IMG/VR virus record: IMGVR_UViG_3300025889_000073
Span: 1-64,000 of that record
Reading direction: 5' to 3' (one strand)
DNA: 64,000 nucleotides
Origin: a virus
Below are positions 1 to 64,000 of the stretch, piece after piece (positions within the stretch are counted from its first letter, which is position 1; each line of letters starts with the position of its first letter). The notes below the pieces were generated by a model. The model had not been told where the DNA came from and made no database searches. It saw only the letters and a list, made by a program, of their open reading frames with translations. Position numbers and translations under genes: made by a program.

Positions 1-1
1 A

Positions 2-685
2 TGTGCAATTATGGGTTTTGTTATTGTACCAGCACAACCTTTTGGGTTTAATTACCTTGGCGGTAAATTACTTGCGGCAATCTGCACATCACACGAAGTT
101 CGGCAAATGATGGATGCGAAATATAAAATGACGACTTGCCTATTTGAGACTACCAGTTTATATGGTAGTTCTAAGGCAGTATCACAATATGACGGTATGA
201 AACCTCTGATTCGTTTCAAAGGACTAACTGATAGTGATTTTTTACCTATGTTGCATGGTAAAACTTATACAGACCTAAAAGAATATATTGAAGGAATTAT
301 TGGTGAACCACTTGCACCAGAGGGTGCTTCTAGTCGAAAACTAAAGATATCCAATGCGATGGTAAGCATCATTAAAGCATCATTAAAGAGTGATAAAGAC
401 GCTTTAAGCACGTTTAATGCGACATTAGAAAATGCCAAGAATTTGAATGAACATAAGAGGTATTTTGTTTCAGATTATGGTTTTAAAAACATGGTTGATT
501 TTGTAAACGGAAAGGATACAAAACTGGTACCAGGTGAAAACTATGAGAAACATAACCTAACTAATATTATTGAGTGGTGGCGCAAGAAGGCCATCAACCG
601 ATTTGAAACTTTGAAAACGGAGGGTCGAATTCGTAACGAACAAGAGGTTTGGACCAACGGAAAAGTGCTTGACATTATTCGGTAA
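2..685 (+). CDS. Conserved T4-like phage protein, DUF4338/DruA-like (5'-truncated at window edge)
   Basis: Frame is open from base 2; motif QPFGFNYLGGKLLA...ETTSLYG is typical of this family. Confidence 0.6.
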   Translation, partial: CAIMGFVIVPAQPFGFNYLGGKLLAAICTSHEVRQMMDAKYKMTTCLFETTSLYGSSKAVSQYDGMKPLIRFKGLTDSDFLPMLHGKTYTDLKEYIEGIIGEPLAPEGASSRKLKISNAMVSIIKASLKSDKDALSTFNATLENAKNLNEHKRYFVSDYGFKNMVDFVNGKDTKLVPGENYEKHNLTNIIEWWRKKAINRFETLKTEGRIRNEQEVWTNGKVLDIIR

Positions 686-716
686 ATATGTAGGATAAAT
701 ACTCCATTAAATTGGA

Positions 717-1844
717 GTGCCTATGGCAAATATCAAATCTGTCAAATCTGATGCAAGCACAAACAGAAATGAACAAACACAACAGTCTGGCGCTGGCGCT
801 GAGCTAACAGCTTTGGCTGAATCATTGCAGGCCTATGCTTGTGCTACAAGACAACATCTTGGTAAAGATTTGACGGACATTTCTCAAGTCACCGCTAAAA
901 CAATTACTGATGCAGATTGTGATAGAACTTTGGCACAATGTATGAAAGGTATAAAAGATGAACAATGGTTTTATAGCATCGTAAAAACAGCCAATAAAAT
1001 TTTTCACGATGTTCCTGGTGTAAAATCTGGGAAAAAATACAAGTTTTATCGTGGCGGAACTCTTGTCGATTCAATTTATGATGCTTGGAGAGTACACAAA
1101 AAATCTAGTGGAATTACAGGCGATGATAAATGGAATCCTGCTGACATATGGATGATAAAAAAGAATCACACACATAAAACTAATTTTCCTTCATTGCAAG
1201 AATATAATGAGTATATGCACAATCTTTTTGCTAATGCACAATGTATTGGTATCTCTTTGAAGAAACTTGGAAAAGGTGATGAACCCCATTCAAAAATCTT
1301 TAATGCGGGTAAAGTAGAAACAGCCGATTTTACGGGAATAAAATTAGGCGAAAACATGACGGACTCTAAAGACATATACATCCAATACAAAAGTGACAAC
1401 AAAGCTGGAGAAGTTCAATTGAGAAACTTTTCTAGCCGGCCAGTTACATCATCTTGGCAAGGAGAAATCAAAGGTAAGGCTGCTGCAGGTGGTAAAATAG
1501 GTGGCGGTGTTATTTTTGAAGGCGCTCAATTAGTAGGGGTTCAAAAAGTTAAATTAAAATTACCGCAACAAACACCAATATTAAATCCATCAGAAAAAGA
1601 CTTTAAAGAGTTCGCTACTGCATTTAAGACCTTATCTGGTACAAGAAAGGCCGTGGGCGATTTAATTATAGAAGCTAAAGCTGGACACAGAAAAGATAAA
1701 ACTTGGTGGATGTCAAAATATATTGGAATCATGTTGGTGAATACTGTTAAGAATGAGGGCAAACTTAGCGATTTGTGTTCATATATTTACCAATATGCTT
1801 CATCGGCCACAAAGAATAGTTGTATTTTTATAAAGTATAGTTAA
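717..1844 (+). CDS. Hypothetical T4-like protein, possible PD-(D/E)xK nuclease-like fold
   Basis: 375 aa; DKWNPADIW...GISLKK motif; GGAG SD; late-promoter-like ATAAATA upstream. Confidence 0.45.
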   Translation: MPMANIKSVKSDASTNRNEQTQQSGAGAELTALAESLQAYACATRQHLGKDLTDISQVTAKTITDADCDRTLAQCMKGIKDEQWFYSIVKTANKIFHDVPGVKSGKKYKFYRGGTLVDSIYDAWRVHKKSSGITGDDKWNPADIWMIKKNHTHKTNFPSLQEYNEYMHNLFANAQCIGISLKKLGKGDEPHSKIFNAGKVETADFTGIKLGENMTDSKDIYIQYKSDNKAGEVQLRNFSSRPVTSSWQGEIKGKAAAGGKIGGGVIFEGAQLVGVQKVKLKLPQQTPILNPSEKDFKEFATAFKTLSGTRKAVGDLIIEAKAGHRKDKTWWMSKYIGIMLVNTVKNEGKLSDLCSYIYQYASSATKNSCIFIKYS

Positions 1845-1848
1845 ACAC

Positions 1849-1877
1849 TTGACAAACGAACTAATCTCTGTTATAAT
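1849..1877 (+). promoter_or_regulatory. sigma70-type promoter
   Basis: TTGACA-17 nt-TATAAT, consensus. Confidence 0.75.
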
Positions 1878-1904
1878 AACGGTAGAGAGTGAGAAAAAAA
1901 GCAA

Positions 1905-3134
1905 ATGAATTTCACACAATTTTTAACAGAATCTAAAGAAGGAAAGAACCTTCACCTAGAACACCTTGAGGACAATGTTCTCAATCGTGGAGTTATTGGT
2001 GCGAGGGAATCTATCAACTTTCTTCAAGCATTGAGAGATATGCTTGCAGGCAACTCACAGTCTAAATTGAATGTGACAACAAAGTGGGATGGTGCACCCG
2101 CAATCTTTGCTGGCATTAATCCAGAGAATGGTAAATTCTTTGTTGGTACAAAAGGTGTGTTCGCAAAGAACGCCAAACTAAACTACACAGATGCAGACAT
2201 TGACCAGAATCATCCTGGTTCTGGTCTGAATGACAAGTTGAAGATTGCACTTGCATTTCTTCCAAAACTTGGCATTAAAGGGGTTTTGCAAGGCGACATG
2301 ATGTTCACAAAAAGTGACTTAAAGAAAGAAAGAATAAATGGTGAAAAGTATTTAACTTTTCAACCTAATACGATTGTGTATGCGGTGCCAGAAGACACCA
2401 AGTTGGCAGATATGATTACTAGCGCTCAACTTGGAATTGTGTTCCATACTTCTTATTCAGGTAGAAAATTAGAAGATATGAAGGCTTCATTTAATATAGA
2501 TATTGGTCATCTACAGAGAACAAAGGATGTTTGGTTTCGAGATGCATCCTTTGTTGACGCTTCTGGCACCGCTACCTTTACAGAACAAGAGACTAAAGTT
2601 ATCACATCTCTACTTTCGTCAGCTGGTAGAACATTACAATCAATCAGTTCTTTGACCATGAATCGAATCGCAGCATCTGAAACCATACTAAATCAAATTA
2701 AAACATTTAATAACACAAAAGTTAGAGCAGGCCAAAAAATCACTAACACTAAACTTCACACAGCACAATTAATTAAGTATGTGGAAGATAAACTAAATAA
2801 GGAAATATTGGCTGCAAAAAGGGAAGAAACGAAAAGAAAAAGGCAGTTGGAAAAAAATGAAGTGCTTAGATTCTATCGTTCCAATTCTACACAACTACAA
2901 TTGATTTTTGACCTTATGAATTTAATTGTTGAATCTAAGAATATGGTGGTTAAAAAATTACAAGAAATGACACAGGTTACAGGAACATTTCTTAGAACGG
3001 ATAATGGATTTAAAGTTACAAATCCAGAAGGTTTCGTAGCAGTAGATAGACTAACTGGCGGCGCATTAAAACTTATTGACCGATTAGAGTTTGCTCATGC
3101 TAACTTTAATGCTCAGAAACAATGGGACAAATAA
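1905..3134 (+). CDS. Conserved T4-like protein (DUF6267-like) with ligase-like nucleotidyltransferase motifs
   Basis: HLEHLED; KWDG (motif I-like), PEGFVA (motif IV-like), LKLIDR (motif V-like); N-terminus MNFTQFLTE. Confidence 0.55.
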   Translation: MNFTQFLTESKEGKNLHLEHLEDNVLNRGVIGARESINFLQALRDMLAGNSQSKLNVTTKWDGAPAIFAGINPENGKFFVGTKGVFAKNAKLNYTDADIDQNHPGSGLNDKLKIALAFLPKLGIKGVLQGDMMFTKSDLKKERINGEKYLTFQPNTIVYAVPEDTKLADMITSAQLGIVFHTSYSGRKLEDMKASFNIDIGHLQRTKDVWFRDASFVDASGTATFTEQETKVITSLLSSAGRTLQSISSLTMNRIAASETILNQIKTFNNTKVRAGQKITNTKLHTAQLIKYVEDKLNKEILAAKREETKRKRQLEKNEVLRFYRSNSTQLQLIFDLMNLIVESKNMVVKKLQEMTQVTGTFLRTDNGFKVTNPEGFVAVDRLTGGALKLIDRLEFAHANFNAQKQWDK

Positions 3135-3410
3135 ATGGCAGCATACGACATTAATACAATTTTAAAAGAATATGGTGATAATGACTTTGGTTTTACCGCA
3201 GTTGACGAAGCTGAATATCAAGCAGTTATTGCTGAGAAAGACGAAACGGTTGAAGAATACAAAGAACGGTTGGCTCAAGTTGAAAAAATTATAATGCCAT
3301 TTCTGACGAATCTTTACAAAACTAGAGAACAACCTTACATACATTGGCCAAATCGTGGCACAGTTTTAGAAACACAAATGCAAAAGATTTTAACTTTAAC
3401 TAGAGGATAA
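3135..3410 (+). CDS. Hypothetical protein
   Basis: 91 aa, abuts both neighbours; DFGFTAVDE...YIHWPNR. Confidence 0.6.
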   Translation: MAAYDINTILKEYGDNDFGFTAVDEAEYQAVIAEKDETVEEYKERLAQVEKIIMPFLTNLYKTREQPYIHWPNRGTVLETQMQKILTLTRG

Positions 3411-3411
3411 A

Positions 3412-3798
3412 ATGGCATATTCCGAAAAAGTTTTAGACCATTACGAAAATCCTCGTAATGTTGGTTCTTTAGATAAATCAAGTCCAAATGTTGGAACTGG
3501 AATGGTTGGAGCACCTGCTTGTGGAGATGTAATGAAACTACAAATAAAAGTGGAAGAGGGAATCATCACAGATGCAAAATTCAAAACCTACGGCTGTGGA
3601 AGTGCGATTGCGTCAAGTTCGCTTGTTACTGAATGGGTCAAAGGACGGACAATTGACCAAGCGGCACAAATTAAGAATAGCGAGATTGCTATGGAACTCG
3701 CCCTTCCCCCTGTTAAAATTCATTGTTCAATACTTGCGGAAGAAGCGGTTAAAGCAGCAATCAAAGACTATGAATTGAAATGTGAGTGTTCAACATGA
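3412..3798 (+). CDS. iscU: Fe-S cluster scaffold IscU
   Basis: [50 protein letters not shown]. Confidence 0.96.
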
Positions 3799-4106
3799 TT
3801 ACACTTACTGAATCCGCAAAAGAAAAAATAATGGATTTAATTGCAGAAGAAAACAATCCAGACATTAAAGTCCGTTTATTCATTCAAGGGGGTGGTTGTT
3901 CTGGATTTAACTATGGGTTTACTTTTGATGAAATTCAGAACGACGATGACTGGGAAATAGATGGTCTTTTGATTGATGCTTTGTCTATGCAATATCTTGA
4001 AGGTGCAACTATCAAATGGAAAAAAGAAATCATGGGTAGTAGTTTTGTAATTGAAAATCCAAATGCCGTACAAACTTGTGGTTGCGGCCAAAGCTTTACT
4101 GTGTAA
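3795..4106 (+). CDS. erpA: A-type Fe-S carrier (ErpA/IscA, HesB family)
   Basis: GGGCSGFNY and [15 protein letters not shown]; ATGA overlap with iscU stop. Confidence 0.9.
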
Positions 4107-4108
4107 CT

Positions 4109-4558
4109 ATGTTAAAACAAAAAGACGGTAAATGGGCATTAATGTCCAAGAAAACACAAAGACCTCTTGCTTACTATAAGGGTGAAGGTAAGCCATCTGA
4201 TGAATGGGTTAAAAAACAAGAAGCAAGAGTTCAATATTTTAAGCATATAGGTGAAGCTGCTTATCCTGGTAATGTTGGGTTTATGGAACTAATGAAGTTT
4301 CATTCGAAGGCAACGCCAGAACAAAAGAAACAGTTACAATCTCATATACAGAACAAGAAACATAAAGAGTTTCGTGATTTGATTCATACTGTAACTGGAG
4401 TTAGATTACATAAAAGTGTAAATGAGAAAATTGACCCAGACATTTTACCCAAATCTGGCGCTGGCCAAGATGGTACTGATGAATTAACTAAAACATATAT
4501 GAAAGATACACCAGGTCAAAACTATAAAAAATTTAGAGAATATATAGATAGTAAATAA
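4109..4558 (+). CDS. Hypothetical, probable head-associated protein
   Basis: ATG at 4109; GAGQDGTDELTKTY..DTPGQ motif; C-terminal KKFREY. Confidence 0.5.
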   Translation: MLKQKDGKWALMSKKTQRPLAYYKGEGKPSDEWVKKQEARVQYFKHIGEAAYPGNVGFMELMKFHSKATPEQKKQLQSHIQNKKHKEFRDLIHTVTGVRLHKSVNEKIDPDILPKSGAGQDGTDELTKTYMKDTPGQNYKKFREYIDSK

Positions 4559-4575
4559 AATTTTTGGAGATTGTT

Positions 4576-5433
4576 ATGAAAGACATTGTGATAGGTTGTA
4601 TAACCGGTTATGACTTTGACAAAATTAAACCGTGGGTTAATTCATTAGACACCTGTGGTTTTGATGGTGTAAAAGCCATGATTTGTTATGATATAGATTA
4701 TGAAACAGTTGAAGAATTGACCAAGAGAAAATATACAATTCTTGCTTTTAATCGTGATGAAGAAAATAAAAAGTTTTTTTATGGTAAAGAAAATTTCTCC
4801 ATTGTGGTTGATAGATTTTTACATTTATGGTATTTCCTCAAAAAGTTTGAAGGCGAATATCGGTATGTTGTTACTACCGATGTTAAAGATGTTATTTTCC
4901 AAACAGACCCAATTAAATGGTTAGAACAAAACATTGGTGATAAACAAATCAATGTTGCTTGTGAATCTATTCATTACAGAAATGAATCTTGGGGTAAAAA
5001 CAATCTAGTCAAATCTTTTGGACCATATTTGTACGAACATTGTGAAAAGAATTTAATTTACAATGCTGGCACAATATCTGGTAAGTTCGATACGATGTTA
5101 GATTTGTTTTTGAATGTTTTTATGTTGTGTCAAGGTACCACGCCTCACGTTGAGGGTGGAGGAGGTCCAGACCAGGCTGCATTGAATATACTTTTAAATA
5201 TGAATTCTTATAAAAATATTACCAATTTTGCAATGAGTGAGGATGGTTATGCTGCACAATTAGGTACAACAGGACCTCAGGTACAAGATAAATTCGGTGA
5301 ATTTTTGGTTGAAAAATGTCCAATATTGAAAGACGATTTAGTTTGTACGAGCGAAGGTGTTCCATTTAGTATCGTACATCAATATGATAGAGTACCTGAA
5401 TGGCGTGATATGATAGAAAAAAAATATGAATAG
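4576..5433 (+). CDS. Glycosyltransferase-like protein (GT-A fold)
   Basis: TDVKDVIFQ DxD-like motif, NAG, DQAALN, HQYDR; GGAG SD. Confidence 0.65.
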   Translation: MKDIVIGCITGYDFDKIKPWVNSLDTCGFDGVKAMICYDIDYETVEELTKRKYTILAFNRDEENKKFFYGKENFSIVVDRFLHLWYFLKKFEGEYRYVVTTDVKDVIFQTDPIKWLEQNIGDKQINVACESIHYRNESWGKNNLVKSFGPYLYEHCEKNLIYNAGTISGKFDTMLDLFLNVFMLCQGTTPHVEGGGGPDQAALNILLNMNSYKNITNFAMSEDGYAAQLGTTGPQVQDKFGEFLVEKCPILKDDLVCTSEGVPFSIVHQYDRVPEWRDMIEKKYE

Positions 5434-6208
5434 GCAAGGATATATTTTAATAGGTCTTGGTGAAAAATATGTCGAAGAAGCTGCGATGTGTGCCAAGTCT
5501 ATTAAAAAATTTGATAGTCGGCCAATAAATGTTTTAGTATTACCAGAACACACCGAATTGGCCAAAACCAAAGAAGTTTTTGATGATATCACAGAGTTCA
5601 AAGCTGTCTCGAAGTTCTACAAATATTGCCAACCAGGTTTCGAACAGTACGGCACTTATCCTAAAATAAATCTAATACACTATTGCCGTTATACCGAAAA
5701 CATTTTTGTTGACACGGACGTAATTTGTCAGTATAATCCAGATGAATTATGGAATTTTGCAAATAGTAGAAAAGAACCGATTATGATGATGGGTACTAAA
5801 GAAGACCATAATTGGCATTGGGGTTTTATTGATGAAGTTTCGGCCAAATTTGGTAAACCTGTTCCACACATACATGGCGGATTCTTATATTTCAGGAAAA
5901 CAGCATTTGAATTTTTTGAATTTTGTGATATGATTGCTTATCGTTATGATGAATTGGGTTGTAAACGTATGTTTAGGGGTGGAATGTGTGATGAAATAAT
6001 TTTTGCATTGGCTCATTCACATTTTAATTATTCACCTATAGAATTTGATGACCATCCAATGATGACATTTAATTATAGTGAAGAAATTAAACTACCATCC
6101 AAACTACAAACACACAACAACAGAGAATTGAAAGATTATATACCTTTTGTTCATATGTATGATAGGGATAAAATAAAACCTTTTTTTGAAAGAGTGATGA
6201 AACTTTGA
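5426..6208 (+). CDS. Glycosyltransferase, GT8-like
   Basis: IFVDTD DxD motif, HGGFLYF, DEIIF. Confidence 0.65.
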   Translation: MNRQGYILIGLGEKYVEEAAMCAKSIKKFDSRPINVLVLPEHTELAKTKEVFDDITEFKAVSKFYKYCQPGFEQYGTYPKINLIHYCRYTENIFVDTDVICQYNPDELWNFANSRKEPIMMMGTKEDHNWHWGFIDEVSAKFGKPVPHIHGGFLYFRKTAFEFFEFCDMIAYRYDELGCKRMFRGGMCDEIIFALAHSHFNYSPIEFDDHPMMTFNYSEEIKLPSKLQTHNNRELKDYIPFVHMYDRDKIKPFFERVMKL

Positions 6209-6930
6209 ATGTAATATTTTGTCCGGTTGGAATACCTATAGCCTTTCACGAAGCTTATGATTTAAATAATCATTGGAGATTTACTAAGCCAGAAAGGAAT
6301 TATCAAACCATTGTGTGTAACTACAATGATTTTGAAGTTGAAAAAAACACCTATGATATCATATTCAAAGATAAAGGTTTCAAGTGGGATTTAGTTAAAC
6401 ATTTTTTAGATACATTTGATTATCGTGACTATGAATACATAGGGTTTTGGGATGATGATTTAATTACTGACATTCAAAGTGTTAATCGTGGCCTTGAAAT
6501 TGCCAGTAATAACAACATTAAAATATGGCAATTATCCACATTAAGAGGTTCCGATTCTACACATAAGATTTTACACCAAGACGAAACATTGAAATACACA
6601 TTAACCAATTTTAATGAGGGTATGGGTACTTTTTTTCATTCTTCTTTAATTCCAAAACTATTAAAATTTTATGAGTTACATGAACCGAAAAGTGGTTATG
6701 GTTTAGATGTTATATTTTCTCCTATGATGAAAGAGAAAGCTGGTGTCATACATGAATGTTCTATGTTTCATCCAGGAAAAGAAAGTTATTATGATAAAGG
6801 TGCAGCTATGAGAGAGATGTATCATATAATGGGGTCAATTTATCCTAAATTTATGAAAGAGGTTTGGGATGAAGATGTAGGACCTTATCAAGATTCACAG
6901 AAAATTTACGAAATTGTTTTGAAAGTATAA
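6205..6930 (+). CDS. Glycosyltransferase-like protein (DUF707-like)
   Basis: YEYIGFWDDDL, SGYGLD motifs. Confidence 0.5.
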   Translation: MNVIFCPVGIPIAFHEAYDLNNHWRFTKPERNYQTIVCNYNDFEVEKNTYDIIFKDKGFKWDLVKHFLDTFDYRDYEYIGFWDDDLITDIQSVNRGLEIASNNNIKIWQLSTLRGSDSTHKILHQDETLKYTLTNFNEGMGTFFHSSLIPKLLKFYELHEPKSGYGLDVIFSPMMKEKAGVIHECSMFHPGKESYYDKGAAMREMYHIMGSIYPKFMKEVWDEDVGPYQDSQKIYEIVLKV

Positions 6931-6931
6931 A

Positions 6932-8050
6932 ATGGGACAAGTTATTAATATTAATAAACTAAAAAAGAAAAACGAATATGTGGTAGATAACCAAATTCGT
7001 GGTCGCAGTTATTCCAGTAATCATGCTAAATTGTTGAAGCATATGGACCGACTGATTGATTTGCAACAAGGCAAAAGGCCAAGACCGGTGATGTTTCATA
7101 TGTCACCATGTAATCCTTGTAACTTGACCTGTTCTTTCTGTTGTTTCGCCAATCGTGCAATGAAGGAGATGTTGACAGTAGACCAAATGAAATCTGCTAT
7201 CGACCAGTTCGTTGCATTAGGCGCAACAGGTATGGAATTTACTGGCGGTGGAGAACCAACACTACATCCAAAACTAGATGAAGTTATTGAATATGCTTAC
7301 AATAAAGGTTTGAAGATTGGTATTTGTACCAATGGTTCTAAACTGAAAAAAGTTAAGAATTGGCATATGATGAGTTGGGTTCGTCTTGGAATGTATTCTT
7401 GGGATGAAAAGAAACCTTATCCATATCACTTAGAAGTGTTTGAAGGTTTAGATATTCAAGTTACTGCGGCCTATGTTTGGGATGGTGCAACTGATACATC
7501 AACAAATCCAAATATCACCGGCAACTGGGATGATCCAAAAGCAAAACGTCTAGCATCAAATGAATATAAAGAAGAAAATTTTATGAAGATGTTGGCTTGG
7601 GTTGAAGAAAAGAAAATTCCTTGTCGTATTGCTTTCAATGCAATCAAAGACCCCAAAATTGTTCAACAAGATATTGAATCGATTAAAGTATTAATTGCTA
7701 AACATGAAGCTCAGCACGGCAAATTACAATATGCTTTCTTGTCAGACTTTAATTTTAAGGGTGAACGTAGAAACAATCATTGTTATATGCATGGTGTGAA
7801 ACCATGTGTCTTTACTGATGGTAATGTATATGTTTGTCCTTCAGCCGAACTGGCACCAGAAAACAACTATGCAGTAAATGATGAATTTAAGATTTGTGAT
7901 ATTGAAGGTATCACCGATTTTTACAACACCCAAGTCGGCGGGCCAGATAATTTTAGAAGACACCATGATTGTTCATTTTGCAAGTATGCTTATCAAAACG
8001 AATTGATTGATGATGTTTTAATGCCAACAACACATAATGAGTTTGCGTAA
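6932..8050 (+). CDS. Radical SAM enzyme with C-terminal SPASM/twitch-like Cys motifs
   Basis: CNLTCSFC (CxxxCxxC), TGGGEPTLHP, TNGS, DGNVYVC, CSFC. Confidence 0.9.
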   Translation: MGQVININKLKKKNEYVVDNQIRGRSYSSNHAKLLKHMDRLIDLQQGKRPRPVMFHMSPCNPCNLTCSFCCFANRAMKEMLTVDQMKSAIDQFVALGATGMEFTGGGEPTLHPKLDEVIEYAYNKGLKIGICTNGSKLKKVKNWHMMSWVRLGMYSWDEKKPYPYHLEVFEGLDIQVTAAYVWDGATDTSTNPNITGNWDDPKAKRLASNEYKEENFMKMLAWVEEKKIPCRIAFNAIKDPKIVQQDIESIKVLIAKHEAQHGKLQYAFLSDFNFKGERRNNHCYMHGVKPCVFTDGNVYVCPSAELAPENNYAVNDEFKICDIEGITDFYNTQVGGPDNFRRHHDCSFCKYAYQNELIDDVLMPTTHNEFA

Positions 8051-8664
8051 TGAAAAATTTATTTGATGAAAAATATTTTGAAGATGGCGTTCGTCATCGG
8101 GTAAGTGCTTATGAGAATTATAGGTGGATGCCAGAAAGAACTATTCGTGAGGCCTCATCTATAATTAATAACATTTCTTTCGATACAGTTTTAGATTTTG
8201 GTTGTGCCAAAGGATTCATGGTTTATGCAATGAGACTATTAGGCAAAGAAGCATATGGTGCCGATGTGTCTGAATATGCCGTGGCCAATTGCCATCCAAA
8301 AGTAAAAGATTATTTACAGGTCATTGAATCTGCTTCTGAATTGCCTGGTGGTTATGATTTAATTATTGCTAAAGATGTATTAGAACACATACCGCATGAA
8401 GTTATTCCAGAAGTTCTTTCTGAATTGAGAAGAAGGTGTAAAACCATATTCATTGCAGTACCGTTAGGTGATGGTAAAAGATTTAGGATTCGTGAATATG
8501 AAATGGATGTAACACATATCGTTAGAGAACCTGAGGAATGGTGGTTAAATACTATTGTTGATGCTGGTTTTAAAATTAAATTTTTTGATTATGAATTTGG
8601 CCATCTCAAAGAAAATTGGACTGAACCACATCCACATGGAAATGCATTTATTGTTGCGGAATAA
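8050..8664 (+). CDS. Class I SAM-dependent methyltransferase
   Basis: VLDFGCAKG, DVLEHI. Confidence 0.85.
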   Translation: MKNLFDEKYFEDGVRHRVSAYENYRWMPERTIREASSIINNISFDTVLDFGCAKGFMVYAMRLLGKEAYGADVSEYAVANCHPKVKDYLQVIESASELPGGYDLIIAKDVLEHIPHEVIPEVLSELRRRCKTIFIAVPLGDGKRFRIREYEMDVTHIVREPEEWWLNTIVDAGFKIKFFDYEFGHLKENWTEPHPHGNAFIVAE

Positions 8665-8672
8665 ATAAAACT

Positions 8673-9251
8673 ATGAAGATACAACACTTTTACACAAAAA
8701 TACATGGTCACTTCGACTTTCAAAAATTATATACTGAAATGGTAAATATTCATCCATCTGAATCACATTTTGTTGAAGTTGGAGTGTTTTACGGTAAAAG
8801 CGCTGCTTATATGGCGGTTGAAATAGCAAACAGCGGAAAAAATATTAAATTTGATGTGGTTGATACTTGGCGTGGTAGTCCAGAACACCAAAAAGGTGCT
8901 TGGGCTTATAGAGAAGATATGGTCAATGATACTGCATATGATGTATTTTTAAAAAACATGAAACCAGCTGAAGGATATTATAATCCAGTCAAACTAACAA
9001 GTGTTGAAGCTGCCAAATTATATGAAGATGGTAGTTTAGATTTTGTCTTTGTTGATGCTGCTCATGAATATGAATCGGTTAGAGATGATATTCAAGCTTG
9101 GTATCCAAAAGTTAAAATAGACGGATATATTGGAGGCCATGATTTCATTAAAAACAATACAAAAAATGGAGTTTATCAGGCCGTTTATGAAAGATTTGGA
9201 ACAGATTATGAAATATATGGTGTTTCTTGGTTACATAAAGTAAAATCTTAA
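8673..9251 (+). CDS. Class I SAM-dependent methyltransferase (Methyltransf_24-like)
   Basis: VEVGVFYGKS, DFVFVDAAHEYE, GGHD. Confidence 0.85.
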   Translation: MKIQHFYTKIHGHFDFQKLYTEMVNIHPSESHFVEVGVFYGKSAAYMAVEIANSGKNIKFDVVDTWRGSPEHQKGAWAYREDMVNDTAYDVFLKNMKPAEGYYNPVKLTSVEAAKLYEDGSLDFVFVDAAHEYESVRDDIQAWYPKVKIDGYIGGHDFIKNNTKNGVYQAVYERFGTDYEIYGVSWLHKVKS

Positions 9252-9255
9252 ATGA

Positions 9256-9263
9256 TATAAATA
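9256..9263 (+). promoter_or_regulatory. T4-type late promoter
   Basis: Exact TATAAATA upstream of the 9298 gene. Confidence 0.75.
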
Positions 9264-9297
9264 GAAGAAACAATAACTGCTGTAGAGGCGGACAAAA

Positions 9298-11568
9298 ATG
9301 AAATTTTTAGATTTTCTGGAAGAACAGAAAGAAAAACACGGTGTATTTGCGTTTGGGAGAATGAATCCCATAACTATAGGCCATGAAAAATTAGTACAAA
9401 AAGTCAAAGATATAGCTACAGCAGTAGGTGGTTCACACCACATAGTATTATCACATACACAAGATTCTAAAAAAAATCCCTTATCAGCTAAGCAGAAAGT
9501 GCAACACGCAAAAAAAGCATTTCCTGACACAAACTTTACACATTCAACAAAAGAATCTCCCAATTTCCTAACACAAGCAGCTGACCTGCACAAGAAGGGT
9601 ATAACACATCTTCATGCGGTCGGTGGCTCTGACCGTGTTGCAGAATTTAAAAAGACATTGAACAAATACAATGGCACACATCAAGGTGCATTGTTCAATT
9701 TCAAAAAAATTACTGTACATTCTTCTGGAGAAAGAGACCCGGATGCAGAAGGAGTGGGTGGTATGTCTGCTTCGAAAATGCGTGGCCATGCTACAGCTGG
9801 AGATTTTGAATCTTTCCGTAAAGGAGTTCCTTCTACCATGGGACATTCTCATGCTAAATCATTATATAACGATGTTCGTAAAGGATTAGGACTCCGTGAA
9901 GATATTGATTTAATTTTTGAAGATTTGTTGACAGAAGGGGTGCATGACCAGTCCATTTTTAAAGCAGTATTTCTTGCAGGTGGACCAGGCTCAGGTAAAG
10001 ATTATGTCTTGGACAATACACTTGAAGGCCATGGCCTGATAGAAATTAATTCGGATAAAGCATTAGAGTTTTTAATGGACAAAAAAGGTCTCGACAAAAA
10101 GATGCCATCATCCGAAAAAGAAATGAGAGATGATGTTCGTAGTCAAGCTAAAATTATGACTGAGTTAAAACAAAAGCTTGCTTTAACCGGTCGAAACGGA
10201 ATAATCATTAATGGAACAGGTGATGACCTTGAAAAAATAACTAGGATTAAAAGTGGTTTAGAAAAACTTGGTTATGATACAGCAATGATTATGGTCAACA
10301 CTTCTGATGATGTTTCATCACAAAGAAATATTGAACGTGGCCAACGTGGTGGTAGAACTGTTCCGGAAACAATTCGTAAAGAAAAGTGGGATGCATCACA
10401 AGATGCGAGAACAGAGTATGCAAAAATGTTTGGTGCTAACTACCACGAATTTGATAACTCTGAAGATTTGAGACAAGCTTCACCCGATATAGTGAAGCAA
10501 AAGAAAATGGAATTGTTGGATATATTTAAAACAATGAAAGAGTTTGTCTCCTCTCCTCCAAACTCAGACATTGCAAAAGAATGGGTTGCTTCTGAATTAC
10601 AAAAGAAAGATACTCTACCTGTTGCTCAATCGGGCACAGAAAATGTGCCTCCACACGATTCTAAGGCTGCTGAGCAAGCCAGAGAATTAGGATTACAATA
10701 TTACGGTTTTGGTAGATATGGTAAAAATGGTAAAGTAACACACAGGTCAGTACATGATAACCTTGTTTCTGTGGAAGAAATTCAATCAGCCTCAGATAAA
10801 CAAAAAGTTAAAAAAGAAGAAATAGATTTAGAATTTGAAAATTTATTTAATGAGTCTTATCAGTTGTCGGATTCTTCCGCACTAAATCTATTATTATTAG
10901 GAAATTCAATAGACGAAAGAGACTTTCAGATTGGTGAAGAAAAACAAATTAAACTTCTAAAAGATAAATCTGGAAGACCTAGGATTTTTATGTTAAGGTC
11001 TGCTGCTGCAAAAGAATCTCACACCCATGGCGGCGAAGTCATAAAATATAAGAATGGTTATGTTATTAAACTTAAAGAGGAGAATGAAAATGACAAACTG
11101 GTTGAAAAACTTATTTTTGAGAATTTTAGGAAAAAGAAAAGAGGAAACGAAGTACGAAATGGAACCTCCGGTGATGGAGGAGAATTGGCCATTTCCGAAA
11201 GCAACTTCGTTACCGACGGAGATAATCGAATCACCAACGCCGTCACAAGAAAAACCATTACCCTCCAAGAAGCAAGGAACCGCCAAAAAACCAAAGCAGC
11301 AACCAGCATCGAAAAACACCAAAACAACTGGACGGGGCAGGTCCAAGAAAGCATCGACAAAGGAATAGAACCTGGCCTTTCGATGTCAACGGGTGGTGAG
11401 AATTTAACCAGAACTTCAGGTAAAAACAAACAATTGAAAAAGCCATTTGAAGAAGCAATTGGTTCAGATGGTTCAATTGTTACATCTATCTCCGATAAAA
11501 AGGAAGATGAACTGAAGAAATCAGGAATCAATTTACAATCATTTAGAGCAAAGAGACACATAGGATGA
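9298..11568 (+). CDS. Fusion of HIGH-family cytidylyltransferase-like domain and P-loop (zeta-toxin/Pnk-like) kinase; probable head protein
   Basis: FGRMNPITIGH, GSDR, MSASKMR; LAGGPGSGKD, INSD, RNIERG; N-terminal MKFLDFLEE. Confidence 0.8.
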   Translation: MKFLDFLEEQKEKHGVFAFGRMNPITIGHEKLVQKVKDIATAVGGSHHIVLSHTQDSKKNPLSAKQKVQHAKKAFPDTNFTHSTKESPNFLTQAADLHKKGITHLHAVGGSDRVAEFKKTLNKYNGTHQGALFNFKKITVHSSGERDPDAEGVGGMSASKMRGHATAGDFESFRKGVPSTMGHSHAKSLYNDVRKGLGLREDIDLIFEDLLTEGVHDQSIFKAVFLAGGPGSGKDYVLDNTLEGHGLIEINSDKALEFLMDKKGLDKKMPSSEKEMRDDVRSQAKIMTELKQKLALTGRNGIIINGTGDDLEKITRIKSGLEKLGYDTAMIMVNTSDDVSSQRNIERGQRGGRTVPETIRKEKWDASQDARTEYAKMFGANYHEFDNSEDLRQASPDIVKQKKMELLDIFKTMKEFVSSPPNSDIAKEWVASELQKKDTLPVAQSGTENVPPHDSKAAEQARELGLQYYGFGRYGKNGKVTHRSVHDNLVSVEEIQSASDKQKVKKEEIDLEFENLFNESYQLSDSSALNLLLLGNSIDERDFQIGEEKQIKLLKDKSGRPRIFMLRSAAAKESHTHGGEVIKYKNGYVIKLKEENENDKLVEKLIFENFRKKKRGNEVRNGTSGDGGELAISESNFVTDGDNRITNAVTRKTITLQEARNRQKTKAATSIEKHQNNWTGQVQESIDKGIEPGLSMSTGGENLTRTSGKNKQLKKPFEEAIGSDGSIVTSISDKKEDELKKSGINLQSFRAKRHIG
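11090..11368 (+). CDS. Candidate overprinted small protein in an alternative frame (MTNWLKNLFLRILGK...)
   Basis: GAGGAG at 11077-11082, 7 nt before ATG 11090; amphipathic N-terminus and Pro/Lys-rich tail. Confidence 0.5.
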   Translation: MTNWLKNLFLRILGKRKEETKYEMEPPVMEENWPFPKATSLPTEIIESPTPSQEKPLPSKKQGTAKKPKQQPASKNTKTTGRGRSKKASTKE

Positions 11569-12110
11569 AATCATTCAAAACATTTATTGCTGAAGGTCGT
11601 CCATCTCAACGTCATCCACTTGAGGGACATGAGTATCATAGAAAAACTAATGCAGAATTGGAATACATTGCTAAAGATGCACACAAAGCGGCTGAAGCAA
11701 TGAAATCCCACAATACTACGGCCGAGAATAAGTATCGTGATCAAGCAAACGATTCAGCAACAGTTCGTTACTATCGTCAAAAACATGGTATGGCCGATTG
11801 GTATAAGAAAAAATACGGTCATGTCAAAGAAGAAGTTGTAGACGAATCGGCCGCATGGCAACGTAAAGAAGGAAAAAATCCCGAAGGTGGTTTGAACCAA
11901 AAAGGCGTTGATTCATATCGCCGTGAAAATCCTGGTTCTAAATTACAAACAGCTGTAACTACACCACCATCAAAATTAAAACCTGGCAGTAAAGCTGCCA
12001 ATCGTAGAAAATCTTTTTGTGCGAGAATGGGTGGTATGCCTGGTCCTATGAAAGATGAGAAGGGCCGGCCAACTCGTAAAGCACTATCATTGAGAAAGTG
12101 GAATTGTTAA
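11565..12110 (+). CDS. Probable head internal protein (DUF6321-like C-terminal domain)
   Basis: MKSFKTFIAE resembles the T4 IP capsid-targeting sequence; AAWQRKEGKNPEGGLN...RRKSFCARM. Confidence 0.65.
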   Translation: MKSFKTFIAEGRPSQRHPLEGHEYHRKTNAELEYIAKDAHKAAEAMKSHNTTAENKYRDQANDSATVRYYRQKHGMADWYKKKYGHVKEEVVDESAAWQRKEGKNPEGGLNQKGVDSYRRENPGSKLQTAVTTPPSKLKPGSKAANRRKSFCARMGGMPGPMKDEKGRPTRKALSLRKWNC

Positions 12111-13655
12111 GTGGCACAATTTAGAATAGACCAGCAACAATACGTTCAACCTCATAACAGAACGTTGTTTGAGGTGAATATGCAAGCCGATGAGTATGGT
12201 CATATTCAGGGTGGGTCTGCATCTGGTCCAACCAAGTATAGTGCATTTGGTGAACCTGTTTCTGTGCCTATTGACCCAATCATTCAGTTAGATGCTTTAT
12301 ATGGTTTTGACCCAAGAGAGTTTGAAACACTATCTGCATCTACTGGGACCTATGAATCAACCGGTACTTTATTTAAAACTCATACTGGTACAGGTGCATA
12401 TGGTTATGCTGTAATTCGTTCAAACAGAATTTTACGTTATCGTCCCGGTCAAGGAGCATTGTTAAGATTTACTGCCGGCTTTGATAATCCACAAACAGGT
12501 GTTACACTCAGAGCAGGATTCTTTACACAAGAACAATCAATTATGGTTGGTTATGATGGTGATAGATTTGGTATATTAAGACAGAATGGTGGTAAAGCTC
12601 ATATAGCAAAATTAACTGTATCTGCTGGTGGTACCGGTAATGCAACAATCACACTCAATGGTGTTGCTACTGTAGTTGCAATTGCTTCTACCGACACAAC
12701 TGTTGTAGCAAAGACAATTGCATCCGCATCATTCTCCGGATGGATAACAGAACAAGTTGGTAATACAGTATATTTCTTATCGACATCACTAGGGGTCAAA
12801 TCAGGAACATATAGTTTAACAGACACAGGTACAGGAACATTTACTACAAGTCAAGAAGGTGCTGATGATGTAACAAACTGGGTTTATCAAGAAGACTTTA
12901 ATGTAGATAAACTTGACGGCACCGGTACATCAGGTGTTACAATTGACCCAACAAAATTAAACATCTATCAAATTAACTTTAGATGGCTGGGTGCAGGTGA
13001 GATTAGATTTGCAATGGAGAATCCTTTGAATGGAGATATGATATTCTTTCATCATATACATTTCTCCAACGAAAACACCGATGTTCACATAAACAATCCA
13101 TCATTTAGAATTGGATATGTTGCTGCCAATCTAACTGCAAGTACAATTACAGATGCACACACATACGGTGCATCAATGATGGCTGCAATCGAGGGTCTCA
13201 CAAAAGAGTCAGGATTTCCAACAGGAATTAGCAGCGATTCAAAATCATCATTAGGTGCTGGAACTTATCACTCTATTATATCACTAAAGAATTCATTAAT
13301 ATATCAAAACAGAATTAATCTAAGAATAGTAGTATTAAAAAACTTAGACATTGCGGTTACCTGTAATGGTCCTACGAGATATTATTTTGTACTCAGAGGA
13401 ACAAAGAGCACTGGAAATACTTGGAATAGAGTTGCAAACTATAGTGCTGTATTACAAGATGTTTCAACAGGGTCTTTTACATTTGCAAACGAACATCCAT
13501 TAGCGGCATTTACTCTACCATCTGGAGGTTCAAACTCATGGAATTTGAATGATTTAAAACTTACGATACCACCAGGAATGTGGATAGATTTGATGGTCGT
13601 TAGTAATCAACAAATCAACGATGTCACAGCAACTTTAACTTGGATAGAAATTTAA
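12111..13655 (+). CDS. Probable virion structural protein (beta-rich)
   Basis: 514 aa, T/G/S-rich, GTG start, in late operon; YRPGQG and WLGAGEIRF motifs. Confidence 0.55.
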   Translation: MAQFRIDQQQYVQPHNRTLFEVNMQADEYGHIQGGSASGPTKYSAFGEPVSVPIDPIIQLDALYGFDPREFETLSASTGTYESTGTLFKTHTGTGAYGYAVIRSNRILRYRPGQGALLRFTAGFDNPQTGVTLRAGFFTQEQSIMVGYDGDRFGILRQNGGKAHIAKLTVSAGGTGNATITLNGVATVVAIASTDTTVVAKTIASASFSGWITEQVGNTVYFLSTSLGVKSGTYSLTDTGTGTFTTSQEGADDVTNWVYQEDFNVDKLDGTGTSGVTIDPTKLNIYQINFRWLGAGEIRFAMENPLNGDMIFFHHIHFSNENTDVHINNPSFRIGYVAANLTASTITDAHTYGASMMAAIEGLTKESGFPTGISSDSKSSLGAGTYHSIISLKNSLIYQNRINLRIVVLKNLDIAVTCNGPTRYYFVLRGTKSTGNTWNRVANYSAVLQDVSTGSFTFANEHPLAAFTLPSGGSNSWNLNDLKLTIPPGMWIDLMVVSNQQINDVTATLTWIEI

Positions 13656-13670
13656 TTTAGGAGAAAAACA

Positions 13671-15314
13671 ATGCAATTCGACAACGAAAAAACTCGCAAT
13701 GTCGCAGATGTCGCTGCCAGAATTATGGCTGGCGAATCTATTAAACCTCAACAACTTGATGAAAAACTTCATCCTAATCAACAGGTACTTGATGTACATG
13801 AACCTGACAAAGATGAATTAACAGCTAAAGATTTTGAAATGCTTCGTAAAAAGAAAAAGATGAAAGAAGAAAATGAAGTTTGTCCAAAATGTGATGGCAA
13901 AGGATGTGAACATTGCGGTGGTAAAGGTTACCATGAAGAAGTTGAAGAGGAACAAGCCGAACAGATTGATGAAGTTAAGATGGCTGACCTGCCTTCCAGA
14001 AAAGTACAAGGCAAATCATATGGTGCATCGAAGCCTAACACCAATCCGTTTGACGTTCTGAAAGGCCCAAAGAATAAAGACTTAGACGCCATTAAGAAAG
14101 ATGAAAAGAAAATGGTTCCTAATTGGGCAAGAGGTCCTAATGAATCAGTCAGCACATTTTCTGCAATGTTGGAACAATACAAAGAAACGGGCCTAAAATC
14201 TCTCAAAGAGTGGGCCAAGAAGAAAGTTGTAAAAGAAGAACCAACACAAGAAGAATATGAGGAAGAATTACAAACACAAAAAGCCAAATCTGAAGGTAAA
14301 GTAAAACAACCAGATTTGACCAAAGGTGATGTCATGGCTGTTCAACAAGAAGAAATTGAACAGATTGATGAAGGTGAGAGAAGTGCTAACTACATTGGTA
14401 CCGCACACAAAAGTGATCCAGACTATGACAAAAAATTGAGTGATTTGAAGTCACGGGCTATTGGTGGCCATCGTATTCGTGGTCGTTCTCCTGCACCAGA
14501 ACACAAAGAAAAATATCAAGAAGGCGGTGAACTAAAACGTCCACATCAAGATATTAAACCAGAACACGCAACAAGAGTTGATGTATATGGTAGAAAAGGT
14601 GTTAAAAGTGTTTCTGAAGAAACTGAACAAATTGATGAGTTGAGTAAAGATACTTTACAAAACTATACTCAAAAAGCCAAGGCTGTTTCTAAAAATGCAA
14701 AAGCTTACGGTTCTTATAATGCTGACCCGGACGATTCTGATCTTGCTGATAAAAATTGGAAAAAGCATGAGAAACTTGAAAAAGGAATCATGAAAGCTAA
14801 AGAGAAAATGAACAAAGAAGAAATTGAACAGATTGATGAAGTTGGTGATACACCAGCTGGCAGAAAAGTACTGAGCAGTTATGTCAACAAAGCACTTGGT
14901 GACAAAAATCGTGAGAAAGGTCTGCGTAAAGCAACATCACGCCTATACAAAGACAACTACTATGGCAAAAAGAATGAAGAAGTTGTCTCTGAATCTAAAG
15001 CAGGTTGGTCTGATAATAATGGAACAGTTAAAAAATATGAACCCCAGAAGAAAGCTCCTACACCTCATTGGAGATTCAACAAGGATGGGTCACATACTGA
15101 TATGAATACCGGCAAAACCCATCACCGAGATGGTTCTGTAACGGAAGAAGCTGAACAAGTTGATGAACGTCATATGACTGATGCTGAAATGGACAAAAGA
15201 GAAGATATTGTTAAGGGCATGAAAAAAAGTATGCAAGGATTCAAAGACCGTTACGGTGACAAAGCAAAAAATGTCATGTACGCAACCGCCACTAAACAGG
15301 CCATGAAGGACTAA
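13671..15314 (+). CDS. Probable prohead core/internal polyprotein
   Basis: Repeated EQIDE/EQVDE linkers ([ILV]xE gp21 sites); highly charged; AGGAG SD. Confidence 0.6.
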   Translation: MQFDNEKTRNVADVAARIMAGESIKPQQLDEKLHPNQQVLDVHEPDKDELTAKDFEMLRKKKKMKEENEVCPKCDGKGCEHCGGKGYHEEVEEEQAEQIDEVKMADLPSRKVQGKSYGASKPNTNPFDVLKGPKNKDLDAIKKDEKKMVPNWARGPNESVSTFSAMLEQYKETGLKSLKEWAKKKVVKEEPTQEEYEEELQTQKAKSEGKVKQPDLTKGDVMAVQQEEIEQIDEGERSANYIGTAHKSDPDYDKKLSDLKSRAIGGHRIRGRSPAPEHKEKYQEGGELKRPHQDIKPEHATRVDVYGRKGVKSVSEETEQIDELSKDTLQNYTQKAKAVSKNAKAYGSYNADPDDSDLADKNWKKHEKLEKGIMKAKEKMNKEEIEQIDEVGDTPAGRKVLSSYVNKALGDKNREKGLRKATSRLYKDNYYGKKNEEVVSESKAGWSDNNGTVKKYEPQKKAPTPHWRFNKDGSHTDMNTGKTHHRDGSVTEEAEQVDERHMTDAEMDKREDIVKGMKKSMQGFKDRYGDKAKNVMYATATKQAMKD

Positions 15315-15315
15315 C

Positions 15316-16182
15316 ATGAAAAAAGCATCAGAAGTTTTTAAATCAATTCGGTTTGCGAAAGGTGAACCGAGAGACAAACCACATATGTCTACAGATGATG
15401 AAGAACATTATGTTGTAGGTGAAAAAGAATGGAATCAACAAGTTGCCCATGCAAAGAAAATGGCTATGCAAGAAGAAAATTTGGATGAACTTTCAAATGA
15501 TTTGTTAACACGTTATAAAAAATCTGCTTCCAACCAAGCGTCTGCAGCAGATAAAGCAGGTGATTTTAAGAAAGGTGATAAGCGTTTCTCTGGTATCGTT
15601 AAAGCAACCAAGAAACAGTTTGACAACGATCTTAAAAAAGAAGAAGTTGAGCAGGTTGATGAAATAATCAAAAGAGATGTTTCACGGGATGTGCAAACAA
15701 TGGATAAAGTTTCATTCGTTAAGAAACATGGTGTATCAAAATCTCAAGCGAAAGTTTTAACGCAAGAAGGAGAGAATAAACAAATGAAAAAAGACCCGTG
15801 TTGGAATGGATATCAAATGGTTGGTATGAAAAAGAAAAACGGAAAAGAAGTTCCGAATTGTGTACCAACAAACGAAGGTGTTTATTCAGAAAAAGATATT
15901 GAGGACCGTGAAAATGCTTCAAATCCTGGCATGAGGTCATTTAGAAAACCTCAGACTCCTCCGTTTGAAGGTCCTTATAAAAAGAAACCTTCAGCCAAAC
16001 CTGGTAAATATGGTTCAGGTTACTCAACAGCCAAACATTTAGCCAAACAAGGATTAAAGAAGGCTATGGGTGAAGCCAAAGAAGTTAAACTGTCTAAGAA
16101 AGCTCAAATTGTCAAAAACGCAGCAAAAGAAAAATTTAATAAAGACCCCGAACTTAGCGATTCGGTAACAAAAAACTTATAA
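15316..16182 (+). CDS. Probable prohead internal protein
   Basis: ENLDE/EQVDE linkers; DPCWNGY...EVPNCVP module. Confidence 0.55.
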   Translation: MKKASEVFKSIRFAKGEPRDKPHMSTDDEEHYVVGEKEWNQQVAHAKKMAMQEENLDELSNDLLTRYKKSASNQASAADKAGDFKKGDKRFSGIVKATKKQFDNDLKKEEVEQVDEIIKRDVSRDVQTMDKVSFVKKHGVSKSQAKVLTQEGENKQMKKDPCWNGYQMVGMKKKNGKEVPNCVPTNEGVYSEKDIEDRENASNPGMRSFRKPQTPPFEGPYKKKPSAKPGKYGSGYSTAKHLAKQGLKKAMGEAKEVKLSKKAQIVKNAAKEKFNKDPELSDSVTKNL

Positions 16183-16217
16183 CATAAATAACCAATAAAA
16201 CTTTTTAGGAGAAAAAA

Positions 16218-16562
16218 ATGGCACTATGGGGAAACAACGATGAAGCTAACAACGCACCAGTTTGGGCTGTTGCTAGCGGATTAGGTGTCTCTGCTAATGG
16301 AGAAACACTTTATCAAAATACAACGGTTGATGATTATGTCAATGGTGTAGCTATTGGCGTTTTTGGTGTTGATGCGGCTGAACAGGCCAATACTGCAACT
16401 CAAGCCAATACAGGCGCTCATGCTGGTTGGGTAGTTCGTACAGAAGGTACCGGTGGCCGTGCAGGTCGTGTTCACGTTGAAACACTTGTTGCAATGGGTT
16501 CTATGACCAGCGATGGTTCTTCTGGTGACGATGACGTTACATTAGAAGATACAGCTGAATAA
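16218..16562 (+). CDS. Conserved T4-like virion protein
   Basis: MALWGNND...HAGWV...GRAGRVHVETLVAM; CATAAATA late-like promoter and AGGAG SD upstream. Confidence 0.6.
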   Translation: MALWGNNDEANNAPVWAVASGLGVSANGETLYQNTTVDDYVNGVAIGVFGVDAAEQANTATQANTGAHAGWVVRTEGTGGRAGRVHVETLVAMGSMTSDGSSGDDDVTLEDTAE

Positions 16563-17062
16563 TGAAGTTTAAAGAGTATTTGCAGGAGCTATCACAGATA
16601 GATGATGGCCAAGCAATCGTTGCTCACGAGCCTACTGGTGAAGAATCTTTACAGATTTTAAATCCAAAAACTTTAGTAAAAGCAAATCTTGAATTGAGTA
16701 ATGAACTCAATGATGTGATTGTATCTCCTTATGTTGGTGTTCAAAAGATTCGTAAGGTGTTGTACAGGTACGCATTAGACCTGCCAGCACTTTACGATGT
16801 TGACCCACAAGGAGATGAAGTTGTTATTGAAGTTGACCAGTTTGGTGACACACTAGGTGATAATATATTCAGTAATTCGAATTGGGATGAATACAATGCC
16901 AACCCAACCGATGATGATTTAGATGGTCAAAAAGATGAACAATGCTTTGTCTATATACTATATTATCCGACCGATGAAGGTGGTTATGAATTTTATGCGG
17001 AAATTGGAGATAATGCTCGCATGGAAGAACTTTTGTCGGAAGAGGAGTCAGACGAAGAATAA
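16562..17062 (+). CDS. Acidic hypothetical protein
   Basis: 166 aa; N-terminus MKFKEYLQE. Confidence 0.55.
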   Translation: MKFKEYLQELSQIDDGQAIVAHEPTGEESLQILNPKTLVKANLELSNELNDVIVSPYVGVQKIRKVLYRYALDLPALYDVDPQGDEVVIEVDQFGDTLGDNIFSNSNWDEYNANPTDDDLDGQKDEQCFVYILYYPTDEGGYEFYAEIGDNARMEELLSEEESDEE

Positions 17063-17064
17063 TA

Positions 17065-17460
17065 ATGCTTTTTGATAATTTGACAAATGAAAACATAATG
17101 TTATATTTGGTTAAAGCTTACGATAAACCAAATATGTTAATGAGTGAATTCAAAGATGATATGAAAAGGTTTAATTACCTTAAAAGGTTGTTTCAACGGT
17201 ACAGGAAATATAGAGAACTACGGGAGCAGTTGGTTTTAAATCATCTCGTAGTTCTCTATAATGTTTTTGGCCTAGAGGTTACTACAAGAACACTTTTTTT
17301 TAAAATGACTAAAGAAGATTATCCTGCTCTTAAAACATATTTACTTTTTTTGAATTATATGCCAGAAATTGTTTATGGAATTAAAAATGAAGATATAAAA
17401 TCTTCTGATATAGATATTGATAATAATATACAAAAAGTTTTAGGAAAAATAAATGGGTGA
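17065..17460 (+). CDS. Conserved T4-like hypothetical protein
   Basis: EFKDDMKRFNYLKRL...LNHLVVLYNVFG motif. Confidence 0.6.
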   Translation: MLFDNLTNENIMLYLVKAYDKPNMLMSEFKDDMKRFNYLKRLFQRYRKYRELREQLVLNHLVVLYNVFGLEVTTRTLFFKMTKEDYPALKTYLLFLNYMPEIVYGIKNEDIKSSDIDIDNNIQKVLGKING

Positions 17461-18445
17461 ACCCTTTAAGATAACACCAGGACCTAACGGACCAAGATTT
17501 GGTTCTGGAATTACTGTAACTCCAAATTTTGTTGTGTCCGTTCCGATCGGGAGTACACCGTTTCCCGTTTCTAATCCAGAGTTGCAATGGTATATTTCAG
17601 CTGACGCTATAAACAAATCATCTGGAGCAAGTATAGGGAATTCTTCTAGTAGTACTCAAGATACGGTGACTAACCCATATAATGTTTCAATACCTAGTTC
17701 TGGTTTAACTTGGCAATGTCAACCAAATGATTTTAGCCCAGCTACTCCTAGTCCTGGTGGTACCGTAAGTACATGGACAAGTTTATATGGTAAAACAATA
17801 TATTATATAAACTTGGGCAACGCAGCAAATTATAGAACTGTAAGTAGTTGTTGGGATTATGCATCAATTATCAGTAATGGTGGATTTACTTGGTGGTGTG
17901 TAAGACCTTATGTGTTAACCTACAAAGCCAACTACCGGCGGCCTTTATACTTTGCTGACCCAAATACGTCCAGCTGGAACGACCAAAATTATGGCGGTAT
18001 TGCTTGGTATTTTAATGACACCGGCCCCGCCAGCGTGGCGCAAAATTTCCGTTACGGGAACACTACTAGCAACTTATCAGGATATTTTTACGGACCTTCA
18101 GGGGCTTCATATAATGTTAGTTCTAATTATGTACTGATTCAGGTTATTACATCAACACCAGGCGCAAGCTCTTATGGTCAATATATAATTTCCGCCTACA
18201 ATAAAAATACAGAATCAACTGTATTTTTCACATCGACCCAGACTGTGTCCCAAGCCGGCGCCACCGGTTGGTCTTTACCTAATACAAGTACTGTTAGTCC
18301 TAGAATTCATTGTTATTATGCCTCCGGCAACAATAATGCCCATAATGATTCATTTTGTGAATATGGTTTTGCTAACCGACCATGGACTTTTAGTGAGAGT
18401 ACAGCTATGCATAATTATCTGGTTTCTAAATATACTGGAACATAA
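17453..18445 (+). CDS. S/T/G/Y-rich protein, LamG/lectin-like, possible virion accessory or receptor-binding protein
   Basis: C-terminal EYGFANRPWTFSESTAMHNYLVSKY resembles LamG-like ends. Confidence 0.45.
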   Translation: MGEPFKITPGPNGPRFGSGITVTPNFVVSVPIGSTPFPVSNPELQWYISADAINKSSGASIGNSSSSTQDTVTNPYNVSIPSSGLTWQCQPNDFSPATPSPGGTVSTWTSLYGKTIYYINLGNAANYRTVSSCWDYASIISNGGFTWWCVRPYVLTYKANYRRPLYFADPNTSSWNDQNYGGIAWYFNDTGPASVAQNFRYGNTTSNLSGYFYGPSGASYNVSSNYVLIQVITSTPGASSYGQYIISAYNKNTESTVFFTSTQTVSQAGATGWSLPNTSTVSPRIHCYYASGNNNAHNDSFCEYGFANRPWTFSESTAMHNYLVSKYTGT

Positions 18446-18462
18446 AATGAAAGGTGAAAAAA

Positions 18463-18609
18463 ATGGCTAAAATTGCGACAAACAAAAAAACAATTGACCA
18501 TGTGAAGAAAAAAACTATTCAAGCTGGGAAAAAATCATCTACTAAGATGGCCGGCATGAACAAATCTAAAAAGAAAAGTTATAAAGCTTACAGAGGACAA
18601 GGAAGATGA
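18463..18609 (+). CDS. Small basic protein ending KSYKAYRGQGR (not in ORF track)
   Basis: 48 aa; AAGGTG SD; YRGQG C-terminus recurrent in T4-like phages. Confidence 0.65.
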   Translation: MAKIATNKKTIDHVKKKTIQAGKKSSTKMAGMNKSKKKSYKAYRGQGR

Positions 18610-18764
18610 ATGGCAAAAAAGAAAAACCATTAAAAGAAGATGCACCAGTTAATGCAGTAGGTGATGGTTCTGCCGTTGCTGGCCTTGGTGTTGGTCCTCA
18701 AGGTGAACCTGGTGTCAAAAAGAAAAAGAAACTTGTGTCGTTTAAAATGTTCAAGAGGAAATAA
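18606..18764 (+). CDS. Small protein with LKEDAPVNAVG motif (not in ORF track)
   Basis: 52 aa; overlaps both neighbours by ATGA/TAATG. Confidence 0.55.
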   Translation: MNGKKEKPLKEDAPVNAVGDGSAVAGLGVGPQGEPGVKKKKKLVSFKMFKRK

Positions 18765-19243
18765 TGTTCCCTATTGGTGCCATAATTAAAGGTTTAATCT
18801 ACTTAGCAATTGTATTGGTGGTTGCAGGTGGATTTTATTATATTACTGGTTTGCGAGCAGACCTTGCCATATCAGAGGCAAACAATGCTAAACTAGAAGA
18901 AGGCATCAAAGAACAACAAGAGTTGTTAGAGTCGATGAAGAAAGACATTGCACAGATTCAAGAAACAAATAAACAATTACAAGAACAAAACGAGAAACAA
19001 AAACAAGATGTTGATGCATTGGCCAAAAAATTTGATAAAAGAGATTTTGGTGTATTTGCCGCAGCACAAACAGAAAAGGCAGAAAAATTAATAAATCGTG
19101 GTACAGTTAATGCACTCAGATGTATAGAATTGGCATCAGGTGCACCTTTAACAGAAGAAGAAAAGAATGCTAAAACACCTATGGAGGCCAATCGTGAATG
19201 TCCTGCGCTTATCGACCCTAACTTTAAGCCTATCCTTAATTAG
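18764..19243 (+). CDS. i-spanin (Rz-like)
   Basis: N-terminal TM helix, long coiled coil, C-terminal Cys; overlaps a lipoprotein gene. Confidence 0.7.
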   Translation: MFPIGAIIKGLIYLAIVLVVAGGFYYITGLRADLAISEANNAKLEEGIKEQQELLESMKKDIAQIQETNKQLQEQNEKQKQDVDALAKKFDKRDFGVFAAAQTEKAEKLINRGTVNALRCIELASGAPLTEEEKNAKTPMEANRECPALIDPNFKPILN

Positions 19244-19589
19244 TGGTTGTGCTTCTATTTGGCCATTTGGTGATAAAACACCAGAGGTCAAACAAATAGA
19301 AATACAAAAGAAAGAGGTTGCAAGAACACCTTTAAATTTAAGTGACCCAAAACCAATCAAGGCGAGAGAACTTAAATGGGTTATTATCACACCTGAAAAT
19401 GCTGAAGCAGTATGGGCAAAATTAAAAGAATCAAATACAGATTTGGTTTTGATTGCTCTGACTGATGATGGTTATCAAGAACTTGCTATGACAATGGCTG
19501 AGATAAGAAATTTAATATCATCACAAAGAACAGTAATAATCAAATATAAGGAATACTATGAACCGCCTAAAACTCCTGATACTAAGTAG
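19167..19589 (+). CDS. o-spanin (Rz1-like lipoprotein)
   Basis: Lipobox LISGC; overlaps the i-spanin 3' end. Confidence 0.7.
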   Translation: MLKHLWRPIVNVLRLSTLTLSLSLISGCASIWPFGDKTPEVKQIEIQKKEVARTPLNLSDPKPIKARELKWVIITPENAEAVWAKLKESNTDLVLIALTDDGYQELAMTMAEIRNLISSQRTVIIKYKEYYEPPKTPDTK

Positions 19590-19983
19590 TGCATTTTTAA
19601 CCCTGTCTGGATGTGGTACATTACAAGATATGTACGATGCCTATTTTATGGCAGGTTATGATAATAATGAGTATGCATTAGTGAATCAAATCAGAACCGA
19701 ATCAGAATTAAATATAAATAAGTGTACTGATGATTTATTGGCAAGAACTGTTTTTGTTGATTTGTACGATAAATCTGTTGAACTGAAAAACTTTTCACAA
19801 TATGTTCCTGATAATGAAGATGCATTTAAACTTGCATCAGGTCTAGTAGAATTATCCAAACAAGGAAAAGATGCTTACGATAAAGGTGACAAAGTTAGTC
19901 CCACATTCTGTAAGTTGAAATTAAAATCTATTAACAGAGCTTCTGAAAAGGCTCAAGAAGTTATTGGGAAGAAACCAAGATGA
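19558..19983 (+). CDS. Lipoprotein
   Basis: Signal peptide with lipobox LSGC. Confidence 0.65.
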   Translation: MNRLKLLILSSAFLTLSGCGTLQDMYDAYFMAGYDNNEYALVNQIRTESELNINKCTDDLLARTVFVDLYDKSVELKNFSQYVPDNEDAFKLASGLVELSKQGKDAYDKGDKVSPTFCKLKLKSINRASEKAQEVIGKKPR

Positions 19984-20186
19984 ACATCAATCAAGTCGAA
20001 GCAGAATTTTCGGAAATCCAATCGGCATACGAAAACAGAGAAATCTCTAAAGAAGAATATTTAAATCTACTACAAGGTTTAGAAGTTGAACAGGCAATTG
20101 CCGAAGACGCTGAAGAACTAAGTCGCAAAGAAAATTTAAATACTATGATAAATGCTGCAATCACAACGGTGTCTATGTTAGGATAA
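19980..20186 (+). CDS. Hypothetical protein
   Basis: 68 aa; ATGA-coupled to upstream gene. Confidence 0.5.
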   Translation: MNINQVEAEFSEIQSAYENREISKEEYLNLLQGLEVEQAIAEDAEELSRKENLNTMINAAITTVSMLG

Positions 20187-20195
20187 TGAATTCAA

Positions 20196-20552
20196 ATGGA
20201 CACACCAGAAAGAATAGCTAAATTGGAAGCACAAGTCGAATCAATCAAAGATGATGTTGTTGAATTGAGGTCTGATGTAAAAGACCTACATTCACGCATC
20301 ACAACTGGTAATCGTGAGATTATGGATAAGATTGATTCCGTTTCACAATCTTTAGAGACAAAGATGAGACAGAATCAAGAAACATCTACACAACAACACG
20401 AACTTATCGAACAAGAAGTAAAAAAAGATATTAATACATTGTATGATAAATTATCCTCGTTGGAAAAATGGAAATGGATGGTAATTGGCGGCGCCATTGT
20501 TGTCGGTTACATTTTAGGTAATATTGATATAACAAAATTGTTTGGCAATTAA
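20196..20552 (+). CDS. Coiled-coil protein with C-terminal TM helix
   Basis: Heptad pattern; KWKWMVIGGAIVVGYIL. Confidence 0.6.
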   Translation: MDTPERIAKLEAQVESIKDDVVELRSDVKDLHSRITTGNREIMDKIDSVSQSLETKMRQNQETSTQQHELIEQEVKKDINTLYDKLSSLEKWKWMVIGGAIVVGYILGNIDITKLFGN

Positions 20553-20600
20553 ATTAACTCCTATTGACACCACAACTGTGGTGTGTTATATTATGGTTCT

Positions 20601-21626
20601 ATGTTATCAGTTGATTCAAAGTATATAAGGTTACTTTCTTCTCGCTTGCGAAACTTCAAGCAGAAGAATAATTACCTATGGAATTTCTCCTGCCCGTATT
20701 GTGGCGATTCCCAAAAGAATAAAACAAAGGCAAGAGGATATGTTTTTCAAAAAGGCACCGATTTGTTCTATCGTTGCCATAACTGTGGAGTGAGTACAAA
20801 TGCAGGTAACCTCATTAAACAAGTTGACGGTGCATTACACAAGGAGTATGTTCTCGAGCGGTACACTTCCGGTAAATCCAATAACGCCCGTACCGCCAAT
20901 ACAATCCTCAACATATCGCCACCGAGATTTGATAAGGTTGCAAAACAGAAATTCTTTGAACACGGAGAATTCGTCAACAATTTACCGAGTGGACATTTTT
21001 GTTTAGATTATTTGGCAAAACGTAAAATACCAGAAAAGTTTTACGATAAATTATTATTCACACAACACTACAAACAATTCTGTGATGCCCTAATACCCAA
21101 TCATGGCAAAATAATAATCGATGATGCAAGGCTTGTAATACCATTTTACAATGAGTATAATGAGTTGGTTGCTGTCTCAGGTCGTGCCCTAGAGACAGGA
21201 GACAAGACCTTGAGATATGTTACAATACGAACTAACGAATCTGATAGTAAACTTGTTTATGGTTTAGACAGAATAGATAAGAAGAAAACCGTAAAGATTA
21301 TAGAAGGACCATTGGATTCATTGTTTATAAGTAACTGTGTAGCAAGTGGTGATGCAAATCTAACAATTACGGCAAAAAATATTGATTGTGAAAAAATATT
21401 AATTTTTGATAATGAACCTCGAAATAAAGAGATTGTGAAGATGATGCAGGATGCAATCAAATTAGATTATAATGTTGTCATTTGGCCAGATACCGTAATT
21501 GGTAAAGATATAAATGAGATGGTGATGAACGGCCTATCACCTGATGAAATTGAAAAAATTATAAGTATTAACACCTCTAAAGGTTTGCAAGCTCAAACCA
21601 AATTTGTTTTTTGGAAAAAAGTATGA
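20601..21626 (+). CDS. DNA primase (T4 gp61-like)
   Basis: Zn finger CPYCGDS...CHNC; TOPRIM EGPLDS, FDNEPRN, KDINEM; TTGACA-17-TATATT promoter at 20564-20592. Confidence 0.93.
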   Translation: MLSVDSKYIRLLSSRLRNFKQKNNYLWNFSCPYCGDSQKNKTKARGYVFQKGTDLFYRCHNCGVSTNAGNLIKQVDGALHKEYVLERYTSGKSNNARTANTILNISPPRFDKVAKQKFFEHGEFVNNLPSGHFCLDYLAKRKIPEKFYDKLLFTQHYKQFCDALIPNHGKIIIDDARLVIPFYNEYNELVAVSGRALETGDKTLRYVTIRTNESDSKLVYGLDRIDKKKTVKIIEGPLDSLFISNCVASGDANLTITAKNIDCEKILIFDNEPRNKEIVKMMQDAIKLDYNVVIWPDTVIGKDINEMVMNGLSPDEIEKIISINTSKGLQAQTKFVFWKKV

Positions 21627-22318
21627 AAATAAAATTGATTAGTTATTCACAACACGCTGTTGATCCGTCAATCGGCCTCGATATTGAGTTGGACTTGATG
21701 AATATGCAGGATTTGATTGCGTATTGTGCTAGAGTTTCAAATCCATCCAATCAATCAAACACAGAAACTTCCGAGAAATTAATTCGTTACTTAATCAACA
21801 ATCAACATTGGTCACCACTTGAAATGGTGAGCGCTTGCTTGGAAATTGAAACGACTAGAGATATTGCTAGACAGATGTTACGCCACAGGTCATTCTCGTT
21901 TCAGGAATTCAGTCAGAGGTATGCAGACCCGACCAAAGATTTGGATTTTGTGATTAGAGAAGCAAGACTACAAGATAAAACAAACAGACAAAACTCTGTT
22001 CAAATTGATATGAATAATGATGAGCATCGATATATCGCTGTTGGGTGGGAAGAAATGCAGAAACGTGCTATCAATGAAGCACGCAACGCCTACGATTGGG
22101 CAATTGCTAAAGGTATTGCCAAAGAACAAGCTCGAGCTGTATTGCCTGAAGGGAATACAGTTTCTCGCCTCTACATGAACGGCACCTTGCGTTCGTGGAT
22201 TCACTATATACAACTCCGTTCTTCTAATGGAACACAGAAAGAGCACATGGACGTGGCCAAAGCGTGTGCTGAAGTAATATCAAAAGTGTTCCCTATGTCT
22301 AAAGAGTTTGTAGAATAA
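21623..22318 (+). CDS. thyX: Flavin-dependent thymidylate synthase
   Basis: RHRSFSFQEFSQRY ThyX motif; HWSPLE. Confidence 0.95.
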   Translation: MKIKLISYSQHAVDPSIGLDIELDLMNMQDLIAYCARVSNPSNQSNTETSEKLIRYLINNQHWSPLEMVSACLEIETTRDIARQMLRHRSFSFQEFSQRYADPTKDLDFVIREARLQDKTNRQNSVQIDMNNDEHRYIAVGWEEMQKRAINEARNAYDWAIAKGIAKEQARAVLPEGNTVSRLYMNGTLRSWIHYIQLRSSNGTQKEHMDVAKACAEVISKVFPMSKEFVE

Positions 22319-22336
22319 TAATAAATGGAGTAATTA

Positions 22337-24145
22337 ATGGAAGAAATTGTACATGGTATCAAGGTAGACTATAATCGGGACACATTGTTTGATAAATTAG
22401 GACTGACAAGACTAAAAGAAAGTTACATGAAAGATGATGAAGTTTCACCACAAGAAAGATTTGCCTTTGTTTCAAGCTCGTTTGGTTCCACTCCGGAACA
22501 CGCCCAACGACTTTACGAATACAGTAGTAAACATTGGCTTAGTTATTCCACTCCTATCCTTAGTTACGGTCGTAGCAAGCGTGGGTTGCCTATATCTTGC
22601 TTCCTCCCGTATCTCGACGATTCTGCGGAAGGATTAGTTGATACTTTATCAGAAGTAAATTGGCTTTCAATGTTGGGAGGAGGTGTTGGAATTGGAATCG
22701 GTATTAGATCTGCTGATGATAAGTCTGTGGGGGTCATGCCTCACCTTAGGACTTACGATGCTAGTTCGCTTGCTTACAGACAGGGACGTACTCGTAGAGG
22801 TAGTTATGCTTGTTATCTTGATATCAGCCACCCTGACATACTCATATTTTTGGAAATGCGAAAGCCAACCGGCGACCAAAATATGCGTTGTCTAAACTTG
22901 CATCATGGAATTAATATTACTGATGATTTTATGAATTTAATTGAAAGGTGTATGATTGATAAAGATGCAGATGACACATGGGAACTAAAAGACCCGCACA
23001 CAGGTGAGGTGCGTGACAGCGTGCCTGCTAGAGAATTGTGGCAACGTATCTTAGAGATTCGTATGCAAACCGGCGAACCTTATTTACATTTCATTGACAC
23101 CAGTAATCGTGCAATGCCTGAGTTTCAAAAGAAATTAGGACTAAGCATCAAACAATCGAACTTGTGTTCTGAAATTATTTTACCTACAGACAAGAAGCGT
23201 ACTGCTGTTTGCTGTCTTTCATCCGTTAACTTGGAGTATTTTGATGAATGGTCTAAAGAGAAACTTTTTCTTAGAGATGTTGCTGAAATGCTTGACAATG
23301 TTCTTCAGCATTTTATTGATAATGCTCCTTCTGCTGTTAAGCGTGCCGTATATTCTGCTCGTAATGAACGCAGCATTGGTATCGGTGCTCTTGGATTCCA
23401 CGCATACTTACAAAAACAAAACCTGCCATGGGAATCAGCACAAGCAACAGGTTTAAACATAAAAATGTTCAAACATATAAGGGAGAATTTAGATGTCGCA
23501 AACAAGGAACTCGGTGCTGAGAGAGGTGAAGCACTCGATGCAGTCGGCACTGGTCTTAGGTTTAGTCATGTTATGGCAATTGCTCCCAATGCTTCTTCTT
23601 CCATCCTTATGGGCAATACCTCTCCTAGTATTGAACCTTATCGTGCTAATGCTTATCGCCAAGATACATTATCAGGAGCATATCTTAATAAAAACCGATA
23701 CTTAGATAAAATTATAAAGGAAAAATGTGATGGTGACACTAAGTTGGACTATAACGAAATCTGGTCAAGTATTATCGCAAACGATGGAAGCGTTCAACAT
23801 CTTGAATTCTTGGACCAATGGACCAAAGATGTATTTAAAACATCCATGGAAATTGACCAAAGATGGATTGTTGACCATGCAGCTCACAGGCAACAATATA
23901 TCGACCAAGCACAATCGGTCAACCTATTCTTTAGGCCTGATGTAAACATTCTATTGCTCCATGCCGTACACTTTCAGGCATGGAAACAAGGCCTCAAAAC
24001 ACTTTACTACTGCCGTTCAGAAAAACTAGCAAAGGCTGATAAAGTTGCTAAAAAAATTGAACGTGAAGTGATTAAAGAAATTGATTTGTCAGCACTAACC
24101 AATCTATCGGAAGGTGAAGAAATTTGTCTTGCTTGTGAAGGTTGA
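22337..24145 (+). CDS. nrdA: Ribonucleotide reductase class Ia alpha subunit (no ATP cone)
   Basis: PISC, SNLCSEI, APNASSS, KTLYY, C-terminal CLACEG. Confidence 0.96.
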   Translation: MEEIVHGIKVDYNRDTLFDKLGLTRLKESYMKDDEVSPQERFAFVSSSFGSTPEHAQRLYEYSSKHWLSYSTPILSYGRSKRGLPISCFLPYLDDSAEGLVDTLSEVNWLSMLGGGVGIGIGIRSADDKSVGVMPHLRTYDASSLAYRQGRTRRGSYACYLDISHPDILIFLEMRKPTGDQNMRCLNLHHGINITDDFMNLIERCMIDKDADDTWELKDPHTGEVRDSVPARELWQRILEIRMQTGEPYLHFIDTSNRAMPEFQKKLGLSIKQSNLCSEIILPTDKKRTAVCCLSSVNLEYFDEWSKEKLFLRDVAEMLDNVLQHFIDNAPSAVKRAVYSARNERSIGIGALGFHAYLQKQNLPWESAQATGLNIKMFKHIRENLDVANKELGAERGEALDAVGTGLRFSHVMAIAPNASSSILMGNTSPSIEPYRANAYRQDTLSGAYLNKNRYLDKIIKEKCDGDTKLDYNEIWSSIIANDGSVQHLEFLDQWTKDVFKTSMEIDQRWIVDHAAHRQQYIDQAQSVNLFFRPDVNILLLHAVHFQAWKQGLKTLYYCRSEKLAKADKVAKKIEREVIKEIDLSALTNLSEGEEICLACEG

Positions 24146-24972
24146 TTATGATTGAAAAATTAAATATGAAGGTCAATGCGACCGAGTTGAGAACTACAAT
24201 ACCAAAATTGAAAGAGATTGGACCTATGGTTTTTCAAGGTTCCGAATTTGGTTACAAAAATTTTGGTGGTTGGAATCTACAAAGTAGAACGGGTGATTAC
24301 AAAGATGGTTTTCAAGTAGGTGTTGAAAAGTGTTGGAGAAATGGAAAATTTGACTATAGACTTGCTAAATTCTTAAACTATTCTCACGCTTTCGAACACA
24401 ACAATAAAACTCAAGCTTGTTTAAAACCTTACGCCACAATACTAAATTTTTTAGAATCGGAAGGTTTTTATCCAAGAAGAGCTAGAGTTACCTGTTTAAA
24501 AGCAGGTTCTAATAGCATCATACACAGAGATGCGCCTGATGATGTTTATATGTGTAGAATACATATACCTATCATAACAAACGACCAATGTTATCATTGG
24601 ATGGATTATAAAGGTGACCAAAAATATTTTCATATGCCAGCTGACGGAAGTGTTTTCATCTTACCTGTAAATGTGATGCATCGAATTACGAATCAATCCA
24701 AACACGACAGATATCATATGATTGTTGACGTTTATGATACGAAAAAGGTCACGAAAAATTTTAAGTATGATGGTGATATAAATTTTTTAATAAATGAAGC
24801 CAAAGAATATAGGAAAATAATTGATTCAACACCATTACCATGGTATTGGAAAATTGTTTATTCGATTGGTAGACAAATTGTTGTAACCAAATTTAAAATG
24901 GAACAAAAAATGATTCATGCTTCTTATAAACTAAATTCTACAAAATTTGTTCGTTCTACAATATCAAAATGA
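24142..24972 (+). CDS. 2OG-Fe(II) oxygenase, aspartyl/asparaginyl beta-hydroxylase (AspH/LpxO-like) family
   Basis: HRD...RIHIPIITN...H.ITN...RYHMIVD facial-triad pattern. Confidence 0.7.
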   Translation: MIMIEKLNMKVNATELRTTIPKLKEIGPMVFQGSEFGYKNFGGWNLQSRTGDYKDGFQVGVEKCWRNGKFDYRLAKFLNYSHAFEHNNKTQACLKPYATILNFLESEGFYPRRARVTCLKAGSNSIIHRDAPDDVYMCRIHIPIITNDQCYHWMDYKGDQKYFHMPADGSVFILPVNVMHRITNQSKHDRYHMIVDVYDTKKVTKNFKYDGDINFLINEAKEYRKIIDSTPLPWYWKIVYSIGRQIVVTKFKMEQKMIHASYKLNSTKFVRSTISK

Positions 24973-25760
24973 ATATAAGAAATAATTCATTTGTAAAAAC
25001 ATATATCACATCAACATATACAGTATCACAAGTTGTGATAATGACACAACTAATGTTGTCGTTCATTGGTATAATTTATATTGCAACAAATTTTTCTTGG
25101 GCGTATGTCGGATTGTGTTTTTTTTGGTACGCTGCTTTATTGTGGTGGTCACATCATATAGGATTACATAGATATTTTTCACACAATTCTTTTAATGTGA
25201 ATAAATTTTGGCATATTGTATTGTGTTACACCAGTTGTTTAATTTCTTTTGGTTCTCCATTTTCATATTCTCTAATGCACAGAGCGCACCATAAACATTC
25301 AGATACAGATAAAGATACTCATGCTCCTACGAAGATTGGATTTTTAAGAGTCATGTTTTTCAATTGGAAATTGGAAAATGTTAATCTAATGGACAGAAAT
25401 AAAAAAATAGATAACTGGGCAATCAATGCTCACACCTTCTATACACTAATTATTTTGTTGTTTTATGCACTACTACATACAATTGACACAGGACTTGCTT
25501 TCACTTATAATATAGGTGTTACGGTAGCATTATTTGGTGTTGCTTATGTTAATGTATTTTCTCACATCAAAAATCCTTTAAACTATAGGAATTTTGATAC
25601 TGACGATTTATCATCTAATAATTTATTTGTTGGTATGGTGGGTGGTGAATGGCACAACAACCATCACAATAATCCTCAAAAATGGAATCAAAGAGTTAAG
25701 TGGTGGGAATTAGATATACCTGCTCAAATTATAAAATTAATTAAAAAGGAACAACAATGA
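24969..25760 (+). CDS. Membrane fatty-acid desaturase (delta-9 / DesC-like)
   Basis: His boxes HRYFSH, HRAHH, HNNHH; TM helices; WWELD. Confidence 0.9.
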   Translation: MNIRNNSFVKTYITSTYTVSQVVIMTQLMLSFIGIIYIATNFSWAYVGLCFFWYAALLWWSHHIGLHRYFSHNSFNVNKFWHIVLCYTSCLISFGSPFSYSLMHRAHHKHSDTDKDTHAPTKIGFLRVMFFNWKLENVNLMDRNKKIDNWAINAHTFYTLIILLFYALLHTIDTGLAFTYNIGVTVALFGVAYVNVFSHIKNPLNYRNFDTDDLSSNNLFVGMVGGEWHNNHHNNPQKWNQRVKWWELDIPAQIIKLIKKEQQ

Positions 25761-26008
25761 AGTTAATAAAATTTTATGCTGATTGGTGTCAGCCATGTAA
25801 AATGTTATCCAAAGTTATGAAAAACATTGAATTTCCATATCCAGTAGAAGAAGTAAATATTGACAAAGATAATGAAACAACTATGAATTATGGAATTCGT
25901 AGTGTTCCTGCATTATTATTGATTGATGAAAATAATAATATTGTTAAGAGAATGAGTGGTTACATGGACGCAAATAAATTAAAACAAGAACTAGGATTGG
26001 ACAACTAA
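25757..26008 (+). CDS. Thioredoxin
   Basis: FYADWCQPCK, IRSVP. Confidence 0.92.
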   Translation: MKLIKFYADWCQPCKMLSKVMKNIEFPYPVEEVNIDKDNETTMNYGIRSVPALLLIDENNNIVKRMSGYMDANKLKQELGLDN

Positions 26009-26009
26009 A

Positions 26010-26999
26010 ATGGTAAAAAATAAATCTGACATTACATCTGAAAGAGATGCGTTTAAACCATTTCATTATCCATGGGCATATGAGGCGTGGTTAAAACACG
26101 AACAAGCCCATTGGTTACATAGTGAAGTGCCTATGCTTGAAGATGTAAAAGACTGGAAGAATAAACTAACAAAAGAACAAAAACAATTCCTGACACACAT
26201 CTTCCGTTTCTTTACACAAGGTGATATTGATGTTGCAGGTGGTTATGTAAAGAACTATCTGCCTTACTTTGCACAACCAGAAGTTCGTATGATGCTTCTT
26301 GGCTTTGCTGCAAGAGAGGCATTACACATCGCTGCATACTCACATCTTATTGAAACTCTTGGTCTGCCAGATACCACATACAATCAATTCTTGGAGTATC
26401 AACAGATGCGTGATAAACACGATTATGTGAAGGAGTTGTCATCACAGAATTCTACAAAAGAAAATACAGCCAAACATATTGCTGTGTTCTCGGCATTTAC
26501 TGAAGGTATGCAGTTGTTCTCATCATTCATTATGTTACTGAACTTCCCACGACATGGAATGATGAAAGGTATGGGACAGATTGTTACATGGTCTATTGTT
26601 GATGAAACCATGCACACAGAAAACATGATTAAGTTGTTTAGGACTTATATACAAGAGAACAATGAGATTTGGAATGATGAACTCAAATCTGAAATCTATG
26701 TTGTTGCTGAGAAGATGGTTGAACTAGAAGATAAATTTATTGACCTTGCTTTTGAAATGGGTGAAATGCCAAACCTAACATCAGAAGAAGTGAAACGATA
26801 TATTCGATATATTGCTGACCGTAGATTAATTTCTATGGGTATGAAAGGCATATTTAAGGTTAAGAAGAATCCTTTGCCATGGGTTGAAGAAATGATTAAT
26901 GCGCCAATTCACGGTAACTTCTTTGAGAATCGTGTTACTGATTACGCTAAAGGTGCATTAAAAGGTTCATGGGAAGATGTATGGGGGAAAGCAGCATGA
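26010..26999 (+). CDS. nrdB: Ribonucleotide reductase class Ia beta subunit
   Basis: [38 protein letters not shown]. Confidence 0.96.
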
Positions 27000-28201
27000 A
27001 GAAAAGAGATTACACACAAGAAACAGTTAATAAGTTAAGAGGTAGTATACAGATTGAACATACTTTGGCCAAACATGGCGCCAGACACCTTAGAGAATTG
27101 CTGCAACGTGAACCTTACATTAATACACTTGGTGCATACAATGGCCAGCAGGCAGTACAACACGCAAAGGCAGGCCTGAAAGCAATTTATCTATCTGGTT
27201 GGCAAGTTGCTGCAGCACAAAACTCAGCACTACAAACTTATCCCGACCAATCATTGTATCCAGTTGATTCTGTACCTAAGGTTGTAAAGGCTATCAATAA
27301 TGCATTACGCCGTGCTGACCAAATTGAATGGTCTGAAGGTAAATTGTCAACATATTATTATTTGCCTATTGTCGCCGATGCTGAAGCAGGTTTTGGTGGT
27401 GCATTGAATGTCTATGAACTGATGATGGCCATGATTGAAGCAGGCGCATCTGGCGTACACTTTGAAGACCAATTGTCGAGTGAAAAGAAATGTGGCCATT
27501 TGGGTGGTAAGGTCCTTGTACCTACAAGTCAAATGATTCGAACACTTAATGCTGCACGTTTGGCTGCTGACGTAGCGGGTGTTGATACTGTTATTATGGC
27601 TCGTACTGATGCGGAAGCAGCGACACTTATTACCAGTAACCACGACCCATTAGACAAGGATTTTATCATCGATGAAAGGACTGAAGAAGGTTTTTACAAA
27701 TTTAAAAATGGCATTGATGCTTGTATTAGCAGAGGTCTTGCTTTTGCCCCTTACGCTGATCTCTTATGGTTTGAAACTAGCACACCTGATCTGGCACAAG
27801 CTAAAAAATTCGCCAATGCTATACACGCTAAGTTTCCAGACCAAATGCTTGCTTACAATTGCAGTCCTAGTTTTAATTGGCGCAAGTTTTTATCTATAGA
27901 TGAGTGTGAAACATTCCAACGTGAATTAGGAGAGCTTGGTTATAAGTTCCAGTTCATTACACTAGCAGGTTTTCATAATGTTAATCTTGCCACATTTGAA
28001 CTAGCAGAAGCATACAAACAACGTGGAATGGCAGGTTATGCTGAGATGCAAGAACGTGAGTTTGCAGCACAAGAACGTGGTTTCACTACAGTTAAACATC
28101 AACGTGAAGTTGGTGTTGGTTACTTTGACATTATTAGCGAGGCAGTTGGTGCCAAATCTACAGTAGCAAATAAAACATCAACTGAAGCGGAACAGTTTTA
28201 A
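26996..28201 (+). CDS. aceA: Isocitrate lyase
   Basis: Catalytic KKCGH signature, [34 protein letters not shown]; ATGA overlap with nrdB. Confidence 0.95.
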
Positions 28202-28212
28202 TGGGAGATACT

Positions 28213-28368
28213 ATGAACACACTACACCACATATGTGATAACTGTAATTCAGAATTTCTCATAAAGTACCACGATGAAAGTGTTGAGGATACTCCCAGTT
28301 ATTGTCCATTTTGTGCTGAATATATAATTGATATAGACGACATTGAAATGGAAGAAGATGATGAATGA
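28213..28368 (+). CDS. Small Zn-ribbon protein (not in ORF track)
   Basis: CDNC...CPFC and acidic tail; GGGAG SD. Confidence 0.65.
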   Translation: MNTLHHICDNCNSEFLIKYHDESVEDTPSYCPFCAEYIIDIDDIEMEEDDE

Positions 28369-28796
28369 GTTGGACGTATAAGGGACAAGACTTCACAGAA
28401 GATATGATTGGTGATGCATATGGTTATGTCTATTGTATCACCAATCTACAAAATGGTAAAAAATACATCGGAAAGAAGTTTTTTACTAAATCTGGACAAA
28501 AACAAAAAAATGGTAAGCGTAGGAGAGTTCGGAAGAAATCGGACTGGCTGACCTACTGGGGCAGTAATAAACGCCTCCAAGAAGATTTTCGCAATATTGG
28601 TGAAGATAATTTTAAGAGAGAGATTTTACACCTCTGTAAGACACGTTCCGAGTGTTCCTATCTAGAGCTCAAAGAACAAATGGACAATAGAGTATTAGAA
28701 TCCGATAAATGGTATAATGATTGGATTATGGTCAGAGTAAGGAAGGACCATATTTTATCTAAAGGCAGCACCAATACTTATAATGAAAATAAGTGA
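28365..28796 (+). CDS. GIY-YIG nuclease
   Basis: GYVYCITN...KYIGKK, YWGS, E..EQ, WYN. Confidence 0.8.
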   Translation: MSWTYKGQDFTEDMIGDAYGYVYCITNLQNGKKYIGKKFFTKSGQKQKNGKRRRVRKKSDWLTYWGSNKRLQEDFRNIGEDNFKREILHLCKTRSECSYLELKEQMDNRVLESDKWYNDWIMVRVRKDHILSKGSTNTYNENK

Positions 28797-28962
28797 AATC
28801 TACGGCAATTTTAAAAGATTGCCATTTAGTAATTAGAACAACAACTCTAAAAACAGGTAAATATTAGTGAAAACACTAATATTTTGATGTTGCGGTGCAT
28901 AAATAAATGTGTGACGCCGTAAGGGTCACATCATTTTAACCTCGCTTAATAGGAGAATTACC

Positions 28963-29205
28963 ATGCTATACGCTTATAACCAATTAGTTGACCTTGTTCA
29001 AAACGCTAAAACCGATTTCATCAAATCATATATCACCAACGAAGAATTTAGTAAGCCTGCTCAAACTTATGTTGATGCTCAAACAAAATTTGCCAAAGCA
29101 GTTGGCCAAAATGTTTGGGACTTTGCCTCAGTAATGGGCACATCGATGTACAATTTTAACCCAGCTAATGCTTTTACTAAGCCTGCGAAAGCGAGCGCAA
29201 AGTAA
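28963..29205 (+). CDS. Small amphipathic helical protein, phasin-like
   Basis: VDLVQNAK...YVDAQTKFAK; AGGAG SD; structured leader upstream. Confidence 0.45.
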   Translation: MLYAYNQLVDLVQNAKTDFIKSYITNEEFSKPAQTYVDAQTKFAKAVGQNVWDFASVMGTSMYNFNPANAFTKPAKASAK

Positions 29206-29500
29206 ATGGCCAAAAAAGTTAAGAGGGTATTTAAAAGTGTGTATTGTTTCTTTGAAGATATTGGGTACTCTAAAGCAATAACAACAATGAATCGCTACGG
29301 TTTATATAAAGAAGCAAAAAATCTTATGCAATATAGAAAGGACCGTTATGAAAGACCTTTTTAAGAAGATTTTTAAACTAAACACTAAGCCATATCATTC
29401 AGAGTTGGAGTCTTTTATCAATTCAAAAAAACCACAAACAAATTTTGATGTGGAATATTGGTCAAGACTTTTTGAAAGAAAATACTACCACAACCAATAG
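29206..29500 (+). CDS. Two small overlapping ORFs, 29206-29364 and 29348-29500 (not in ORF track)
   Basis: MAKKVKRVF... (52 aa) and MKDLFKKIF...ELESFINSKKP..DVEYW (50 aa); followed by a terminator. Confidence 0.5.
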
Positions 29501-29504
29501 TATA

Positions 29505-29533
29505 GAGGGGGATTTAATCCCCCTCAATTTTTT
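29505..29533 (+). terminator. Rho-independent terminator
   Basis: GAGGGGGATT/AATCCCCCTC stem followed by a T-tract. Confidence 0.8.
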
Positions 29534-29551
29534 CCAAGCATACATAATAGT

Positions 29552-29803
29552 ATGCGTATCAATCAACCACCATCCAAGAACTTTTTACAATATGCTTCAC
29601 GGCTGAAGATTTGGCAGCCTGTTGTTCGGGATGGTTGGGTCATAAAGTTTTCTCAATATAGAGATATGTTTTTATTATTGACCATTGTTTCACAACATAC
29701 AGGTCAAACAATACTCCGATATTTCAACAATGAAGATGAGGCTTGCGCTTTCATCAATATGGTGTTATGTTTGGATGCATTTGATTACCAAGAAATGCTC
29801 TAA
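29552..29803 (+). CDS. Hypothetical protein
   Basis: 83 aa ORF. Confidence 0.5.
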   Translation: MRINQPPSKNFLQYASRLKIWQPVVRDGWVIKFSQYRDMFLLLTIVSQHTGQTILRYFNNEDEACAFINMVLCLDAFDYQEML

Positions 29804-29832
29804 GTTATTGATTTTTCACATTAAAATAAAGC

Positions 29833-29860
29833 TTGACAAATTGTTATATTATGATATAAT
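29833..29860 (+). promoter_or_regulatory. sigma70-type early promoter with upstream IHF-like site
   Basis: TTGACA-16-TATAAT; TAAGTTATTGATT at 29801 equals WATCAA-N4-TTR on the minus strand. Confidence 0.7.
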
Positions 29861-29866
29861 ACCAGT

Positions 29867-30274
29867 ATGAAAATTAACGGCAAATTATCAAAAAATCAAT
29901 TATCGGCAATAAACCATTTTGTCGATATTTTGTTTTCCAAACAGTTAAAACCTTACCTAGAATTTAATTTCCGTTTTGTCAATATGAAAAATATGCAAGG
30001 TACGGTCATTGTTGAAGATTATAATACAAAAGGTGTTCCCCGTGAATTTACTATTGAAATCAATAGAAACGATACACCAGAAGAAAAATTAAAGACCATC
30101 GCTCACGAATTGGTTCATGCAAAACAATATGCAAAAAATGAATTGAACGAAGAAATGAATATATGGCTTGGCCAAAAGGTTGATTCTGAGACGATGAAAT
30201 ATTTTGAACAACCATGGGAAATTGAAGCAGAATCCGTTGGTCTAAATATGTACGAATCGTTTATACGGACATGA
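29867..30274 (+). CDS. Zincin-type metallopeptidase-like protein
   Basis: IAHELVHAKQ (HExxH), PWEIEA. Confidence 0.7.
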   Translation: MKINGKLSKNQLSAINHFVDILFSKQLKPYLEFNFRFVNMKNMQGTVIVEDYNTKGVPREFTIEINRNDTPEEKLKTIAHELVHAKQYAKNELNEEMNIWLGQKVDSETMKYFEQPWEIEAESVGLNMYESFIRT

Positions 30275-30415
30275 ATTACGAACTGGTAAAATACCGAGAT
30301 GCTGGTTTAACGACCTACACCTATTTTTGGATAGATGAAAATAGGACAGTTATTAGTCCGTATTTTGATAGTAATGAAGAAGCTATAGCGTGGCTAGAAG
30401 AAAGGTTGAACGAAA

Positions 30416-31516
30416 ATGAATAATTTTTGGGGCGAACCAGATGATGAACCATTGCCAGACTGGATGGACCCGGTCAAGTGTAGAATGGTCAACGAACAAA
30501 AAGAAATGCGTAAGAAGAATGGCCAAGACCTATTCTCCGTAATACAAGAAGCATTAAATAAACCTTGTGTCGATGTTATCATAAGAGAGCCAGAATTATG
30601 ACTACCGTTGAAAGTGTAATCTACAGAATGAAAAACCTAAAATTGTTTGAGGTTGAATTTGATTTGCCTGATGAATTTGTATTTAAAGGACGAATACCAT
30701 TTGATATGAAAATAGAAGATGGTAAGATAATGGCCAAAGTATATGCCATAGACCTTGATGAGGCATATTTAAAAGTCGCTTATTTTTTTGAGGAACTATA
30801 GTATGAATGACTTTGAAACCCATGATATCGGTACAACCAGAGAGATACAATTGTCCCGTGAATTGGCCAAGTCCATAGAACAAATCACCAAACAATATGG
30901 CGGAGTAGTACCAGAATCCGTGATGCAGGCCTATAACCGCCTAGTAGAACATTATAATTGGCAGCAAGAGAATGGAAAAGCTTAGAAGCGGAGTCATTAG
31001 TGCCAAACCAATATAGACTAAAGAATTGTCCTACTTGTGGTGTCGAACACCGTAAGAAAGGACCATATTGTTCTAGGTCGTGTGGCAATGGCCGAGAGTT
31101 TACAGAAGAACAGAAAAAGAATTTAAGAATAAAGAACCGAGAGTATTATCAAACACCCGAAGGTATTGCAACAGCTAAAAAGATATCAGCAGTAAATTCT
31201 GGTGAAGTGGCCTCTGGTGTTGATATTGATGAATGGTCTGTAGATATACCAGAAGTACATGATTTAAGAGACTATGATAATTTTTTAGAAGGATTTGACC
31301 GTGCAGATAAATGGTAAAACAATTGAACCTCATCCAGATTCCGGTGAGTATGAAAAAAAAGTAATATCTTTTCCTGAGGGTGATGTCTATAGAATAGAGG
31401 TTTATGTCAATGATGAGTTGTATAAATCAACGACAGCGGCATCAGCCAATGCGGCTAAAAACGTGATAGAATATTATGAGCACCCAAAATATGAACCCTG
31501 GAAATTGGCCGATTGA
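30416..31516 (+). CDS. Run of small hypothetical ORFs, including a CPTC/YCSRSC Zn-finger protein (30958-31317)
   Basis: Tightly packed + strand ORFs. Confidence 0.5.
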
Positions 31517-31691
31517 GTTTCAAATAGAGGATTTTTTGAGGTTCTACAATTATGATGTACCGAACCCCGAAAACTATCCGAAGACCTTTGAATATCTTGT
31601 AAGACTTTGGCGTTACACCAGAACGGTTTCTTCTTAAAAAGTGAGTACTAACGTACTACTAAGTGGTTGATTTATAATGCTTTTTTAGGGC

Positions 31692-31719
31692 TTGCCATTT
31701 GCCCGAAATTGTGTATAAT
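31692..31719 (+). promoter_or_regulatory. sigma70-type early promoter
   Basis: TTGCCA-16-TATAAT; IHF-like TAAGTGGTTGATT at 31660. Confidence 0.7.
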
Positions 31720-31726
31720 CCACACC

Positions 31727-32029
31727 ATGATACGAAAAAAACGAAACGACAGGAATTACATTCTCTACCAATTGAATGTAGATGGCCAGACCTATATTGG
31801 TTTGACCGTTGCCGTAGGTCGTGCGTTCTGGCGGTCCGTCAAGGTTCGGGTTCAGAAGCATATGAGTAGAGCCCGCATTGAATCGAAAGACTGGACGCTG
31901 TGCCAGGCGCTCCGAGAAGCTAAATCCGTAGAGTATTCGGTGCTCGAAGTGGTGCGAGGTCGTAAGACCGCATACCAGCGTGAGCGTCAATTGATTGCCG
32001 AATACAGTCCACAATTGAATGATTTTTAA
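31727..32029 (+). CDS. GIY-YIG-like protein
   Basis: YILYQL...TYIGLT, ERQLI..YSPQLN; ATG 7 nt after the -10 box. Confidence 0.6.
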   Translation: MIRKKRNDRNYILYQLNVDGQTYIGLTVAVGRAFWRSVKVRVQKHMSRARIESKDWTLCQALREAKSVEYSVLEVVRGRKTAYQRERQLIAEYSPQLNDF

Positions 32030-32038
32030 GGAAAGATT

Positions 32039-32296
32039 ATGCGTACCAAAGTGATTATTGATGGGTTGAAAAACAGCCAGAAATTCCGTGCCATTATTAA
32101 TGGGGTTTTTATTGGTGATTGTGAGGTGAAAGACCTGGTTGGTTCCAGATTCCTGCACCAAGCGCAAAGGGTTGCAGTATGGGATGCTCTGGCGCATATT
32201 GCTATAACTAATCGTATCGGAAAGCGTAATGGCAAGACCATATCGGGTTTTGGTACGAACCGTGATGGAATTGATGTTCAGGTTGATTTGTTGTAA
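32039..32296 (+). CDS. Hypothetical early protein
   Basis: 85 aa; AAGGA SD. Confidence 0.55.
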   Translation: MRTKVIIDGLKNSQKFRAIINGVFIGDCEVKDLVGSRFLHQAQRVAVWDALAHIAITNRIGKRNGKTISGFGTNRDGIDVQVDLL

Positions 32297-32322
32297 AAAA
32301 ACAACAAGACCAAAATAAGGGC

Positions 32323-32350
32323 TTGACATTTGCCGAAAAACCTGTATAAT
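32323..32350 (+). promoter_or_regulatory. sigma70-type early promoter
   Basis: TTGACA-16-TATAAT; palindrome TGTTGT-N6-ACAACA upstream at 32289-32306. Confidence 0.75.
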
Positions 32351-32357
32351 TGTTTAC

Positions 32358-32648
32358 ATGATGATTGATAAAGAAGACCAAAAAATGCAATATACCGCTG
32401 AGATTTATAAGATGGATGCTCGCTGCAAAAAAGGCGAGAAATTGGTCGCTAAGGTTGATTATGAGGATGTGACCAAAAAAGGTGTTGAAAGGTCCTGCAA
32501 AAAGAATTGGCCTGCACCTAAGTTTCGTTTTGTGATTTTCGACACCTTTGTGACCAAAAAAAATCTTATGAGTGGTGAAGAATTCCAAGAGCGTTACGAC
32601 ACACCGTATTATTGCTCGCCTTCCTCTGAATCTTTCTGGAGTATGTAA
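32358..32648 (+). CDS. Hypothetical early protein
   Basis: KNLMSGEEFQERYDTPYYCSPSSESFWSM C-terminal motif. Confidence 0.6.
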   Translation: MMIDKEDQKMQYTAEIYKMDARCKKGEKLVAKVDYEDVTKKGVERSCKKNWPAPKFRFVIFDTFVTKKNLMSGEEFQERYDTPYYCSPSSESFWSM

Positions 32649-32803
32649 TCATGTCCAAATCCGATATAATTCATGGTCTAATGGAAGACTTAATCGTGCT
32701 CTGCGAAATCCGTGGAGAATTAGACCCCGAATCCAATGCAATAACCGAAAAGCGTATTTCCGCCCTCCAGCAACAAATTGAAACCCTCGAAAAGGAATAA
32801 ATC

Positions 32804-33235
32804 ATGGCTTACATTAACCAAGAAACCAAAAAGAAAATTGTCGCCGCTGTTAAACCCATATTAAAGAAATATGGTGTTAAAGGCACCTTTGCTGTTCGTA
32901 ATAATTCAACCATTGTGCTGAATGTAAAATCCGGTAAGCTTGATTTTATTGAAAATTACTTGGCTACTGATGCTGCTTTGCCTCATGCTGGTAAAATGCC
33001 ACAAGATCAGATTGATTATATTCGTAAACAAAAAACACTGGATGTAAATCCTTACTGGTTTCAAAATCATTTTTCTGGTAAAGTAAGAACATTTTTACTG
33101 GAAGTTTTCTCTGCTATGAAAAAAGCGGGTAATTGGTATGATAATTCTGATGCTCAAATTGATTATTTTGATACCGCTTATTATGTGGATGTGAATATCG
33201 GTAAGTGGAATAAACCCTATGAAAAGACGGTTTAA
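32804..33235 (+). CDS. Hypothetical early protein (LPD29-like)
   Basis: WYDNSDAQIDYFDTAYYVDVNIG motif; AAGGA SD. Confidence 0.55.
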   Translation: MAYINQETKKKIVAAVKPILKKYGVKGTFAVRNNSTIVLNVKSGKLDFIENYLATDAALPHAGKMPQDQIDYIRKQKTLDVNPYWFQNHFSGKVRTFLLEVFSAMKKAGNWYDNSDAQIDYFDTAYYVDVNIGKWNKPYEKTV

Positions 33236-33290
33236 ATAATGGATGGAATGGATGGTAGATATCGGAAGGATTAGGAATATGCGGTGGAGC

Positions 33291-33310
33291 TGTGGATAAA
33301 ATGTGGATAA
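33291..33310. promoter_or_regulatory. Two tandem perfect DnaA boxes
   Basis: TGTGGATAA at 33291-33299 and 33302-33310 (reverse complement of TTATCCACA). Confidence 0.6.
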
Positions 33311-33400
33311 GTCTGCGTAGAAGTGAATACTAACTTATTACTGCGAGAATCCGCCGATTTGTCTCTTTTTCGCAACAATAAAAATATTTGCCGAAACCGC

Positions 33401-33429
33401 TTGCCAAAACCCTCAAACTGTGACATAAT
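33401..33429 (+). promoter_or_regulatory. sigma70-type early promoter
   Basis: TTGCCA-17-CATAAT; leader nearly identical to the one at 52881-52920. Confidence 0.65.
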
Positions 33430-33466
33430 CCATTCCATGTTGAGTGAGATTGAAAAGGAAATTGAA

Positions 33467-34606
33467 ATGTCAAACTTTATTACTAACTACATTTTCCCCT
33501 GTGCCACCGTGAATGGCATGACCCTTAACCAAAAGCGTGAAGCCGTGAAAGCGCTCCGTGTCGCTATCAAGGAAGAGGCTATTATTCGCAAGCAAGTCCG
33601 TGAGGATGCAAAGGCTGCGAAAGAAGCCGCAAAGGCAGAAAAAGCCGCTGCCCGTGAGGCGAAGCGAGTTGAAGCGATTGCCCGCCTCGAAGCTCGTTTA
33701 GCGAAGCTTCAGCGGAATGCTTCGAAGAAAGCCGGTCCTGTGAAGGTTTTTTCTGCTTCTGAAATCGCTCAATTGAATGCTGGAGTTTAATGATGCAAAT
33801 TGATTTTATTAGCGCTGTGGACGGGAAAGTCTGCCTTTATTCTGGTTCTGAGCTAATCGTGGCTAGCGCTGATACCGTTGAGCTTGCTGATGCGATTCGA
33901 AGCCAAGCTCTTGACCTTGGTGACGCTTATTGCAGCAGCTCGATGGATTTTGCTGATGAATACGGCTTTTTGTATCCCTCAGAAGCCGTTGTGGTTTTGA
34001 CTAATGCTTTGGAGATTGTTTAATGGCTATGCTGGTAATTGCTACTCAGGTTCATGAAAACTACGGTGCCCACGATTGGGACGGTACCGGTGAGTGCCCC
34101 CAATATTGGAAGGCCAAGGGTGGCCATGAGTATAAAATTACCAATATTCCGCTTAATGTGGACCTAGCCGAGATTGTGGCTATGGCCAATGTGGAGACGG
34201 ATGACCATTATTTCCGTGAGACCATTATTGACTGGTCCGTAGAGGACGATAATTATATGAGCTGGTATGAGAAAACCCAGCTGGAATTTGATGGCGAGGT
34301 GGAGTACCCCGAGCCTGAAGTGGATTACAATGATTTAAACAGGAGCTTTGCATGAGCCGAATGAGTGAGTTGGCTATGGAGATTGAGCAGGCTATTGAGG
34401 ATGGTGAGCTGACCTTCCAACAAATAGCTGATAAATTTAATGTGCCCCTAGACTGGGTGCTGGATGTAGCTTATCAAAACCCAGAATACCTTTCCGAACC
34501 AGACCCTGGGGATATGGATGGGGATATGGCATCCGGACTGGCTTCTGCTGGATGGGGTACGGATGAGGACTACTGCTGGGAAAATGACTATTGCGATGAC
34601 TACTAA
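33467..34606 (+). CDS. Four early hypothetical ORFs (33467-33790 Ala/Lys-rich; 33790-34023; 34023-34355; 34352-34606)
   Basis: Translationally coupled TAATG/ATGA junctions. Confidence 0.6.
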
Positions 34607-35075
34607 GCGCTCACTATAGCGCTGCTGTCCCATAGGTCAAAAACAGCGTCCGGACAGTTGGAAGGAGTCCTCTAATAGCAGACTACTGGCGTTCTAAGGA
34701 TTCTTGTCTCGCTCTGGTCAATTTCATAATCCTCCACTAAAGCGCCTCAAAAATTTTTTCCGGTAAATTTTCGTCTGGACCTCTTGACAAGTTTCTATAT
34801 ACCTGATACAATCTTGGTGTTGCCTGATGAAGATAATTACTACTTTATTACTATACCTGGTATTAGTTGCTATGGGGCTTGCTTTTTCCATGGTTTTTGT
34901 TATAATAGGTTCTATGGTATATGTGGTGTTCACTAACCCTTTAATGTTGTTTGGATTGACTGTATGAAAATGATTAAACCTAGAAATCACATTGTAAGGA
35001 ATTCTAAGTCTTGTGGTGCAGGCCGTCATAAGGTCCGTACCAAGTATTCTCGTAACGTTAAGCATCGGAGTAAGT

Positions 35076-36412
35076 ATGAACGAACGAATTAAAGAACTTG
35101 CCAAACAGGCAGAAGACCATGCTGATAATCAAGGCTTTTTCGTTACAATCGATTTCGCAAGTGATTACCAAGACTGTCTCATGGAAAAGTTCGCCGAGTT
35201 GATTGTTCGAGAATGTGTTAAAGAAATGTCTGAGCAAATGTATTTGCATCATATTCATACCGATCAGTCAAACAATCCTAACTTTTATAAAGCAGTCGAG
35301 AAAACCCTAAAACATTTCGGAGTTGAAGAATGAACGAACGAATTAAAGAACTTGCTCATGAGGCTGGATTACCAACATATAATCCGGAAGGCATTCCAAC
35401 TAAATTAGAAAAGTTCGCCGAGTTGATCCTAGAGGATGTTATGTCTATCTGCGAGGATTTTGGCGATAAGGGTATGGATGGTCATTATTGTGTCGATGCA
35501 ATTGCAAAAAAGTATTCGATGCATCAATGGAGTTGAAGAATGACTAAATGGATTGATCCGCCGAGTGGATGGAAATACGGATTCCCCAAGCCTATTCCCG
35601 ATGATATCGTTAATTTTGAAGATTGGCTCGTATCTGAGGGTTATCCCCGTGCTGAAATAGAAAAGATGGGTGATTACTTCTTTTGTAGTCATTGGGAAAC
35701 TGAAGAATGAACGAACGAATTCGAAAACTTGTAAAACAAGCCGGCGGTGAATTCTGGCAACGACTGGAAAATGATGTGGTCAATCCAGAAGCATACATTA
35801 CCTTTGACCCGCCCGAGAGTTTGGAAAATTTTGTGATGCTAGTGATCCAAGACTACGAAAACGACAAACGAGAAAGTCGCCGTGAAGTTAAAAGCAAGTT
35901 AGGTTACAGTCGTATAGGAAGGAACAATGTATGAACGAACGAATTAAACACCTTGCTGAACAAACATCATACATTTGGCATACCAGCGGCGACCCACAAA
36001 TTTACGAATTTACACCAGAGAAATTGGAAAAGTTCTCCGAGTTGATTGTTAAGGAGCGTGAATGGGTTTGGTTGACAAAAGAAGAAGTTGACTCATGGGA
36101 ACTACCTGATTGCCCTACGGTGTTTGAGTTTGTGCAGTTCATTGAAGCCAAGGTCAAGGAGAAAAACACATGAGCATCCCAGCAATGAGGCAAGCATCGG
36201 ATGCTATTCTTAATGTTTTGGCTGGTGGGGAGTTTGATAACCCAGTATGTGACTTGAAGCAAGCTGCATTAGCACTACAGCAAGCCATAGCAAAAGCTGA
36301 GAAGCGTGAATGGGTTGGTCTGACGGATGAGGAAAAAGGCTGGTGTGCTGCGTCTACATATACTGAAACAATTGAACGTGTAGAAGCCAAGCTCAAGGAA
36401 AAGAATACATGA
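35076..36412 (+). repeat. Array of paralogous/mosaic small ORFs (MNERIKELA..., EKFAELI, REWVGLT..EAKLKEKNT modules)
   Basis: ATGAACGAACGAATT at 35076, 35330, 35707, 35931; GAAAAGTTC(G/T)CCGAGTTGAT three times; REWV..LT and EAK.KEKNT twice. Confidence 0.85.
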
Positions 36413-37173
36413 TACAAGGTTCCTGCGGACACGAAGTAGAGCATATATCAGATTTATGGAAGTGTACCATTGGGGATTATGATGAACACAATCAGCGGTG
36501 TATATATTATGGCACGGCGTGTAAGGAATGCTATGACAAATACGAAAAAGATGGTATAATCCTACATGACGAAGGCGAAGAAAATAAATGGATGGACGGT
36601 AAATGACGGTCACATACTCTACTAACTGGATGGGTCCGGTCGGGATGTGGTGGTATCGTGAGCGAAATCTTACCGTGACAAAGACTGTGGTTCAGAAAGA
36701 AGATTCTAAGTATACCAGACGTAAGAAGGGTGACATCTACCAGGTAGAGGAAGTAACTCAGCAATGGGGTGGTGGTCGTATTGATATCCGAGGTGAAGGC
36801 CTAGGTCCTTATGGCGACGAGATGGGCTTGCCAATCATGCGAGGTGATTGTTACAGACGATTCAGCGAGTGGTTAAATACATTTGAAACAGATGATGTTT
36901 GGACTCTTGCTCAGTTGGTTGAGATGTACGAAAAAGACAATCCTAAGATCATTTGGGCTGATGATGTTTTTGGGGATATGGAGAAAAACAATGGATGAAT
37001 TTAGTGATGGTAAAGCAATTTTTTCAAACAACATGACAAAAGAAGACGTAAATCGAGAAAATGCTCAACAACAGAAAGAAGATATTGAGCATCAGAAAAA
37101 ACAGATTGACGAGCAGGCAGAAGAAATTAAGCGTCAGCAAGAACTAATTGAAAAGAGATTACGAGGCGAATAA
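36409..37173 (+). CDS. Small hypothetical ORFs (36409-36606, 36603-36998, about 36991-37173)
   Basis: Coupled + strand ORFs. Confidence 0.5.
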
Positions 37174-37328
37174 CACATGACAAAAGAAGAAAAGATTGTA
37201 AATGCAGCATTGCAAGTACAAGCTGGATGCTCTCTTAAAGATTTTCTTGATGATGATGAAATTGAAGAAGCAATATCCATGTTGGCTGATGTTTTGATAG
37301 CCACTGGTGTAAGATTGGATCCTGAAGA

Positions 37329-38003
37329 ATGAAAGTCTATATTGGCCCTTATAAAAATTGGTACGGTCCACATCAGCTGGCCAAGACGCTATGCTTTTGG
37401 GCTAAGAAGACCGTTGTCGATGAATACGGTATGAAGGACTATCCTGACTATGTCTTCAAGCTCGGTGAGTGGCTTGCATATGGCAAGTGGCGTGGGATTG
37501 ATAACATTCCTATTGATTCTAAGAATTTATTCATGTCAGTCGATGAGGAGAAGAAGACTTTTCTTTATCATCTGTTAGAATGGATTGAATCCAAGCGTAG
37601 TCGTAAGATTAAGATTCGTATTGACGAGTACGATACGTGGTCAATGGATCACACTTTGGCGTTGATTGCACTTCCTATGCTTAAGCAATTGAAAGAGACT
37701 CAACACGGTTCTGCTCGGGTTGACTTGGAAGATGTACCGCCTGAGATGCAACTGGTCAGTACTGAAGACTGGGACGATCAACTGGTGTTCGACTTCTACA
37801 ACAATCCTGAATCATCAAAGCAAAAAGTTCAATGCGATGTTCATGATCGTTGGAATTGGGTGCTGGATGAGATGATCTTTGCATTTGAGTTTATTGCAGA
37901 TGACAACAAGCGCTATTCAGATAAGTTCGATGAAGAGGCAAATGCCCGAGTAGCAAACGGGTTGAGGTTGTTTGGTAAGTACTATCAAGGATTATGGGAT
38001 TGA
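37329..38003 (+). CDS. Conserved phage hypothetical protein
   Basis: YDTWSMDHTLA...WVLDEMIFAF...GLRLFGKYYQGLWD. Confidence 0.65.
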   Translation: MKVYIGPYKNWYGPHQLAKTLCFWAKKTVVDEYGMKDYPDYVFKLGEWLAYGKWRGIDNIPIDSKNLFMSVDEEKKTFLYHLLEWIESKRSRKIKIRIDEYDTWSMDHTLALIALPMLKQLKETQHGSARVDLEDVPPEMQLVSTEDWDDQLVFDFYNNPESSKQKVQCDVHDRWNWVLDEMIFAFEFIADDNKRYSDKFDEEANARVANGLRLFGKYYQGLWD

Positions 38004-38564
38004 TTATGGAATACAATAGATTTGATTTAGAATGGATGATGGAGTTTTATACGAAATGAACCAGAAAATGCGAGATATAGTTGCCGACTGTATGATTATG
38101 AACCCATCGAATATGACACTTCCGGCGGATAGGTTTGATTATGGTAAGTTCGCATCACAAATTATACAAGAATGTGCTAATATAGCATTTGAGTATTCTT
38201 TATCAGAACGTACTCGTATTGCCATATTGAACCTATTGAAAGATGAAAATGGAAACCAAAGAGATATTTAAATGGATTGGTATCGCAGTACTTGTATACC
38301 TGGTCTTTAACTTACTGATGGCGGCGATGACTTTCGGACAAGCAATGTTGTTTTTTGGATTGTTTAAAAGTCTAATCGCTACAATGTAATGTTCGAAGAA
38401 TTTTTGTGGACGCTCAAAATATTAGGATGGAAAAATATACTCTTAATGTTTGTTGCATTCCTGTGCGAAATGTCTTTTATAGCGCTAATTATAATTTCGG
38501 CCGTACAGCTCGGAAACGCTGGATAAGATAGAATAAATAGCAAACGAAACTTAAAGGGGTTTTT

Positions 38565-38936
38565 ATGACAGCAGAAGCAATACTACCAAGAGTAAAACCA
38601 GGAGACGAAGAATTACCAGGAGGTAGTAAATCGTCCCAAGGAAATACAATTATACCTAGACCAAGAACTCAAAAGGTTTGGTGCCGGCAATGTAATGAAT
38701 TTCATTCGACTATGGATGTACAGGCCACCGGAACAGAAGAAGAAGGTGACAACACCATACTCAAGTTTAGATGTTGGAATAACAACAATGATGGCCAGGT
38801 TAATTTGAAAGGCCTTTTGGTTGACGAACATGAAGAAAACACATACGATGAACTACCAATCGAACTAATCCACGAAGGACCAGTAGAGGGTGCCATACTG
38901 GACGGAGATGGTACACCAGCAACACCACAGGAGTAA
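38565..38936 (+). CDS. Acidic hypothetical protein with CxxC
   Basis: WCRQCNEFH; ATAAATA late-like promoter upstream. Confidence 0.5.
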   Translation: MTAEAILPRVKPGDEELPGGSKSSQGNTIIPRPRTQKVWCRQCNEFHSTMDVQATGTEEEGDNTILKFRCWNNNNDGQVNLKGLLVDEHEENTYDELPIELIHEGPVEGAILDGDGTPATPQE

Positions 38937-39429
38937 AATATGAATGAATATGAAATTGATTATGAAAAACTTAATGAAACTGAATTGTATGTTACAATTA
39001 ATCCAGAAGATGTAGAAACTCAATGGGAAATTTCAGATGAGAATTACTGGACTGAATAAAAACCAAGTTGAAATGTTGGAGATGATGTGGTCGTTCGAAA
39101 CACAGGAAGAACTGGTGGAATGGATGGACACACTTACGGAAAAAGAAGTTCGGCAAGTACAATCTCTATTGGAACTTGTTAGATTTGAATTAATCGAAGA
39201 ACGAATTAATAGAGATGGTTGTTTTGATGCCATAGTTTACTTACAAAAATATAAATTGTATAATGACTTTCATTAAAAATCCTCCTTCAGAAGAAATATT
39301 AGAAGCCTATAAAAAATGGTGGTTTGAAAGAATGAATAATGCGAAATATAGGAATGATAATACAAAAATTCCTCTGCTTCCAGATTTTTTCGAAACATTT
39401 ACAGCCGGCTGGGAAGCGAAAAAAAATAA

Positions 39430-39828
39430 ATGAAACAAGAATATGATGGAATCTTTTTTACACCTAACCCCGATTCCGATGATGAAAATGAACTTAAACT
39501 TTCCTTTTTTGATTTTAAGGACGAGTTCGCCAACAAAGAATCAATAGAGGGTACACAAATCGGCGATAAGTATTATGTTGCTTTTTTTCAACGTGATGAA
39601 GAAGGTGATGTTGAATTTGATGGTTCTTTTGAGGCTATCTTTGCCGACCCTAAAGTTTATATACAAAGATTGGCTGGAACAAAAGTTTATGGCTGCATTG
39701 TTCGGAAAACAGAAAATTCGGGCGAATGGTTTCAAAATTACCTCACAAATGCTCTGGAAAAAGTTAAAATACGAAAATTGATGACATACTGTAAAGCAAT
39801 TGTAGATGCCGAAGTGAAAAGGACATGA
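39430..39828 (+). CDS. Hypothetical protein
   Basis: 132 aa ORF. Confidence 0.5.
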   Translation: MKQEYDGIFFTPNPDSDDENELKLSFFDFKDEFANKESIEGTQIGDKYYVAFFQRDEEGDVEFDGSFEAIFADPKVYIQRLAGTKVYGCIVRKTENSGEWFQNYLTNALEKVKIRKLMTYCKAIVDAEVKRT

Positions 39829-40100
39829 TTATGGAAAATTTTAACACGCCAAGAGGCAAAGAATGGATTCATAGCGTTCTAAAAATGCATGAAACCTCAA
39901 TAGTGTTCACAAAAAAAGACGGAACTGAGCGAAAAATGCTTTGTACACTCTTGGAAGACAAAATTCCGAGCGAAAAAATGCCAAAAAATTCAGGAAAAGC
40001 AAAAAATGAAGATTCTATTGCTGTTTTTGACTTGGAAAAGCAAGACTGGCGCTCATTCCGGTTTGATTCTGTGAAGGAAGTTAATTTTTCAATCGAATAA
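39825..40100 (+). CDS. WYL_2/SH3-like beta-barrel protein (DUF2693-like)
   Basis: FTKKDGTER.M.CTL...VFDLEKQDWRSFR. Confidence 0.7.
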   Translation: MIMENFNTPRGKEWIHSVLKMHETSIVFTKKDGTERKMLCTLLEDKIPSEKMPKNSGKAKNEDSIAVFDLEKQDWRSFRFDSVKEVNFSIE

Positions 40101-40101
40101 A

Positions 40102-40776
40102 ATGAAAAAAGCAATATTCACATATCACAATAGACAAATTTCGCCTAAAATTGTGACCTTACAACAAGAAGTCATTGCTAAATTTAGTTCAAAACTAGAT
40201 ATTGACTTTAAAAAGGCGTTTTATTCTGAACCGGATGGTGTAGTTTATCCGGATAATGTGATTGATGTATATTTGAATGAATTATTTTATGAACATGAGT
40301 ATGATTCTGTTTTAATTTTAGACATTGATTGTATTCCATTGAATAATGATGCTCTAGAAACTACGTTTGAAATGATTTCACGCAATTGGTTGGTTGGAAA
40401 TGCTCAGAGGTCACACCATTTAGATAATAATCAACACATTTTTTGTGGAGCTTCTTGTGTTGGAATTTCCAAACAACTTTATGAAGAATTGGGTAAACCT
40501 TCAGCTGAACCTAGTTCTAGGTCCGATATTTGTGAGGAATATACTTGGTTAGCTGAAGAAACAGGAAAAACTGTTAAATTTTTCAAACCATTAGGATATC
40601 AAAAACTTCCATATAATGAAACAAAACCTTGGACACTAAATCATGAAATGAATTCTTATGGAATTGGCACAACTTTTTGTCACGATGATATTCCTTTCTA
40701 TTATCATCTTTTCCAATCAAGATTAGGTTTATATGATGATTTGTTTATTAGAAAGTGTGAATCAATATTGAGATAA
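40102..40776 (+). CDS. Glycosyltransferase-like protein
   Basis: LILDIDCIP DxD motif; YYHLFQSR. Confidence 0.5.
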   Translation: MKKAIFTYHNRQISPKIVTLQQEVIAKFSSKLDIDFKKAFYSEPDGVVYPDNVIDVYLNELFYEHEYDSVLILDIDCIPLNNDALETTFEMISRNWLVGNAQRSHHLDNNQHIFCGASCVGISKQLYEELGKPSAEPSSRSDICEEYTWLAEETGKTVKFFKPLGYQKLPYNETKPWTLNHEMNSYGIGTTFCHDDIPFYYHLFQSRLGLYDDLFIRKCESILR

Positions 40777-40778
40777 AA

Positions 40779-40854
40779 GCCGGTTTAGCTCATTTGGTAG
40801 AGCAACGCACTTGTAATGCGTAGGTGGTCAGTTCGAATCCGACAACCGGCACCA
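40779..40854 (+). tRNA. tRNA-Thr(UGU)
   Basis: Cloverleaf; loop CT-TGT-AA; TTCGAATC; encoded CCA. Confidence 0.95.
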
Positions 40855-40932
40855 TATTAAAGGAGAAATAAAAATGACAATTGAAGAATATTGGAAGTGG
40901 ATACACGAAAACGTACAATAAAAATTTGTTAT

Positions 40933-41017
40933 GCGACTGTGGCGGAATAGGTAGACGCAACAGACTTAAAATCTGTCGGCTTAGGCCGTGCCGGTTCGAT
41001 TCCGGCCAGTCGTACCA
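40933..41017 (+). tRNA. tRNA-Leu(UAA)
   Basis: Long variable arm; loop CT-TAA-AA; encoded CCA. Confidence 0.95.
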
Positions 41018-41020
41018 ATT

Positions 41021-41097
41021 CTGACCATAGTTCAGCTGGATAGAACAACAGCCTTCTAAGCTGTGGGTCGGGGGTTCGAATCCCTCTGGTCAGGCCA
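41021..41097 (+). tRNA. tRNA-Arg(UCU)
   Basis: CTGACCA/TGGTCAG acceptor stem; loop CT-TCT-AA; CCA. Confidence 0.95.
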
Positions 41098-41099
41098 AT

Positions 41100-41126
41100 T
41101 CCTCGATAGCTCAGTTGGTAGAGCAG
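41100..41126 (+). pseudogene. Truncated tRNA (5' acceptor strand plus D-arm only)
   Basis: TCCTCGA-TA-GCTCAGTTGGTAGAGC-AG, running directly into tRNA-Pro. Confidence 0.7.
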
Positions 41127-41127
41127 T

Positions 41128-41204
<77 letters not shown>

Positions 41205-41208
41205 TTAT

Positions 41209-41283
41209 GTGAATGTGGTCGAATGGTTAGGCACCGGATTGCAAATCCGGACTATGCAGGTTCGAATCCTGTCATTCACTCCA
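41209..41283 (+). tRNA. tRNA-Cys(GCA)
   Basis: Loop TT-GCA-AA; U discriminator; CCA. Confidence 0.95.
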
Positions 41284-41284
41284 G

Positions 41285-41360
<76 letters not shown>

Positions 41361-41371
41361 TATATATTATT

Positions 41372-41764
41372 ATGAAGAAAATACTTGTTAATGGAACTTT
41401 TGATATTTTACACATTGGTCACATATCATTATTGAATTATGCTAAAGGCCTTGGTGATACTTTAACTGTTGCGATTGATGCTGATAAACGGGTAAAAGAA
41501 AAAAAAGGTGATAGCCGTCCAATAAATAATCAGTATGATAGAATGGTGATGTTAAATAATTTGAAATCTGTTGACAATGTTATTCTTTTTCATACTGATG
41601 AAGATTTGATAGATATAATTAAGAAACACGATGTTTTGGTTAAAGGCTCTGATTATAAAGGTAAAAGTATAATTGGAGAGAAATATGCTAAGGAATTGAT
41701 TTACTATGACCGAATTGAACCCTACTCAACAACAAAAACGATTGAATATATTGTGTCTAGGTGA
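41372..41764 (+). CDS. D-glycero-beta-D-manno-heptose 1-phosphate adenylyltransferase (HldE/RfaE domain II)
   Basis: NGTFDILHIGH, KGDSRPIN, VKGSDY, YSTT. Confidence 0.85.
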   Translation: MKKILVNGTFDILHIGHISLLNYAKGLGDTLTVAIDADKRVKEKKGDSRPINNQYDRMVMLNNLKSVDNVILFHTDEDLIDIIKKHDVLVKGSDYKGKSIIGEKYAKELIYYDRIEPYSTTKTIEYIVSR

Positions 41765-42512
41765 TTCTTGTATTGACTCCTACCAATTTGGTAATGTCAA
41801 ACGACTAAGTCCCGAAGCACCTGTTCCAATTTTTGAACCAACTGAAAAAATTGTTTCACAAGGAATGGTTACAAATGTTGTAAATAATTTTTTGAAGTTA
41901 GGAGTTACGACTTGTTGTTTATCTGGCCAAGATTATTCAGTTAAAAAAAGATTTATCGATTCTGCTACAAAAAAACATATAATGCGACTTGATGAAAATA
42001 AAATTAGTGACCCTATCAAATTTGAAACTGTAGTTAGAAATTTGCAATTGATGAAACAAGTTGATGCTATTGTAATTTCCGATTATGACAAAGGTTCTAT
42101 TTCAGATAAGTTATTAACGGATTTAAGATTTCATCTTCCTAATGAATTTCATTGTCCGGTTTTTATTGATACGAAGAAAAAAGATTTGGCACGGTTTGAT
42201 GATTGGTTTGTTAAAATAAACAAAAGAGAATTTGATTCTGCAACATCCACTTGTAAAAATTTAATTGTAACTTTAGGTGAAAAAGGTACTTTGGTTTGGA
42301 ATGACACAAAAACTGTACCAACCAAAAAAGTTGATGTTATTGATGTATGTGGTGCCGGCGATACTTATTTGGCTGCGTTTACTTACAAATACTTATTGAC
42401 TAAAGATGTTTATGAAGCTGTAAATTTTGCACATAAAGCAGCAGCTGTTACAGTACAAAAAATTGGAGTTTATGCGCCGACATTGGAGGAAATAAATGTA
42501 CATAACTGGTAA
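41706..42512 (+). CDS. Heptose 7-phosphate kinase (HldE/RfaE domain I, PfkB family)
   Basis: RLSPEAPVP, ISDYDKG, VTLGEKG, DVCGAGDT. Confidence 0.85.
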   Translation: MTELNPTQQQKRLNILCLGDSCIDSYQFGNVKRLSPEAPVPIFEPTEKIVSQGMVTNVVNNFLKLGVTTCCLSGQDYSVKKRFIDSATKKHIMRLDENKISDPIKFETVVRNLQLMKQVDAIVISDYDKGSISDKLLTDLRFHLPNEFHCPVFIDTKKKDLARFDDWFVKINKREFDSATSTCKNLIVTLGEKGTLVWNDTKTVPTKKVDVIDVCGAGDTYLAAFTYKYLLTKDVYEAVNFAHKAAAVTVQKIGVYAPTLEEINVHNW

Positions 42513-42852
42513 AATTGATAAAGGTTGGGGACACGAAGACATTTGGGTTTCTAATGAAAAGTATTGCAGCAAGTTTTTACATTTTAAAAAAGACGCAAAA
42601 TTTTCAATGCACTTTCATGCTGAAAAGGAAGAAACTTGGTATATAATGAGTGGTGAATTTTTATTGCGAGTAATTGATTTGGATGATGCTAGTCAATACG
42701 AATTTGTTTTGACTAAAGGTGAAGTGTGGCACAATAAAAAATTACAACCACATCAATTGGTTTGTGTTGAAGAAGGAACTATTTTAGAAGTTTCTACTCC
42801 AGATTCTACTGAAGACAACTATAGGATTTTACCCGGAGATTCTCAAACGTGA
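42496..42852 (+). CDS. Cupin, mannose-6-phosphate isomerase-like
   Basis: KGWGHE, SMHFHAEKEETWY, H...EVSTPD. Confidence 0.75.
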   Translation: MYITGKIDKGWGHEDIWVSNEKYCSKFLHFKKDAKFSMHFHAEKEETWYIMSGEFLLRVIDLDDASQYEFVLTKGEVWHNKKLQPHQLVCVEEGTILEVSTPDSTEDNYRILPGDSQT

Positions 42853-43619
42853 AGATACTCGTAACTGGTTATAAAGGCTTTATTGGTTCACATATGGCTA
42901 GTTCGTTGAGTGAGCATGATGTTGAAGTTTATGATTGGGAACAACCTTATCCTGGTGTTATGGATTATGATTGGGTTATTCACATAGGAGGAATTTCATC
43001 AACAACTGAACGTAATATTGAAAAGATATTGCGGCAAAATTATGATTTTTCTTGCCGACTGTTTGATGATTGCAAAACTTTCGGAGTCAATTTTCAATTC
43101 GCTTCATCTGCTTCTGTATATGGATTAGGATTAGATTTTAGAGAAAATTCACCACCAGACCCAAGAACGCCTTATGCTTGGTCTAAATATCTTTTTGAAC
43201 GATATGCTATGAAAAATTTAGGCGGCAACATTGTTCAAATATTTCGTTATTTTAATGTGTATGGTCCTGGTGAAGAACACAAAGGAGACCAAGCCAGTCC
43301 ATTTACACAATTTGAGAGACAGGTTAAGAAAACCGGTCAGGTTAAAGTTTTCCGTGGAAGTGACGAATTCCGTAGAGACTTTATTCATGTTGATAAAATA
43401 GTATCTTTACATAAAAGTTTTTTGAATATACCGGAAAGTGGCATATGGAACTTTGGTACAGGCCGAACCATGAGTTTTATGGAAATAGCCAAAAAATTTA
43501 CTGATAATATAGTTGAAGTGGATGTACCGGAAAAATTAAAAGATAGTTATCAAAGATACACCTGTGCTGACCCAGCAAAGTTAAAATTGACTTTGAGGAC
43601 ATATAGTTCGACTAAATAG
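42849..43619 (+). CDS. ADP-L-glycero-D-manno-heptose 6-epimerase-like SDR (HldD/RfaD)
   Basis: GYKGFIG, ISSTTE, ASSASVYG, YAWSK, RYFNVYGPGEEHKG. Confidence 0.85.
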   Translation: MKILVTGYKGFIGSHMASSLSEHDVEVYDWEQPYPGVMDYDWVIHIGGISSTTERNIEKILRQNYDFSCRLFDDCKTFGVNFQFASSASVYGLGLDFRENSPPDPRTPYAWSKYLFERYAMKNLGGNIVQIFRYFNVYGPGEEHKGDQASPFTQFERQVKKTGQVKVFRGSDEFRRDFIHVDKIVSLHKSFLNIPESGIWNFGTGRTMSFMEIAKKFTDNIVEVDVPEKLKDSYQRYTCADPAKLKLTLRTYSSTK

Positions 43620-43681
43620 ATAGTGCCTTTAAATTATTTCTCTTTGATTTTACTATTTTTTAAAAAAGGGGAAATAATCAA

Positions 43682-44476
43682 ATGAGAAAACTTTTAGTCG
43701 CAATCGCAATGGTTACGGCTTGGTCTGGTGTTTACGCTCAGACTTACGATAGCACTACACTTGTAGATACCAATAATAATTCTACATCCACAAGTACGGT
43801 CACGAGCACGAATACAAACACCAACACTAATACGAATGTCAATACAAATGACACAACGGTGAATAGCACCTCTACGGCTACGAATACTAACAATAATACA
43901 AACACGAACACCAGCACCTCTACGTCTACAAACACCAATAATAGTACCAATACAAATACTAATACATCTACCAGTACCAACACAAATACTAACACGAACC
44001 AAAACGTGAATACTGGTGACATGACGAATCGGAACATTAACGATACGAAGATGGAACAAACCATCAAATCTCCACCACCTACAGCTGTTGCACCTTCAAT
44101 GATGAGTGGCGGTGGAAATGATTTGTGTACGACTGGTGTAAGCGGTGCTGTACAAACACAAATACTAGGTATCTCTGGTGGTTCTACTGTAAGAGATTTG
44201 AATTGTGAAAGATTGAAGTTATCTAAAACTCTTTATGATATGGGAATGAAAGTGGCAGCTGTATCTGCATTGTGTCAAGACCGCCGTGTTTTTGATGCAA
44301 TGTGGAATGCAGGCACACCTTGTCCGTTTGAAGGCATGATTGGTAATGCTGCTAAATTGGCTTGGGAGGCACACCCAAATAAAATTCCTGAATACGAAAC
44401 GAAGAAAGAAGATGACACTTTCCAAAAGATTGGCATTGGGTTTGGCGTTGCTGCTGTGCTCGGTGTCTTATTCTAA
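43682..44476 (+). CDS. Secreted/membrane-anchored protein with Thr/Asn-rich repeat
   Basis: Signal peptide, about 95 aa of T/N/S repeat, Cys-containing domain, C-terminal TM. Confidence 0.7.
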   Translation: MRKLLVAIAMVTAWSGVYAQTYDSTTLVDTNNNSTSTSTVTSTNTNTNTNTNVNTNDTTVNSTSTATNTNNNTNTNTSTSTSTNTNNSTNTNTNTSTSTNTNTNTNQNVNTGDMTNRNINDTKMEQTIKSPPPTAVAPSMMSGGGNDLCTTGVSGAVQTQILGISGGSTVRDLNCERLKLSKTLYDMGMKVAAVSALCQDRRVFDAMWNAGTPCPFEGMIGNAAKLAWEAHPNKIPEYETKKEDDTFQKIGIGFGVAAVLGVLF

Positions 44477-45806
44477 CGCACAAGTAAGCACTACTGGTAA
44501 CCTAATCCAAAACAATGCTTGGACAGGTTGTTGGACACCTACGGCCGATGGCTTTTGGGGTGGGACTTCTGGTGGACCATGTCCTGGTATTAGTAATGAT
44601 GGGTATGATGGTAGTAATCAAATCATCTTTAGTTATCAACAACAAACGATAAGTCAGACCACTGCTCTGGCAAATGCCTTGCCTAACTCTGGTACTGGTT
44701 TACAAGTGAATGGTTATAACTGGCATTGGCACGCAAAGAACTCAAACATCAATGATGGACAGCCTGGTGGTTATGATACTACTGCCTACATTACTGTTGA
44801 CTTGTTGAATGCTTCAGGCTCTATTCTTGAGTCTGACAAGTATGATTATGGTTATAGGATATCGGATTGGATCAATCCAAGTGGCACAAGGACATACACA
44901 AACCCATACAGTTTATCTACGGCCGATTCAATTCGTTTAAGTGTAACTGGTAAAGATGATGGGTTCTGGGCCGGTTACTGGGGTCCAGAGTTCATGCACG
45001 TTACTTTAAATGTTAATTATTCAGTAGATCCATGTTATGATAATCCTTTATACTCTCCAACCTGTTCAGGTTTTGCCGCTGCTCTTGCTTCTTTGACGGA
45101 AACATCTACAGCAGGAACAACCGATGCAGTCGATGGTGTATCGCAAACTGTTACACCTACTACTGTAGAAATAGTTGAAGAAACAAGTAATGCAGCGGCA
45201 CCCACTATTGATGCTGGTGGTATTGAAGTGTCCACTACAGGCGAATTATCTGTACCCGATGGCATTCCTGCCGTTGTGAAAGAAACTAAAAAAGAAGAAG
45301 AAAAAGAGAAAAAAGAAATCAATTATAGTTTGATTGCAATGGTTGTCAGACAGGCAACTGATTTAACAAATGTAATGAGTGTTGTAAATCAAAGTATCAT
45401 GCAGTCATCAAGTGTTGCCTCAAATCCAATAACAACAGAACAAGAAGAAGCGATTATTGAACAGGCAACAACAAGTCAAACAACAACGACAACTGCAACA
45501 ACACAACAACAAGAAAATACAAATCAAACTGTAACGACAGAAACGACAACAGAAAAACCAAAACAACAAACAACGGTTGCTGCTAAAAAACAAGATAATG
45601 AAGCAGCAAGCGGTGGTGTTAGTATGAATGACTTTGCTAAAGTACCTTCTGGTTTTGACGCATATCAAACTCAAATGAGAGATGTAGCATTTTATGCACC
45701 AAAAGAAATTTACAAAGGTCAAACTAATGTTGATAATCGTAGAGCTATGAGAGCACTTGGATCTGATAGGTTACACCAAGAAATGGTGAGGCAACAATAC
45801 AAATGA
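44412..45806 (+). CDS. Secreted protein (beta-rich N-domain, T/Q-rich linker)
   Basis: Signal peptide ending SNA; DDGFWAGYWGP; DPC..NPLYSPTC. Confidence 0.6.
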   Translation: MTLSKRLALGLALLLCSVSYSNAQVSTTGNLIQNNAWTGCWTPTADGFWGGTSGGPCPGISNDGYDGSNQIIFSYQQQTISQTTALANALPNSGTGLQVNGYNWHWHAKNSNINDGQPGGYDTTAYITVDLLNASGSILESDKYDYGYRISDWINPSGTRTYTNPYSLSTADSIRLSVTGKDDGFWAGYWGPEFMHVTLNVNYSVDPCYDNPLYSPTCSGFAAALASLTETSTAGTTDAVDGVSQTVTPTTVEIVEETSNAAAPTIDAGGIEVSTTGELSVPDGIPAVVKETKKEEEKEKKEINYSLIAMVVRQATDLTNVMSVVNQSIMQSSSVASNPITTEQEEAIIEQATTSQTTTTTATTQQQENTNQTVTTETTTEKPKQQTTVAAKKQDNEAASGGVSMNDFAKVPSGFDAYQTQMRDVAFYAPKEIYKGQTNVDNRRAMRALGSDRLHQEMVRQQYK

Positions 45807-45816
45807 GAGGACCATT

Positions 45817-46269
45817 ATGTTAGCAGAATTAGCCGCTATCAATGCCGCATATGGTGTTATTAAAGAAGTCGTTGGTAATGGTCAAGAATTGTATGCTGCT
45901 GGCCAACATATAGCACAATTTTTTAATAGTAAACATGAGTTGCAGAAAAAATTAAATGAGAAACCACCTGACCAAAGAAATCAATTGGAAGAATTTTTTG
46001 CATTAGAGGAAATAAAAGCAAGAGAACAAGAATTAAAAGATTTGATGATTATATCTGGCCGACCAGGTATGTGGGATGATTGGTTAAAATTCCAAGCTGA
46101 CCAAGCTAAAGCTCGGCGTGAAGAAATTGCAAAATTGGAAAGACAAGCTTATTTGAGGAGACAAAAAATTAAAAAATATTTTGATTATTTTTTAATAGCA
46201 TTTGTTTCGACAGCTGTTGTTGCTGGTATAACATGGTTAATAATTTTTATTTCAACATATAATAATTAA
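45817..46269 (+). CDS. Membrane protein (C-terminal TM)
   Basis: MLAELAAINAAY...GRPGMWDDW; GAGG SD. Confidence 0.6.
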   Translation: MLAELAAINAAYGVIKEVVGNGQELYAAGQHIAQFFNSKHELQKKLNEKPPDQRNQLEEFFALEEIKAREQELKDLMIISGRPGMWDDWLKFQADQAKARREEIAKLERQAYLRRQKIKKYFDYFLIAFVSTAVVAGITWLIIFISTYNN

Positions 46270-46281
46270 AGGGAGAAAAAT

Positions 46282-46695
46282 ATGAGTAATGAACTTACAC
46301 AAGCGGGTTGGCATCCGGCAGACACAAACGGAGATGGCCAAGTTGATGATTATGAAAGACAGATGTATCTAGAATTCAAACGTAAAGAACTTGAAGACGC
46401 TGATGCACAACGTGATGCCATGCGTAAAATGACTTGGTTTGCATTATTTGGAATGTTGTTATATCCAACAACAATTTTTATCACATCAGCATTTGGACTT
46501 GATAAAGCTGCTGCTATTATTGGAGATATTGCACCAACATATTTTGTTGCAATTTCTGCTTTAGTTGCTGCTTTTTTTGGTGCCAATGCTTATTCTAACA
46601 ATAAAAAATCGACAGGTACACCGCCTCCTGCGGCACCATCAGCACCAAGTGTACCTAAACCTTCAGTACCTTCGGTTTCAGTACCAAAACTATAA
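46282..46695 (+). CDS. Two-TM membrane protein with EF-hand-like loop; holin candidate
   Basis: DTNGDGQVD, two TM helices, Pro-rich tail; near endolysin. Confidence 0.5.
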   Translation: MSNELTQAGWHPADTNGDGQVDDYERQMYLEFKRKELEDADAQRDAMRKMTWFALFGMLLYPTTIFITSAFGLDKAAAIIGDIAPTYFVAISALVAAFFGANAYSNNKKSTGTPPPAAPSAPSVPKPSVPSVSVPKL

Positions 46696-46704
46696 GGATA
46701 AAAA

Positions 46705-47256
46705 ATGTCTAAAAATTTGGATGACCAAGTAGACAAATTGGAAAACGCAGTTGACCCCAATACTGTAATTAGTATTGGGGGATTTAACTTTACTCCAGCA
46801 AAAATTATGATTGCTGGAGGTATATTATCTACTGTATTAGGCGGCCTTTATGGTGCATTTGAAGTCTATAAAGACTATATGGATATGAAAGAGGCAATAC
46901 AATCATATGTTACTCCTGATTTGAGTGATATAAATAAAAATATGGCTGTGTTGAAAGAACAAATGGAAGCAACCTCAAAAGAGGTAACTGTCATTAAAGG
47001 TTCAGTTGCTGAGACTGCACAATATACACAAGAAATTAAGAATGATTTAAAAGGTGATATTCGTGGTATCGAGAAAGTAGTAGAAGGTATTGAAAGGTCA
47101 ACCAAAGAACAACAGAGACAAGTTGACGCCGATTTAAAAACGGCAAGAAATGAAATGAGGGATTTACAGAAAGAAACCGATAAAGGAATCAAAGAAGTAA
47201 AAGCCGAAATGGATAAAAAAATTAAAGAAGCGCTTGATAACCCGCTTGCAAATTAA
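46705..47256 (+). CDS. Membrane-anchored coiled-coil protein
   Basis: One TM, heptads, C-terminal ALDNPLAN. Confidence 0.6.
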   Translation: MSKNLDDQVDKLENAVDPNTVISIGGFNFTPAKIMIAGGILSTVLGGLYGAFEVYKDYMDMKEAIQSYVTPDLSDINKNMAVLKEQMEATSKEVTVIKGSVAETAQYTQEIKNDLKGDIRGIEKVVEGIERSTKEQQRQVDADLKTARNEMRDLQKETDKGIKEVKAEMDKKIKEALDNPLAN

Positions 47257-47270
47257 TATAGGAGCAAAAA

Positions 47271-47897
47271 ATGTCTTTTGATTTTGAATTTACGCAAGAT
47301 AAACTTGCACAAATTATTCCAAATGCTGCTTATGGAGTTGATGTTTGGTTTAATGAACTAAATGAACTTTTACCCGTATTTGAAATTAATACGGCACCAA
47401 GAGTTGCCGCTTTTATTGCACAGACAGCTCACGAATCCGGAGGATATCGTGCTCTTTCAGAAAATTTAAATTATTCTGGTGATGCTCTTTGCCGAGTTTG
47501 GCCAAGACATTTCAATGAAGAAAATAAAGAACAGTATCACCGTAATCCTGAAGCAATTGCAAATCGTGCCTATCGTAATCGTATGGGTAATGGTGATGAA
47601 GAATCCGGTGAAGGCTGGGCTTATCGTGGTCGTGGACTCATTCAATTGACAGGTAAAGATAATTATAGTAGATTTGCTGCATATGCTGAAATGGCTGTTG
47701 AACAGGCACCAGAATATATTGAAACTCCCCGTGGTGCGGTCCATTCAGCTTGCTGGTTCTGGTATTCTAATGACTTAAACACTTTTGCTGATGCTGGTGA
47801 TTTTACTGGCATGACTAAACGTATTAATGGTGGTACTATTGGTTTGGAAGACCGTATTAAACATTATGAAGAAGCATTACACCTTTTTGGAGCGTAA
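47271..47897 (+). CDS. Glycoside hydrolase family 19 endolysin
   Basis: FIAQTAHESGG, ENLNYS, YRGRGLIQLTGKDNY, TKRINGG. Confidence 0.92.
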   Translation: MSFDFEFTQDKLAQIIPNAAYGVDVWFNELNELLPVFEINTAPRVAAFIAQTAHESGGYRALSENLNYSGDALCRVWPRHFNEENKEQYHRNPEAIANRAYRNRMGNGDEESGEGWAYRGRGLIQLTGKDNYSRFAAYAEMAVEQAPEYIETPRGAVHSACWFWYSNDLNTFADAGDFTGMTKRINGGTIGLEDRIKHYEEALHLFGA

Positions 47898-47898
47898 T

Positions 47899-48129
47899 AT
47901 GAAATATATTTTAGGACTATTCATTGCTCTTTCGTTGGCATTTCCAGGTTATGCTGCAACGAAAACTCCCGTTAAAGTTGATTGTTCGGTAAAGAAAAAC
48001 GCTAAAAAATTGGAATGTAAAGAAGCACCAAAAACCAATGTGAAGGTTGAAGTTAAAAAACCAAAAAAGGTTGATAGAAAAGCACCAAAAAAAGTACAAA
48101 AAAAAGCTGAAGAAAACAATAAAAAATAA
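47899..48129 (+). CDS. Small secreted Lys-rich protein
   Basis: Signal peptide followed by basic tail. Confidence 0.55.
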   Translation: MKYILGLFIALSLAFPGYAATKTPVKVDCSVKKNAKKLECKEAPKTNVKVEVKKPKKVDRKAPKKVQKKAEENNKK

Positions 48130-48286
48130 TTGCCGCAAAGGTATATGAATTGTGTTATACTACGAACAAATGTTTGATGTTTTTGTACACTTTTGGGTAG
48201 AGTTTTATTATTTGCCGTATAGAATTATGGGTAAATTTGGATAGATTGCCGCAATAAATATCATTTTGTGATATACTGATGAAACT

Positions 48287-49135
48287 ATGATTATATTTGA
48301 CTTTAACCAGGTAGCAATATCAAATTTAATGGAACAAATAGGTTCTTCCAAAACTCAGGTCGAGGAGGGGCTTGTTCGTCACATGATATTAAATACCATT
48401 CGCACCTATGTGAAAAAATTTAAGCAATCACATGGACCTGAAGTTGTCATTGCTTGTGACAATAAAAATTATTGGCGCCGAGAAATATATCCACATTACA
48501 AAGCTTCACGAAAAAAAGCGAGGGAAGCTTCTGGACATGATTGGAATACTATTTTCGAATGCCTGAATAAAATTCGTGATGAACTAAAGGAATTTTCTCC
48601 CTATAAAGTTGTTGATGTTCATACCTGTGAAGCAGATGATATTATTGCTACGTTGGTGATGAAACATTCAGCAACACAAAAGGTTATGATTCTTTCCTCC
48701 GACAAAGACTTTGCTCAACTACAGAAATACCCTAATGTTGAACAATATTCTCCAATATTAAAGAAATTTATTAAAGAACCTCTGCCTTCAATGCAGTTGA
48801 AGCAGTTGATTATTCGTGGAGATAAAGGTGATGGAATTCCAAATATTCTTTCGGCCGATGATACGTTTGTTACTGGTACTAGGCAAAAACCTATTACTGA
48901 AACAAAAATTATCAAGTGGATGAATCAGGACGCTAAGGAGTTTTGTACTGAAGATATGTACCGTAATTTTATTCGGAACGAAACTTTAATTGACCTTTCA
49001 AAAATACCCGAAAATTTGACGCAAGAGATTCTAAATAAGTATGAAAATAGTGTAGTTCATTCTAAGTCTGAATTTATGAACTACATGATTAGTAACCGAC
49101 TAAAAAATTTAATTGAAGTGATTGATGAGTTTTAA
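48287..49135 (+). CDS. rnh: T4-type RNase H (5'-3' exonuclease)
   Basis: IIFDFNQ, YKASR, EADDIIA, SSDKDFAQL, GDKGDGIPN. Confidence 0.92.
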   Translation: MIIFDFNQVAISNLMEQIGSSKTQVEEGLVRHMILNTIRTYVKKFKQSHGPEVVIACDNKNYWRREIYPHYKASRKKAREASGHDWNTIFECLNKIRDELKEFSPYKVVDVHTCEADDIIATLVMKHSATQKVMILSSDKDFAQLQKYPNVEQYSPILKKFIKEPLPSMQLKQLIIRGDKGDGIPNILSADDTFVTGTRQKPITETKIIKWMNQDAKEFCTEDMYRNFIRNETLIDLSKIPENLTQEILNKYENSVVHSKSEFMNYMISNRLKNLIEVIDEF

Positions 49136-49552
49136 ATGATAAAAGGTAAATTATACACCGAAATTATTTCGGAATTTGAATCGTGTGAAACAAAAAAAGA
49201 TAGGATGTCTATATTGCAAAAATATGATACTCCTAGGTTTAGAAGTTTTTTAAACTATGTATTGGATGAATCTGTAGAATTCGATGTGCAAATTCCAAAC
49301 TATCGACCTGCATTAGAACCTGCTGGATTAAACTATACATATCTTGATAATGAAATTCCTAAACTTTACAGATTCATAAAAGGTCATCCTCAACGACCTA
49401 CTGGACTAACTCCCAAAAAACAAGAACAACTGCTGGTTGTTATTTTAGAATCTTTATATAAAGATGAAGCTGAAATGCTTTGTAAATTAATACAACGAAA
49501 ATTAAAAATCCCACATTTAACAAATAAATTTATTAAAGAAACTTATAATTAA
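49136..49552 (+). CDS. Conserved T4-like hypothetical protein downstream of rnh
   Basis: LYRF...KQEQLL..ILESL..DEAE motif. Confidence 0.6.
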   Translation: MIKGKLYTEIISEFESCETKKDRMSILQKYDTPRFRSFLNYVLDESVEFDVQIPNYRPALEPAGLNYTYLDNEIPKLYRFIKGHPQRPTGLTPKKQEQLLVVILESLYKDEAEMLCKLIQRKLKIPHLTNKFIKETYN

Positions 49553-49555
49553 TAT

Positions 49556-50326
49556 ATGAAAGTAGCTGTGATTACTCCAACTATTGGAGCAAACACATTA
49601 TCTCAATGTGTTGAATCTGTACAAAATCAAACCTATGAAAATTTAACCCATTACATTTATTTGGATGGCGAACAACATTATGACAAAATTCATCCTATAC
49701 TTGGCGAACATTCAGGCCGAAGAACTATCAAAACTACCTCTCTGGAAGAAAATGTTGGTAAAGGTTGGTATGGCCATCGTGTCTATGCTGCTTGTTCCTT
49801 TCTCGTTAATGCTGATGTTATATGTTACCTCGATGAAGATAATTTTTATGAGCCTAATCACGTTGAGGGGTTGGTTTCTAAAATTAAAGAAGGCGCTGAA
49901 TGGGCCTATTCATTAAGGAAAATTTATGATAAACAAGGAAACTATCTCTGTGAAGACAATTGTGAATCGATTGGTAAATGGCCTGTCTATTTTAATGATG
50001 AAGTATTTCACATTGATACATCTAGTTTTGCCATACGCCGTGATATTGCTGTTCGGATTGGCCATGCTTGGTACGGCAAATGGGGAGCAGATAGACAATT
50101 TTTTGGCACACTAAAACATCACTTTAAAGATTTTGAATGTTCTGGAGAATATACACTTTGTTATAGACTTGATGGTAATGAAGGTTCTGTGAATGAAGAA
50201 TTTTTCGAAAAGGGTAACAAAATTCAATCGGAAAAGTATGACAATAAATTTCCATGGAAAAAAGAATTTTATAAAAACAATGAAAGAGGACATACGATTG
50301 GACCAGGAATCAAAATTGTCCCCTGA
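49556..50326 (+). CDS. Glycosyltransferase family 2
   Basis: VITPT...SVQNQTY, YLDEDN, WGADR. Confidence 0.85.
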   Translation: MKVAVITPTIGANTLSQCVESVQNQTYENLTHYIYLDGEQHYDKIHPILGEHSGRRTIKTTSLEENVGKGWYGHRVYAACSFLVNADVICYLDEDNFYEPNHVEGLVSKIKEGAEWAYSLRKIYDKQGNYLCEDNCESIGKWPVYFNDEVFHIDTSSFAIRRDIAVRIGHAWYGKWGADRQFFGTLKHHFKDFECSGEYTLCYRLDGNEGSVNEEFFEKGNKIQSEKYDNKFPWKKEFYKNNERGHTIGPGIKIVP

Positions 50327-51260
50327 TAAAAAAACAGCTTTTGTCACCGGCGCCGCAGGATATCTAGGAAGTCATTTGTGTAAGGCCTTGAAAAATGATG
50401 GGTGGAATGTTGTAGGTTTTGGCCATAGAAGATATACAAAAAATCCATATATTGATATAATGCACTATGGAGATATTCGTGACCAAGAGTCTTTATATTA
50501 TATTTTTGATAAGGTAAAAATTGACACCGTTTTCCATTTGGCGGGCAGAATTGAATCAGGCATATCTTTTGCGGAGCCAACAGAGTTTTATTCTGTTAAT
50601 GCGGGTGGTACCACAATATTATTGAATGTTATGAAAAAATATGATATTGAGAATATTGTGTTTTCATCAACTGCTGCCGTATACAAAACAAAAAACACTC
50701 CTATCAAAGAAGATGATGAGAAAGATGATAATTCTCCTTACGGTTATTCAAAACTTTTTGCTGAAAAAGCTATTGAGGCTTCTGGTTTAAATTATGTAAT
50801 TTTTAGATATTTCAATTTAACAGGTGCCGACCCATCTGGAGAATTTGGTGAAGCTCATGAACCAGAAACACATTTGATACCTAGACTCATATTAAATTCT
50901 GAAAATTTTGAGATTAATGGTAACGACCATGAAACAATAGACGGAACTTGTGTCAGAGATTATGTCCATGTTTCAGACGTTTCGGATATACATTCTAAAG
51001 CAGGAAATTATTTAATGTCTGGAAATAAATCTGTAATTTTAAACATAGGTACAGGCAAAGGATACTCTATATTGGAAGTGGTCTCAGAACTTGAAAAAAT
51101 TATAGATAAGAATATACCAATAAAATTTTTACCTAAAAGACCGGGTGATGCTTCTAGTTTAATTGCCGATATTACTCTTGCCCAAAAGATATTGAATTAC
51201 CAGCCAAAACATGATATAATCTCAATGTTAAAAACAGCACACAGATGGTATAAAAAATGA
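50280..51260 (+). CDS. galE: UDP-glucose 4-epimerase-like SDR
   Basis: GAAGYLGSH, FSSTAAVY, YGYSK, RYFN..GA, ETHLIP, DGTCVRDYVHV. Confidence 0.85.
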   Translation: MKEDIRLDQESKLSPDKKTAFVTGAAGYLGSHLCKALKNDGWNVVGFGHRRYTKNPYIDIMHYGDIRDQESLYYIFDKVKIDTVFHLAGRIESGISFAEPTEFYSVNAGGTTILLNVMKKYDIENIVFSSTAAVYKTKNTPIKEDDEKDDNSPYGYSKLFAEKAIEASGLNYVIFRYFNLTGADPSGEFGEAHEPETHLIPRLILNSENFEINGNDHETIDGTCVRDYVHVSDVSDIHSKAGNYLMSGNKSVILNIGTGKGYSILEVVSELEKIIDKNIPIKFLPKRPGDASSLIADITLAQKILNYQPKHDIISMLKTAHRWYKK

Positions 51261-51826
51261 TAATGATGGAAAAAAATGATGATATTATAACTGCTGAAGA
51301 TAAAATATCTTTGGAGTTTTTGGAAAACCATGTACATTTCATAAACGGTGACATTAACGAAGATACTGTAGGGAAAGCTATTCGTTGGATTATCTATGAA
51401 AATCTAAAAGGTTCTGCTGCTTTGACTTTGTACATCAATTCTGATGGTGGTAATTTACCTGATGCTTTTGCTTTAATTGATGTTATGCGTATGTCTAAAT
51501 GCCCGGTTCGAACAATAGGAATTGGCTCTATTTGTTCCGCTGCATTTTTGATTTTTGCAGCTGGCACTACCGGACAAAGATTGATTGGAAAAAACACTCA
51601 AATAATGTGTCACCAATTTTATACCGATAGTGAAGGTAAATATCACGATTTGAAAACTAAAATTAAAGAAGATGATAGAATGAACAAGAGAATGGTTGAT
51701 TTACTTGTTTATTGTTCATCATTGACAGAAAAAGAAGTGAAAAATAAACTTTTACCCGCAAGCGATGTTTGGTTGTCAGCTGAAGACCTTTTATCATTTC
51801 ATTTAGCAGATAACATTATTTTTTAG
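51257..51826 (+). CDS. ClpP-like serine protease
   Basis: LYINSDGG, CSAAF (Ser), MCHQ (His), DVWLSA. Confidence 0.85.
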   Translation: MIMMEKNDDIITAEDKISLEFLENHVHFINGDINEDTVGKAIRWIIYENLKGSAALTLYINSDGGNLPDAFALIDVMRMSKCPVRTIGIGSICSAAFLIFAAGTTGQRLIGKNTQIMCHQFYTDSEGKYHDLKTKIKEDDRMNKRMVDLLVYCSSLTEKEVKNKLLPASDVWLSAEDLLSFHLADNIIF

Positions 51827-51844
51827 GAAGGAAGGAAAATAAAT

Positions 51845-52353
51845 ATGATTTCTGGTGGTAAAAAATACCAAAAAACTATTAAAACAAAGTACAAAAAAAA
51901 TGAAGCCGACCAATCGGTATTTGAAAAAGAAAAAAATAAAAAAAGACATCACGATAAATCATATTATAGATTAATGAGAGAGGAGAAAGAAGATTATGCC
52001 CTCTGAAGAAATAAAACCAACAATTCAAGTTCCTAGTGAAAAAAAATCTGTAATTATGGAATCAATTAGAGAGAAACAAAGTAAATTATTTAAAGCAAGA
52101 TTGGAACATATGAATCCGGATTTGAATATCAAATCTAAATTAACAAGTTTAAATTTAAAAAAATATGTTAAGGACGAATAATATGAATTCTTACCGAAAA
52201 GAGTTGAAACTGAAAATTAGTGAGTTGGAAGAAAAAATTCTGAATGATGTTGGTGAAAAACAAAAATTGGAATTAGAATTAGCTAGACTCAAATTGGCAG
52301 AATTTGAAGAAGATTTGGTCGAAAGTAAAAACCAACAATTATTGAATGGTTAG
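51845..52353 (+). CDS. Three small hypothetical ORFs (51845-52006, 51996-52181, about 52183-52353)
   Basis: SD-preceded, coupled ORFs. Confidence 0.45.
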
Positions 52354-52430
52354 TAAGCACTAACCTACTGTTGTTTTTATACAACAAATACGCTTGACAT
52401 TTCCATTGGTTGTGTTATACTCCAAGAACT

Positions 52431-52862
52431 ATGGAAATTTTAAAAGAAATTACTAATTGGCAAGTCGATTATCGGCAGCCAAATCATACTTATTTAATTA
52501 ATAATAAAAATCAAATAATTGCCTATGCAAAATGGCATTCAAATGATATTATGATATTTAAAACCAGAAGTGTTTTGAATAAACGATATCGCAAATTTGA
52601 AAAAGTTAATCATTCTGGATTATCTAAATTAATTAATCAATTTAAATCAGAAGATAATAAATCTGAAAACAAAAGTACTACTTTTACTAAAAGTATTAAT
52701 ACTCGTATATTTAAAGTTAAATCTAAAGATAAAGAATATAATGTAGAATATAATACTTTAGGTCACTATTTTGTCTGTTCTTGTGTAGGTTTTGGTTACA
52801 GACGAAAGTGCCGCCATGTTGATGCTGTTGCAAAAAAGATACAGCCCACAAAAAACGCTTGA
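52431..52862 (+). CDS. SWIM Zn-finger protein
   Basis: CSCVGFGYRRKCRH; TTGACA...TATACT promoter upstream. Confidence 0.75.
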   Translation: MEILKEITNWQVDYRQPNHTYLINNKNQIIAYAKWHSNDIMIFKTRSVLNKRYRKFEKVNHSGLSKLINQFKSEDNKSENKSTTFTKSINTRIFKVKSKDKEYNVEYNTLGHYFVCSCVGFGYRRKCRHVDAVAKKIQPTKNA

Positions 52863-52886
52863 CAATTTTGCCTAAACCTGTATAAT
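52859..52886 (+). promoter_or_regulatory. sigma70-type early promoter
   Basis: TTGACA-16-TATAAT. Confidence 0.75.
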
Positions 52887-52917
52887 CCATTCCATGATGA
52901 TTGAAAAGGAAATTGAA

Positions 52918-53845
52918 ATGACCGAATTCGAAACCAAGTGCTACGGTATGTCAGAGCAAGATATCCGTGAGCAGTACATGAAATCCATCACTGCTAAGTG
53001 CTCCGGTCTGGAGATGGTTGTTGCTAGCATTCTGTCCGACTGCCAGGAAATGTTGGTCTGCGGTGATGATCGTGAAGATATTCGTAAGCAGTTAAATGTT
53101 GCAAAATTCATTTTGTTTGAGATGAGCGATGCAAAGGAGTCTGTATGAAAAAAATTGACAATTTTGTAATTTCTTCTGTTGTAAAAAATATTGTTGAAAT
53201 GGATGATGAGCAGATTTACTGTTTAGCGGAACTATTAATTGATTATCCGCAAAAAGCTGAACGACTATCGAATTCAATTAATTTTGCATTTATGGACCGT
53301 CAGTTAACCGCTGTTGAAGTACAAGAACCTATTTGTTAAGGATTTATTATGTTTTTGGTTTGCCTTGGTTTCATGTTGGTGTTTGGTGCTGTGGGCGGCA
53401 TGGAAACCGACCTTTCGGGTCAATACTTTGCCTCACAATTAGTTTTTGCTGTGTTAGGATTGGTATTGATGTATGTTGGTACCGTTCAAATCAATAACAA
53501 ACAATGATTATTTACACCCGATTCAAAAAAAGCAAAAAGAAGAAGCCTACTGCTAAGCAGCGTGAGCTTCAAGCTTCTTGGGAAGAATTGATTAAAAAAA
53601 CTGCTTTGAAAACCGTGGCTAAGCCACCGGTAGGTTTGACGCCATATACAGAACCAAAAATTTATCGGCGTGAAACTCAAAATTACCCAAGTTTAGATAC
53701 CGGCGCTGGGTTATGCACCAAGCCAATTCATGGCAAAGTATACACTGGTACTGCTATGAAAGGTATTGGCACTTTGCATAAATCCAATGCCGTTCCAATT
53801 TTCTCCGATGAAGAAGCTCGAGACCAGGCTGCAATGCGGAGGTAA
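52918..53845 (+). CDS. Small early hypothetical ORFs (52918-53148, 53145-53339, 53504-53845)
   Basis: SD-preceded ORFs; the last has a YTG..MKGIGTLHKSNAVP motif. Confidence 0.55.
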
Positions 53846-53960
53846 TACTAAAGTATTACTTTTTAATGGTTGTATTTTTACAACATTACCAAAAAATGCT
53901 TGCCTTTTTCTGTGGATTTGATATAATCCTTCCATAGAGAGTTGAGAAGGAAACAAGATT

Positions 53961-54710
53961 ATGAAACTGCTGTCAACCGGTAACCCAAAAGTTTTAAAAG
54001 GACTAAAACAAGGTTTTAATACTTATATCTTACATTTGGCACCAGCTAGTGTATCTGGTTATGAGACTTGTCCAAAACGGACTGCTGGTTGCACCTCCGC
54101 TTGTTTGAATACTGCTGGTCGTGGTGGTATGTTCAAAAAAGGCGAAAACACCAATGCAATTCAAAAAGCTCGTATTCGTAAGACCAAAATGTTTTTCGAA
54201 AACCGTGTTGAGTTTTTCTCACAATTGGTAAAAGATATTGAATTGGCGATTAAACAATCTGCCAAAAAAGATTTGACTCCCGTTTTTCGTTTGAATGGTA
54301 CCAGTGACCTTGCTTTCGAAAAATATGAAGTGGTTCGAAATGGTAAAATGTTTCGCAATATTTTCGCTGCGTTCCCTGAAGTCCAATTTTATGATTACAC
54401 TAAGGTGCTAGGTCGCAAAGTGAATCAAATTGAAAATTATCAATTGACTTTTTCTGCCGCTGATGGCAATGATGCTGATGTGACAAAAGCAATTGCTCAA
54501 GGTTATAATGTTGCTGTCGTGTTTGGTCTGAAAAAGACTGAAGCGATGCCTGAAAATTATCTTGGTATGCCAGTTTTCAATGGTGATGAAAGTGACCTAC
54601 GTTTTCTGGATCCAAAAAATGTTGTAGTTGGTTTGTATGCCAAAGGTAAAGCGAAAAAAGATACCTCTGGTTTTGTGAAATATCCTACTTTTATGTTGAA
54701 AGCTGCTTAA
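53961..54710 (+). CDS. Gp88-like conserved phage protein
   Basis: CP...GC...CL..AGRG, FRLNGTSD, QFYDYTK, GDESDLRFLD. Confidence 0.65.
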   Translation: MKLLSTGNPKVLKGLKQGFNTYILHLAPASVSGYETCPKRTAGCTSACLNTAGRGGMFKKGENTNAIQKARIRKTKMFFENRVEFFSQLVKDIELAIKQSAKKDLTPVFRLNGTSDLAFEKYEVVRNGKMFRNIFAAFPEVQFYDYTKVLGRKVNQIENYQLTFSAADGNDADVTKAIAQGYNVAVVFGLKKTEAMPENYLGMPVFNGDESDLRFLDPKNVVVGLYAKGKAKKDTSGFVKYPTFMLKAA

Positions 54711-54714
54711 TATA

Positions 54715-55349
54715 ATGACTGAATTTGAAGGTATTGAATATGATGATAGGCACGGCGGCCCGTTTGACCGTGGTGCTGCTGATAGTTGGTACAATCGTGG
54801 AATCAATCCGCACTTTTATGTAGGCGACACGGGTTCAAGCACTCGTATTGAAATTACAAACTATGATTCGGATGCATATGAATCCTACATTGCTGGTTAT
54901 AATTGGAATGAACAGTTTGGTGGAAAGAAGGAGTGGTAGGATGTACGAAGAAGTAAATTTTGAATTGCAACTTTTGGCTGATGAAGTTAAATTACAAAAT
55001 GAAGAAGAAATTTATAATGATATGATTGACCAAATGTGTGCTGAACACGATATGCAAATGTATGCTTGTTATTCATATGATTTAGACGCAGAATTTTATG
55101 GAGTGAATTAACATGAATTTAAAATATTATCGTTCACCTATTCAAGAAATGTCTTTCTATAAAAATATTCCAATGACTAAATGTAACAAACAGTCATTGG
55201 ATGTGATTAGACGGATTTTGGACTTTCCAATCCGAATCCGCTATCGTGGGCCTCGACCATTTGATGGGAGAAGTTCACTAAATCGGCAATCCACTTGTCT
55301 CAAAAAGTATGCTACAAGCTTTGCCGTTTATGCTGACTATTCTCGGTAA
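54715..55349 (+). CDS. Small hypothetical ORFs (RHGGPFDRGAADSWY protein; 54941-55111; 55113-55349)
   Basis: Packed + strand ORFs. Confidence 0.5.
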
Positions 55350-55425
55350 ACATAAAAAAAGTGCTTGCCAAATGGTCTTGTTTGTGTTAGAATTATGTCC
55401 TCTAAATTAATTAAGGAGTTTTATT

Positions 55426-55851
55426 ATGGCTCGTGGTAAATCTACGAAACTGAAACCTTTCGAAAAGCTGTTGACCGTTATGGTCTCTGGCAAACCGGTG
55501 ACGCTTGAAGAAATTGAAGCAACACTCGGCAACGAAATTCATATGTATCGAATTTCAACCTATATTTGGCATATTAAAACATTTGCCAATGGCGTTGTAA
55601 AGGCTATCAAAGATGGCCGAAAAGTTACTGCTTATCAGGTCACAAATGTTGACAAGATTAAGGAGTATTTCCGTATTACTGGTATTGACCCTAGCAAATT
55701 TGTTCCTGGTCAAGCCGACAAGATTGTTCGTGCTAAGAAAAAAGTTGTTTCTAGCAAAGTGAATAAACTTGTAGATTTGAAGGCGAAGCCTCAACAAAAA
55801 AATGTTGTTGAAACCGAGGACATTGAAGTCGTTGAGGTTACTGAGCAATAG
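55426..55851 (+). CDS. Basic protein with winged-helix-like N-terminus
   Basis: VTLEEIEATLG...YRISTYIWHI...KDGRKVTAY; AAGGAG SD. Confidence 0.5.
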   Translation: MARGKSTKLKPFEKLLTVMVSGKPVTLEEIEATLGNEIHMYRISTYIWHIKTFANGVVKAIKDGRKVTAYQVTNVDKIKEYFRITGIDPSKFVPGQADKIVRAKKKVVSSKVNKLVDLKAKPQQKNVVETEDIEVVEVTEQ

Positions 55852-56028
55852 ACGTTCCGCTTTGTTAGCGGATACTATGACCCGTAGGATGAGAAGTGGG
55901 GTGACTCCCAAGGGTGGTTCCAGTCTTACCAAACTGGCGCTGGCAATGCGAGAACGGTCCCTGTCGGGGAGCGGGTGGAAGGAGCGTATGCTCTATAATT
56001 ACCGCCGGGGGACGCAGAGCATTTTTTT
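55852..56028 (+). ncRNA. Candidate structured non-coding RNA
   Basis: GC-rich intergenic island with several nested hairpins ending in a stem plus T-tract. Confidence 0.6.
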
Positions 56029-56039
56029 ATAGGGTTGTT

Positions 56040-56342
56040 ATGAACGAAAAACAAGAAGAAGTTTTACGAATAGCACAAGAGGAATGCGCTGAAGTGATAC
56101 AGGCTATTTCCAAAGTGTTTAGATTTGGATTGCACACAGAACATAATGGCAAAACAAACCAATCAAGCTTGACTGATGAAGTTGGCGATTTACTTTGTAT
56201 GATTGAATTATTTTCCGAATTTGGTGTTTTGGATAAAAACAGAATTAAATTTTGTGCTTTGAAGAAACGTGAGAAACTGGAAAAGTGGTCGAGTATTTTT
56301 AAAAATGAAATTGAAGAATATCGTGCCGCCGGCGTTATCTAA
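56040..56342 (+). CDS. MazG-like nucleotide pyrophosphohydrolase
   Basis: EECAEVIQAISK...DEVGDLL. Confidence 0.75.
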   Translation: MNEKQEEVLRIAQEECAEVIQAISKVFRFGLHTEHNGKTNQSSLTDEVGDLLCMIELFSEFGVLDKNRIKFCALKKREKLEKWSSIFKNEIEEYRAAGVI

Positions 56343-57054
56343 AATCACATTATCTCTGTTGTTTGTTTCTGGTGTTTCTATGGCATCAGAAACTTTTGGT
56401 TCTGGTGAATACCGATTTGGTCCGGATACATCGGAGAATTTTGCTTGTGAGATGGCCGAAATAAAAGCTAAAGAAAATGCCATATCAAACTTTTTAGGCG
56501 AGACTGTAGAGTTTTCCTCACAGAGAAGTTGTATAAATGCACATTGTGATTTTAATGACCAAATTGTTTTGGATTCAAAAGGTGTTATAAAGAGTGTTTC
56601 AAGCTTACACAAAACAGTTCTGGTAAGAGAAGGTTATAAAAATTGTGTCGTTAAAGTTAAGGCTGATGTTGTAGAAATAAAATCAAATATTAAATTTCGG
56701 GTTGATGGTAAACTGGATTATTTTTATGGTGATTTAGTTGATTTTTCTTTGATGTCGAATAAACCTGGCCACGTTTATATTTTTAATTATTTTTCCGGCG
56801 AATACACACATATAATCAATGCTCAAATTTTTAGACAAAATACCGCAATACCAATCAATCAATTGACAGCATATTTACCAAAATATTTGGATTATTCAAA
56901 AGAACTTATGGTTTTTGTTTTTACCGAAAAACCAATTAGGCAAATAAAATACAAGTATGCCGCAAATGAAATGAAAAATATGATACTATCCATACCTGTA
57001 GAAAGTAGGAAAGTTGTTTATCGTTATTTAACTATACGCAGGAAAGTAAAATGA
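56305..57054 (+). CDS. Secreted protein (FlgT-N/DUF4384-like)
   Basis: Signal-like N-terminus; AC..AE..AK..A motif; adjacent lipoprotein. Confidence 0.45.
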   Translation: MKLKNIVPPALSKITLSLLFVSGVSMASETFGSGEYRFGPDTSENFACEMAEIKAKENAISNFLGETVEFSSQRSCINAHCDFNDQIVLDSKGVIKSVSSLHKTVLVREGYKNCVVKVKADVVEIKSNIKFRVDGKLDYFYGDLVDFSLMSNKPGHVYIFNYFSGEYTHIINAQIFRQNTAIPINQLTAYLPKYLDYSKELMVFVFTEKPIRQIKYKYAANEMKNMILSIPVESRKVVYRYLTIRRKVK

Positions 57055-57632
57055 AAAAAACTCTTATTGTATTACCCCTAGTCCTTGCCATGACAGCTTG
57101 TTCTAGTTTAAAATACTCACAAGATATTGCAATTGAAGCACCAAAAATCGGAACATCTCCCGGTGATGAAGTGAAATATCCTGATTGGTATGTTGCTAGT
57201 GTTGATGACAAGGCCTTGTATTCCGTTGCTACTGAATATTCTTCTGATATGCAATTTGCTGTTGATAAAGCAATGTTATCCGGCAAACGTGAATTGGCTT
57301 CTAATTTCTCGTCACATATTAATGGTATGTTGAAAGATTATGCAGCTGAAGTTGGCGATTCTAGTGATTCTGTGATTAGAGATATTGACCGAACGACAAA
57401 GATGGTCGTTTCTCAAGTGAATCTAATTGGCGTACAAAGAACCAATTTTAAAATTGTACATGAAAAAACTGGTTATCGTGCTTTCGTAAAACTCCGTTAT
57501 GCAACTGATGATTCTAACCGAGTTTTGCTGTCAGAAATTAAAAAGAACTCAAAATTGAAAGCCAAACTTCAAGGTTCAAAATCATTTAAAGAGATGGAAG
57601 AATCCATAGAAAAAATTGAAAGTACTAATTAA
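57051..57632 (+). CDS. Lipoprotein (LPP20-like)
   Basis: Lipobox MTAC; PDWY; D.QFAVDKA. Confidence 0.7.
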   Translation: MKKTLIVLPLVLAMTACSSLKYSQDIAIEAPKIGTSPGDEVKYPDWYVASVDDKALYSVATEYSSDMQFAVDKAMLSGKRELASNFSSHINGMLKDYAAEVGDSSDSVIRDIDRTTKMVVSQVNLIGVQRTNFKIVHEKTGYRAFVKLRYATDDSNRVLLSEIKKNSKLKAKLQGSKSFKEMEESIEKIESTN

Positions 57633-58066
57633 TTATCTCAAGTATTCCGGTATATGGGTTGGGTTTGTTCTTAACCCATATCATTGGGAATTTAAGTATC
57701 AAACAAAATCAAAAGAGTTTCCGGACAACTACAACTTATTCGATAATTGCATTTATTGTGGTCCAGTTTGGATTCGTTTAGTCATTGATGATGGGAGATG
57801 GTAGTGAAAAAAAGTATAGATAAGATTTTTGATTTAGAACAATCAATCATGCAATGTTGGAATGTAATTGATGACATTAAATTGGTTACACAACAAGTTT
57901 ATGACCGGCCAAAACCACTTACAGAAGATGAATTAGGAAATCTTTTGATTGGTTTAGAATCAATGTATCAATTAAAATTCGAAAAACTTTGGAGCGAGTT
58001 TGAAGATATTTGTAAAGATTATCATAAATATCGAAAAATTGCTGAGTCCGTTCAGGATGATATGAA

Positions 58067-58660
58067 GTGAATATTTTTTATCTTGACGCCAACCCTAAAA
58101 TCTGTGCTGAAATGCATTGTGATAAACATTGTGTAAAGATGATTATCGAATATGCACAACTTATGTCAACAGCACACCGCATACTCGATGGTCAAGAATA
58201 TATGGGTTTGACGGCCAATGGTCGTAAGATTCGGCGCTGGCGTATGGATGATGAAAAACTAGAAAATGGTTTGATGAAGGCATCACACATAAATCATCCG
58301 TCAAACATCTGGCTTCGTCAAAGTGGTGAAAACTATGATTGGCTTTTAAAGATGTGGTTGCATTTGATTTCTGAATACACACATCGTTATGGTAAACAAC
58401 ACGCTTGTGAAAAGTATATTGATTTTTTGTATTTCAAACCAAAAAATATTCCAAACGGAAAATTTACTGAGCCGACGCCAGCAATGCCAGATGACTGTAA
58501 GATTACCAATGATTCTATAGCGTCCTATCATAAATATTACATAGACAAGAAAATTTCTTTCGCAAAGTGGACTAAACGTGAAGTTCCACTTTGGTTTAAA
58601 AATGGAATTGGAATAAATATTAATAATGCCAACTTACAGTTTCTACAACAATCAAACTAA
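58067..58660 (+). CDS. Pyrimidine-dimer DNA glycosylase-like protein (DenV family)
   Basis: MNIFYLD...HCDKHCVKM, HINHPS..W, EYTHRYGK.H. Confidence 0.8.
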   Translation: MNIFYLDANPKICAEMHCDKHCVKMIIEYAQLMSTAHRILDGQEYMGLTANGRKIRRWRMDDEKLENGLMKASHINHPSNIWLRQSGENYDWLLKMWLHLISEYTHRYGKQHACEKYIDFLYFKPKNIPNGKFTEPTPAMPDDCKITNDSIASYHKYYIDKKISFAKWTKREVPLWFKNGIGININNANLQFLQQSN

Positions 58661-58919
58661 TGAATCGTTTGATGCCTTCATGAAAATAAGTGAGAGAGAA
58701 GATTACTTAAAAAATAATCCTCATATCACTTCAATAGTCTCTGCACCCGCCTTGGTCTCGGGTGTATCTACAACAAACAAAGTTCCCGATGGTTTTAAGG
58801 ATGTGCTTGCTAAAACAGCAGAAGCACATCCTTCTTCACCATTGGCACAGAAATATGGTAAAAAATCCTCCAAACAAATAAAGACGGAAAGTATCGTCAA
58901 AAAACATTTAGGAATTTGA
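58626..58919 (+). CDS. FmdB-like small protein
   Basis: MPTYSF...YLKNNPH...DGFKDVL. Confidence 0.6.
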   Translation: MPTYSFYNNQTNESFDAFMKISEREDYLKNNPHITSIVSAPALVSGVSTTNKVPDGFKDVLAKTAEAHPSSPLAQKYGKKSSKQIKTESIVKKHLGI

Positions 58920-58961
58920 GTGTATTTGTTATGATATTTTTTAACAAAAAGGAGAAGCCTA

Positions 58962-59185
58962 TGGCCAAGCGTTCAATGCAAAAGAAAGTAGCATTACTTC
59001 AACAGAAATGGGATGGTGATTTAAAAGATAAGGAGGAAGAAGACCCAAGATGGAGTAATCAAGAAGTTGCAAAGAACCGACAAAAAGCCATATATGAACA
59101 GAACCCATGGTTAGAATATAACATGACTTGTTCAGAGTGGTATGAAAAAATAATTAAACCAACATTAATGAAGGAAGCTGCTTAG
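58962..59185 (+). CDS. Hypothetical protein
   Basis: AGGAG SD before MAKRSMQ. Confidence 0.5.
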
Positions 59186-59192
59186 TAATATT

Positions 59193-59858
59193 ATGAATTT
59201 TTGTCATGTTAAATTGGATGAGTTGAATTTCGAAATGGAATCAGAAACCACGGAAAGGGGTAGAGTCTATAAAGTTCCAGGAGGAGGACTCTACCCTTCT
59301 ATCACAACAGTATTATCATCATACAATAAAAAAGCTCTGATGGAATGGCGCAAAAGAGTTGGTGAAGAAGAAGCTAATCGTGTAGCTAAAGCTGCATCTG
59401 GTCGTGGAACCAGATTACACAATACGGTTGAGAAATATCTCCTTAATGAGTTGACTGACGTTAAAATAAAAACTATGATGCCTGACATTAAGGAAATGTT
59501 TTTCGATATGCGTAAAATCATTGATGAGAATATTGGTGATATTTATGGTATTGAACAACCACTTTATTCCCACAAATTAAGACTCGCAGGCCGTTGTGAT
59601 TGTATTGCGGAATGGAATGGACAGTTATCAATCGTGGACTGGAAGACCGCAAGTAGAGCCAAAGACAAAGAACATATAAAGAACTATTTTATGCAGGCTA
59701 CGGCTTATGCAGAAATGTTTGAAGAACTGACCGGAAAGGCAATAGACACAATTGTTGTGGCGATAGCTGTGCAAAGTGAATCTCCGCAGGTGTTCATTGA
59801 GAGTAAGTATAAATACCTTCTCCCTTTAAATGAATATAACGAAAGGTACCAGAGATGA
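59193..59858 (+). CDS. Cas4-like / PD-(D/E)xK exonuclease
   Basis: YPSITTVL, RGTRLH, AGRCDCI, IVDWKT, YFMQATAY. Confidence 0.85.
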   Translation: MNFCHVKLDELNFEMESETTERGRVYKVPGGGLYPSITTVLSSYNKKALMEWRKRVGEEEANRVAKAASGRGTRLHNTVEKYLLNELTDVKIKTMMPDIKEMFFDMRKIIDENIGDIYGIEQPLYSHKLRLAGRCDCIAEWNGQLSIVDWKTASRAKDKEHIKNYFMQATAYAEMFEELTGKAIDTIVVAIAVQSESPQVFIESKYKYLLPLNEYNERYQR

Positions 59859-60217
59859 AAAGTATACTGGCAGCGCTTTTGATTATGTTGCCGGTGATTG
59901 GTTTTGCTGAACCAAAAAAGAAAGAAGAATCTAAGCCGTTAATGATGAATGTGGAAACAATGTGCAATGATTCATCATTATTAGATTTGGTTATGTTTAA
60001 ATATGGTGAAATGCCTGTTATAAAAATGGAATCAATTCGTAGTTTAACTAAAGGAGATGATACTACGTCATTTGTTTCAGTTTTATTTGTTAATCAAAAA
60101 ACAAGAAGTTGGACTTTGATTGAAGAACGAGGACCCTTATATTGTGTTATTGGTGTTGGAGTGAACATTCGAATTTTTTCTGATAAACAATCTGAGGAAC
60201 AAACTAAATATTATTGA
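59855..60217 (+). CDS. Secreted hypothetical protein
   Basis: Signal peptide; N..T.SWTLIE...CV.G.G. Confidence 0.55.
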   Translation: MKSILAALLIMLPVIGFAEPKKKEESKPLMMNVETMCNDSSLLDLVMFKYGEMPVIKMESIRSLTKGDDTTSFVSVLFVNQKTRSWTLIEERGPLYCVIGVGVNIRIFSDKQSEEQTKYY

Positions 60218-60220
60218 TAT

Positions 60221-60570
60221 ATTGCTGTATGAAGCAATGAGAAAGGTGTTCTGGACGGCGGTTCGATTCCGCCCACCTCCACCATAAGCACACTGGCCTT
60301 TGGGTGTAGTCCGTAAGGATCAAGAGATAATTTCAAAGACCCCATATAACCAAGTTAGTGTGCTTTTGATGGGGGTGTACAGGTTTCGACAGGGCAATGA
60401 GTAACAGAGTGGACAGCAGGGCAATGTGAAAGCCCTTAGGGTTGAGACTACTCGGCCGAAGAAGCAAAAAAAGTAAACGCAAACGATGAAGTTTACGCAC
60501 TAGCTGCCTAATAAAAGGTAAGCAGGAGTTTTTGGAGGTTTTGACTTGGCAACAGAACAAAACCTCCTTT
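60221..60570 (+). ncRNA. ssrA: Circularly permuted (two-piece) tmRNA
   Basis: 3' piece (T-arm GGTTCGATTCC, CACCTCCACCA) ends at 60284, before the 5' piece GGGGGTG...TTCGAC at 60371; G3.U70 pair; tag ANDEVYALAA* at 60479-60511. Confidence 0.92.
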
Positions 60571-60599
60571 CGGAAAAGTATTGAAAAGAGTGAAAAGAT

Positions 60600-60929
60600 A
60601 TGATTGGTATAGATTTAACTAGAATTTCTAGGTTTGAAGGTATTGATTTAGAACGCCTTGGTATGAAATTAGGTCATAAATTAGATAGTCCAAAAACTGC
60701 TGCTAAAGTTTGGGCCTGTCTTGAGGCTTTAACAAAAGCTGAAGGAAAAAAGTTTAACCCCAAAAATATAAAGTTACTTTTTAACGTAGCCTGTGCGCCA
60801 ACGGTAAAAGGTGTTGACCCTAATCCTATGGTTTATTCTGACCGTGTATTATCTGGTGAATATATATTATCTTTAACCCATGAAGGCGACTATGTTGCCG
60901 TTGTTGCTTTGCGTAAGGAAATGAAATGA
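60600..60929 (+). CDS. acpS: Holo-ACP synthase (AcpS-type phosphopantetheinyl transferase)
   Basis: IGIDL..ISRF, W(AC)LEALTKA, LSLTHEGDYVAVV. Confidence 0.75.
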   Translation: MIGIDLTRISRFEGIDLERLGMKLGHKLDSPKTAAKVWACLEALTKAEGKKFNPKNIKLLFNVACAPTVKGVDPNPMVYSDRVLSGEYILSLTHEGDYVAVVALRKEMK

Positions 60930-61189
60930 CAAGAGAAGAAGTGATTAATCAAATAAGTGAACTTTTTAATTCCAAATATGGCATTTTGTTGACAGATTAT
61001 CCTGAAGATACTGATGTTACACTATTCGCTGAAATCAATGATAAATTAGATTCTATTGAATTTATGAATTTTATTTTTGATGTTGAGGATATGTTTGAGA
61101 TTAGAGATGCTGGTGACAATGGTGCACCAACAAAATTAGGTGAATTATACGATATGTTCGAAAAAGCTATTTTGGAAAAACAAAAATGA
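60926..61189 (+). CDS. Acyl carrier protein
   Basis: 87 aa, acidic; LDS(43)IEFMNFIFDVEDMFEI helix-II motif. Confidence 0.8.
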   Translation: MTREEVINQISELFNSKYGILLTDYPEDTDVTLFAEINDKLDSIEFMNFIFDVEDMFEIRDAGDNGAPTKLGELYDMFEKAILEKQK

Positions 61190-61971
61190 AAAATCTTTTT
61201 AGGGGAACATCGAAAAATTCTCAAATAGTCATAGTGTCTCAAGTTATATTGGGAACATTATCGGGAATATATTTCTTGTTTACCGGTGCATATAGTTATA
61301 TTTGGTATGCATTTATAATGTTTTTCGTTTTCAATCATTTTTTCCACAACGTAGCACTACATAGATATTTTTCACATAAAGCTTTTAAGACAAACAAATT
61401 TTGGCATATTTTTATGGCCATGTTTTCACCATTAGCTTCTGCGGGTTCTCCTTATGGTTATGCCATGGCACATAGAACTCATCATATGTATTCTGATGGA
61501 GAAAAAGACCCAACGAATTTAAATCAAGGCCTTTTGAACGTGGCTTTTTTTCGATGGAACTTAAAACACGTTCCATTACCAATTATGAGAAGTTTGGGTA
61601 ATGATAAGTGGATTATGTTATCACATAATTACTATGTCGGTATAATTTTACTTTTCTGGTTGACATTGATGATTATTGATGTTAGACTGGCCTTGATGTA
61701 TAATTTGGCCGGCCTGTTTATGTTTTTTGAATATTGTGTTATTAATATTGTCAATCATTCTGGATTGCCTTTTTCTTATCGAAATCACGACACCAAAGAC
61801 AATACAACAAATGATTTATTTACAGGACTATTTTGTGGTGACTGGCACAATAATCATCACAATAAGGCCACCAATTGGAATCAAAGGGAGAACTGGTGGG
61901 AGTTTGATATACCCGCACAAATGATAAAGATGATTAAATATGATGATGCAGATGATAAAGCATATAATTAA
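61186..61971 (+). CDS. Membrane fatty-acid desaturase (paralog of 24969-25760)
   Basis: HRYFSH, HRTHH, HNNHH boxes; WWEFD. Confidence 0.9.
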   Translation: MKNLFRGTSKNSQIVIVSQVILGTLSGIYFLFTGAYSYIWYAFIMFFVFNHFFHNVALHRYFSHKAFKTNKFWHIFMAMFSPLASAGSPYGYAMAHRTHHMYSDGEKDPTNLNQGLLNVAFFRWNLKHVPLPIMRSLGNDKWIMLSHNYYVGIILLFWLTLMIIDVRLALMYNLAGLFMFFEYCVINIVNHSGLPFSYRNHDTKDNTTNDLFTGLFCGDWHNNHHNKATNWNQRENWWEFDIPAQMIKMIKYDDADDKAYN

Positions 61972-62083
61972 TCGAATATATCGCCTTTTGGGTGGTGAAT
62001 ATGTTTGGTGGCAAACTTTAGGATATTTAATCATACACTCATTAATTTTTTATCAAGTTGTGTACTTGGAATATATTAAATGA
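61940..62083 (+). CDS. Small membrane peptide (not in ORF track)
   Basis: About 47 aa, ...YVWWQTLGYLIIHSLIFYQVVY...; ATGA-coupled to the ketosynthase. Confidence 0.45.
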   Translation: MMMQMIKHIINRIYRLLGGEYVWWQTLGYLIIHSLIFYQVVYLEYIK

Positions 62084-63273
62084 ACAGACGAGTTGTTATT
62101 ACTGGTATTGGATGTGTCACACCAATTGGTGTTTCTTATACTGAAGTCAAAGATTCTTTGATGACCGGTAAATCTGGTATCAAATATTATGAAGACATAA
62201 AAGCAAATCTTGGTCGAGTTGAGTTTGATATTGATTCACAAATTGAACCGTTAGACCAAACTATCACAGATAGAATTTCCAGATTTGCATGGTATTCTTA
62301 TTTGAAATGTATAGAAGATGCCAAAGTTACAAGTGAAGATGTTGATGGAATTTTCTTTGGTGTTGGTTTTTGTGGCAGTTATACGATTGAGAACACTTTT
62401 CCAGAATATTTAAAAAATCGCCGGGCAAGACCAAACACTTTAGTTAATATTTGTCCTAATTCTCCTGCTTGTTTCATTGCACTCAAGGAAAAAATTACAG
62501 GCATAAATTTTACATATAATAACGCTTGTGCTTCATCAACTTTAGCTTTGGGTGAAGCATATGAAAAAATTTCAAATGGCCAATGTGATGGTATGATTGT
62601 CGGCGGCACAGAATCCTCCGTTAACGATTATGGCATCACAACGTGGCACGGAATGAGAGCTATATCACCAAAAGATGAAGGTCCAACAGCGTGTAGACCT
62701 TTTTCTAAAGATAGAACTGGTGTTGTTGTGGCTGAAGGTTGTGCTGTTTTTTATTTGGAAGAATATGAAAAAGCTAAAGCTCGTGGCGCTAAAATTTATG
62801 CTGAGATATTTGGATATGGAACATCATGGGGCACAGAGTCTATGACCAAACCTAGTGTCGAAGGTGAAAAGAGGGCTATATTAAAAGCTATAGATAAAAT
62901 ACCACAAGGCAGAAAGGTAACCTTTATATCAGCTCATGGTACAGCTACTCCTACTGGTGATATGGTTGAACTACAAGCTATTAGTGAATGTTTTGGAGAG
63001 GAAGTTGAGGAAATTGCAATCACCTCGACAAAATCTCTACACGGTCATACACTAGGTGCCGCAGGGGCAATTGAAACTTTAGGATGTATTGCCGTTTTAG
63101 AAGAAGATAGAATTATACCAAATTGGCATTTAGGTGAACACGACCCGAATACGCCAGAAAATGTATTCTTACCCACTAAACCTATTGACAAAAAGCAGGA
63201 TTTGTGTTTTAATAACTCATTTGCTTTTGGTGGCAGCAATGCCGTTTTAGTTCTTGGTAAATGTTTGGAGTGA
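62080..63273 (+). CDS. fabF: Beta-ketoacyl-ACP synthase (FabF/FabB family)
   Basis: RRVVITGIG, ACASS (Cys), AHGTAT and GHTLGAAG (His, His), NSFAFGGSNA. Confidence 0.93.
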   Translation: MNRRVVITGIGCVTPIGVSYTEVKDSLMTGKSGIKYYEDIKANLGRVEFDIDSQIEPLDQTITDRISRFAWYSYLKCIEDAKVTSEDVDGIFFGVGFCGSYTIENTFPEYLKNRRARPNTLVNICPNSPACFIALKEKITGINFTYNNACASSTLALGEAYEKISNGQCDGMIVGGTESSVNDYGITTWHGMRAISPKDEGPTACRPFSKDRTGVVVAEGCAVFYLEEYEKAKARGAKIYAEIFGYGTSWGTESMTKPSVEGEKRAILKAIDKIPQGRKVTFISAHGTATPTGDMVELQAISECFGEEVEEIAITSTKSLHGHTLGAAGAIETLGCIAVLEEDRIIPNWHLGEHDPNTPENVFLPTKPIDKKQDLCFNNSFAFGGSNAVLVLGKCLE

Positions 63274-63276
63274 AAA

Positions 63277-63501
63277 ATGCCGTTTTCGGTAAAACCAATT
63301 GAAGAAACTATCACACAGGTAGAACAACAGGTATCAAATATTAACATCGAAAAGTTCACAAATTCGGAAAAATTTGATGTACTTTTTGTCATTATGATTG
63401 TTTTGTTGATGTTTGCTTTTAGTCGTTTTACAGCAGTTATATTTAAACTTATAGGTGCTGTAATTATAGGCCTTGGTGTATATACATTGTTTTTAACATG
63501 A
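63277..63501 (+). CDS. Small two-TM membrane protein
   Basis: Hydrophobic C-terminal half; GGAG SD. Confidence 0.55.
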   Translation: MPFSVKPIEETITQVEQQVSNINIEKFTNSEKFDVLFVIMIVLLMFAFSRFTAVIFKLIGAVIIGLGVYTLFLT

Positions 63502-63608
63502 AAGTCTTAATCAGTAAATATCGTAATCATTGGTTGTCTCCTTATACAAACTACTAAATAACAGACCAGGTAAACTGGTACACACACAAAACACACAAGG
63601 ATAAAACT

Positions 63609-63872
63609 ATGTCAAATTTAACGCCTTTTGAAATTCGACTAGAGTTACTGAAAATGGCTCAAACGATGGTCGAACAAGATTATTATGCAAAACGTGAAGT
63701 CATCGCAAATCAATATGCAACAGATTGTGATGATGCAAAACTCCAGGGTAAACAACCACCTACACATCCTGGATTTCCTCCATACCCATCAGAAGCAGAA
63801 GTCATTGCGAAAGCACAGACTTTGAATACCTTTGTTTCTAATCTTCCTTTAGAATCTAAGAAGAAGCCTTGA
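63609..63872 (+). CDS. Conserved T4-like hypothetical protein
   Basis: TPFEIRLELLKMA...YPSEAEVIAKA..LN.FVS; CTAAATA late-like promoter upstream. Confidence 0.65.
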   Translation: MSNLTPFEIRLELLKMAQTMVEQDYYAKREVIANQYATDCDDAKLQGKQPPTHPGFPPYPSEAEVIAKAQTLNTFVSNLPLESKKKP

Positions 63873-63878
63873 TGAACC

Positions 63879-63903
63879 AGCCGGCCTTGTGCCGGCTTTT
63901 TTA
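63879..63903 (+). terminator. Rho-independent terminator
   Basis: AGCCGGC/GCCGGCT stem followed by a T-tract. Confidence 0.85.
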
Positions 63904-64000
63904 TAGGAAAAACAATGTTAAAATACCTTTCAATATCACTTATTATTGTGATGTCGATGATTATTTTAGAAGAACCAAAAAGTACACAAATAGGAAACTC

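Follow-up and report, generated by a model that had tools for sequence, protein, structure and literature searches.

The window analysed here, a stretch of 64,000 nucleotides, belongs to the complete 172-kb genome of a T4-like aquatic phage (G000) and contains a ribonucleotide reductase (RNR) operon with two oxygenase genes lying inside it, all on the plus strand. The upstream frame of the insertion site is nrdA, for the class I RNR large subunit (22337..24145; PF02867 E 7e-105, with PF00317), followed by a predicted AspH-family Fe(II)/2-oxoglutarate hydroxylase, P0001 (24148..24972; PF05118 29.6 bits in a direct Pfam search), a predicted SCD1/DesC-type di-iron membrane desaturase, P0002 (24969..25760; PF00487 58.6 bits), an NrdC-like thioredoxin (trx, 25757..26008; PF00085 E 8e-15), and nrdB, for the RNR small subunit, as the downstream frame (26010..26999; PF00268 E 1.5e-74). 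An earlier note on this DNA had placed an AspH-family oxygenase and a desaturase between nrdA and trx-nrdB, which the open reading frames and Pfam scores bear out. It had also described overlapping stop and start codons; this stands for the hydroxylase-desaturase and desaturase-thioredoxin boundaries, where an ATGA common to both genes is read directly from the sequence (24969-24972 and 25757-25760), but probably not for the boundary with nrdA. There, the nrdA stop codon TGA (24143-24145) is overlapped by the TTG start at 24142 of the listed open reading frame, whereas homologue alignment favours the ATG at 24148 (MIEKL...), 2 nt past the stop.

Ahead of the run c42-thyX-nrdA-AspH-desaturase lies a sigma-70-like promoter candidate on the plus strand (20564..20592), a consensus match only, with 11/12 positions and an extended TG, while the T4 late motif TATAAATA does not occur between 20 and 29 kb. 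A perfect sigma-70 consensus within the desaturase gene was considered as a promoter for trx-nrdB and set aside, as it overlaps conserved codons. Near the variable nrd region, a SegE-type GIY-YIG homing endonuclease is encoded on the plus strand (28365..28796; PF19835 E 7e-39), and the corresponding SegE cluster, c28, adjoins nrdB in several relatives.

P0001 is the only AspH-family gene in a scan of the whole genome, where it scores 30.6 bits for PF05118 (Asp_Arg_Hydrox) against a Pfam cut-off of 22.6 bits. Its iron triad, H128-x-D130...H180, and R190 line up with the iron- and 2-oxoglutarate-binding motif of Cpz10; among 50 homologues D130, H180, and R190 are invariant and H128 is kept in at least 90%. 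The AF2 model (pLDDT 94.2) has a double-stranded beta-helix as its beta core (residues 112-197), and Foldseek gives a probability of 1.00 against Cpz10, proline hydroxylases, AspH, and PHD2. By residues and modelled fold, P0001 looks like a catalytically intact Fe(II)/2-oxoglutarate hydroxylase. It matches no NCBIfam family at E 0.1 (the presence of an LpxO model in that library is unconfirmed), no named PHROGs family and, by tblastn, no deposited phage. LpxO is anchored in the membrane through transmembrane helices. In P0001 no 19-residue window reaches a Kyte-Doolittle value of 1.6, and with no such anchor, no NCBIfam match, and Cpz10 and proline hydroxylases as the nearest solved relatives, the analogy to LpxO drawn in the earlier note gains no specific support. 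We rate side chains of proteins or peptides, or small molecules, as likelier substrates than lipid A, a preference that comes from the neighbourhoods of sister clades and from the accident of which relatives have had their structures solved. The C-terminal helix at about residues 230-247 is moderately amphipathic (muH 0.48).

P0002 scores well above the PF00487 (FA_desaturase) cut-off of 29.7 bits. Its histidine boxes (H67/H72, H104/H107/H108, and H229/H232/H233) together with H199 comprise nine histidines that are invariant in 23 sequences, and N195-x3-H199 aligns with the NxxxH of SCD1, including the SCD1 Asn. Profile search against the PDB returns SCD1 (4ymk) at E 3.6e-29. In the AF2 model (pLDDT 90), long helices at residues 17-40, 44-71, 158-172, and 174-197 form an SCD1-like four-helix membrane part, with hydrophobic segments at 18-41 and 151-200, and the only Foldseek match is SCD1 (TM 0.73, E 1e-8), the next being AlkB at E 0.5. 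The protein thus has, by residues and predicted fold, the look of an intact SCD1/DesC-type di-iron desaturase.

The genome holds exactly two PF00487-type desaturases, the second being P0003 (61186..61971, plus strand; PF00487 42.3 bits), which belongs to a cassette 36 kb away. As the earlier note had described, P0003 is flanked by an AcpS-like gene and a private ACP (60600..61189, plus strand; PF01648 weak, NCBIfam ACP E 4.5e-6) and by a FabF-like ketosynthase, or KS (62080..63273, plus strand; PF00109/PF02801, and TIGR03150 fabF at 326 bits, below the 494-bit cut-off). P0003 therefore has an ACP neighbour and P0002 has none. Pairwise alignment of the two desaturases gives 42% identity over 257 residues (E 2e-68), with all the motifs quoted in that note common to both. 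The desaturase tree recovers P0002 and its clade as monophyletic (100% SH-aLRT), nested within an 82% clade whose other members are largely desaturases adjoining KS or ACP genes, P0003 among them, so that the proposed paralogy passes the tree check as well: by sequence, the two are true paralogues in one phage-specific subfamily. Since the nearest relatives of P0002 are ACP/KS-cassette desaturases, an acyl programme shared between P0002 and the KS cassette is plausible.

A tblastn search with P0002 gives no match at E 1e-5 among 50,697 phage records, the nrd region finds nothing among deposited phages by megablast, and P0003 has only a weak match there, in phage Mosig. Cellular relatives of P0002 are at most 34% identical, with no cyanobacterial DesC-like protein as top match. 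Fresh capture of the desaturase from a host was considered and rejected on this ground, the top cellular matches being short phage-like MAG contigs.

The arrangement is not due to chance: four dereplicated relative lineages, with desaturase identities of 67-74%, preserve the order thyX-nrdA-AspH-desaturase-(trx)-nrdB. AspH identity among these lineages falls to 59-63%, and AspH stands directly upstream of the desaturase in all four. The content of the nrdA/nrdB junction varies, like that of an insertion hot spot, in T4-like aquatic phages. The form nrdA-AspH-desaturase-trx-nrdB occurs in G000 and L004, and thioredoxin, present in some relatives only, is missing between desaturase and nrdB in L008, L014, and L017. 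Nothing but AspH lies between nrdA and nrdB in L099/L100; in L096 and L098, nrdA-AspH-nrdB is followed by a desaturase from another clade, and L067 and L081 show nrdB-SegE-x-desaturase. Overall, desaturases lie near nrdB in 9/59 locus groups.

The related-locus search for P0001, based on an alignment of 14 closer sequences, shows a hydroxylase with a distribution of its own. In the AspH tree P0001 falls in a 98%-supported clade of eight rows, all within or beside the nrd locus, four of which carry a P0002-type desaturase. Sister clades lie beside the portal gene or in an rSAM-u300-u121-2OG5-u181-ASPH cassette, and any desaturase at all is found in 3/15 records with a core-clade AspH. By sequence, P0001 is thus a member of a phage-specific "core" AspH clade, mostly without a desaturase or KS nearby, which argues that core-clade AspH has a job independent of both. 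In cyanophage P-HM2, whose genome is complete, two AspH genes and an ACP occur but no desaturase. AspH has been reported as core to all pelagimyophages, and fabF and stearoyl-CoA desaturase as peculiar to their freshwater group PMP-D (PMC7029224). From the AspH tree we infer that the AspH clade is older than the desaturase at the nrd locus and outlasts it.

The pair itself, on the other hand, is real and inherited, and adjacency of the two families is recurrent and essentially absent from cellular genomes. Of 50 dereplicated desaturase loci, 10 have AspH next to the desaturase, where gene-order shuffles give 2.9 on average and 0/5000 of them reach 10; the shuffles permute gene order within each locus and ignore accessory-gene sub-islands, so this enrichment is overstated. 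The two genes of an adjacent pair always share a strand, lie -38 to +8 nt apart, and come in both orders, and adjacency is polyphyletic on both the AspH and the desaturase trees, which points to repeated independent formation of the pair. In cellular desaturase loci, AspH adjacency was found once in 80, on a phage-like contig. The complete genome of the cultured Pelagibacter phage Mosig EXVC030M (MT647606) carries an AspH-like gene (Mosig_00081) followed, 8 nt apart, by a desaturase (Mosig_00080); no relative of this pair could be detected among other isolates, and neither KS nor ACP occurs in that genome. We know of no AspH-family/FA-desaturase enzyme pair from cellular pathways.

The explanation we favour, with moderate confidence, is that two separately recruited accessory oxygenases sit at an nrdA/nrdB insertion hot spot and that only the desaturase is linked to the KS cassette, by common ancestry and presence in one genome, since the AspH clade mostly lacks desaturase and KS neighbours. 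The split tailoring module proposed in the earlier note accordingly remains tenable for the desaturase and becomes doubtful for the hydroxylase. Both enzymes at the junction would depend on oxygen and iron and would probably be expressed by read-through together with the early RNR genes, a timing suggested by the tight same-strand packing, the ATGA overlaps, and the lack of a late-promoter motif nearby. P0002 most likely puts a cis double bond into a fatty acyl chain, for which a host membrane lipid, an acyl-CoA, or an acyl-ACP from the phage cassette may serve as substrate. Its electrons would come from a host donor, as no plant-type ferredoxin (Fer2) gene is encoded by the phage. Against separate recruitment stand the constant upstream position of AspH in the four P0002-type lineages, a pattern expected from a functional link, the adjacency enrichment, the unrelated-branch origins of the pairs, and two distant phages (L010, L012) in which a single 20-kb cluster holds AspH-like and radical SAM genes along with desaturases, ACP, and KS.

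A second reading, possible but less likely, is a functional two-enzyme module in which P0001 would hydroxylate and P0002 desaturate one and the same fatty acyl chain or lipid of the membrane, whether or not the ACP-KS cassette takes part, and P0001 would dock at the membrane by its amphipathic C-terminal helix. It would account for the adjacency enrichment and for tight, co-directional pairs in both gene orders that arose polyphyletically in both families, occur in cultured Mosig, are co-inherited in four lineages, and are essentially absent from cellular loci. However, most AspH orthologues have no desaturase nearby, desaturase-free orthologues keep the C-terminal helices, the shuffle test overstates the excess, and the 80 cellular loci, one phage-like contig aside, offer no precedent. 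It is unlikely, in our judgement, that such a phage-specific module of AspH and SCD-type desaturase, without cellular counterpart, tailors one acyl chain and works here with the AcpS-ACP-desaturase-KS cassette to yield a hydroxylated, unsaturated, virus-made lipid in the infected, probably SAR11-type, cell.

We give little credence to the reading of the pair as a tailoring module displaced from the AcpS-ACP-desaturase-KS pathway that it would serve, with P0001 acting like LpxO or OlsC on an ACP- or lipid-bound acyl product. Every element of it is present in one complete genome, as well as in complete or near-complete jumbo-phage records (G006, G007, G023), and the elements co-cluster physically in L010 and L012; furthermore, a desaturase-bearing contig (L014) and a cassette-bearing one (L030), each ~74-75% identical to G000, come from one metagenome sample (3300020161). 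In a desaturase-free relative (G043), no cassette appears in the 2.6 kb past the PD-(D/E)XK gene to the record end, and in L036 the cassette lies further out. Yet the Mosig pair exists without KS or ACP, nine desaturase records (one of them 85% complete) have KS with no AspH found, the AspH clade appears to predate and outlive the nrd desaturase, and P0001 has neither a transmembrane segment nor an NCBIfam match, its nearest solved relatives having a nucleoside-peptide intermediate and free proline as their substrates. The earlier proposal that the pair is tied to the KS cassette as a family-level module is contradicted by the same Mosig pair and by KS cassettes on records where no AspH was found. 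Finally, a role for either enzyme or both in nucleotide metabolism or in the service of RNR itself instead of lipid metabolism, such as the hydroxylation of an RNR subunit or of a molecule derived from nucleotides, is highly improbable: AspH lies within or beside the nrd locus in eight lineages, desaturases recur near nrdB, Cpz10 works on a uridine-derived substrate, and NrdB, desaturase, and AspH alike need iron and oxygen, but sister AspH clades lie elsewhere (portal gene, rSAM cassette), P0002 has the complete SCD1 lipid-desaturase architecture, and the junction content varies like a hot spot.

Phage lipid desaturases have so far been known as single, host-like cyanophage genes. Here, a phage-only radiation of desaturases, at most ~34% identical to any cellular homologue found, duplicates within genomes and repeatedly settles by AspH-like hydroxylases, private ACPs, ketosynthases, and radical SAM enzymes. 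Should adjacency reflect a shared chemistry, abundant T4-like phages of fresh and marine waters, SAR11 phages among them, would produce lipids or acylated compounds beyond the reach of their hosts, with consequences for membrane physiology during infection and for lipid biomarkers in water. Otherwise, the locus still documents an nrdA/nrdB junction that gathers accessory oxygenases. Either way, two genes resembling one module are told apart.

Among known systems, the nearest solved relative of P0001 is the caprazamycin beta-hydroxylase Cpz10 (7v4f; profile E 7.5e-16, Foldseek E 6e-11), whose substrate is a uridine-derived nucleoside-peptide intermediate (PMC9814697), followed by L-proline cis-4-hydroxylase (4p7w; profile E 9e-10, Foldseek E 4e-9), which acts on free proline. 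Both are small AspH-like DSBH enzymes with the HxD...H triad and the 2-oxoglutarate-binding Arg. They differ from P0001 in being 18-19% identical and in lacking its extra N-terminal alpha/beta part and C-terminal helices (213-229 and 234-274), and P0001 has no biosynthetic context of their kind. LpxO and OlsC, which hydroxylate lipids, belong to the same Pfam family, PF05118, but P0001 has no transmembrane segment and no adjoining lipid A or ornithine-lipid genes. P0002 shares with SCD1 (4ymk, 4zyo) the fold, the HxxxxH, HxxHH, and HxxHH boxes, and the NxxxH ligands, though it is ~19% identical and shorter (260 aa against ~320-360). It differs from JamB/TtuB-type acyl-ACP desaturases/acetylenases in having no dedicated ACP beside it.

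Among phages, the freshwater T4-like PMP-D group has been reported to carry fabF, stearoyl-CoA desaturase, and a divergent aspartyl/asparaginyl beta-hydroxylase (Zaragoza-Solas et al. 2020, PMC7029224). G000 carries the same gene set, a likeness by gene list alone; the nrd-operon position, the second desaturase, and the recurrent adjacency are absent from that list. T4-like Mosig resembles G000 in its adjoining, co-directional AspH-like gene and desaturase, but the proteins are very divergent and lie in an island of radical-SAM, aminotransferase, and carbamoyltransferase genes by the tail-fibre genes rather than at nrd. In the radical-SAM/Asn-Cys-repeat protein cassette (L110, L108, L167), core-clade AspH is the last oxygenase in at least 17 dereplicated loci, sometimes with one or two desaturases inserted. 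G000 differs in having P0001, apparently relocated, at the nrd locus without the other cassette genes: HMMs for rSAM (~482 aa), the Asn-Cys-rich protein u300, u121, and u181 find none in its genome, apart from a u300 C-terminal domain fused to a 1753-aa protein, and no Asn-Cys-rich open reading frame that might be a P0001 substrate occurs on its coding strand, the hits being antisense artefacts only. The cyanophage vFADs, proven Delta9 lipid desaturases of C16 chains (Roitman et al. 2018, PMC5776448), are likewise phage DesC/SCD-type membrane desaturases with three His boxes, carried as accessory metabolic genes by T4-like aquatic myophages. P0002, however, has no close kinship to cyanophage or cyanobacterial DesC, and its family adjoins KS, ACP, AspH-like, or radical SAM genes, partners that do not appear in PMC5776448, and comes as paralogous pairs or arrays of up to 5-6 copies.

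Two accessory oxygenases, an AspH-family Fe(II)/2OG hydroxylase (P0001) and a membrane desaturase (P0002), appear to have been recruited separately to a hot spot between nrdA and nrdB in G000, the hydroxylase probably first and a duplicate of a cassette-type desaturase second. This T4-like aquatic phage genome comprises 171,728 bp and is rated complete by CheckV, the window being its first 64 kb. All genes discussed in G000 lie on the + strand, in the order thyX (21611-22318), nrdA (22337-24145), the hydroxylase (24142-24972 as listed), the desaturase (24969-25760), thioredoxin (trx, 25757-26008), nrdB (26010-26999), isocitrate lyase (ICL, 26969-28201; PF00463, E 2e-101) and a SegE-type homing endonuclease (28365-28796), confirming the placement of the pair inside nrdA-trx-nrdB claimed in the earlier note. 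The overlapping stop and start codons described there are present as ATGA at the hydroxylase/desaturase and desaturase/trx junctions, but probably not at the nrdA/hydroxylase junction, where the nrdA stop occupies 24143-24145 and alignment with homologues favours ATG at 24148 over TTG at 24142. The ICL gene start overlaps the nrdB 3' end by 31 nt, and on another viral contig (L064) two desaturases directly follow an ICL gene.

Related loci were gathered via the desaturase (80 viral) and via the hydroxylase (79), and their genes were called and clustered. Four dereplicated lineages (L004, L008, L014 and L017) retain the order thyX-nrdA-AspH-desaturase-(trx)-nrdB; compared with G000, their desaturases are 67-74% identical, their AspH proteins 59-79% and their NrdA proteins 83-90%. 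Eight hydroxylase loci, G000 included, lie inside the nrd locus or beside it and group with 98% support; only four lineages of this group have the P0002-type desaturase. Downstream of nrdB, L096 and L098 carry a desaturase from a different clade, and in L099 and L100 none was found, whether in the surrounding 10 kb or anywhere on the contigs of 34-37 kb. Since the content between or just after nrdA and nrdB varies by lineage (trx present or absent, AspH, isocitrate lyase, SegE and desaturases of two types), the region behaves, judging by gene content, like an insertion hot spot; in phage T4, the homing endonuclease gene mobE lies between the same two genes. In L096 (1797-4132), nrdA is divided in two, with about 100 nt between its ORFs; the cause may be a frameshift at this variable locus or an intervening element.

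Both genes would probably be expressed with the early nucleotide genes, since a sigma-70-like site, a candidate promoter by consensus, lies at 20564-20592 and a search for a late motif near the operon found none. A perfect sigma-70 consensus (TTGACA-17-TATAAT) is also located at 25483-25511 (+), within the 3' part of the P0002 gene and 245 nt ahead of trx; it is perfect in L004 and near-perfect in L017, and may be coincidental because conserved codons (I-D-T ... Y-N) overlap it.

A profile of the desaturase family hits SCD1 of mouse and human (E 3.6e-29), and SCD1 is the sole structural match (TM 0.73) of the AF2 model of P0002 (pLDDT 90). The nine metal-binding His do not vary in the alignment, where an Asn also lines up with that of the SCD1 NxxxH site. 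On these grounds P0002 is an intact SCD/DesC-type di-iron membrane desaturase, most likely acting on fatty acyl chains. G000 encodes exactly two desaturases and one AspH-family protein, the second desaturase (P0003, 61186-61971) being preceded by an AcpS-like gene and ACP and followed by a FabF-like KS. The earlier note had proposed that the two desaturases are paralogous, and both alignment (42% identity over 257 residues, E 2e-68) and tree agree: the P0002 clade is monophyletic (100%) and nests inside an 82% phage clade whose other desaturases, P0003 included, are largely ACP/KS-adjacent, which identifies the two by phylogeny as paralogues within one phage subfamily. The closest cellular relatives reach at most 34% identity. 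Elsewhere, five to six desaturase paralogues stand in tandem on viral contigs (L092:5590-10660; L039:5564-12942), the L092 array directly 3' of a KS gene. Phage-type desaturase pairs also occur on short MAG contigs labelled Pseudobdellovibrionaceae (L180, 10.7 kb, which additionally carries a hydroxylase of the P0001 clade, E 1e-78) and Nitrososphaerales (L173/L174); such contigs are probably phage sequence that was assigned to cellular MAGs in binning.

P0001 is modelled by AF2 as a double-stranded beta-helix (pLDDT 94.2) with two C-terminal helices and the residues H128-x-D130...H180 and R190. Among solved proteins, Cpz10 and L-proline cis-4-hydroxylase are its nearest relatives, human AspH being more distant; no transmembrane segment was found, no named family matched in NCBIfam or PHROG, and the ESM Atlas clusters resembling it are almost all viral, so the analogy with LpxO drawn earlier gains no specific support. 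In the AspH tree, P0001 belongs to a tight core clade of T4-like aquatic phages (100% support) that occupies several genomic positions. Core AspH is the last oxygenase of a conserved cassette, rSAM(~482 aa)-[0-2 desaturases]-u300-u121-2OG-FeII_Oxy_5-u181-ASPH-PD-(D/E)XK, where rSAM denotes radical SAM and u300, u121 and u181 label partner proteins; the cassette lies upstream of gp33-gp59-gp32, and at least 17 dereplicated loci of T4-like phages have it (for example, L110:6717-11442, L108:4732-10783 and L167:2281-8271 on related viral contigs). The u300 protein has a conserved Asn-Cys-rich block of NCNC type, its first 150 residues holding 13-21 Cys and many Asn, and its C-terminal domain is hydrophobic; an HxD motif is present in u181, and the whole looks like radical-SAM and oxygenase maturation of a Cys/Asn-rich protein. 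At six loci core AspH is directly 3' of the portal gene. These sister-clade contexts, beside a radical SAM gene and a Cys/Asn-rich protein or beside the portal gene, point towards protein or peptide side chains as the P0001-type substrate. Neither other genes of the rSAM cassette nor an Asn-Cys-rich protein of the u300 kind was found in G000. Outside the window, a 1753-aa protein (105676-110937, +) has 160 C-terminal residues homologous to the u300 C-terminal domain (HMM E 4e-36) and lacks the Asn-Cys block. Inside the window, 43682-44476 (+) is predicted to encode a secreted protein that carries a signal peptide and a stretch of Thr/Asn/Ser repeats (TNTNTN...) about 100 residues long; it overlaps the beginning of an ORF of 488 aa (44340-45806), which itself has a hydrophobic signal-like segment.

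A serious rival, possible though doubtful in our estimation, is that hydroxylase and desaturase act jointly on one acyl chain. Of 50 dereplicated desaturase-anchored loci, 10 have the two genes directly adjacent; shuffling the gene order gives 2.9, none of 5000 shuffles reaching 10, but this enrichment is overstated because the shuffles take no account of sub-islands of accessory genes. Adjacent pairs are co-directional without exception, their gaps range from -38 to +8 nt, both gene orders occur, and the pairs are scattered over both trees, so the adjacency has formed repeatedly; it is present in the cultured Pelagibacter phage Mosig EXVC030M, and only 1 of 80 cellular desaturase loci has it, on a contig that bears a core-clade AspH and looks phage-derived. 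However, most core-clade hydroxylases have no desaturase nearby (one is present in 14/79 loci and 3/15 whole records), and the complete cyanophage P-HM2 (GU075905; gene list in PMC3037559) has two AspH-family genes and also an ACP, at widely separated positions (148930-149235; 162110-162373; 19037-19198), with no desaturase. The relation is asymmetric: the hydroxylase often occurs without a desaturase, whereas the P0002-type desaturase was never found without a hydroxylase. P0001 has, to judge from these distributions, a conserved job independent of the desaturase.

Co-occurrence with the KS cassette is likewise partial. Among 30 desaturase-bearing virus records, not dereplicated and mostly fragments, six carry both an AspH-like gene and KS, eight AspH without KS, nine KS without AspH (one of them 85% complete) and seven neither. 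Both are present in the complete genomes of G000 and two 364-kb phages; two other complete genomes have a desaturase alone, and L010 and L012 hold these families in one cluster with radical SAM genes. The expectation that the pair never occurs independently of the cassette fails, at the level of the families, in the complete genome of Mosig, which has the pair with no KS and no ACP. Among strict-orthologue relatives, every contig ends before the cassette position; a pair-bearing (L014) and a cassette-bearing contig (L030) from the same metagenome, both ~74-75% identical to G000, give a suggestive hint of the two together. The strict LpxO-like version of the earlier note, in which a split module jointly tailors the cassette product, is improbable, and less likely than joint action on one acyl chain. 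Separate recruitment is preferred here, and P0002 plausibly contributes to the cassette's lipid programme.

The single genes are already known as phage accessory genes: cyanophages carry vFAD desaturases (PMC5776448), AspH belongs to the core genes of pelagimyophages, and fabF and stearoyl-CoA desaturase are distinctive of their freshwater group PMP-D (PMC7029224). No paper on hydroxylase-desaturase pairing in phages was found, and what is new is a phage-only desaturase radiation with recurrent partners. By structure and profile, Cpz10 is among the solved proteins closest to P0001; its substrate, which it beta-hydroxylates, is a uridine-peptide intermediate of caprazamycin (PMC9814697).

What the first reader, a model, noticed from the sequence alone, without database searches (positions are those of the whole stretch)
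55852..56028. Candidate novel structured ncRNA
Seen: about 175 nt, markedly GC-rich in an AT-rich genome, intergenic. Pairings: TCCGCT/AGCGGA; ACCC...GGGT enclosing TGGGG-TGAC-TCCCA; CCAGT/ACTGG; CGCT...AGCG enclosing TCCC/GGGA; GGTGG...CCGCC; and a mutually exclusive ATGCTCT/AGAGCAT stem followed by a T-tract upstream of a MazG-like gene. I cannot assign it to a known family. Inference: an independent phage RNA, or a switch with an alternative terminator.
Basis: partly seen in the sequence, partly recalled or inferred. Interest (0 to 1): 0.7.

Follow-up and report, generated by a model that had tools for sequence, protein, structure and literature searches.

The report
Uncatalogued folded RNA of T4-like phages
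The GC-rich stretch is a real, intricately folded non-coding RNA gene from an undescribed family that uncultured T4-like phages usually carry among their tRNA genes; its job is unknown, and it is not a switch for the neighbouring MazG gene.

Summary
The flagged stretch (window 55850-56022, + strand) is a genuine structured RNA. A covariance model finds 88 distinct homologs in viral and metagenome contigs. Of the base-pair cells, 94% are paired, against 34-53% in slid controls, and 34 of 47 pairs show compensatory changes.

No Rfam 15 family matches, and neither the literature searches nor a blastn search of 50,697 cultured phage records found it. The frame is not conserved: 78 of 85 homologs have stops in all forward frames.

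In about half of the homologs the RNA fills a slot inside a phage tRNA array. It is always on the tRNA strand, starting right after a tRNA 3' end and ending 1-10 nt before the next tRNA. All six carriers tested, at one copy each, have a T4-type capsid gene.

It is therefore an independent stable RNA, not a MazG riboswitch. Its function is unknown. This scan had already met the family in other phage genomes.

The parts
55850..56022 (+). Whole RNA as matched by covariance model R1 (173 nt, one of the shortest family members)
   Evidence: 167.3 bits, E 7e-58, model positions 1-199 of 199. It is the only match in the window and in the whole 171,728-bp genome.
55852..55855 (+). Conserved 5' leader (R)ACGU. 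In tRNA arrays this follows directly on the CCA end of the preceding tRNA.
   Evidence: C at model position 4 in 82 of 88 homologs. The model starts 0 nt after the tRNA 3' end in 27 of 40 cases.
55856..55872 (+). P1 hairpin: UCCGC (55856-55860) pairs with GCGGA (55868-55872); loop 55861-55867
   Evidence: helix 1: all 5 pairs show changes on both sides; 95.5% of cells paired.
55875..55887 (+). P2 hairpin: CUAU (55875-55878) pairs with GUAG (55884-55887); loop GACCC (55879-55883)
   Evidence: helix 2: 99.4% paired; CG/GC/AU alternation at two pairs (41/37 and 40/36/10).
55880..55915 (+). Pseudoknot: ACCC (55880-55883, in the P2 loop) pairs with GGGU (55912-55915)
   Evidence: helix 3: 98.2% paired; rare compensatory CG-to-UA changes (3 and 1 sequences). 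Variants ACUC/GAGU and AUCC/GGAU seen.
55888..55896 (+). Conserved purine-rich joiner GAUGAGAAG between P2 and P3
   Evidence: invariant or nearly invariant columns.
55897..55910 (+). P3 hairpin: UGGGG (55897-55901) pairs with UCCCA (55906-55910); loop UGAC
   Evidence: helix 4: all 5 pairs show changes on both sides; 83.5% paired.
55864..55905 (+). Loop-loop kiss: GUUA (55864-55867, P1 loop) with UGAC (55902-55905, P3 loop)
   Evidence: Found by mutual information; 87.8% paired against 8-31% when slid by 1-2 columns; 72 cells changed on both sides. At least six complementary loop classes, such as AUCA/UGAU, GUAACG/CGUUAC and GUCAC/GUGAC.
55916..55937 (+). Invariant GGUU, then P4 hairpin: CCAGU (55920-55924) pairs with ACUGG (55933-55937); 8-nt loop CUUACCAA (consensus CNNACCNA)
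   Evidence: helix 6: 98.9% paired; AU changes to GC in 20 sequences.
55938..55950 (+). P5 hairpin: CGC/GCG with a near-invariant 7-nt loop UGGCAAU (55941-55947)
   Evidence: helix 7: 100% paired; CG changes to UA in 15 sequences.
55957..56013 (+). P6 long-range helix: GUCCCU (55957-55962) pairs with GGGGAC (56008-56013). An invariant CG/CG step follows (55965-55966 with 56006-56007).
   Evidence: helix 8: all 9 pairs show changes on both sides; 90.9% paired. The CG/CG step was predicted by RNAalifold but never varies, so it is untested.
55971..56005 (+). P7: GCGG (55971-55974) pairs with CCGC (56002-56005). It encloses the conserved internal loop GUGGAA / AUAAUUA.
   Evidence: helix 9: 98.5% paired; second pair CG 55, UA 25, AU 2.
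55981..55994 (+). P8, here a minimal hairpin: GGAGC/GCUCU with loop GUAU. In 37 of 86 relatives this arm is longer and carries a K-turn-like motif.
   Evidence: helix 10: all 4 pairs show changes on both sides. for the K-turn-like pattern count.
56014..56028 (+). 3' tail GCAGAGCA (family consensus RAGCA), then U-tract 56022-56028, the likely transcript end in this phage
   Evidence: Read from the sequence. The tail is conserved in the alignments. The terminator scan did not call it because the preceding stem has a long loop, so termination here is inferred.
55365..55393 (+). Sigma-70-like promoter (TTGCCA, 17 nt, TAGAAT, with TG) upstream of ORF 55426-55851. It is the nearest candidate start for the transcript that would carry the RNA.
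   Evidence: 10 of 12 matches. This is a consensus match only, and its link to the RNA is inferred.

Best explanation
This is a stand-alone gene for a stable, compactly folded non-coding RNA of about 173 nt on the + strand. It belongs to an uncatalogued family carried once per genome by uncultured T4-like phages.

Shown: the RNA folds into a 5' core and a 3' arm. In the core, hairpins P1 and P3 kiss through their loops, the loop of P2 forms a pseudoknot with GGGU, and two hairpins (P4, P5) display near-invariant loops. The 3' arm is a long, variable stack of P6, P7 and P8.

Shown: in about half of its relatives the RNA occupies a slot in a tRNA array. It is on the tRNA strand, begins directly after the CCA of one tRNA and ends 1-10 nt before the next.

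Inferred: in arrays its ends are made by the host's tRNA-processing enzymes (RNase P on the 3' side, tRNA 3'-end maturation on the 5' side), as for phage T4's species 1 and 2 RNAs. In this phage the gene has moved out of the array. It is probably transcribed together with ORF 55426-55851 and ends at the U-tract 56022-56028.

Inferred, weakly: it acts in trans. Its invariant loops and purine-rich junctions would serve as a binding surface for a conserved partner connected with tRNA, translation or host defence, or for copies of itself.
For: Homologs and structure:
- 88 distinct homologs score 60-220 bits.
- 94.4% of pair cells are paired against 34-53% in slid controls; 34 of 47 pairs have double-sided changes; 0 of 500 shuffles reach the observed values.
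- RNAalifold on an unfitted MAFFT alignment recovers P1, P2, P4, P6, P7 and P8.
- The loop kiss was found blind by mutual information and then confirmed.
- G-U pairs are frequent on the + strand (for example UG 42 and GU 63). This fixes the transcribed strand and argues for RNA rather than DNA.

Genomic context:
- 73 of 123 loci have a tRNA within 150 nt, always on the same strand.
- Among the 88 distinct RNAs, 45 abut a tRNA within 30 nt and 28 do so on both sides. The upstream gap is 0 nt in 27 of 40, the downstream gap is 1-10 nt, and the median inter-tRNA spacing is 7 nt.
- One copy in each of six large genomes, all with T4-type gp23.
- Within this phage's lineage the RNA lies on either side of mazG.
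- No frame is conserved.
Against: - Transcript ends, stability and processing are therefore all inferred.
- In this window the RNA starts immediately after a stop codon and has no promoter of its own. It could remain a 3' UTR rather than a separate molecule.
- No partner was found: no protein family accompanies it in more than 15 of 88 loci.
- The invariant loops cannot be tested by covariation.
- The trans-acting binding role has no direct support.
Confidence: 0.85

Rival explanations
1. It is a cis-acting leader (riboswitch or attenuator) of the MazG-like gene. Ligand binding would choose between the folded RNA and the ATGCTCT/AGAGCAT terminator stem.
For: In this phage's lineage the RNA usually ends 8-36 nt before mazG. 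In this copy a 7-bp stem followed by seven U overlaps P8. The RNA is as ornate as a riboswitch aptamer.
Against: - About half of the family sits inside tRNA arrays with a tRNA, not an ORF, downstream.
- In the L033 and L116 types the RNA lies downstream of mazG.
- The competing stem is absent from close relatives such as L123 and L143.
- Some mazG-adjacent copies have no U-tract at all (L120, L125).
Confidence: 0.04
2. It is a self-cleaving or processing ribozyme that cuts at its own 5' edge. That would create the CCA 3' end of the preceding tRNA and free itself from the array transcript.
For: The conserved RNA begins exactly at the nucleotide after the tRNA 3' end in 27 of 40 array copies. 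It has a pseudoknotted, highly conserved core with invariant purine-rich joiners, as many ribozymes do.
Against: - No self-cleaving ribozyme family of Rfam matches any of three members tested at E up to 10.
- Stand-alone copies such as this one keep the full core although no tRNA precedes them.
- Tight spacing is normal between tRNA genes in these arrays (median 7 nt), so host enzymes are sufficient.
Confidence: 0.06
3. It is protein-coding: ORF 55802-56032 (76 aa), or a GTG-started N-terminal extension of MazG (55914-56342).
For: Both frames are open in this copy.
Against: - 78 of 85 homologs have stop codons in all three forward frames.
- Element lengths are spread evenly over all residues modulo 3.
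- Insertions are whole hairpins.
- No Pfam or PHROG hit for the 76-aa product.
- Substitutions are compensatory in helices.
Confidence: 0.01
4. It is a DNA-level signal, such as a promoter (it contains TATAAT at 55994-55999), an attachment site or a replication/packaging signal near tRNA genes.
For: A conserved CTATAAT lies inside the element. tRNA neighbourhoods often hold integration sites.
Against: - Covariation keeps G-U pairs on one strand only, and the element always shares the tRNA strand.
- The TATAAT varies to TATAGT, TATAGG and ACAAAA in homologs.
- It has no -35 partner and is followed 23 nt later by the U-tract.
- The carriers tested have T4-type capsid genes, and T4-type phages are known as lytic (general knowledge, not tested here).
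Confidence: 0.02

Closest known systems
GOLLD (RF02032) and ROOL (Rfam accession not checked here), the large ornate RNAs of phages and prophages
   Same: They are encoded by phages, are often near tRNA islands, are elaborately folded with pseudoknots, have no known protein partner and have unknown function (PMC12286853).
   Different: They are 500-800+ nt and are shown to form homo-oligomeric cages. This RNA is 155-290 nt. It has no sequence or model similarity to them (no Rfam hit at E up to 10), and self-assembly is untested.
Phage T4 species 1 and species 2 RNAs (rnaC, rnaD)
   Same: They are small stable RNAs of unknown function encoded in line with the tRNA genes of a T4-type phage, directly after tRNA-Arg on the same strand.
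   Different: There is no similarity. Model R1 finds nothing in the T4 tRNA region or the whole T4 genome. The T4 sequences lack the conserved motifs of this family.
Bacterial Y RNAs (YrlA, RF02553) with Ro60/Rsr
   Same: They are structured non-coding RNAs found in some phage and bacterial tRNA/RNA-repair neighbourhoods.
   Different: No Rfam match. There is no terminal stem formed by the 5' and 3' ends, and no TROVE/Ro60 gene in this genome.
T-box leader RNAs (RF00230)
   Same: There is a superficial resemblance: a K-turn in many members, an exposed UGGN motif (the UGGC in the P5 loop) of the kind that pairs with tRNA NCCA ends, and GGGUGG...ACCGC words.
   Different: No Rfam match. The RNA is not a leader of an aminoacyl-tRNA-related gene, has no specifier loop, and the motifs are arranged differently. 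The resemblance is recalled from memory and is a lead only.

Membership tests
Any Rfam 15 family (4227 models, including riboswitches, ribozymes, RNase P, tmRNA, SRP, 6S, GOLLD, ROOL, raiA, HEARO, Y RNA, T-box) | Match to the family covariance model at or near its gathering score | tested here: not met
   window; L172 member; L105 member. Nothing overlaps the element at gathering score. At E up to 10 only two or three chance-level weak matches overlap the L172 and L105 members (C/D-box snoRNA models at 10-12 bits, a permuted-tmRNA fragment at 9.5 bits, E 2-9). Otherwise only the flanking tRNAs and unrelated weak matches outside the element appear.
tRNA / tmRNA | Cloverleaf or tRNA-like domain recognised by ARAGORN or Rfam RF00005 | tested here: not met
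   ARAGORN finds 7 tRNAs and one tmRNA in the genome, none at 55.8-56.0 kb; no tRNA-clan match there.
RNase P RNA | P4 pseudoknot with conserved regions CR-I and CR-V, as captured by RF00009, RF00010, RF00011, RF00373 and RF02357 | tested here: not met
   no match at E up to 10. The element's pseudoknot (ACCC/GGGU) has a different topology.
Riboswitch or attenuator leader of mazG | Fixed position in the 5' UTR of the regulated gene across homologs | tested here: not met
   about half of the copies lie between tRNAs, and two lineages have the RNA downstream of mazG.
Riboswitch or attenuator leader of mazG | Conserved mutually exclusive terminator/antiterminator pairing | tested here: not met
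   ATGCTCT/AGAGCAT is not kept in close relatives (L123, L143). Several copies lack a U-tract.
Phage T4 rnaC / rnaD | Sequence or structure similarity to the T4 species 1 or 2 RNAs | tested here: not met
Phage T4 rnaC / rnaD | Encoded in line with tRNA genes of a T4-type phage, same strand, tRNA-like spacing | tested here: met
   for the family. In this window itself the copy lies 14.5 kb from the tRNA cluster.
GOLLD / ROOL (ornate phage RNAs near tRNA islands) | Homo-oligomeric cage formation | not testable with these tools
   Needs native gels, SEC or cryo-EM.
Y RNA (YrlA) with Ro60 | Co-occurrence with a TROVE-domain (Ro60/Rsr) gene | tested here: not met
   no TROVE match in the complete genome; the control genomes ring.

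The most novel reading that the evidence does not exclude
The RNA is an active player and not only a scaffold. It could be an RNA-only device that binds tRNA 3' ends or elbows. It could be a decoy or sponge that neutralises a host anti-phage factor aimed at tRNAs, or sequesters a nucleotide alarm signal. It could also be a small self-assembling particle of the ROOL/GOLLD type. Its invariant UGGCAAU and CNNACCNA loops would be the working surface.
Probability: 0.15. Interest if true: 0.9.

Novelty: new variant of a known kind. Interest (0 to 1): 0.68.

Why it matters
Phage tRNA islands keep turning up large, conserved RNAs whose roles nobody knows (T4 species 1 and 2, GOLLD, ROOL). This family adds a compact example of about 170-270 nt. 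It has an unusually well-determined fold: eight covarying helices, a pseudoknot, a loop-loop kiss, and an optional K-turn and GNRA hairpins. It occurs at one copy per genome across environmental T4-like phages of 172-335 kb.

Its small size makes it tractable for probing, crystallography or cryo-EM, and pull-downs. It could therefore open the long-standing question of what these tRNA-associated phage RNAs do. The family is absent from Rfam 15 and was not found in cultured phages, so it would also be a useful new model for annotating viral metagenomes.

Tried and rejected
- Cultured phages: blastn of three family members against 50,697 phage records gave only chance 21-26-nt hits. Model R1 found nothing in T4, KVP40, P-SSM2, HTVC008M or Aeh1.
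- Bacterial genomes: none of the 120 pattern matches in genome contigs is a true homolog.
- Literature: motif strings and keyword searches found no description. The supplement of the IMG/VR structured-RNA survey (PMC10690425) is not held, so I cannot exclude that the family is among its 8,495 unnamed candidates. The Minerva preprint concerns other RNAs.
- Protein partner: clustering all ORFs in 88 loci gave no family present in more than 15 loci. The top clusters are ordinary phage genes. There is no TROVE or L7Ae gene in the genome.
- Extra pairings considered but unsupported:
  - GGUU with the AACC of the P4 loop. Three pairs never vary and the fourth is broken in half the sequences (helix 5).
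  - The 5' leader RAAC with GUU(C). It is compatible in about 80% of sequences but shows no covariation.
  - The 3' tail AGCA with UGC of P5 or P8. No covariation.
- A tRNA-like cloverleaf reading of P1-P3 was dropped because the P2 loop is tied up in the pseudoknot next to the junction.
- An internal TATAAT as a promoter was rejected (variants).

Full report
**What is in the window.** The stretch 55852-56028 is 55% G+C, against roughly 30-40% in most flanking windows. It lies between a 141-codon ORF of no known family (55426-55851) and a 100-codon MazG-like ORF (56040-56342; Pfam MazG, PHROG 4856). The window is the first 64 kb of a complete 171,728-bp IMG/VR virus record. That record has a T4-type major capsid gene about 66% identical to those of pelagiphage HTVC008M and cyanomyophages. 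Rfam 15 finds six tRNAs and a permuted tmRNA elsewhere in the window. It finds nothing in this stretch even at E up to 10. Single-sequence folding is unremarkable (z = -0.86 on the + strand), so the case rests on comparative evidence.

**Homologs.** nhmmer against loci fetched through the two neighbouring proteins found the first relatives. One of them lies downstream rather than upstream of mazG. The conserved word AACYGGCGYTGGCARTRCGA then retrieved 92 viral contigs. A covariance model (R1) built from a 20-sequence MAFFT alignment (A1) matches 88 distinct sequences at 60-220 bits. The window copy scores 167 bits at 55850-56022. It is the only copy in the genome. Five other large carriers (172-335 kb) also hold one copy each, and all have T4-type gp23.

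The family was not found in cultured phages. blastn of three members against 50,697 records gave only chance hits. R1 is silent on T4, KVP40, P-SSM2, HTVC008M and Aeh1. Searches of the paper library for its motifs and context found no description. The supplement of the one large IMG/VR survey of candidate structured RNAs is not available here.

**Structure.** On the 88-sequence alignment, 94.4% of pair cells are standard pairs, against 34-53% when partners are slid by 1-3 columns. Thirty-four of 47 pairs change on both sides, in 724 cells, and no shuffle in 500 reaches the observed values. That alignment is fitted to the model. However, RNAalifold on the unfitted MAFFT alignment independently returns P1, P2, P4, P6, P7 and P8 with compensatory changes.

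The fold in window coordinates:

| Element | Coordinates |
|---|---|
| P1 | 55856-60 / 55868-72 |
| P2 | 55875-78 / 55884-87 |
| Pseudoknot (P2 loop ACCC with GGGU) | 55880-83 / 55912-15 |
| P3 | 55897-901 / 55906-10 |
| GGUU (invariant) | 55916-19 |
| P4, loop CUUACCAA | 55920-24 / 55933-37 |
| P5, loop UGGCAAU | 55938-40 / 55948-50 |
| P6 (long-range) | 55957-62 / 56008-13 |
| P7 | 55971-74 / 56002-05 |
| P8 | 55981-85 / 55990-94 |
| Tail GCAGAGCA, then seven U | tail 56014-56021; U-tract 56022-56028 |

A mutual-information scan of all column pairs ranked the known helices first. It also exposed one contact I had not modelled: the P1 loop pairs with the P3 loop. At least six complementary loop classes exist, such as AUCA/UGAU, GUAACG/CGUUAC and GUCAC/GUGAC, with GUUA/UGAC in the window. 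For this contact 87.8% of cells are paired against 8-31% when slid by one or two columns.

Peripheral elements come and go. Thirty-seven of 86 members carry a K-turn-like motif in P8. Thirty-four carry an insertion after GGUUC, usually with a GNRA hairpin. The window copy is a minimal form. Frequent G-U pairs fix the transcribed strand as +.

CGCT/AGCG and the local TCCC/GGGA hairpin are wrong: these strands belong to P5, P7 and P6. GGTGG/CCGCC is off register, since the second pair of GCGG/CCGC alternates CG, UA and AU. ATGCTCT/AGAGCAT exists here but not in close relatives.

**Not coding.** Seventy-eight of 85 homologs have stops in all three forward frames. Lengths are spread evenly modulo 3. 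The 76-aa product matches nothing.

**Context.** Of 123 loci, 73 have a tRNA within 150 nt and 46 have one on both sides. The tRNA is on the RNA's strand in every case. Among the 88 distinct RNAs, 45 abut a tRNA within 30 nt. The model begins 0 nt after the tRNA 3' end in 27 of 40 cases. The next tRNA begins 1-10 nt after the model ends. Inter-tRNA spacing in the same arrays has a median of 7 nt. The flanking tRNA identities vary widely. The RNA therefore behaves like one more gene of the array.

The remaining copies, including this one, stand among protein genes. In this phage's lineage the RNA is next to mazG, usually 8-36 nt upstream, but downstream in the L033 and L116 types. Here it starts directly after the stop codon of ORF 55426-55851. 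The nearest promoter-like site is at 55365-55393. Co-transcription with that ORF and termination at the U-tract are my inference.

**What it does.** Nothing identifies a function. No protein family accompanies the RNA in more than 15 of 88 loci, and the genome has no Ro60 or L7Ae gene. T4's own array-embedded RNAs rnaC and rnaD are unrelated.

The best-supported account is an independent, stable, trans-acting RNA whose ends in arrays are made by tRNA-processing enzymes. This rests on its position. The universally conserved part is the 5' core plus P4 and P5 with their invariant loops, which would be the working surface. This rests on the conservation pattern. The partner is unknown.

A mazG riboswitch, a coding region and a DNA signal are each contradicted by the data above. 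A self-cleaving ribozyme acting at its 5' edge is not excluded but has no positive support.

**Comparison and novelty.** The nearest known kind is the set of phage RNAs found beside tRNA islands: T4 species 1 and 2, GOLLD and ROOL (PMC12286853). This RNA shares their context and their mystery, but not sequence, size or any model match. It is a new family within that loosely defined kind.

Notes from this scan show that the same family was already met in other phage genomes (e1-5342656 followed up; e1-5669031 and e1-5669063 as first-reader notes), with the same conclusion of unknown function. My analysis agrees. It adds the loop-loop kiss, the corrected helix registers, the T4-type carrier range and the mazG-side arrangement.

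**Limits.** E-values from R1 are rough. The large-variant subgroup (L106, L115, L126 and similar) has a different 3' arm that the model aligns poorly.

Noticed in passing
window 60167-60584 (+): The phage encodes a circularly permuted (two-piece) tmRNA. Rfam tmRNA_permuted scores 133 bits and beta_tmRNA 102 bits. ARAGORN reads the tag ANDEVYALAA.
   Followed up: partly
window 40779-41360 (+): Cluster of six tRNA genes (Thr, Leu, Arg, Pro, Cys, Met). A seventh tRNA (Gly) lies at genome position 151985. The structured RNA is not in this cluster, unlike in most relatives.
   Followed up: partly
L112:1795-1900, L131, L192, L109 (between the RNA and tRNA-Gln): A second conserved non-tRNA segment of about 90-100 nt follows this RNA in several arrays. 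It is closed by a GCUGGAUG...CAUCCAGC stem. It may be another array-embedded RNA family.
   Followed up: no
window 55426-55851 (+): A 141-aa ORF with no Pfam or PHROG match and a basic C-terminal tail. It is conserved in 21 viral contigs and lies upstream of the RNA only in this lineage, at up to about 700 nt, so it is not a universal partner. A strong sigma-70-like promoter precedes it (55365-55393).
   Followed up: partly
window 58067-58660 (+): ORF matching PHROG 624 (E 1e-55), with a weak Pfam Pyr_excise (pyrimidine-dimer glycosylase, DenV-like) match. It is syntenic with the RNA-mazG block in many relatives.
   Followed up: no
L105, L129, L138, L151 and others (insertion after GGUUC): Larger family members insert two hairpins into P4. 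One is a conserved 4-6-bp stem capped by a GAAA tetraloop, which suggests a tetraloop-receptor contact. The window copy lacks it.
   Followed up: partly

Follow-up and report, generated by a model that had tools for sequence, protein, structure and literature searches.

Phage genome IMGVR_UViG_3300025889_000073 (171.7 kb) carries what we read as a conserved auxiliary lipid module, in which a private acyl carrier protein (ACP) and a non-housekeeping FabF-like beta-ketoacyl-ACP synthase (KS) would be joined, in this phage, by a miniature AcpS and an SCD-type desaturase. We hold this reading, including the reaction steps proposed below, with about even confidence. The four genes are co-oriented at positions 60600-63273 of the window (the 64-kb stretch of the genome that was analysed) and encode proteins of 109 aa (AcpS), 87 aa (ACP), 261 aa (desaturase) and 397 aa (KS). 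Phage lipid auxiliary genes have so far been treated as lone membrane-fluidity desaturases. Here, the recurring unit is a private carrier with a condensing enzyme, to which desaturases and sometimes a phosphopantetheinyl transferase (PPTase) are attached, and its kin are bacterial specialised-lipid modules rather than housekeeping fatty-acid synthesis. If the reading is right, phages of abundant freshwater bacteria would divert host fatty-acid flux to their own carrier, adding a new layer of metabolic takeover, and would offer very small, possibly orthogonal AcpS, ACP and KS parts for engineering (phage AcpS proteins measure 98-113 aa).

A first-pass annotation of this DNA had already described a lipid cassette. 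Its gene identities stand, as do the phage origin, the divergence and the dependence on host enzymes; we depart from it on an obligatory orthogonal carrier pair, an analogy to JamB and alkyne synthesis, two small ORFs, a type II PKS and full novelty.

Gene identities and operon layout

All six ORFs called in the first-pass annotation are present on the + strand with unchanged coordinates. The three ATGA start/stop overlaps can be read directly in the sequence, at 60926-60929 (AcpS/ACP), 61186-61189 (ACP/desaturase) and 62080-62083 (47-aa ORF/KS). HMM searches bear out the identities of AcpS, ACP, desaturase and KS, the first two by way of family profiles. As single sequences both AcpS and ACP miss the Pfam cut-offs; both are divergent, as the first-pass annotation had noted.

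The first gene (60600..60929) encodes a protein (pI 9.1) predicted to be a reduced AcpS-type (group I) 4'-phosphopantetheinyl transferase. Alone, it falls below cut-off in Pfam (E 1.2e-3) and in NCBIfam. A profile of five phage homologues matches 5xuk, 3qmn and 1f80 in the PDB (E 1.6e-11 to 3e-9), and a Foldseek search of the PDB with the AF2 model (pLDDT 88, pTM 0.84) returned, among the matches listed, 50 out of 50 that are AcpS or FAS PPT domains (TM 0.55-0.75). Asp5, Glu42 and Lys46 are invariant in seven homologues and fall inside the segments aligned to solved AcpS; we take the N-terminal Asp5, together with Glu42 and Lys46 of the central helix, to form the metal/CoA site.

The second gene (60926..61189) encodes a strongly acidic protein (87 aa, pI 4.06) that we predict to be an acyl carrier protein and a core part of the module. 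PF00550 was matched neither by hmmscan nor in a six-frame search, the NCBIfam ACP model scores below cut-off (E 4.5e-6), and a few members of the family have a precomputed PF00550 match. The family profile matches solved ACPs in the PDB (E 2.6e-8), placing Ser43 over the pantetheine serine. The AF2 model (pLDDT 87.6) is a helical bundle in which Ser43 begins helix 43-56, and all 50 of the matches listed in a fold search are carrier proteins. An alignment of 16 homologues shows no variation at K40, D42, S43 and E54, with Ser43 inside an invariant K-x-D-S motif, and a five-residue insertion precedes the Asp-Ser. About 100 clusters of the family were found, with a longest contig of <=185 kb in every one, and its profile has a weak PDB match to NodF (1fh1, E 0.076).

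The third gene (61186..61971) matches PF00487 (E 1e-10; 42.3 bits against a cut-off of 29.7), and its profile finds only SCD1 in the PDB (4zyo, 4ymk; E 1e-18). All of the His boxes are there (HRYFSH, HRTHH, H191, HNNHH), fitting HX4H, HX2HH and HX2HH plus the extra TM4 His, and 16 aligned sequences all share His59/64, His96/99/100, His191 and His221/224/225. The predicted activity is that of an SCD1/DesC-type (delta-9 family) integral-membrane fatty-acid desaturase; JGI labels the homologues stearoyl-CoA desaturase.

The KS gene (62080..63273) matches PF00109 and PF02801, and 15 phage homologues all keep its catalytic triad (Cys150, His286, His323) together with the catalytic Lys318 and the gating Phe383. 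FabF is the nearest solved and curated family. Because the protein lies below every NCBIfam cut-off (326 bits against 494 for fabF, TIGR03150, with the other KS models also below theirs), and because of its position in the tree described below, we predict a FabF-like enzyme that forms a core part of the module and is not the housekeeping FabF. The earlier suggestion of a type II PKS finds no support: a scan of the neighbouring genes with one KS profile found no second, CLF-like KS gene, leaving one KS with a Cys-His-His triad. The KS and the desaturase are both under purifying selection. Relative to the 97%-identical relative, the KS shows 89 nucleotide differences with only 10 amino-acid changes, and the desaturase shows 55 with eight.

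Two small ORFs that had been counted as cassette parts are kept only in the 97%-identical relatives (L015/L016) and are not core. The hydrophobic 47-aa ORF (61940..62083) occupies a ~110-nt insert separating desaturase from KS, is missing from the 81% relative (L006) and from other cassettes, and differs from L015 by eight nucleotides and three conservative amino-acid changes. Family searches gave no match, and we regard it as a lineage-specific putative gene. Other cassettes seen with a desaturase 5' of the KS all have an overlap between the desaturase stop codon and the start codon of the KS. The 74-aa ORF (63277..63501) has a hydrophobic C-terminal half (GRAVY 0.95) with two likely TM segments, and family searches yielded sub-threshold matches only. 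Further downstream, an 87-aa ORF (63609..63872, + strand), without a family match, has homologues (cluster c10) after the KS in L006, L015, L023 and L024. It is followed on the same strand by a strong intrinsic-terminator-like hairpin and T run (63879..63897; seven pairs, six of them G-C). This hairpin tops the terminator-like list for 59800-64000, a region where nine such sites were observed against 2.2 expected. The transcription unit probably extends through the 87-aa ORF, with the hairpin as its 3' end.

Phage setting and recurrence of the module

The genome has a T4-like backbone and is rated complete by CheckV, and GC content and skew are even over the whole window. In most carriers, the cassette occupies one site in a T4-like backbone, with a PD-(D/E)XK exonuclease on one side and transcription coactivator/gp59/gp32 on the other; the remaining carriers, including a complete 364-kb phage, hold it in other backbones. 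To judge by record names, the samples are apparently freshwater lake metagenomes, and in the literature such phages live in lakes. Synteny shows a cassette that recurs in many uncultured phages, mostly at a shared backbone site.

Could the genes instead be an assembly chimera, or recently captured host DNA that is decaying and plays no part in infection? IMG/VR does class the record as linear, without end repeats, and fabF, acpP and fabG reported in predicted prophages may be host flanks (PMC8224337). However, this explanation is already contradicted, and we consider it very improbable. The uniform composition of the window, the finding of the cassette at an identical backbone position in many assemblies made independently from separate samples, and the fully intact catalytic residues under purifying selection all speak against it, and in 185,579 species genomes the closest cellular KS reaches only 32-38% identity. 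Because the virus genome is CheckV-complete and no cellular KS exceeds 38% identity among the genomes searched, we conclude that the cassette is phage-borne, as had been proposed.

The invariant core of the module is ACP plus KS. This unit occurs in about 25 phage KS lineages or more (41-97% identity), in both T4-like and jumbo phages. At the loci of the phage clade whose sequence extends upstream of the KS, the ACP is never apart from the KS, it lies immediately upstream with 0-3 desaturases between them (or one desaturase after the KS), and order and overlaps are fixed. This pattern speaks for selection as a unit. Desaturases are frequent rather than universal, with 0-3 copies in the relatives' cassettes; L013 and L037 carry one to three in tandem directly 3' of the ACP, and in some ACP-KS phage contigs a desaturase was not seen. 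The window encodes a second, off-cassette copy (24969-25760), and the 364-kb phage has five further copies away from any ACP. Because of these paralogues and of the ACP-KS contigs without a desaturase, the desaturase may be independent of the carrier.

AcpS is an accessory part of the module. Several phage lineages carry a PPTase gene. Since none is detectable in the complete 364-kb relative and in other large contigs with the ACP-desaturase-KS cassette, a private priming enzyme is not essential, and the orthogonal carrier pair envisaged earlier is not obligatory.

Phylogenetic analysis of the KS places the phage sequences in a monophyletic clade (SH-aLRT 100) on a long stem, outside the housekeeping FabFs that were sampled, among them that of the Pseudomonas plsX-fabD-...-fabF locus. 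The clade forms a joint group with bacterial KSs (99% support). All four of the bacterial KSs inspected belong to ACP-KS pairs outside fab operons, their contexts being FeeM N-acyl-amino-acid synthases; an aminotransferase and a hydrolase; a hydrolase; and a KAS III-domain protein with a methyltransferase and an FAD-dependent oxidoreductase. The nearest (of the Caballeronia sp. SBC2 pSBC2-3 and Burkholderiaceae MAG SCTK01000015 type) were 37-41% identical in a separate search. As in the phages, these bacterial pairs consist of a small ACP directly upstream of a FabF-like Cys-His-His KS, outside the fab operon, with the remaining steps left to housekeeping FAS, and they are the nearest cellular KS relatives of the phage clade. 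Unlike the phage pairs, they have off-loading or tailoring neighbours (FeeM, KAS III-domain protein, aminotransferase, hydrolase) and Pfam-recognisable ACPs, whereas the phage pairs have SCD-type desaturases, sometimes AcpS, and a more divergent ACP. The NodF/NodE proteins of rhizobia are functionally like stand-alone ACP-KS pairs, and the same logic, an ACP beside a FabF/B-like KS outside a fab operon, holds at all phage-clade loci whose sequence extends upstream of the KS.

Missing pathway enzymes and a proposed mechanism

Domain searches of the whole 171.7-kb genome did not find FabD, adh_short_C2 (FabG-type), FabA/Z, an AMP-binding enzyme or acyl-AMP ligase (PF00501), a PlsC acyltransferase, Fer2/ferredoxin or rubredoxin. 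Therefore, host enzymes must complete the pathway, which agrees with the first-pass annotation. The cassette ORFs contain no thioesterase domain, and within these searches (PlsC genome-wide, thioesterase in the cassette) no acyltransferase or thioesterase points to the destination of the chain.

From the gene content, we infer the following route. The phage AcpS would convert apo-ACP to holo-ACP, and host FabD would transfer malonyl onto the phage holo-ACP. Cys150 of the KS would take an acyl chain from the host pool and condense it with malonyl-(phage)ACP, in one act lengthening the chain by two carbons and moving it to the phage carrier. We propose the KS as the loading route because neither an AMP-binding acyl-activating enzyme nor FabD was found in the genome. 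The 3-oxo product would then be reduced by host FabG, FabZ and FabI, and the desaturase, using host electron donors, would introduce a cis double bond, acting on the chain while it is still bound to the carrier or once it has passed to lipid. Finally, host acyltransferases would pass the product to membrane lipid, where the acyl chains of the infected freshwater cell would become longer and more unsaturated. Most likely, the operon provides the infected cell with fatty chains that are longer and unsaturated. There is precedent for viral changes to membrane lipid by desaturases, as expression in yeast showed the cyanophage viral desaturases (vFADs) to be delta-9 enzymes (PMC5776448).

Competing functions and related systems

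The genes may instead be independent boosters of host metabolism that are merely adjacent and together serve homeoviscous (cold) adaptation, without any carrier pathway of the phage's own, an explanation that we find doubtful. The KS would be an extra FabF acting on host AcpP (e.g. C16:1 -> C18:1), the ACP would enlarge the carrier pool, and the desaturase would be an acyl-lipid or acyl-CoA delta-9 enzyme like the cyanophage vFADs. FabF being the closest solved and curated KS family is consistent with this, as are the lone viral desaturases at work in cyanophages (PMC5776448) and cryopeg phages (PMC7300359), the desaturase paralogues away from the ACP here and in the 364-kb relative, the relatives that manage without AcpS, and the apparent lake setting in both samples and literature. 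It is harder to reconcile with a KS clade that lies outside the sampled housekeeping FabFs, beside bacterial KSs each of which is paired with an ACP. Moreover, phage ACP and KS were never seen apart, with fixed order and overlaps; the ACP, with its insertion before Asp-Ser, has diverged too far to be recognised by Pfam PP-binding; and a PPTase travels with several lineages. A dedicated, non-membrane product is a further alternative, which we consider quite unlikely. In that case, the private ACP-KS pair would supply a special chain, desaturated while tethered in a polyyne- or alkyne-like manner, and destined for signalling, for a toxic or defensive compound, for a change to lipid A or the surface that blocks superinfection, or for acylation of a protein of the phage or the host. 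The bacterial KS relatives belong to specialised-lipid clusters (FeeM; a KAS III-domain gene alongside a methyltransferase and an FAD oxidoreductase; aminotransferase with hydrolase). Their output goes into specialised products instead of bulk membrane lipid, which favours such a product over plain remodelling. The order of ACP then one to three tandem desaturases in L013 and L037 recalls the ACP-dependent desaturase triad of polyynes (PMC9828172), and the best full-length matches of the phage desaturase on plasmids include a Streptomyces polyyne cluster. However, the cassette and, for the enzymes searched genome-wide, the genome yielded no enzyme for off-loading or acceptance of the chain (thioesterase, GNAT/FeeM, condensation enzyme, PlsC); IMGVR_UViG_3300025889_000073 has a single cassette desaturase; and the genome searches for acyl-AMP ligase and rubredoxin were negative. 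In a quick tree with deep branches, the cassette desaturases form their own mostly viral group, whereas the Streptomyces polyyne pair groups with cellular acyl-CoA desaturases. The bolder proposal that many freshwater T4-like and jumbo phages have their own thiotemplated pathway is unlikely in our estimation; it would comprise a KS-loaded private ACP, one to three SCD-type desaturases acting on the carrier-bound chain, and an unusual polyene- or alkyne-like non-membrane product for superinfection exclusion, lysis control, signalling or protein acylation.

Our preferred reading, a private ACP-KS module with attached desaturases, can be set against further known systems. JamABC/TtuABC (terminal alkyne) and the cay/pgn polyyne clusters likewise place a dedicated ACP by 1-3 SCD1-fold desaturases, and these desaturases act on ACP-bound chains (PMC9828172; bioRxiv 10.1101/291195). 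They differ in using acyl-AMP ligase loading, thioesterase release and rubredoxin; neither the ligase nor rubredoxin was found in the phage genome, nor a thioesterase in the cassette; a KS stands in the place of the ligase, and the phage desaturases fall outside the polyyne/JamB-like group. The analogy to JamB and alkyne synthesis drawn in the first-pass annotation therefore failed on two counts, the ligase and the tree. The cyanophage delta-9 DesC-like vFADs (Roitman 2017, PMC5776448) and the FAD arrays of cryopeg-brine phages (Zhong 2020, PMC7300359) are also SCD/DesC-type His-box membrane desaturases, with several copies per phage and a proposed role in altering host membrane fluidity. They were described without a carrier protein, KS or PPTase, whereas here the desaturase gene lies between ACP and KS and its start overlaps the ACP stop.

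Contrary to what had been supposed, the module has not gone wholly undescribed. Phage ACPs are already known (phrog_5934; PMC13573597), and 'fabF, stearoyl-CoA desaturase' were reported in 2020 as unique to the freshwater pelagimyophage group PMP-D ('fonsimyophages'; Zaragoza-Solas et al. 2020, mSystems, PMC7029224). That report gives them one sentence and does not cover ACP, AcpS, operon architecture, spread or KS phylogeny; the PMP-D fabF may belong to the same clade as the phage KS. Our literature search found no description of a phage ACP/AcpS module. Two of the four genes have thus been mentioned in print before; the carrier-centred module apparently has not. Like the phage studied here, PMP-D are T4-like freshwater phages of the pelagimyophage/Melnitz type, and the window shares their hallmarks of an AspH-like gene, a two-piece tmRNA and GC of ~35%. 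IMGVR_UViG_3300025889_000073 differs from PMP-D in having radical-SAM genes, which PMP-D lack, and in its size (171.7 vs 144.8 kb) and GC content (~36% vs 31%).

Layout and identities of the cassette

The window covers the initial 64 kb of a 171,728-bp IMG/VR virus genome with a CheckV completeness of 100% and carries a T4-like gene set (RNR, ThyX, virion proteins, a PD-(D/E)XK exonuclease and six tRNAs). All six open reading frames proposed in the first-pass annotation are present on the + strand at 60600-63501: AcpS (60600-60929), an acyl carrier protein (ACP; 60926-61189), a desaturase (61186-61971), a 47-aa ORF (61940-62083), a ketosynthase (KS; 62080-63273) and a 74-aa ORF (63277-63501). 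Direct reading of the sequence confirmed that start and stop codons overlap as ATGA at three junctions, AcpS/ACP, ACP/desaturase and 47-aa ORF/KS. Directly upstream is a two-piece, circularly permuted tmRNA gene (60192-60602, +; tag ANDEVYALAA; exceeding the Rfam gathering thresholds for tmRNA_permuted, at 133 bits, and for beta_tmRNA, at 102.5 bits), the end of which approximately coincides with the start of the cassette. A strong terminator-like hairpin (63879-63897) lies 3' of an 87-aa ORF (63609-63872, +), and the transcription unit probably spans ~60.6 to 63.9 kb. Two-piece tmRNAs have already been described in Melnitz-like phages and pelagimyophages, where the gene is just upstream of the transcription coactivator (PMC9004378), whereas in the window the lipid cassette lies between the two.

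Profiles, structural models and invariant catalytic residues support the four enzyme assignments. The ACP and AcpS are divergent, as originally suggested: with single-sequence Pfam the ACP has no match and AcpS reaches E 1.2e-3. Family profiles were built from homologues gathered from related phage contigs. The AcpS profile matches solved AcpS structures (E 1.6e-11), the AlphaFold model (pLDDT 88, pTM 0.84) retrieves AcpS/PPT domains in 50 of the 50 Foldseek matches listed, and Asp5, Glu42 and Lys46 are invariant. The enzyme is shortened (98-113 aa in this lineage) and lacks two segments of a 130-aa phage homologue. The ACP profile matches solved ACPs (E 2.6e-8) with Ser43 aligned with the pantetheine serine; in the model this residue opens helix II, and the 50 fold matches listed are without exception carrier proteins. 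The protein has a pI of 4.06, and its K-x-D-S motif is invariant (16/16 sequences).

The cassette desaturase scores above the Pfam FA_desaturase threshold, its profile has SCD1 as the sole match in the PDB (E 1e-18), and the His-box residues are all invariant. The KS carries both ketoacyl-synthase domains, with Cys150, His286, His323, Lys318 and Phe383 invariant, and its score does not reach the curated cut-off of any NCBIfam KS model, FabF included. The suggestion of a type II PKS, in which a chain-length factor would accompany the KS, was rejected: the enzyme is a single Cys-His-His KS, and the KS profile shows no second KS gene adjacent to it.

Distribution among phages and earlier reports

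A search of 5.8 billion proteins placed the KS in a discrete clade at 42-97% identity, the next matches being bacterial proteins at no more than 41%. Contigs with members of this clade resemble phages, the longest of the matches from this search reaching 166 kb, and the cassette is a real, conserved phage module. In IMG/VR, a scan with the single KS protein gave no match, and an alignment-based profile was needed; it recovered 152 viral KS relatives. Cassette genes were counted with HMMs made from our own alignments. The ACP family comprises ~100 clusters at 90% identity, and the longest contig per cluster never exceeds 185 kb. In most contigs the cassette occupies a single backbone site between the PD-(D/E)XK exonuclease and a SleB-like hydrolase/late-transcription coactivator/gp59/gp32.

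The ACP is immediately 5' of the KS in all phage-clade loci whose upstream region is covered. The number of desaturases separating the two is zero, one or three; in L032 one follows the KS. The AcpS gene adjoins the cassette in the window-like, L004/L012 and L023 lineages, and the L008/L030 type has it at a distance of ~5 kb. In other large records no PPTase could be detected; one of these is a 100% complete jumbo phage with terminal repeats (G005, the IMG/VR record of L028; 364,404 bp), which encodes an ACP-desaturase-KS cassette and five more desaturase genes scattered through the genome. Such relatives weaken the earlier proposal of an obligatory orthogonal ACP/AcpS pair. The 47-aa ORF, put forward as a peptide partner, occupies a ~110-nt insert restricted to the window and its 97%-identical relatives; in other loci the desaturase ends in a stop codon that overlaps the start of the KS. 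The 74-aa ORF is equally restricted, so neither is a core part and nothing supports the peptide partner. Compared with a 97%-identical relative, the KS has 89 nucleotide and 10 amino-acid differences and the desaturase 55 and 8, which shows the signature of purifying selection on both genes.

In three-desaturase variants, the gene directly after the KS (L013 2877-3515; L037 6149-6781) encodes a PF10118 'predicted metal-dependent hydrolase' (E 1.9e-34), a candidate for the off-loading or tailoring enzyme that this sub-lineage otherwise lacks. More distant viral KSs in IMG/VR (26-33% identical; L061 4992-10091, L093 5001-8624, L056, L059 and L064) have two to five tandem SCD-type desaturases 3' of the KS and no recognisable ACP beside them, with a radical-SAM-like gene upstream in L061 and L093. 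They probably correspond to phages already published from cryopeg brine, in which five FAD copies occur. Two further IMG/VR loci (L082 1626-5843; L090 918-5855) encode a flavin-dependent halogenase-like protein (GGGAAGW motif) together with one or two desaturases, a ~200-aa protein and a divergent KS. The branch leading to this KS in the KS tree is very long, and the loci represent a different viral lipid-tailoring cassette.

In INPHARED, the DNA search matched only a chance 104-nt stretch and the protein search found no relative from the phage KS clade, which does not establish absence from GenBank phages; the protein matches (at most 39% identical) are probably bacterial-like inserts or contaminants. 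The desaturase has a weak match to Pelagibacter phage Mosig and no other. Zaragoza-Solas et al. 2020 named 'fabF, stearoyl-CoA desaturase' among those genes exclusive to freshwater pelagimyophages, with no mention of an ACP or PPTase and no analysis (PMC7029224). Lone viral desaturases are established in cyanophages (PMC5776448) and cryopeg phages (PMC7300359), and phage ACPs are already known (phrog_5934; PMC13573597). Predicted roseobacter prophages encode fabG-acpP-fabF, but this differs from the phage cassette in keeping the bacterial operon order (PMC8224337). Full-text literature searching found no description of an AcpS-ACP-desaturase-KS module. The cassette is a variation on lipid auxiliary genes already known from phages, and there is more to it than the single line in print conveys.

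Relatives of the ketosynthase and desaturase

Among 185,579 prokaryote species (one genome each), the best cellular KS relative is 32-38% identical. In a tree of 109 sequences, the 25 from the phage clade are monophyletic (SH-aLRT 100, stem 0.51) and form with their best bacterial matches a 99%-supported group. The housekeeping FabFs sampled, the Pseudomonas fab operon enzyme among them, fall elsewhere. The context of four bacterial members was inspected, and each proved to be an ACP-KS pair not located in a fab operon: FeeM-ACP-KS-FeeM with MacB exporters in a Burkholderiaceae MAG; hydrolase-ACP-KS; HAD-aminotransferase-ACP-KS-hydrolase-MFS; and, in Caballeronia pSBC2-3, a KAS III-domain gene, a methyltransferase and an FAD-dependent oxidoreductase 5' of the pair. 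Thus, the phage core resembles bacterial modules in which a specialised pathway receives an acyl chain dedicated to it, presumably with the same logic as NodF/NodE. Bacterial KS relatives (loci L097, L098 and L179-L181) are uncharacterised ACP-KS pairs that adjoin FeeM-type N-acyl-amino-acid synthase and MacB exporter genes, aminotransferase and alpha/beta hydrolase genes, or KAS III-domain/methyltransferase/FAD oxidoreductase genes, and they look like a widespread 'starter-chain' module.

The phage desaturases, short at ~245-265 aa, fall into a loose group of mainly viral members, with named cellular relatives at no more than 30% identity. One of the best full-length plasmid matches belongs to a textbook polyyne cluster (thioesterase, FAAL, two desaturases, ACP, desaturase, hydrolase, rubredoxin), the desaturase pair of which groups with cellular acyl-CoA desaturases and not with the phage ones.

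Proposed working and genome setting

The absence of FabD/G/Z, first noted for the window, extends to the whole genome: six-frame Pfam searches of the 171.7 kb found no FabD, adh_short_C2 (FabG-type) or FabA/Z, and likewise no AMP-binding enzyme, PlsC-type acyltransferase, Fer2, rubredoxin or second ACP. Membership of the JamB/polyyne pathways was rejected on the tree position of the phage desaturases and the lack of an AMP-binding enzyme, and nothing supports the alkyne chemistry once suggested. With neither this chemistry, an obligatory orthogonal pair nor a peptide partner supported, the module is less exotic than initially proposed. As there is no ligase, the KS itself would be the sole phage-encoded route for loading a long chain onto a private ACP. 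Host FabD would make malonyl-(phage)ACP, with which the KS would condense an acyl group taken from the host pool, and host reductases and a dehydratase would complete the cycle. The desaturase would add a cis double bond using electrons from host carriers, and host acyltransferases would use the product.

This private carrier, membrane-directed reading is the one we favour, although we consider its chances to be evenly balanced. Desaturase action on ACP-bound chains is favoured by gene order and the tandem desaturases, but disfavoured by the paralogues scattered away from any ACP and by the desaturase phylogeny. That the genes are instead independent boosters of host fatty acid synthesis and membrane fluidity seems rather unlikely to us. 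A dedicated non-membrane product, as the specialised bacterial modules might bring to mind, is a still more doubtful destination for the chain. An artefactual cassette is scarcely credible, and chimera or recent host capture is ruled out by GC content and skew that are uniform along the window and by the low identity of the best cellular KS.

Besides the cassette copy, the whole genome encodes one other desaturase, an SCD-type enzyme (24969-25760, +, 263 aa) 41% identical to it. This gene is translationally coupled to an AspH/LpxO-family hydroxylase, and the pair (24142-25760, +) is inserted between nrdA and nrdB and lacks a neighbouring ACP. Directly after nrdB is a full-length isocitrate lyase (26969-28201, +; Pfam ICL E 1.8e-101), an unusual auxiliary gene for a phage. 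A 756-aa fusion (9298-11568, +) joins a cytidyltransferase-like N-terminus (phrog_3041) to a zeta-toxin/AAA_33 kinase-like domain. Related freshwater phages have been assigned to Fonsibacter in the literature, and the tmRNA in the window scores best as Rfam beta_tmRNA. The six-tRNA cluster (Thr, Leu, Arg, Pro, Cys, Met; 40779-41360, +) could be used for host assignment.
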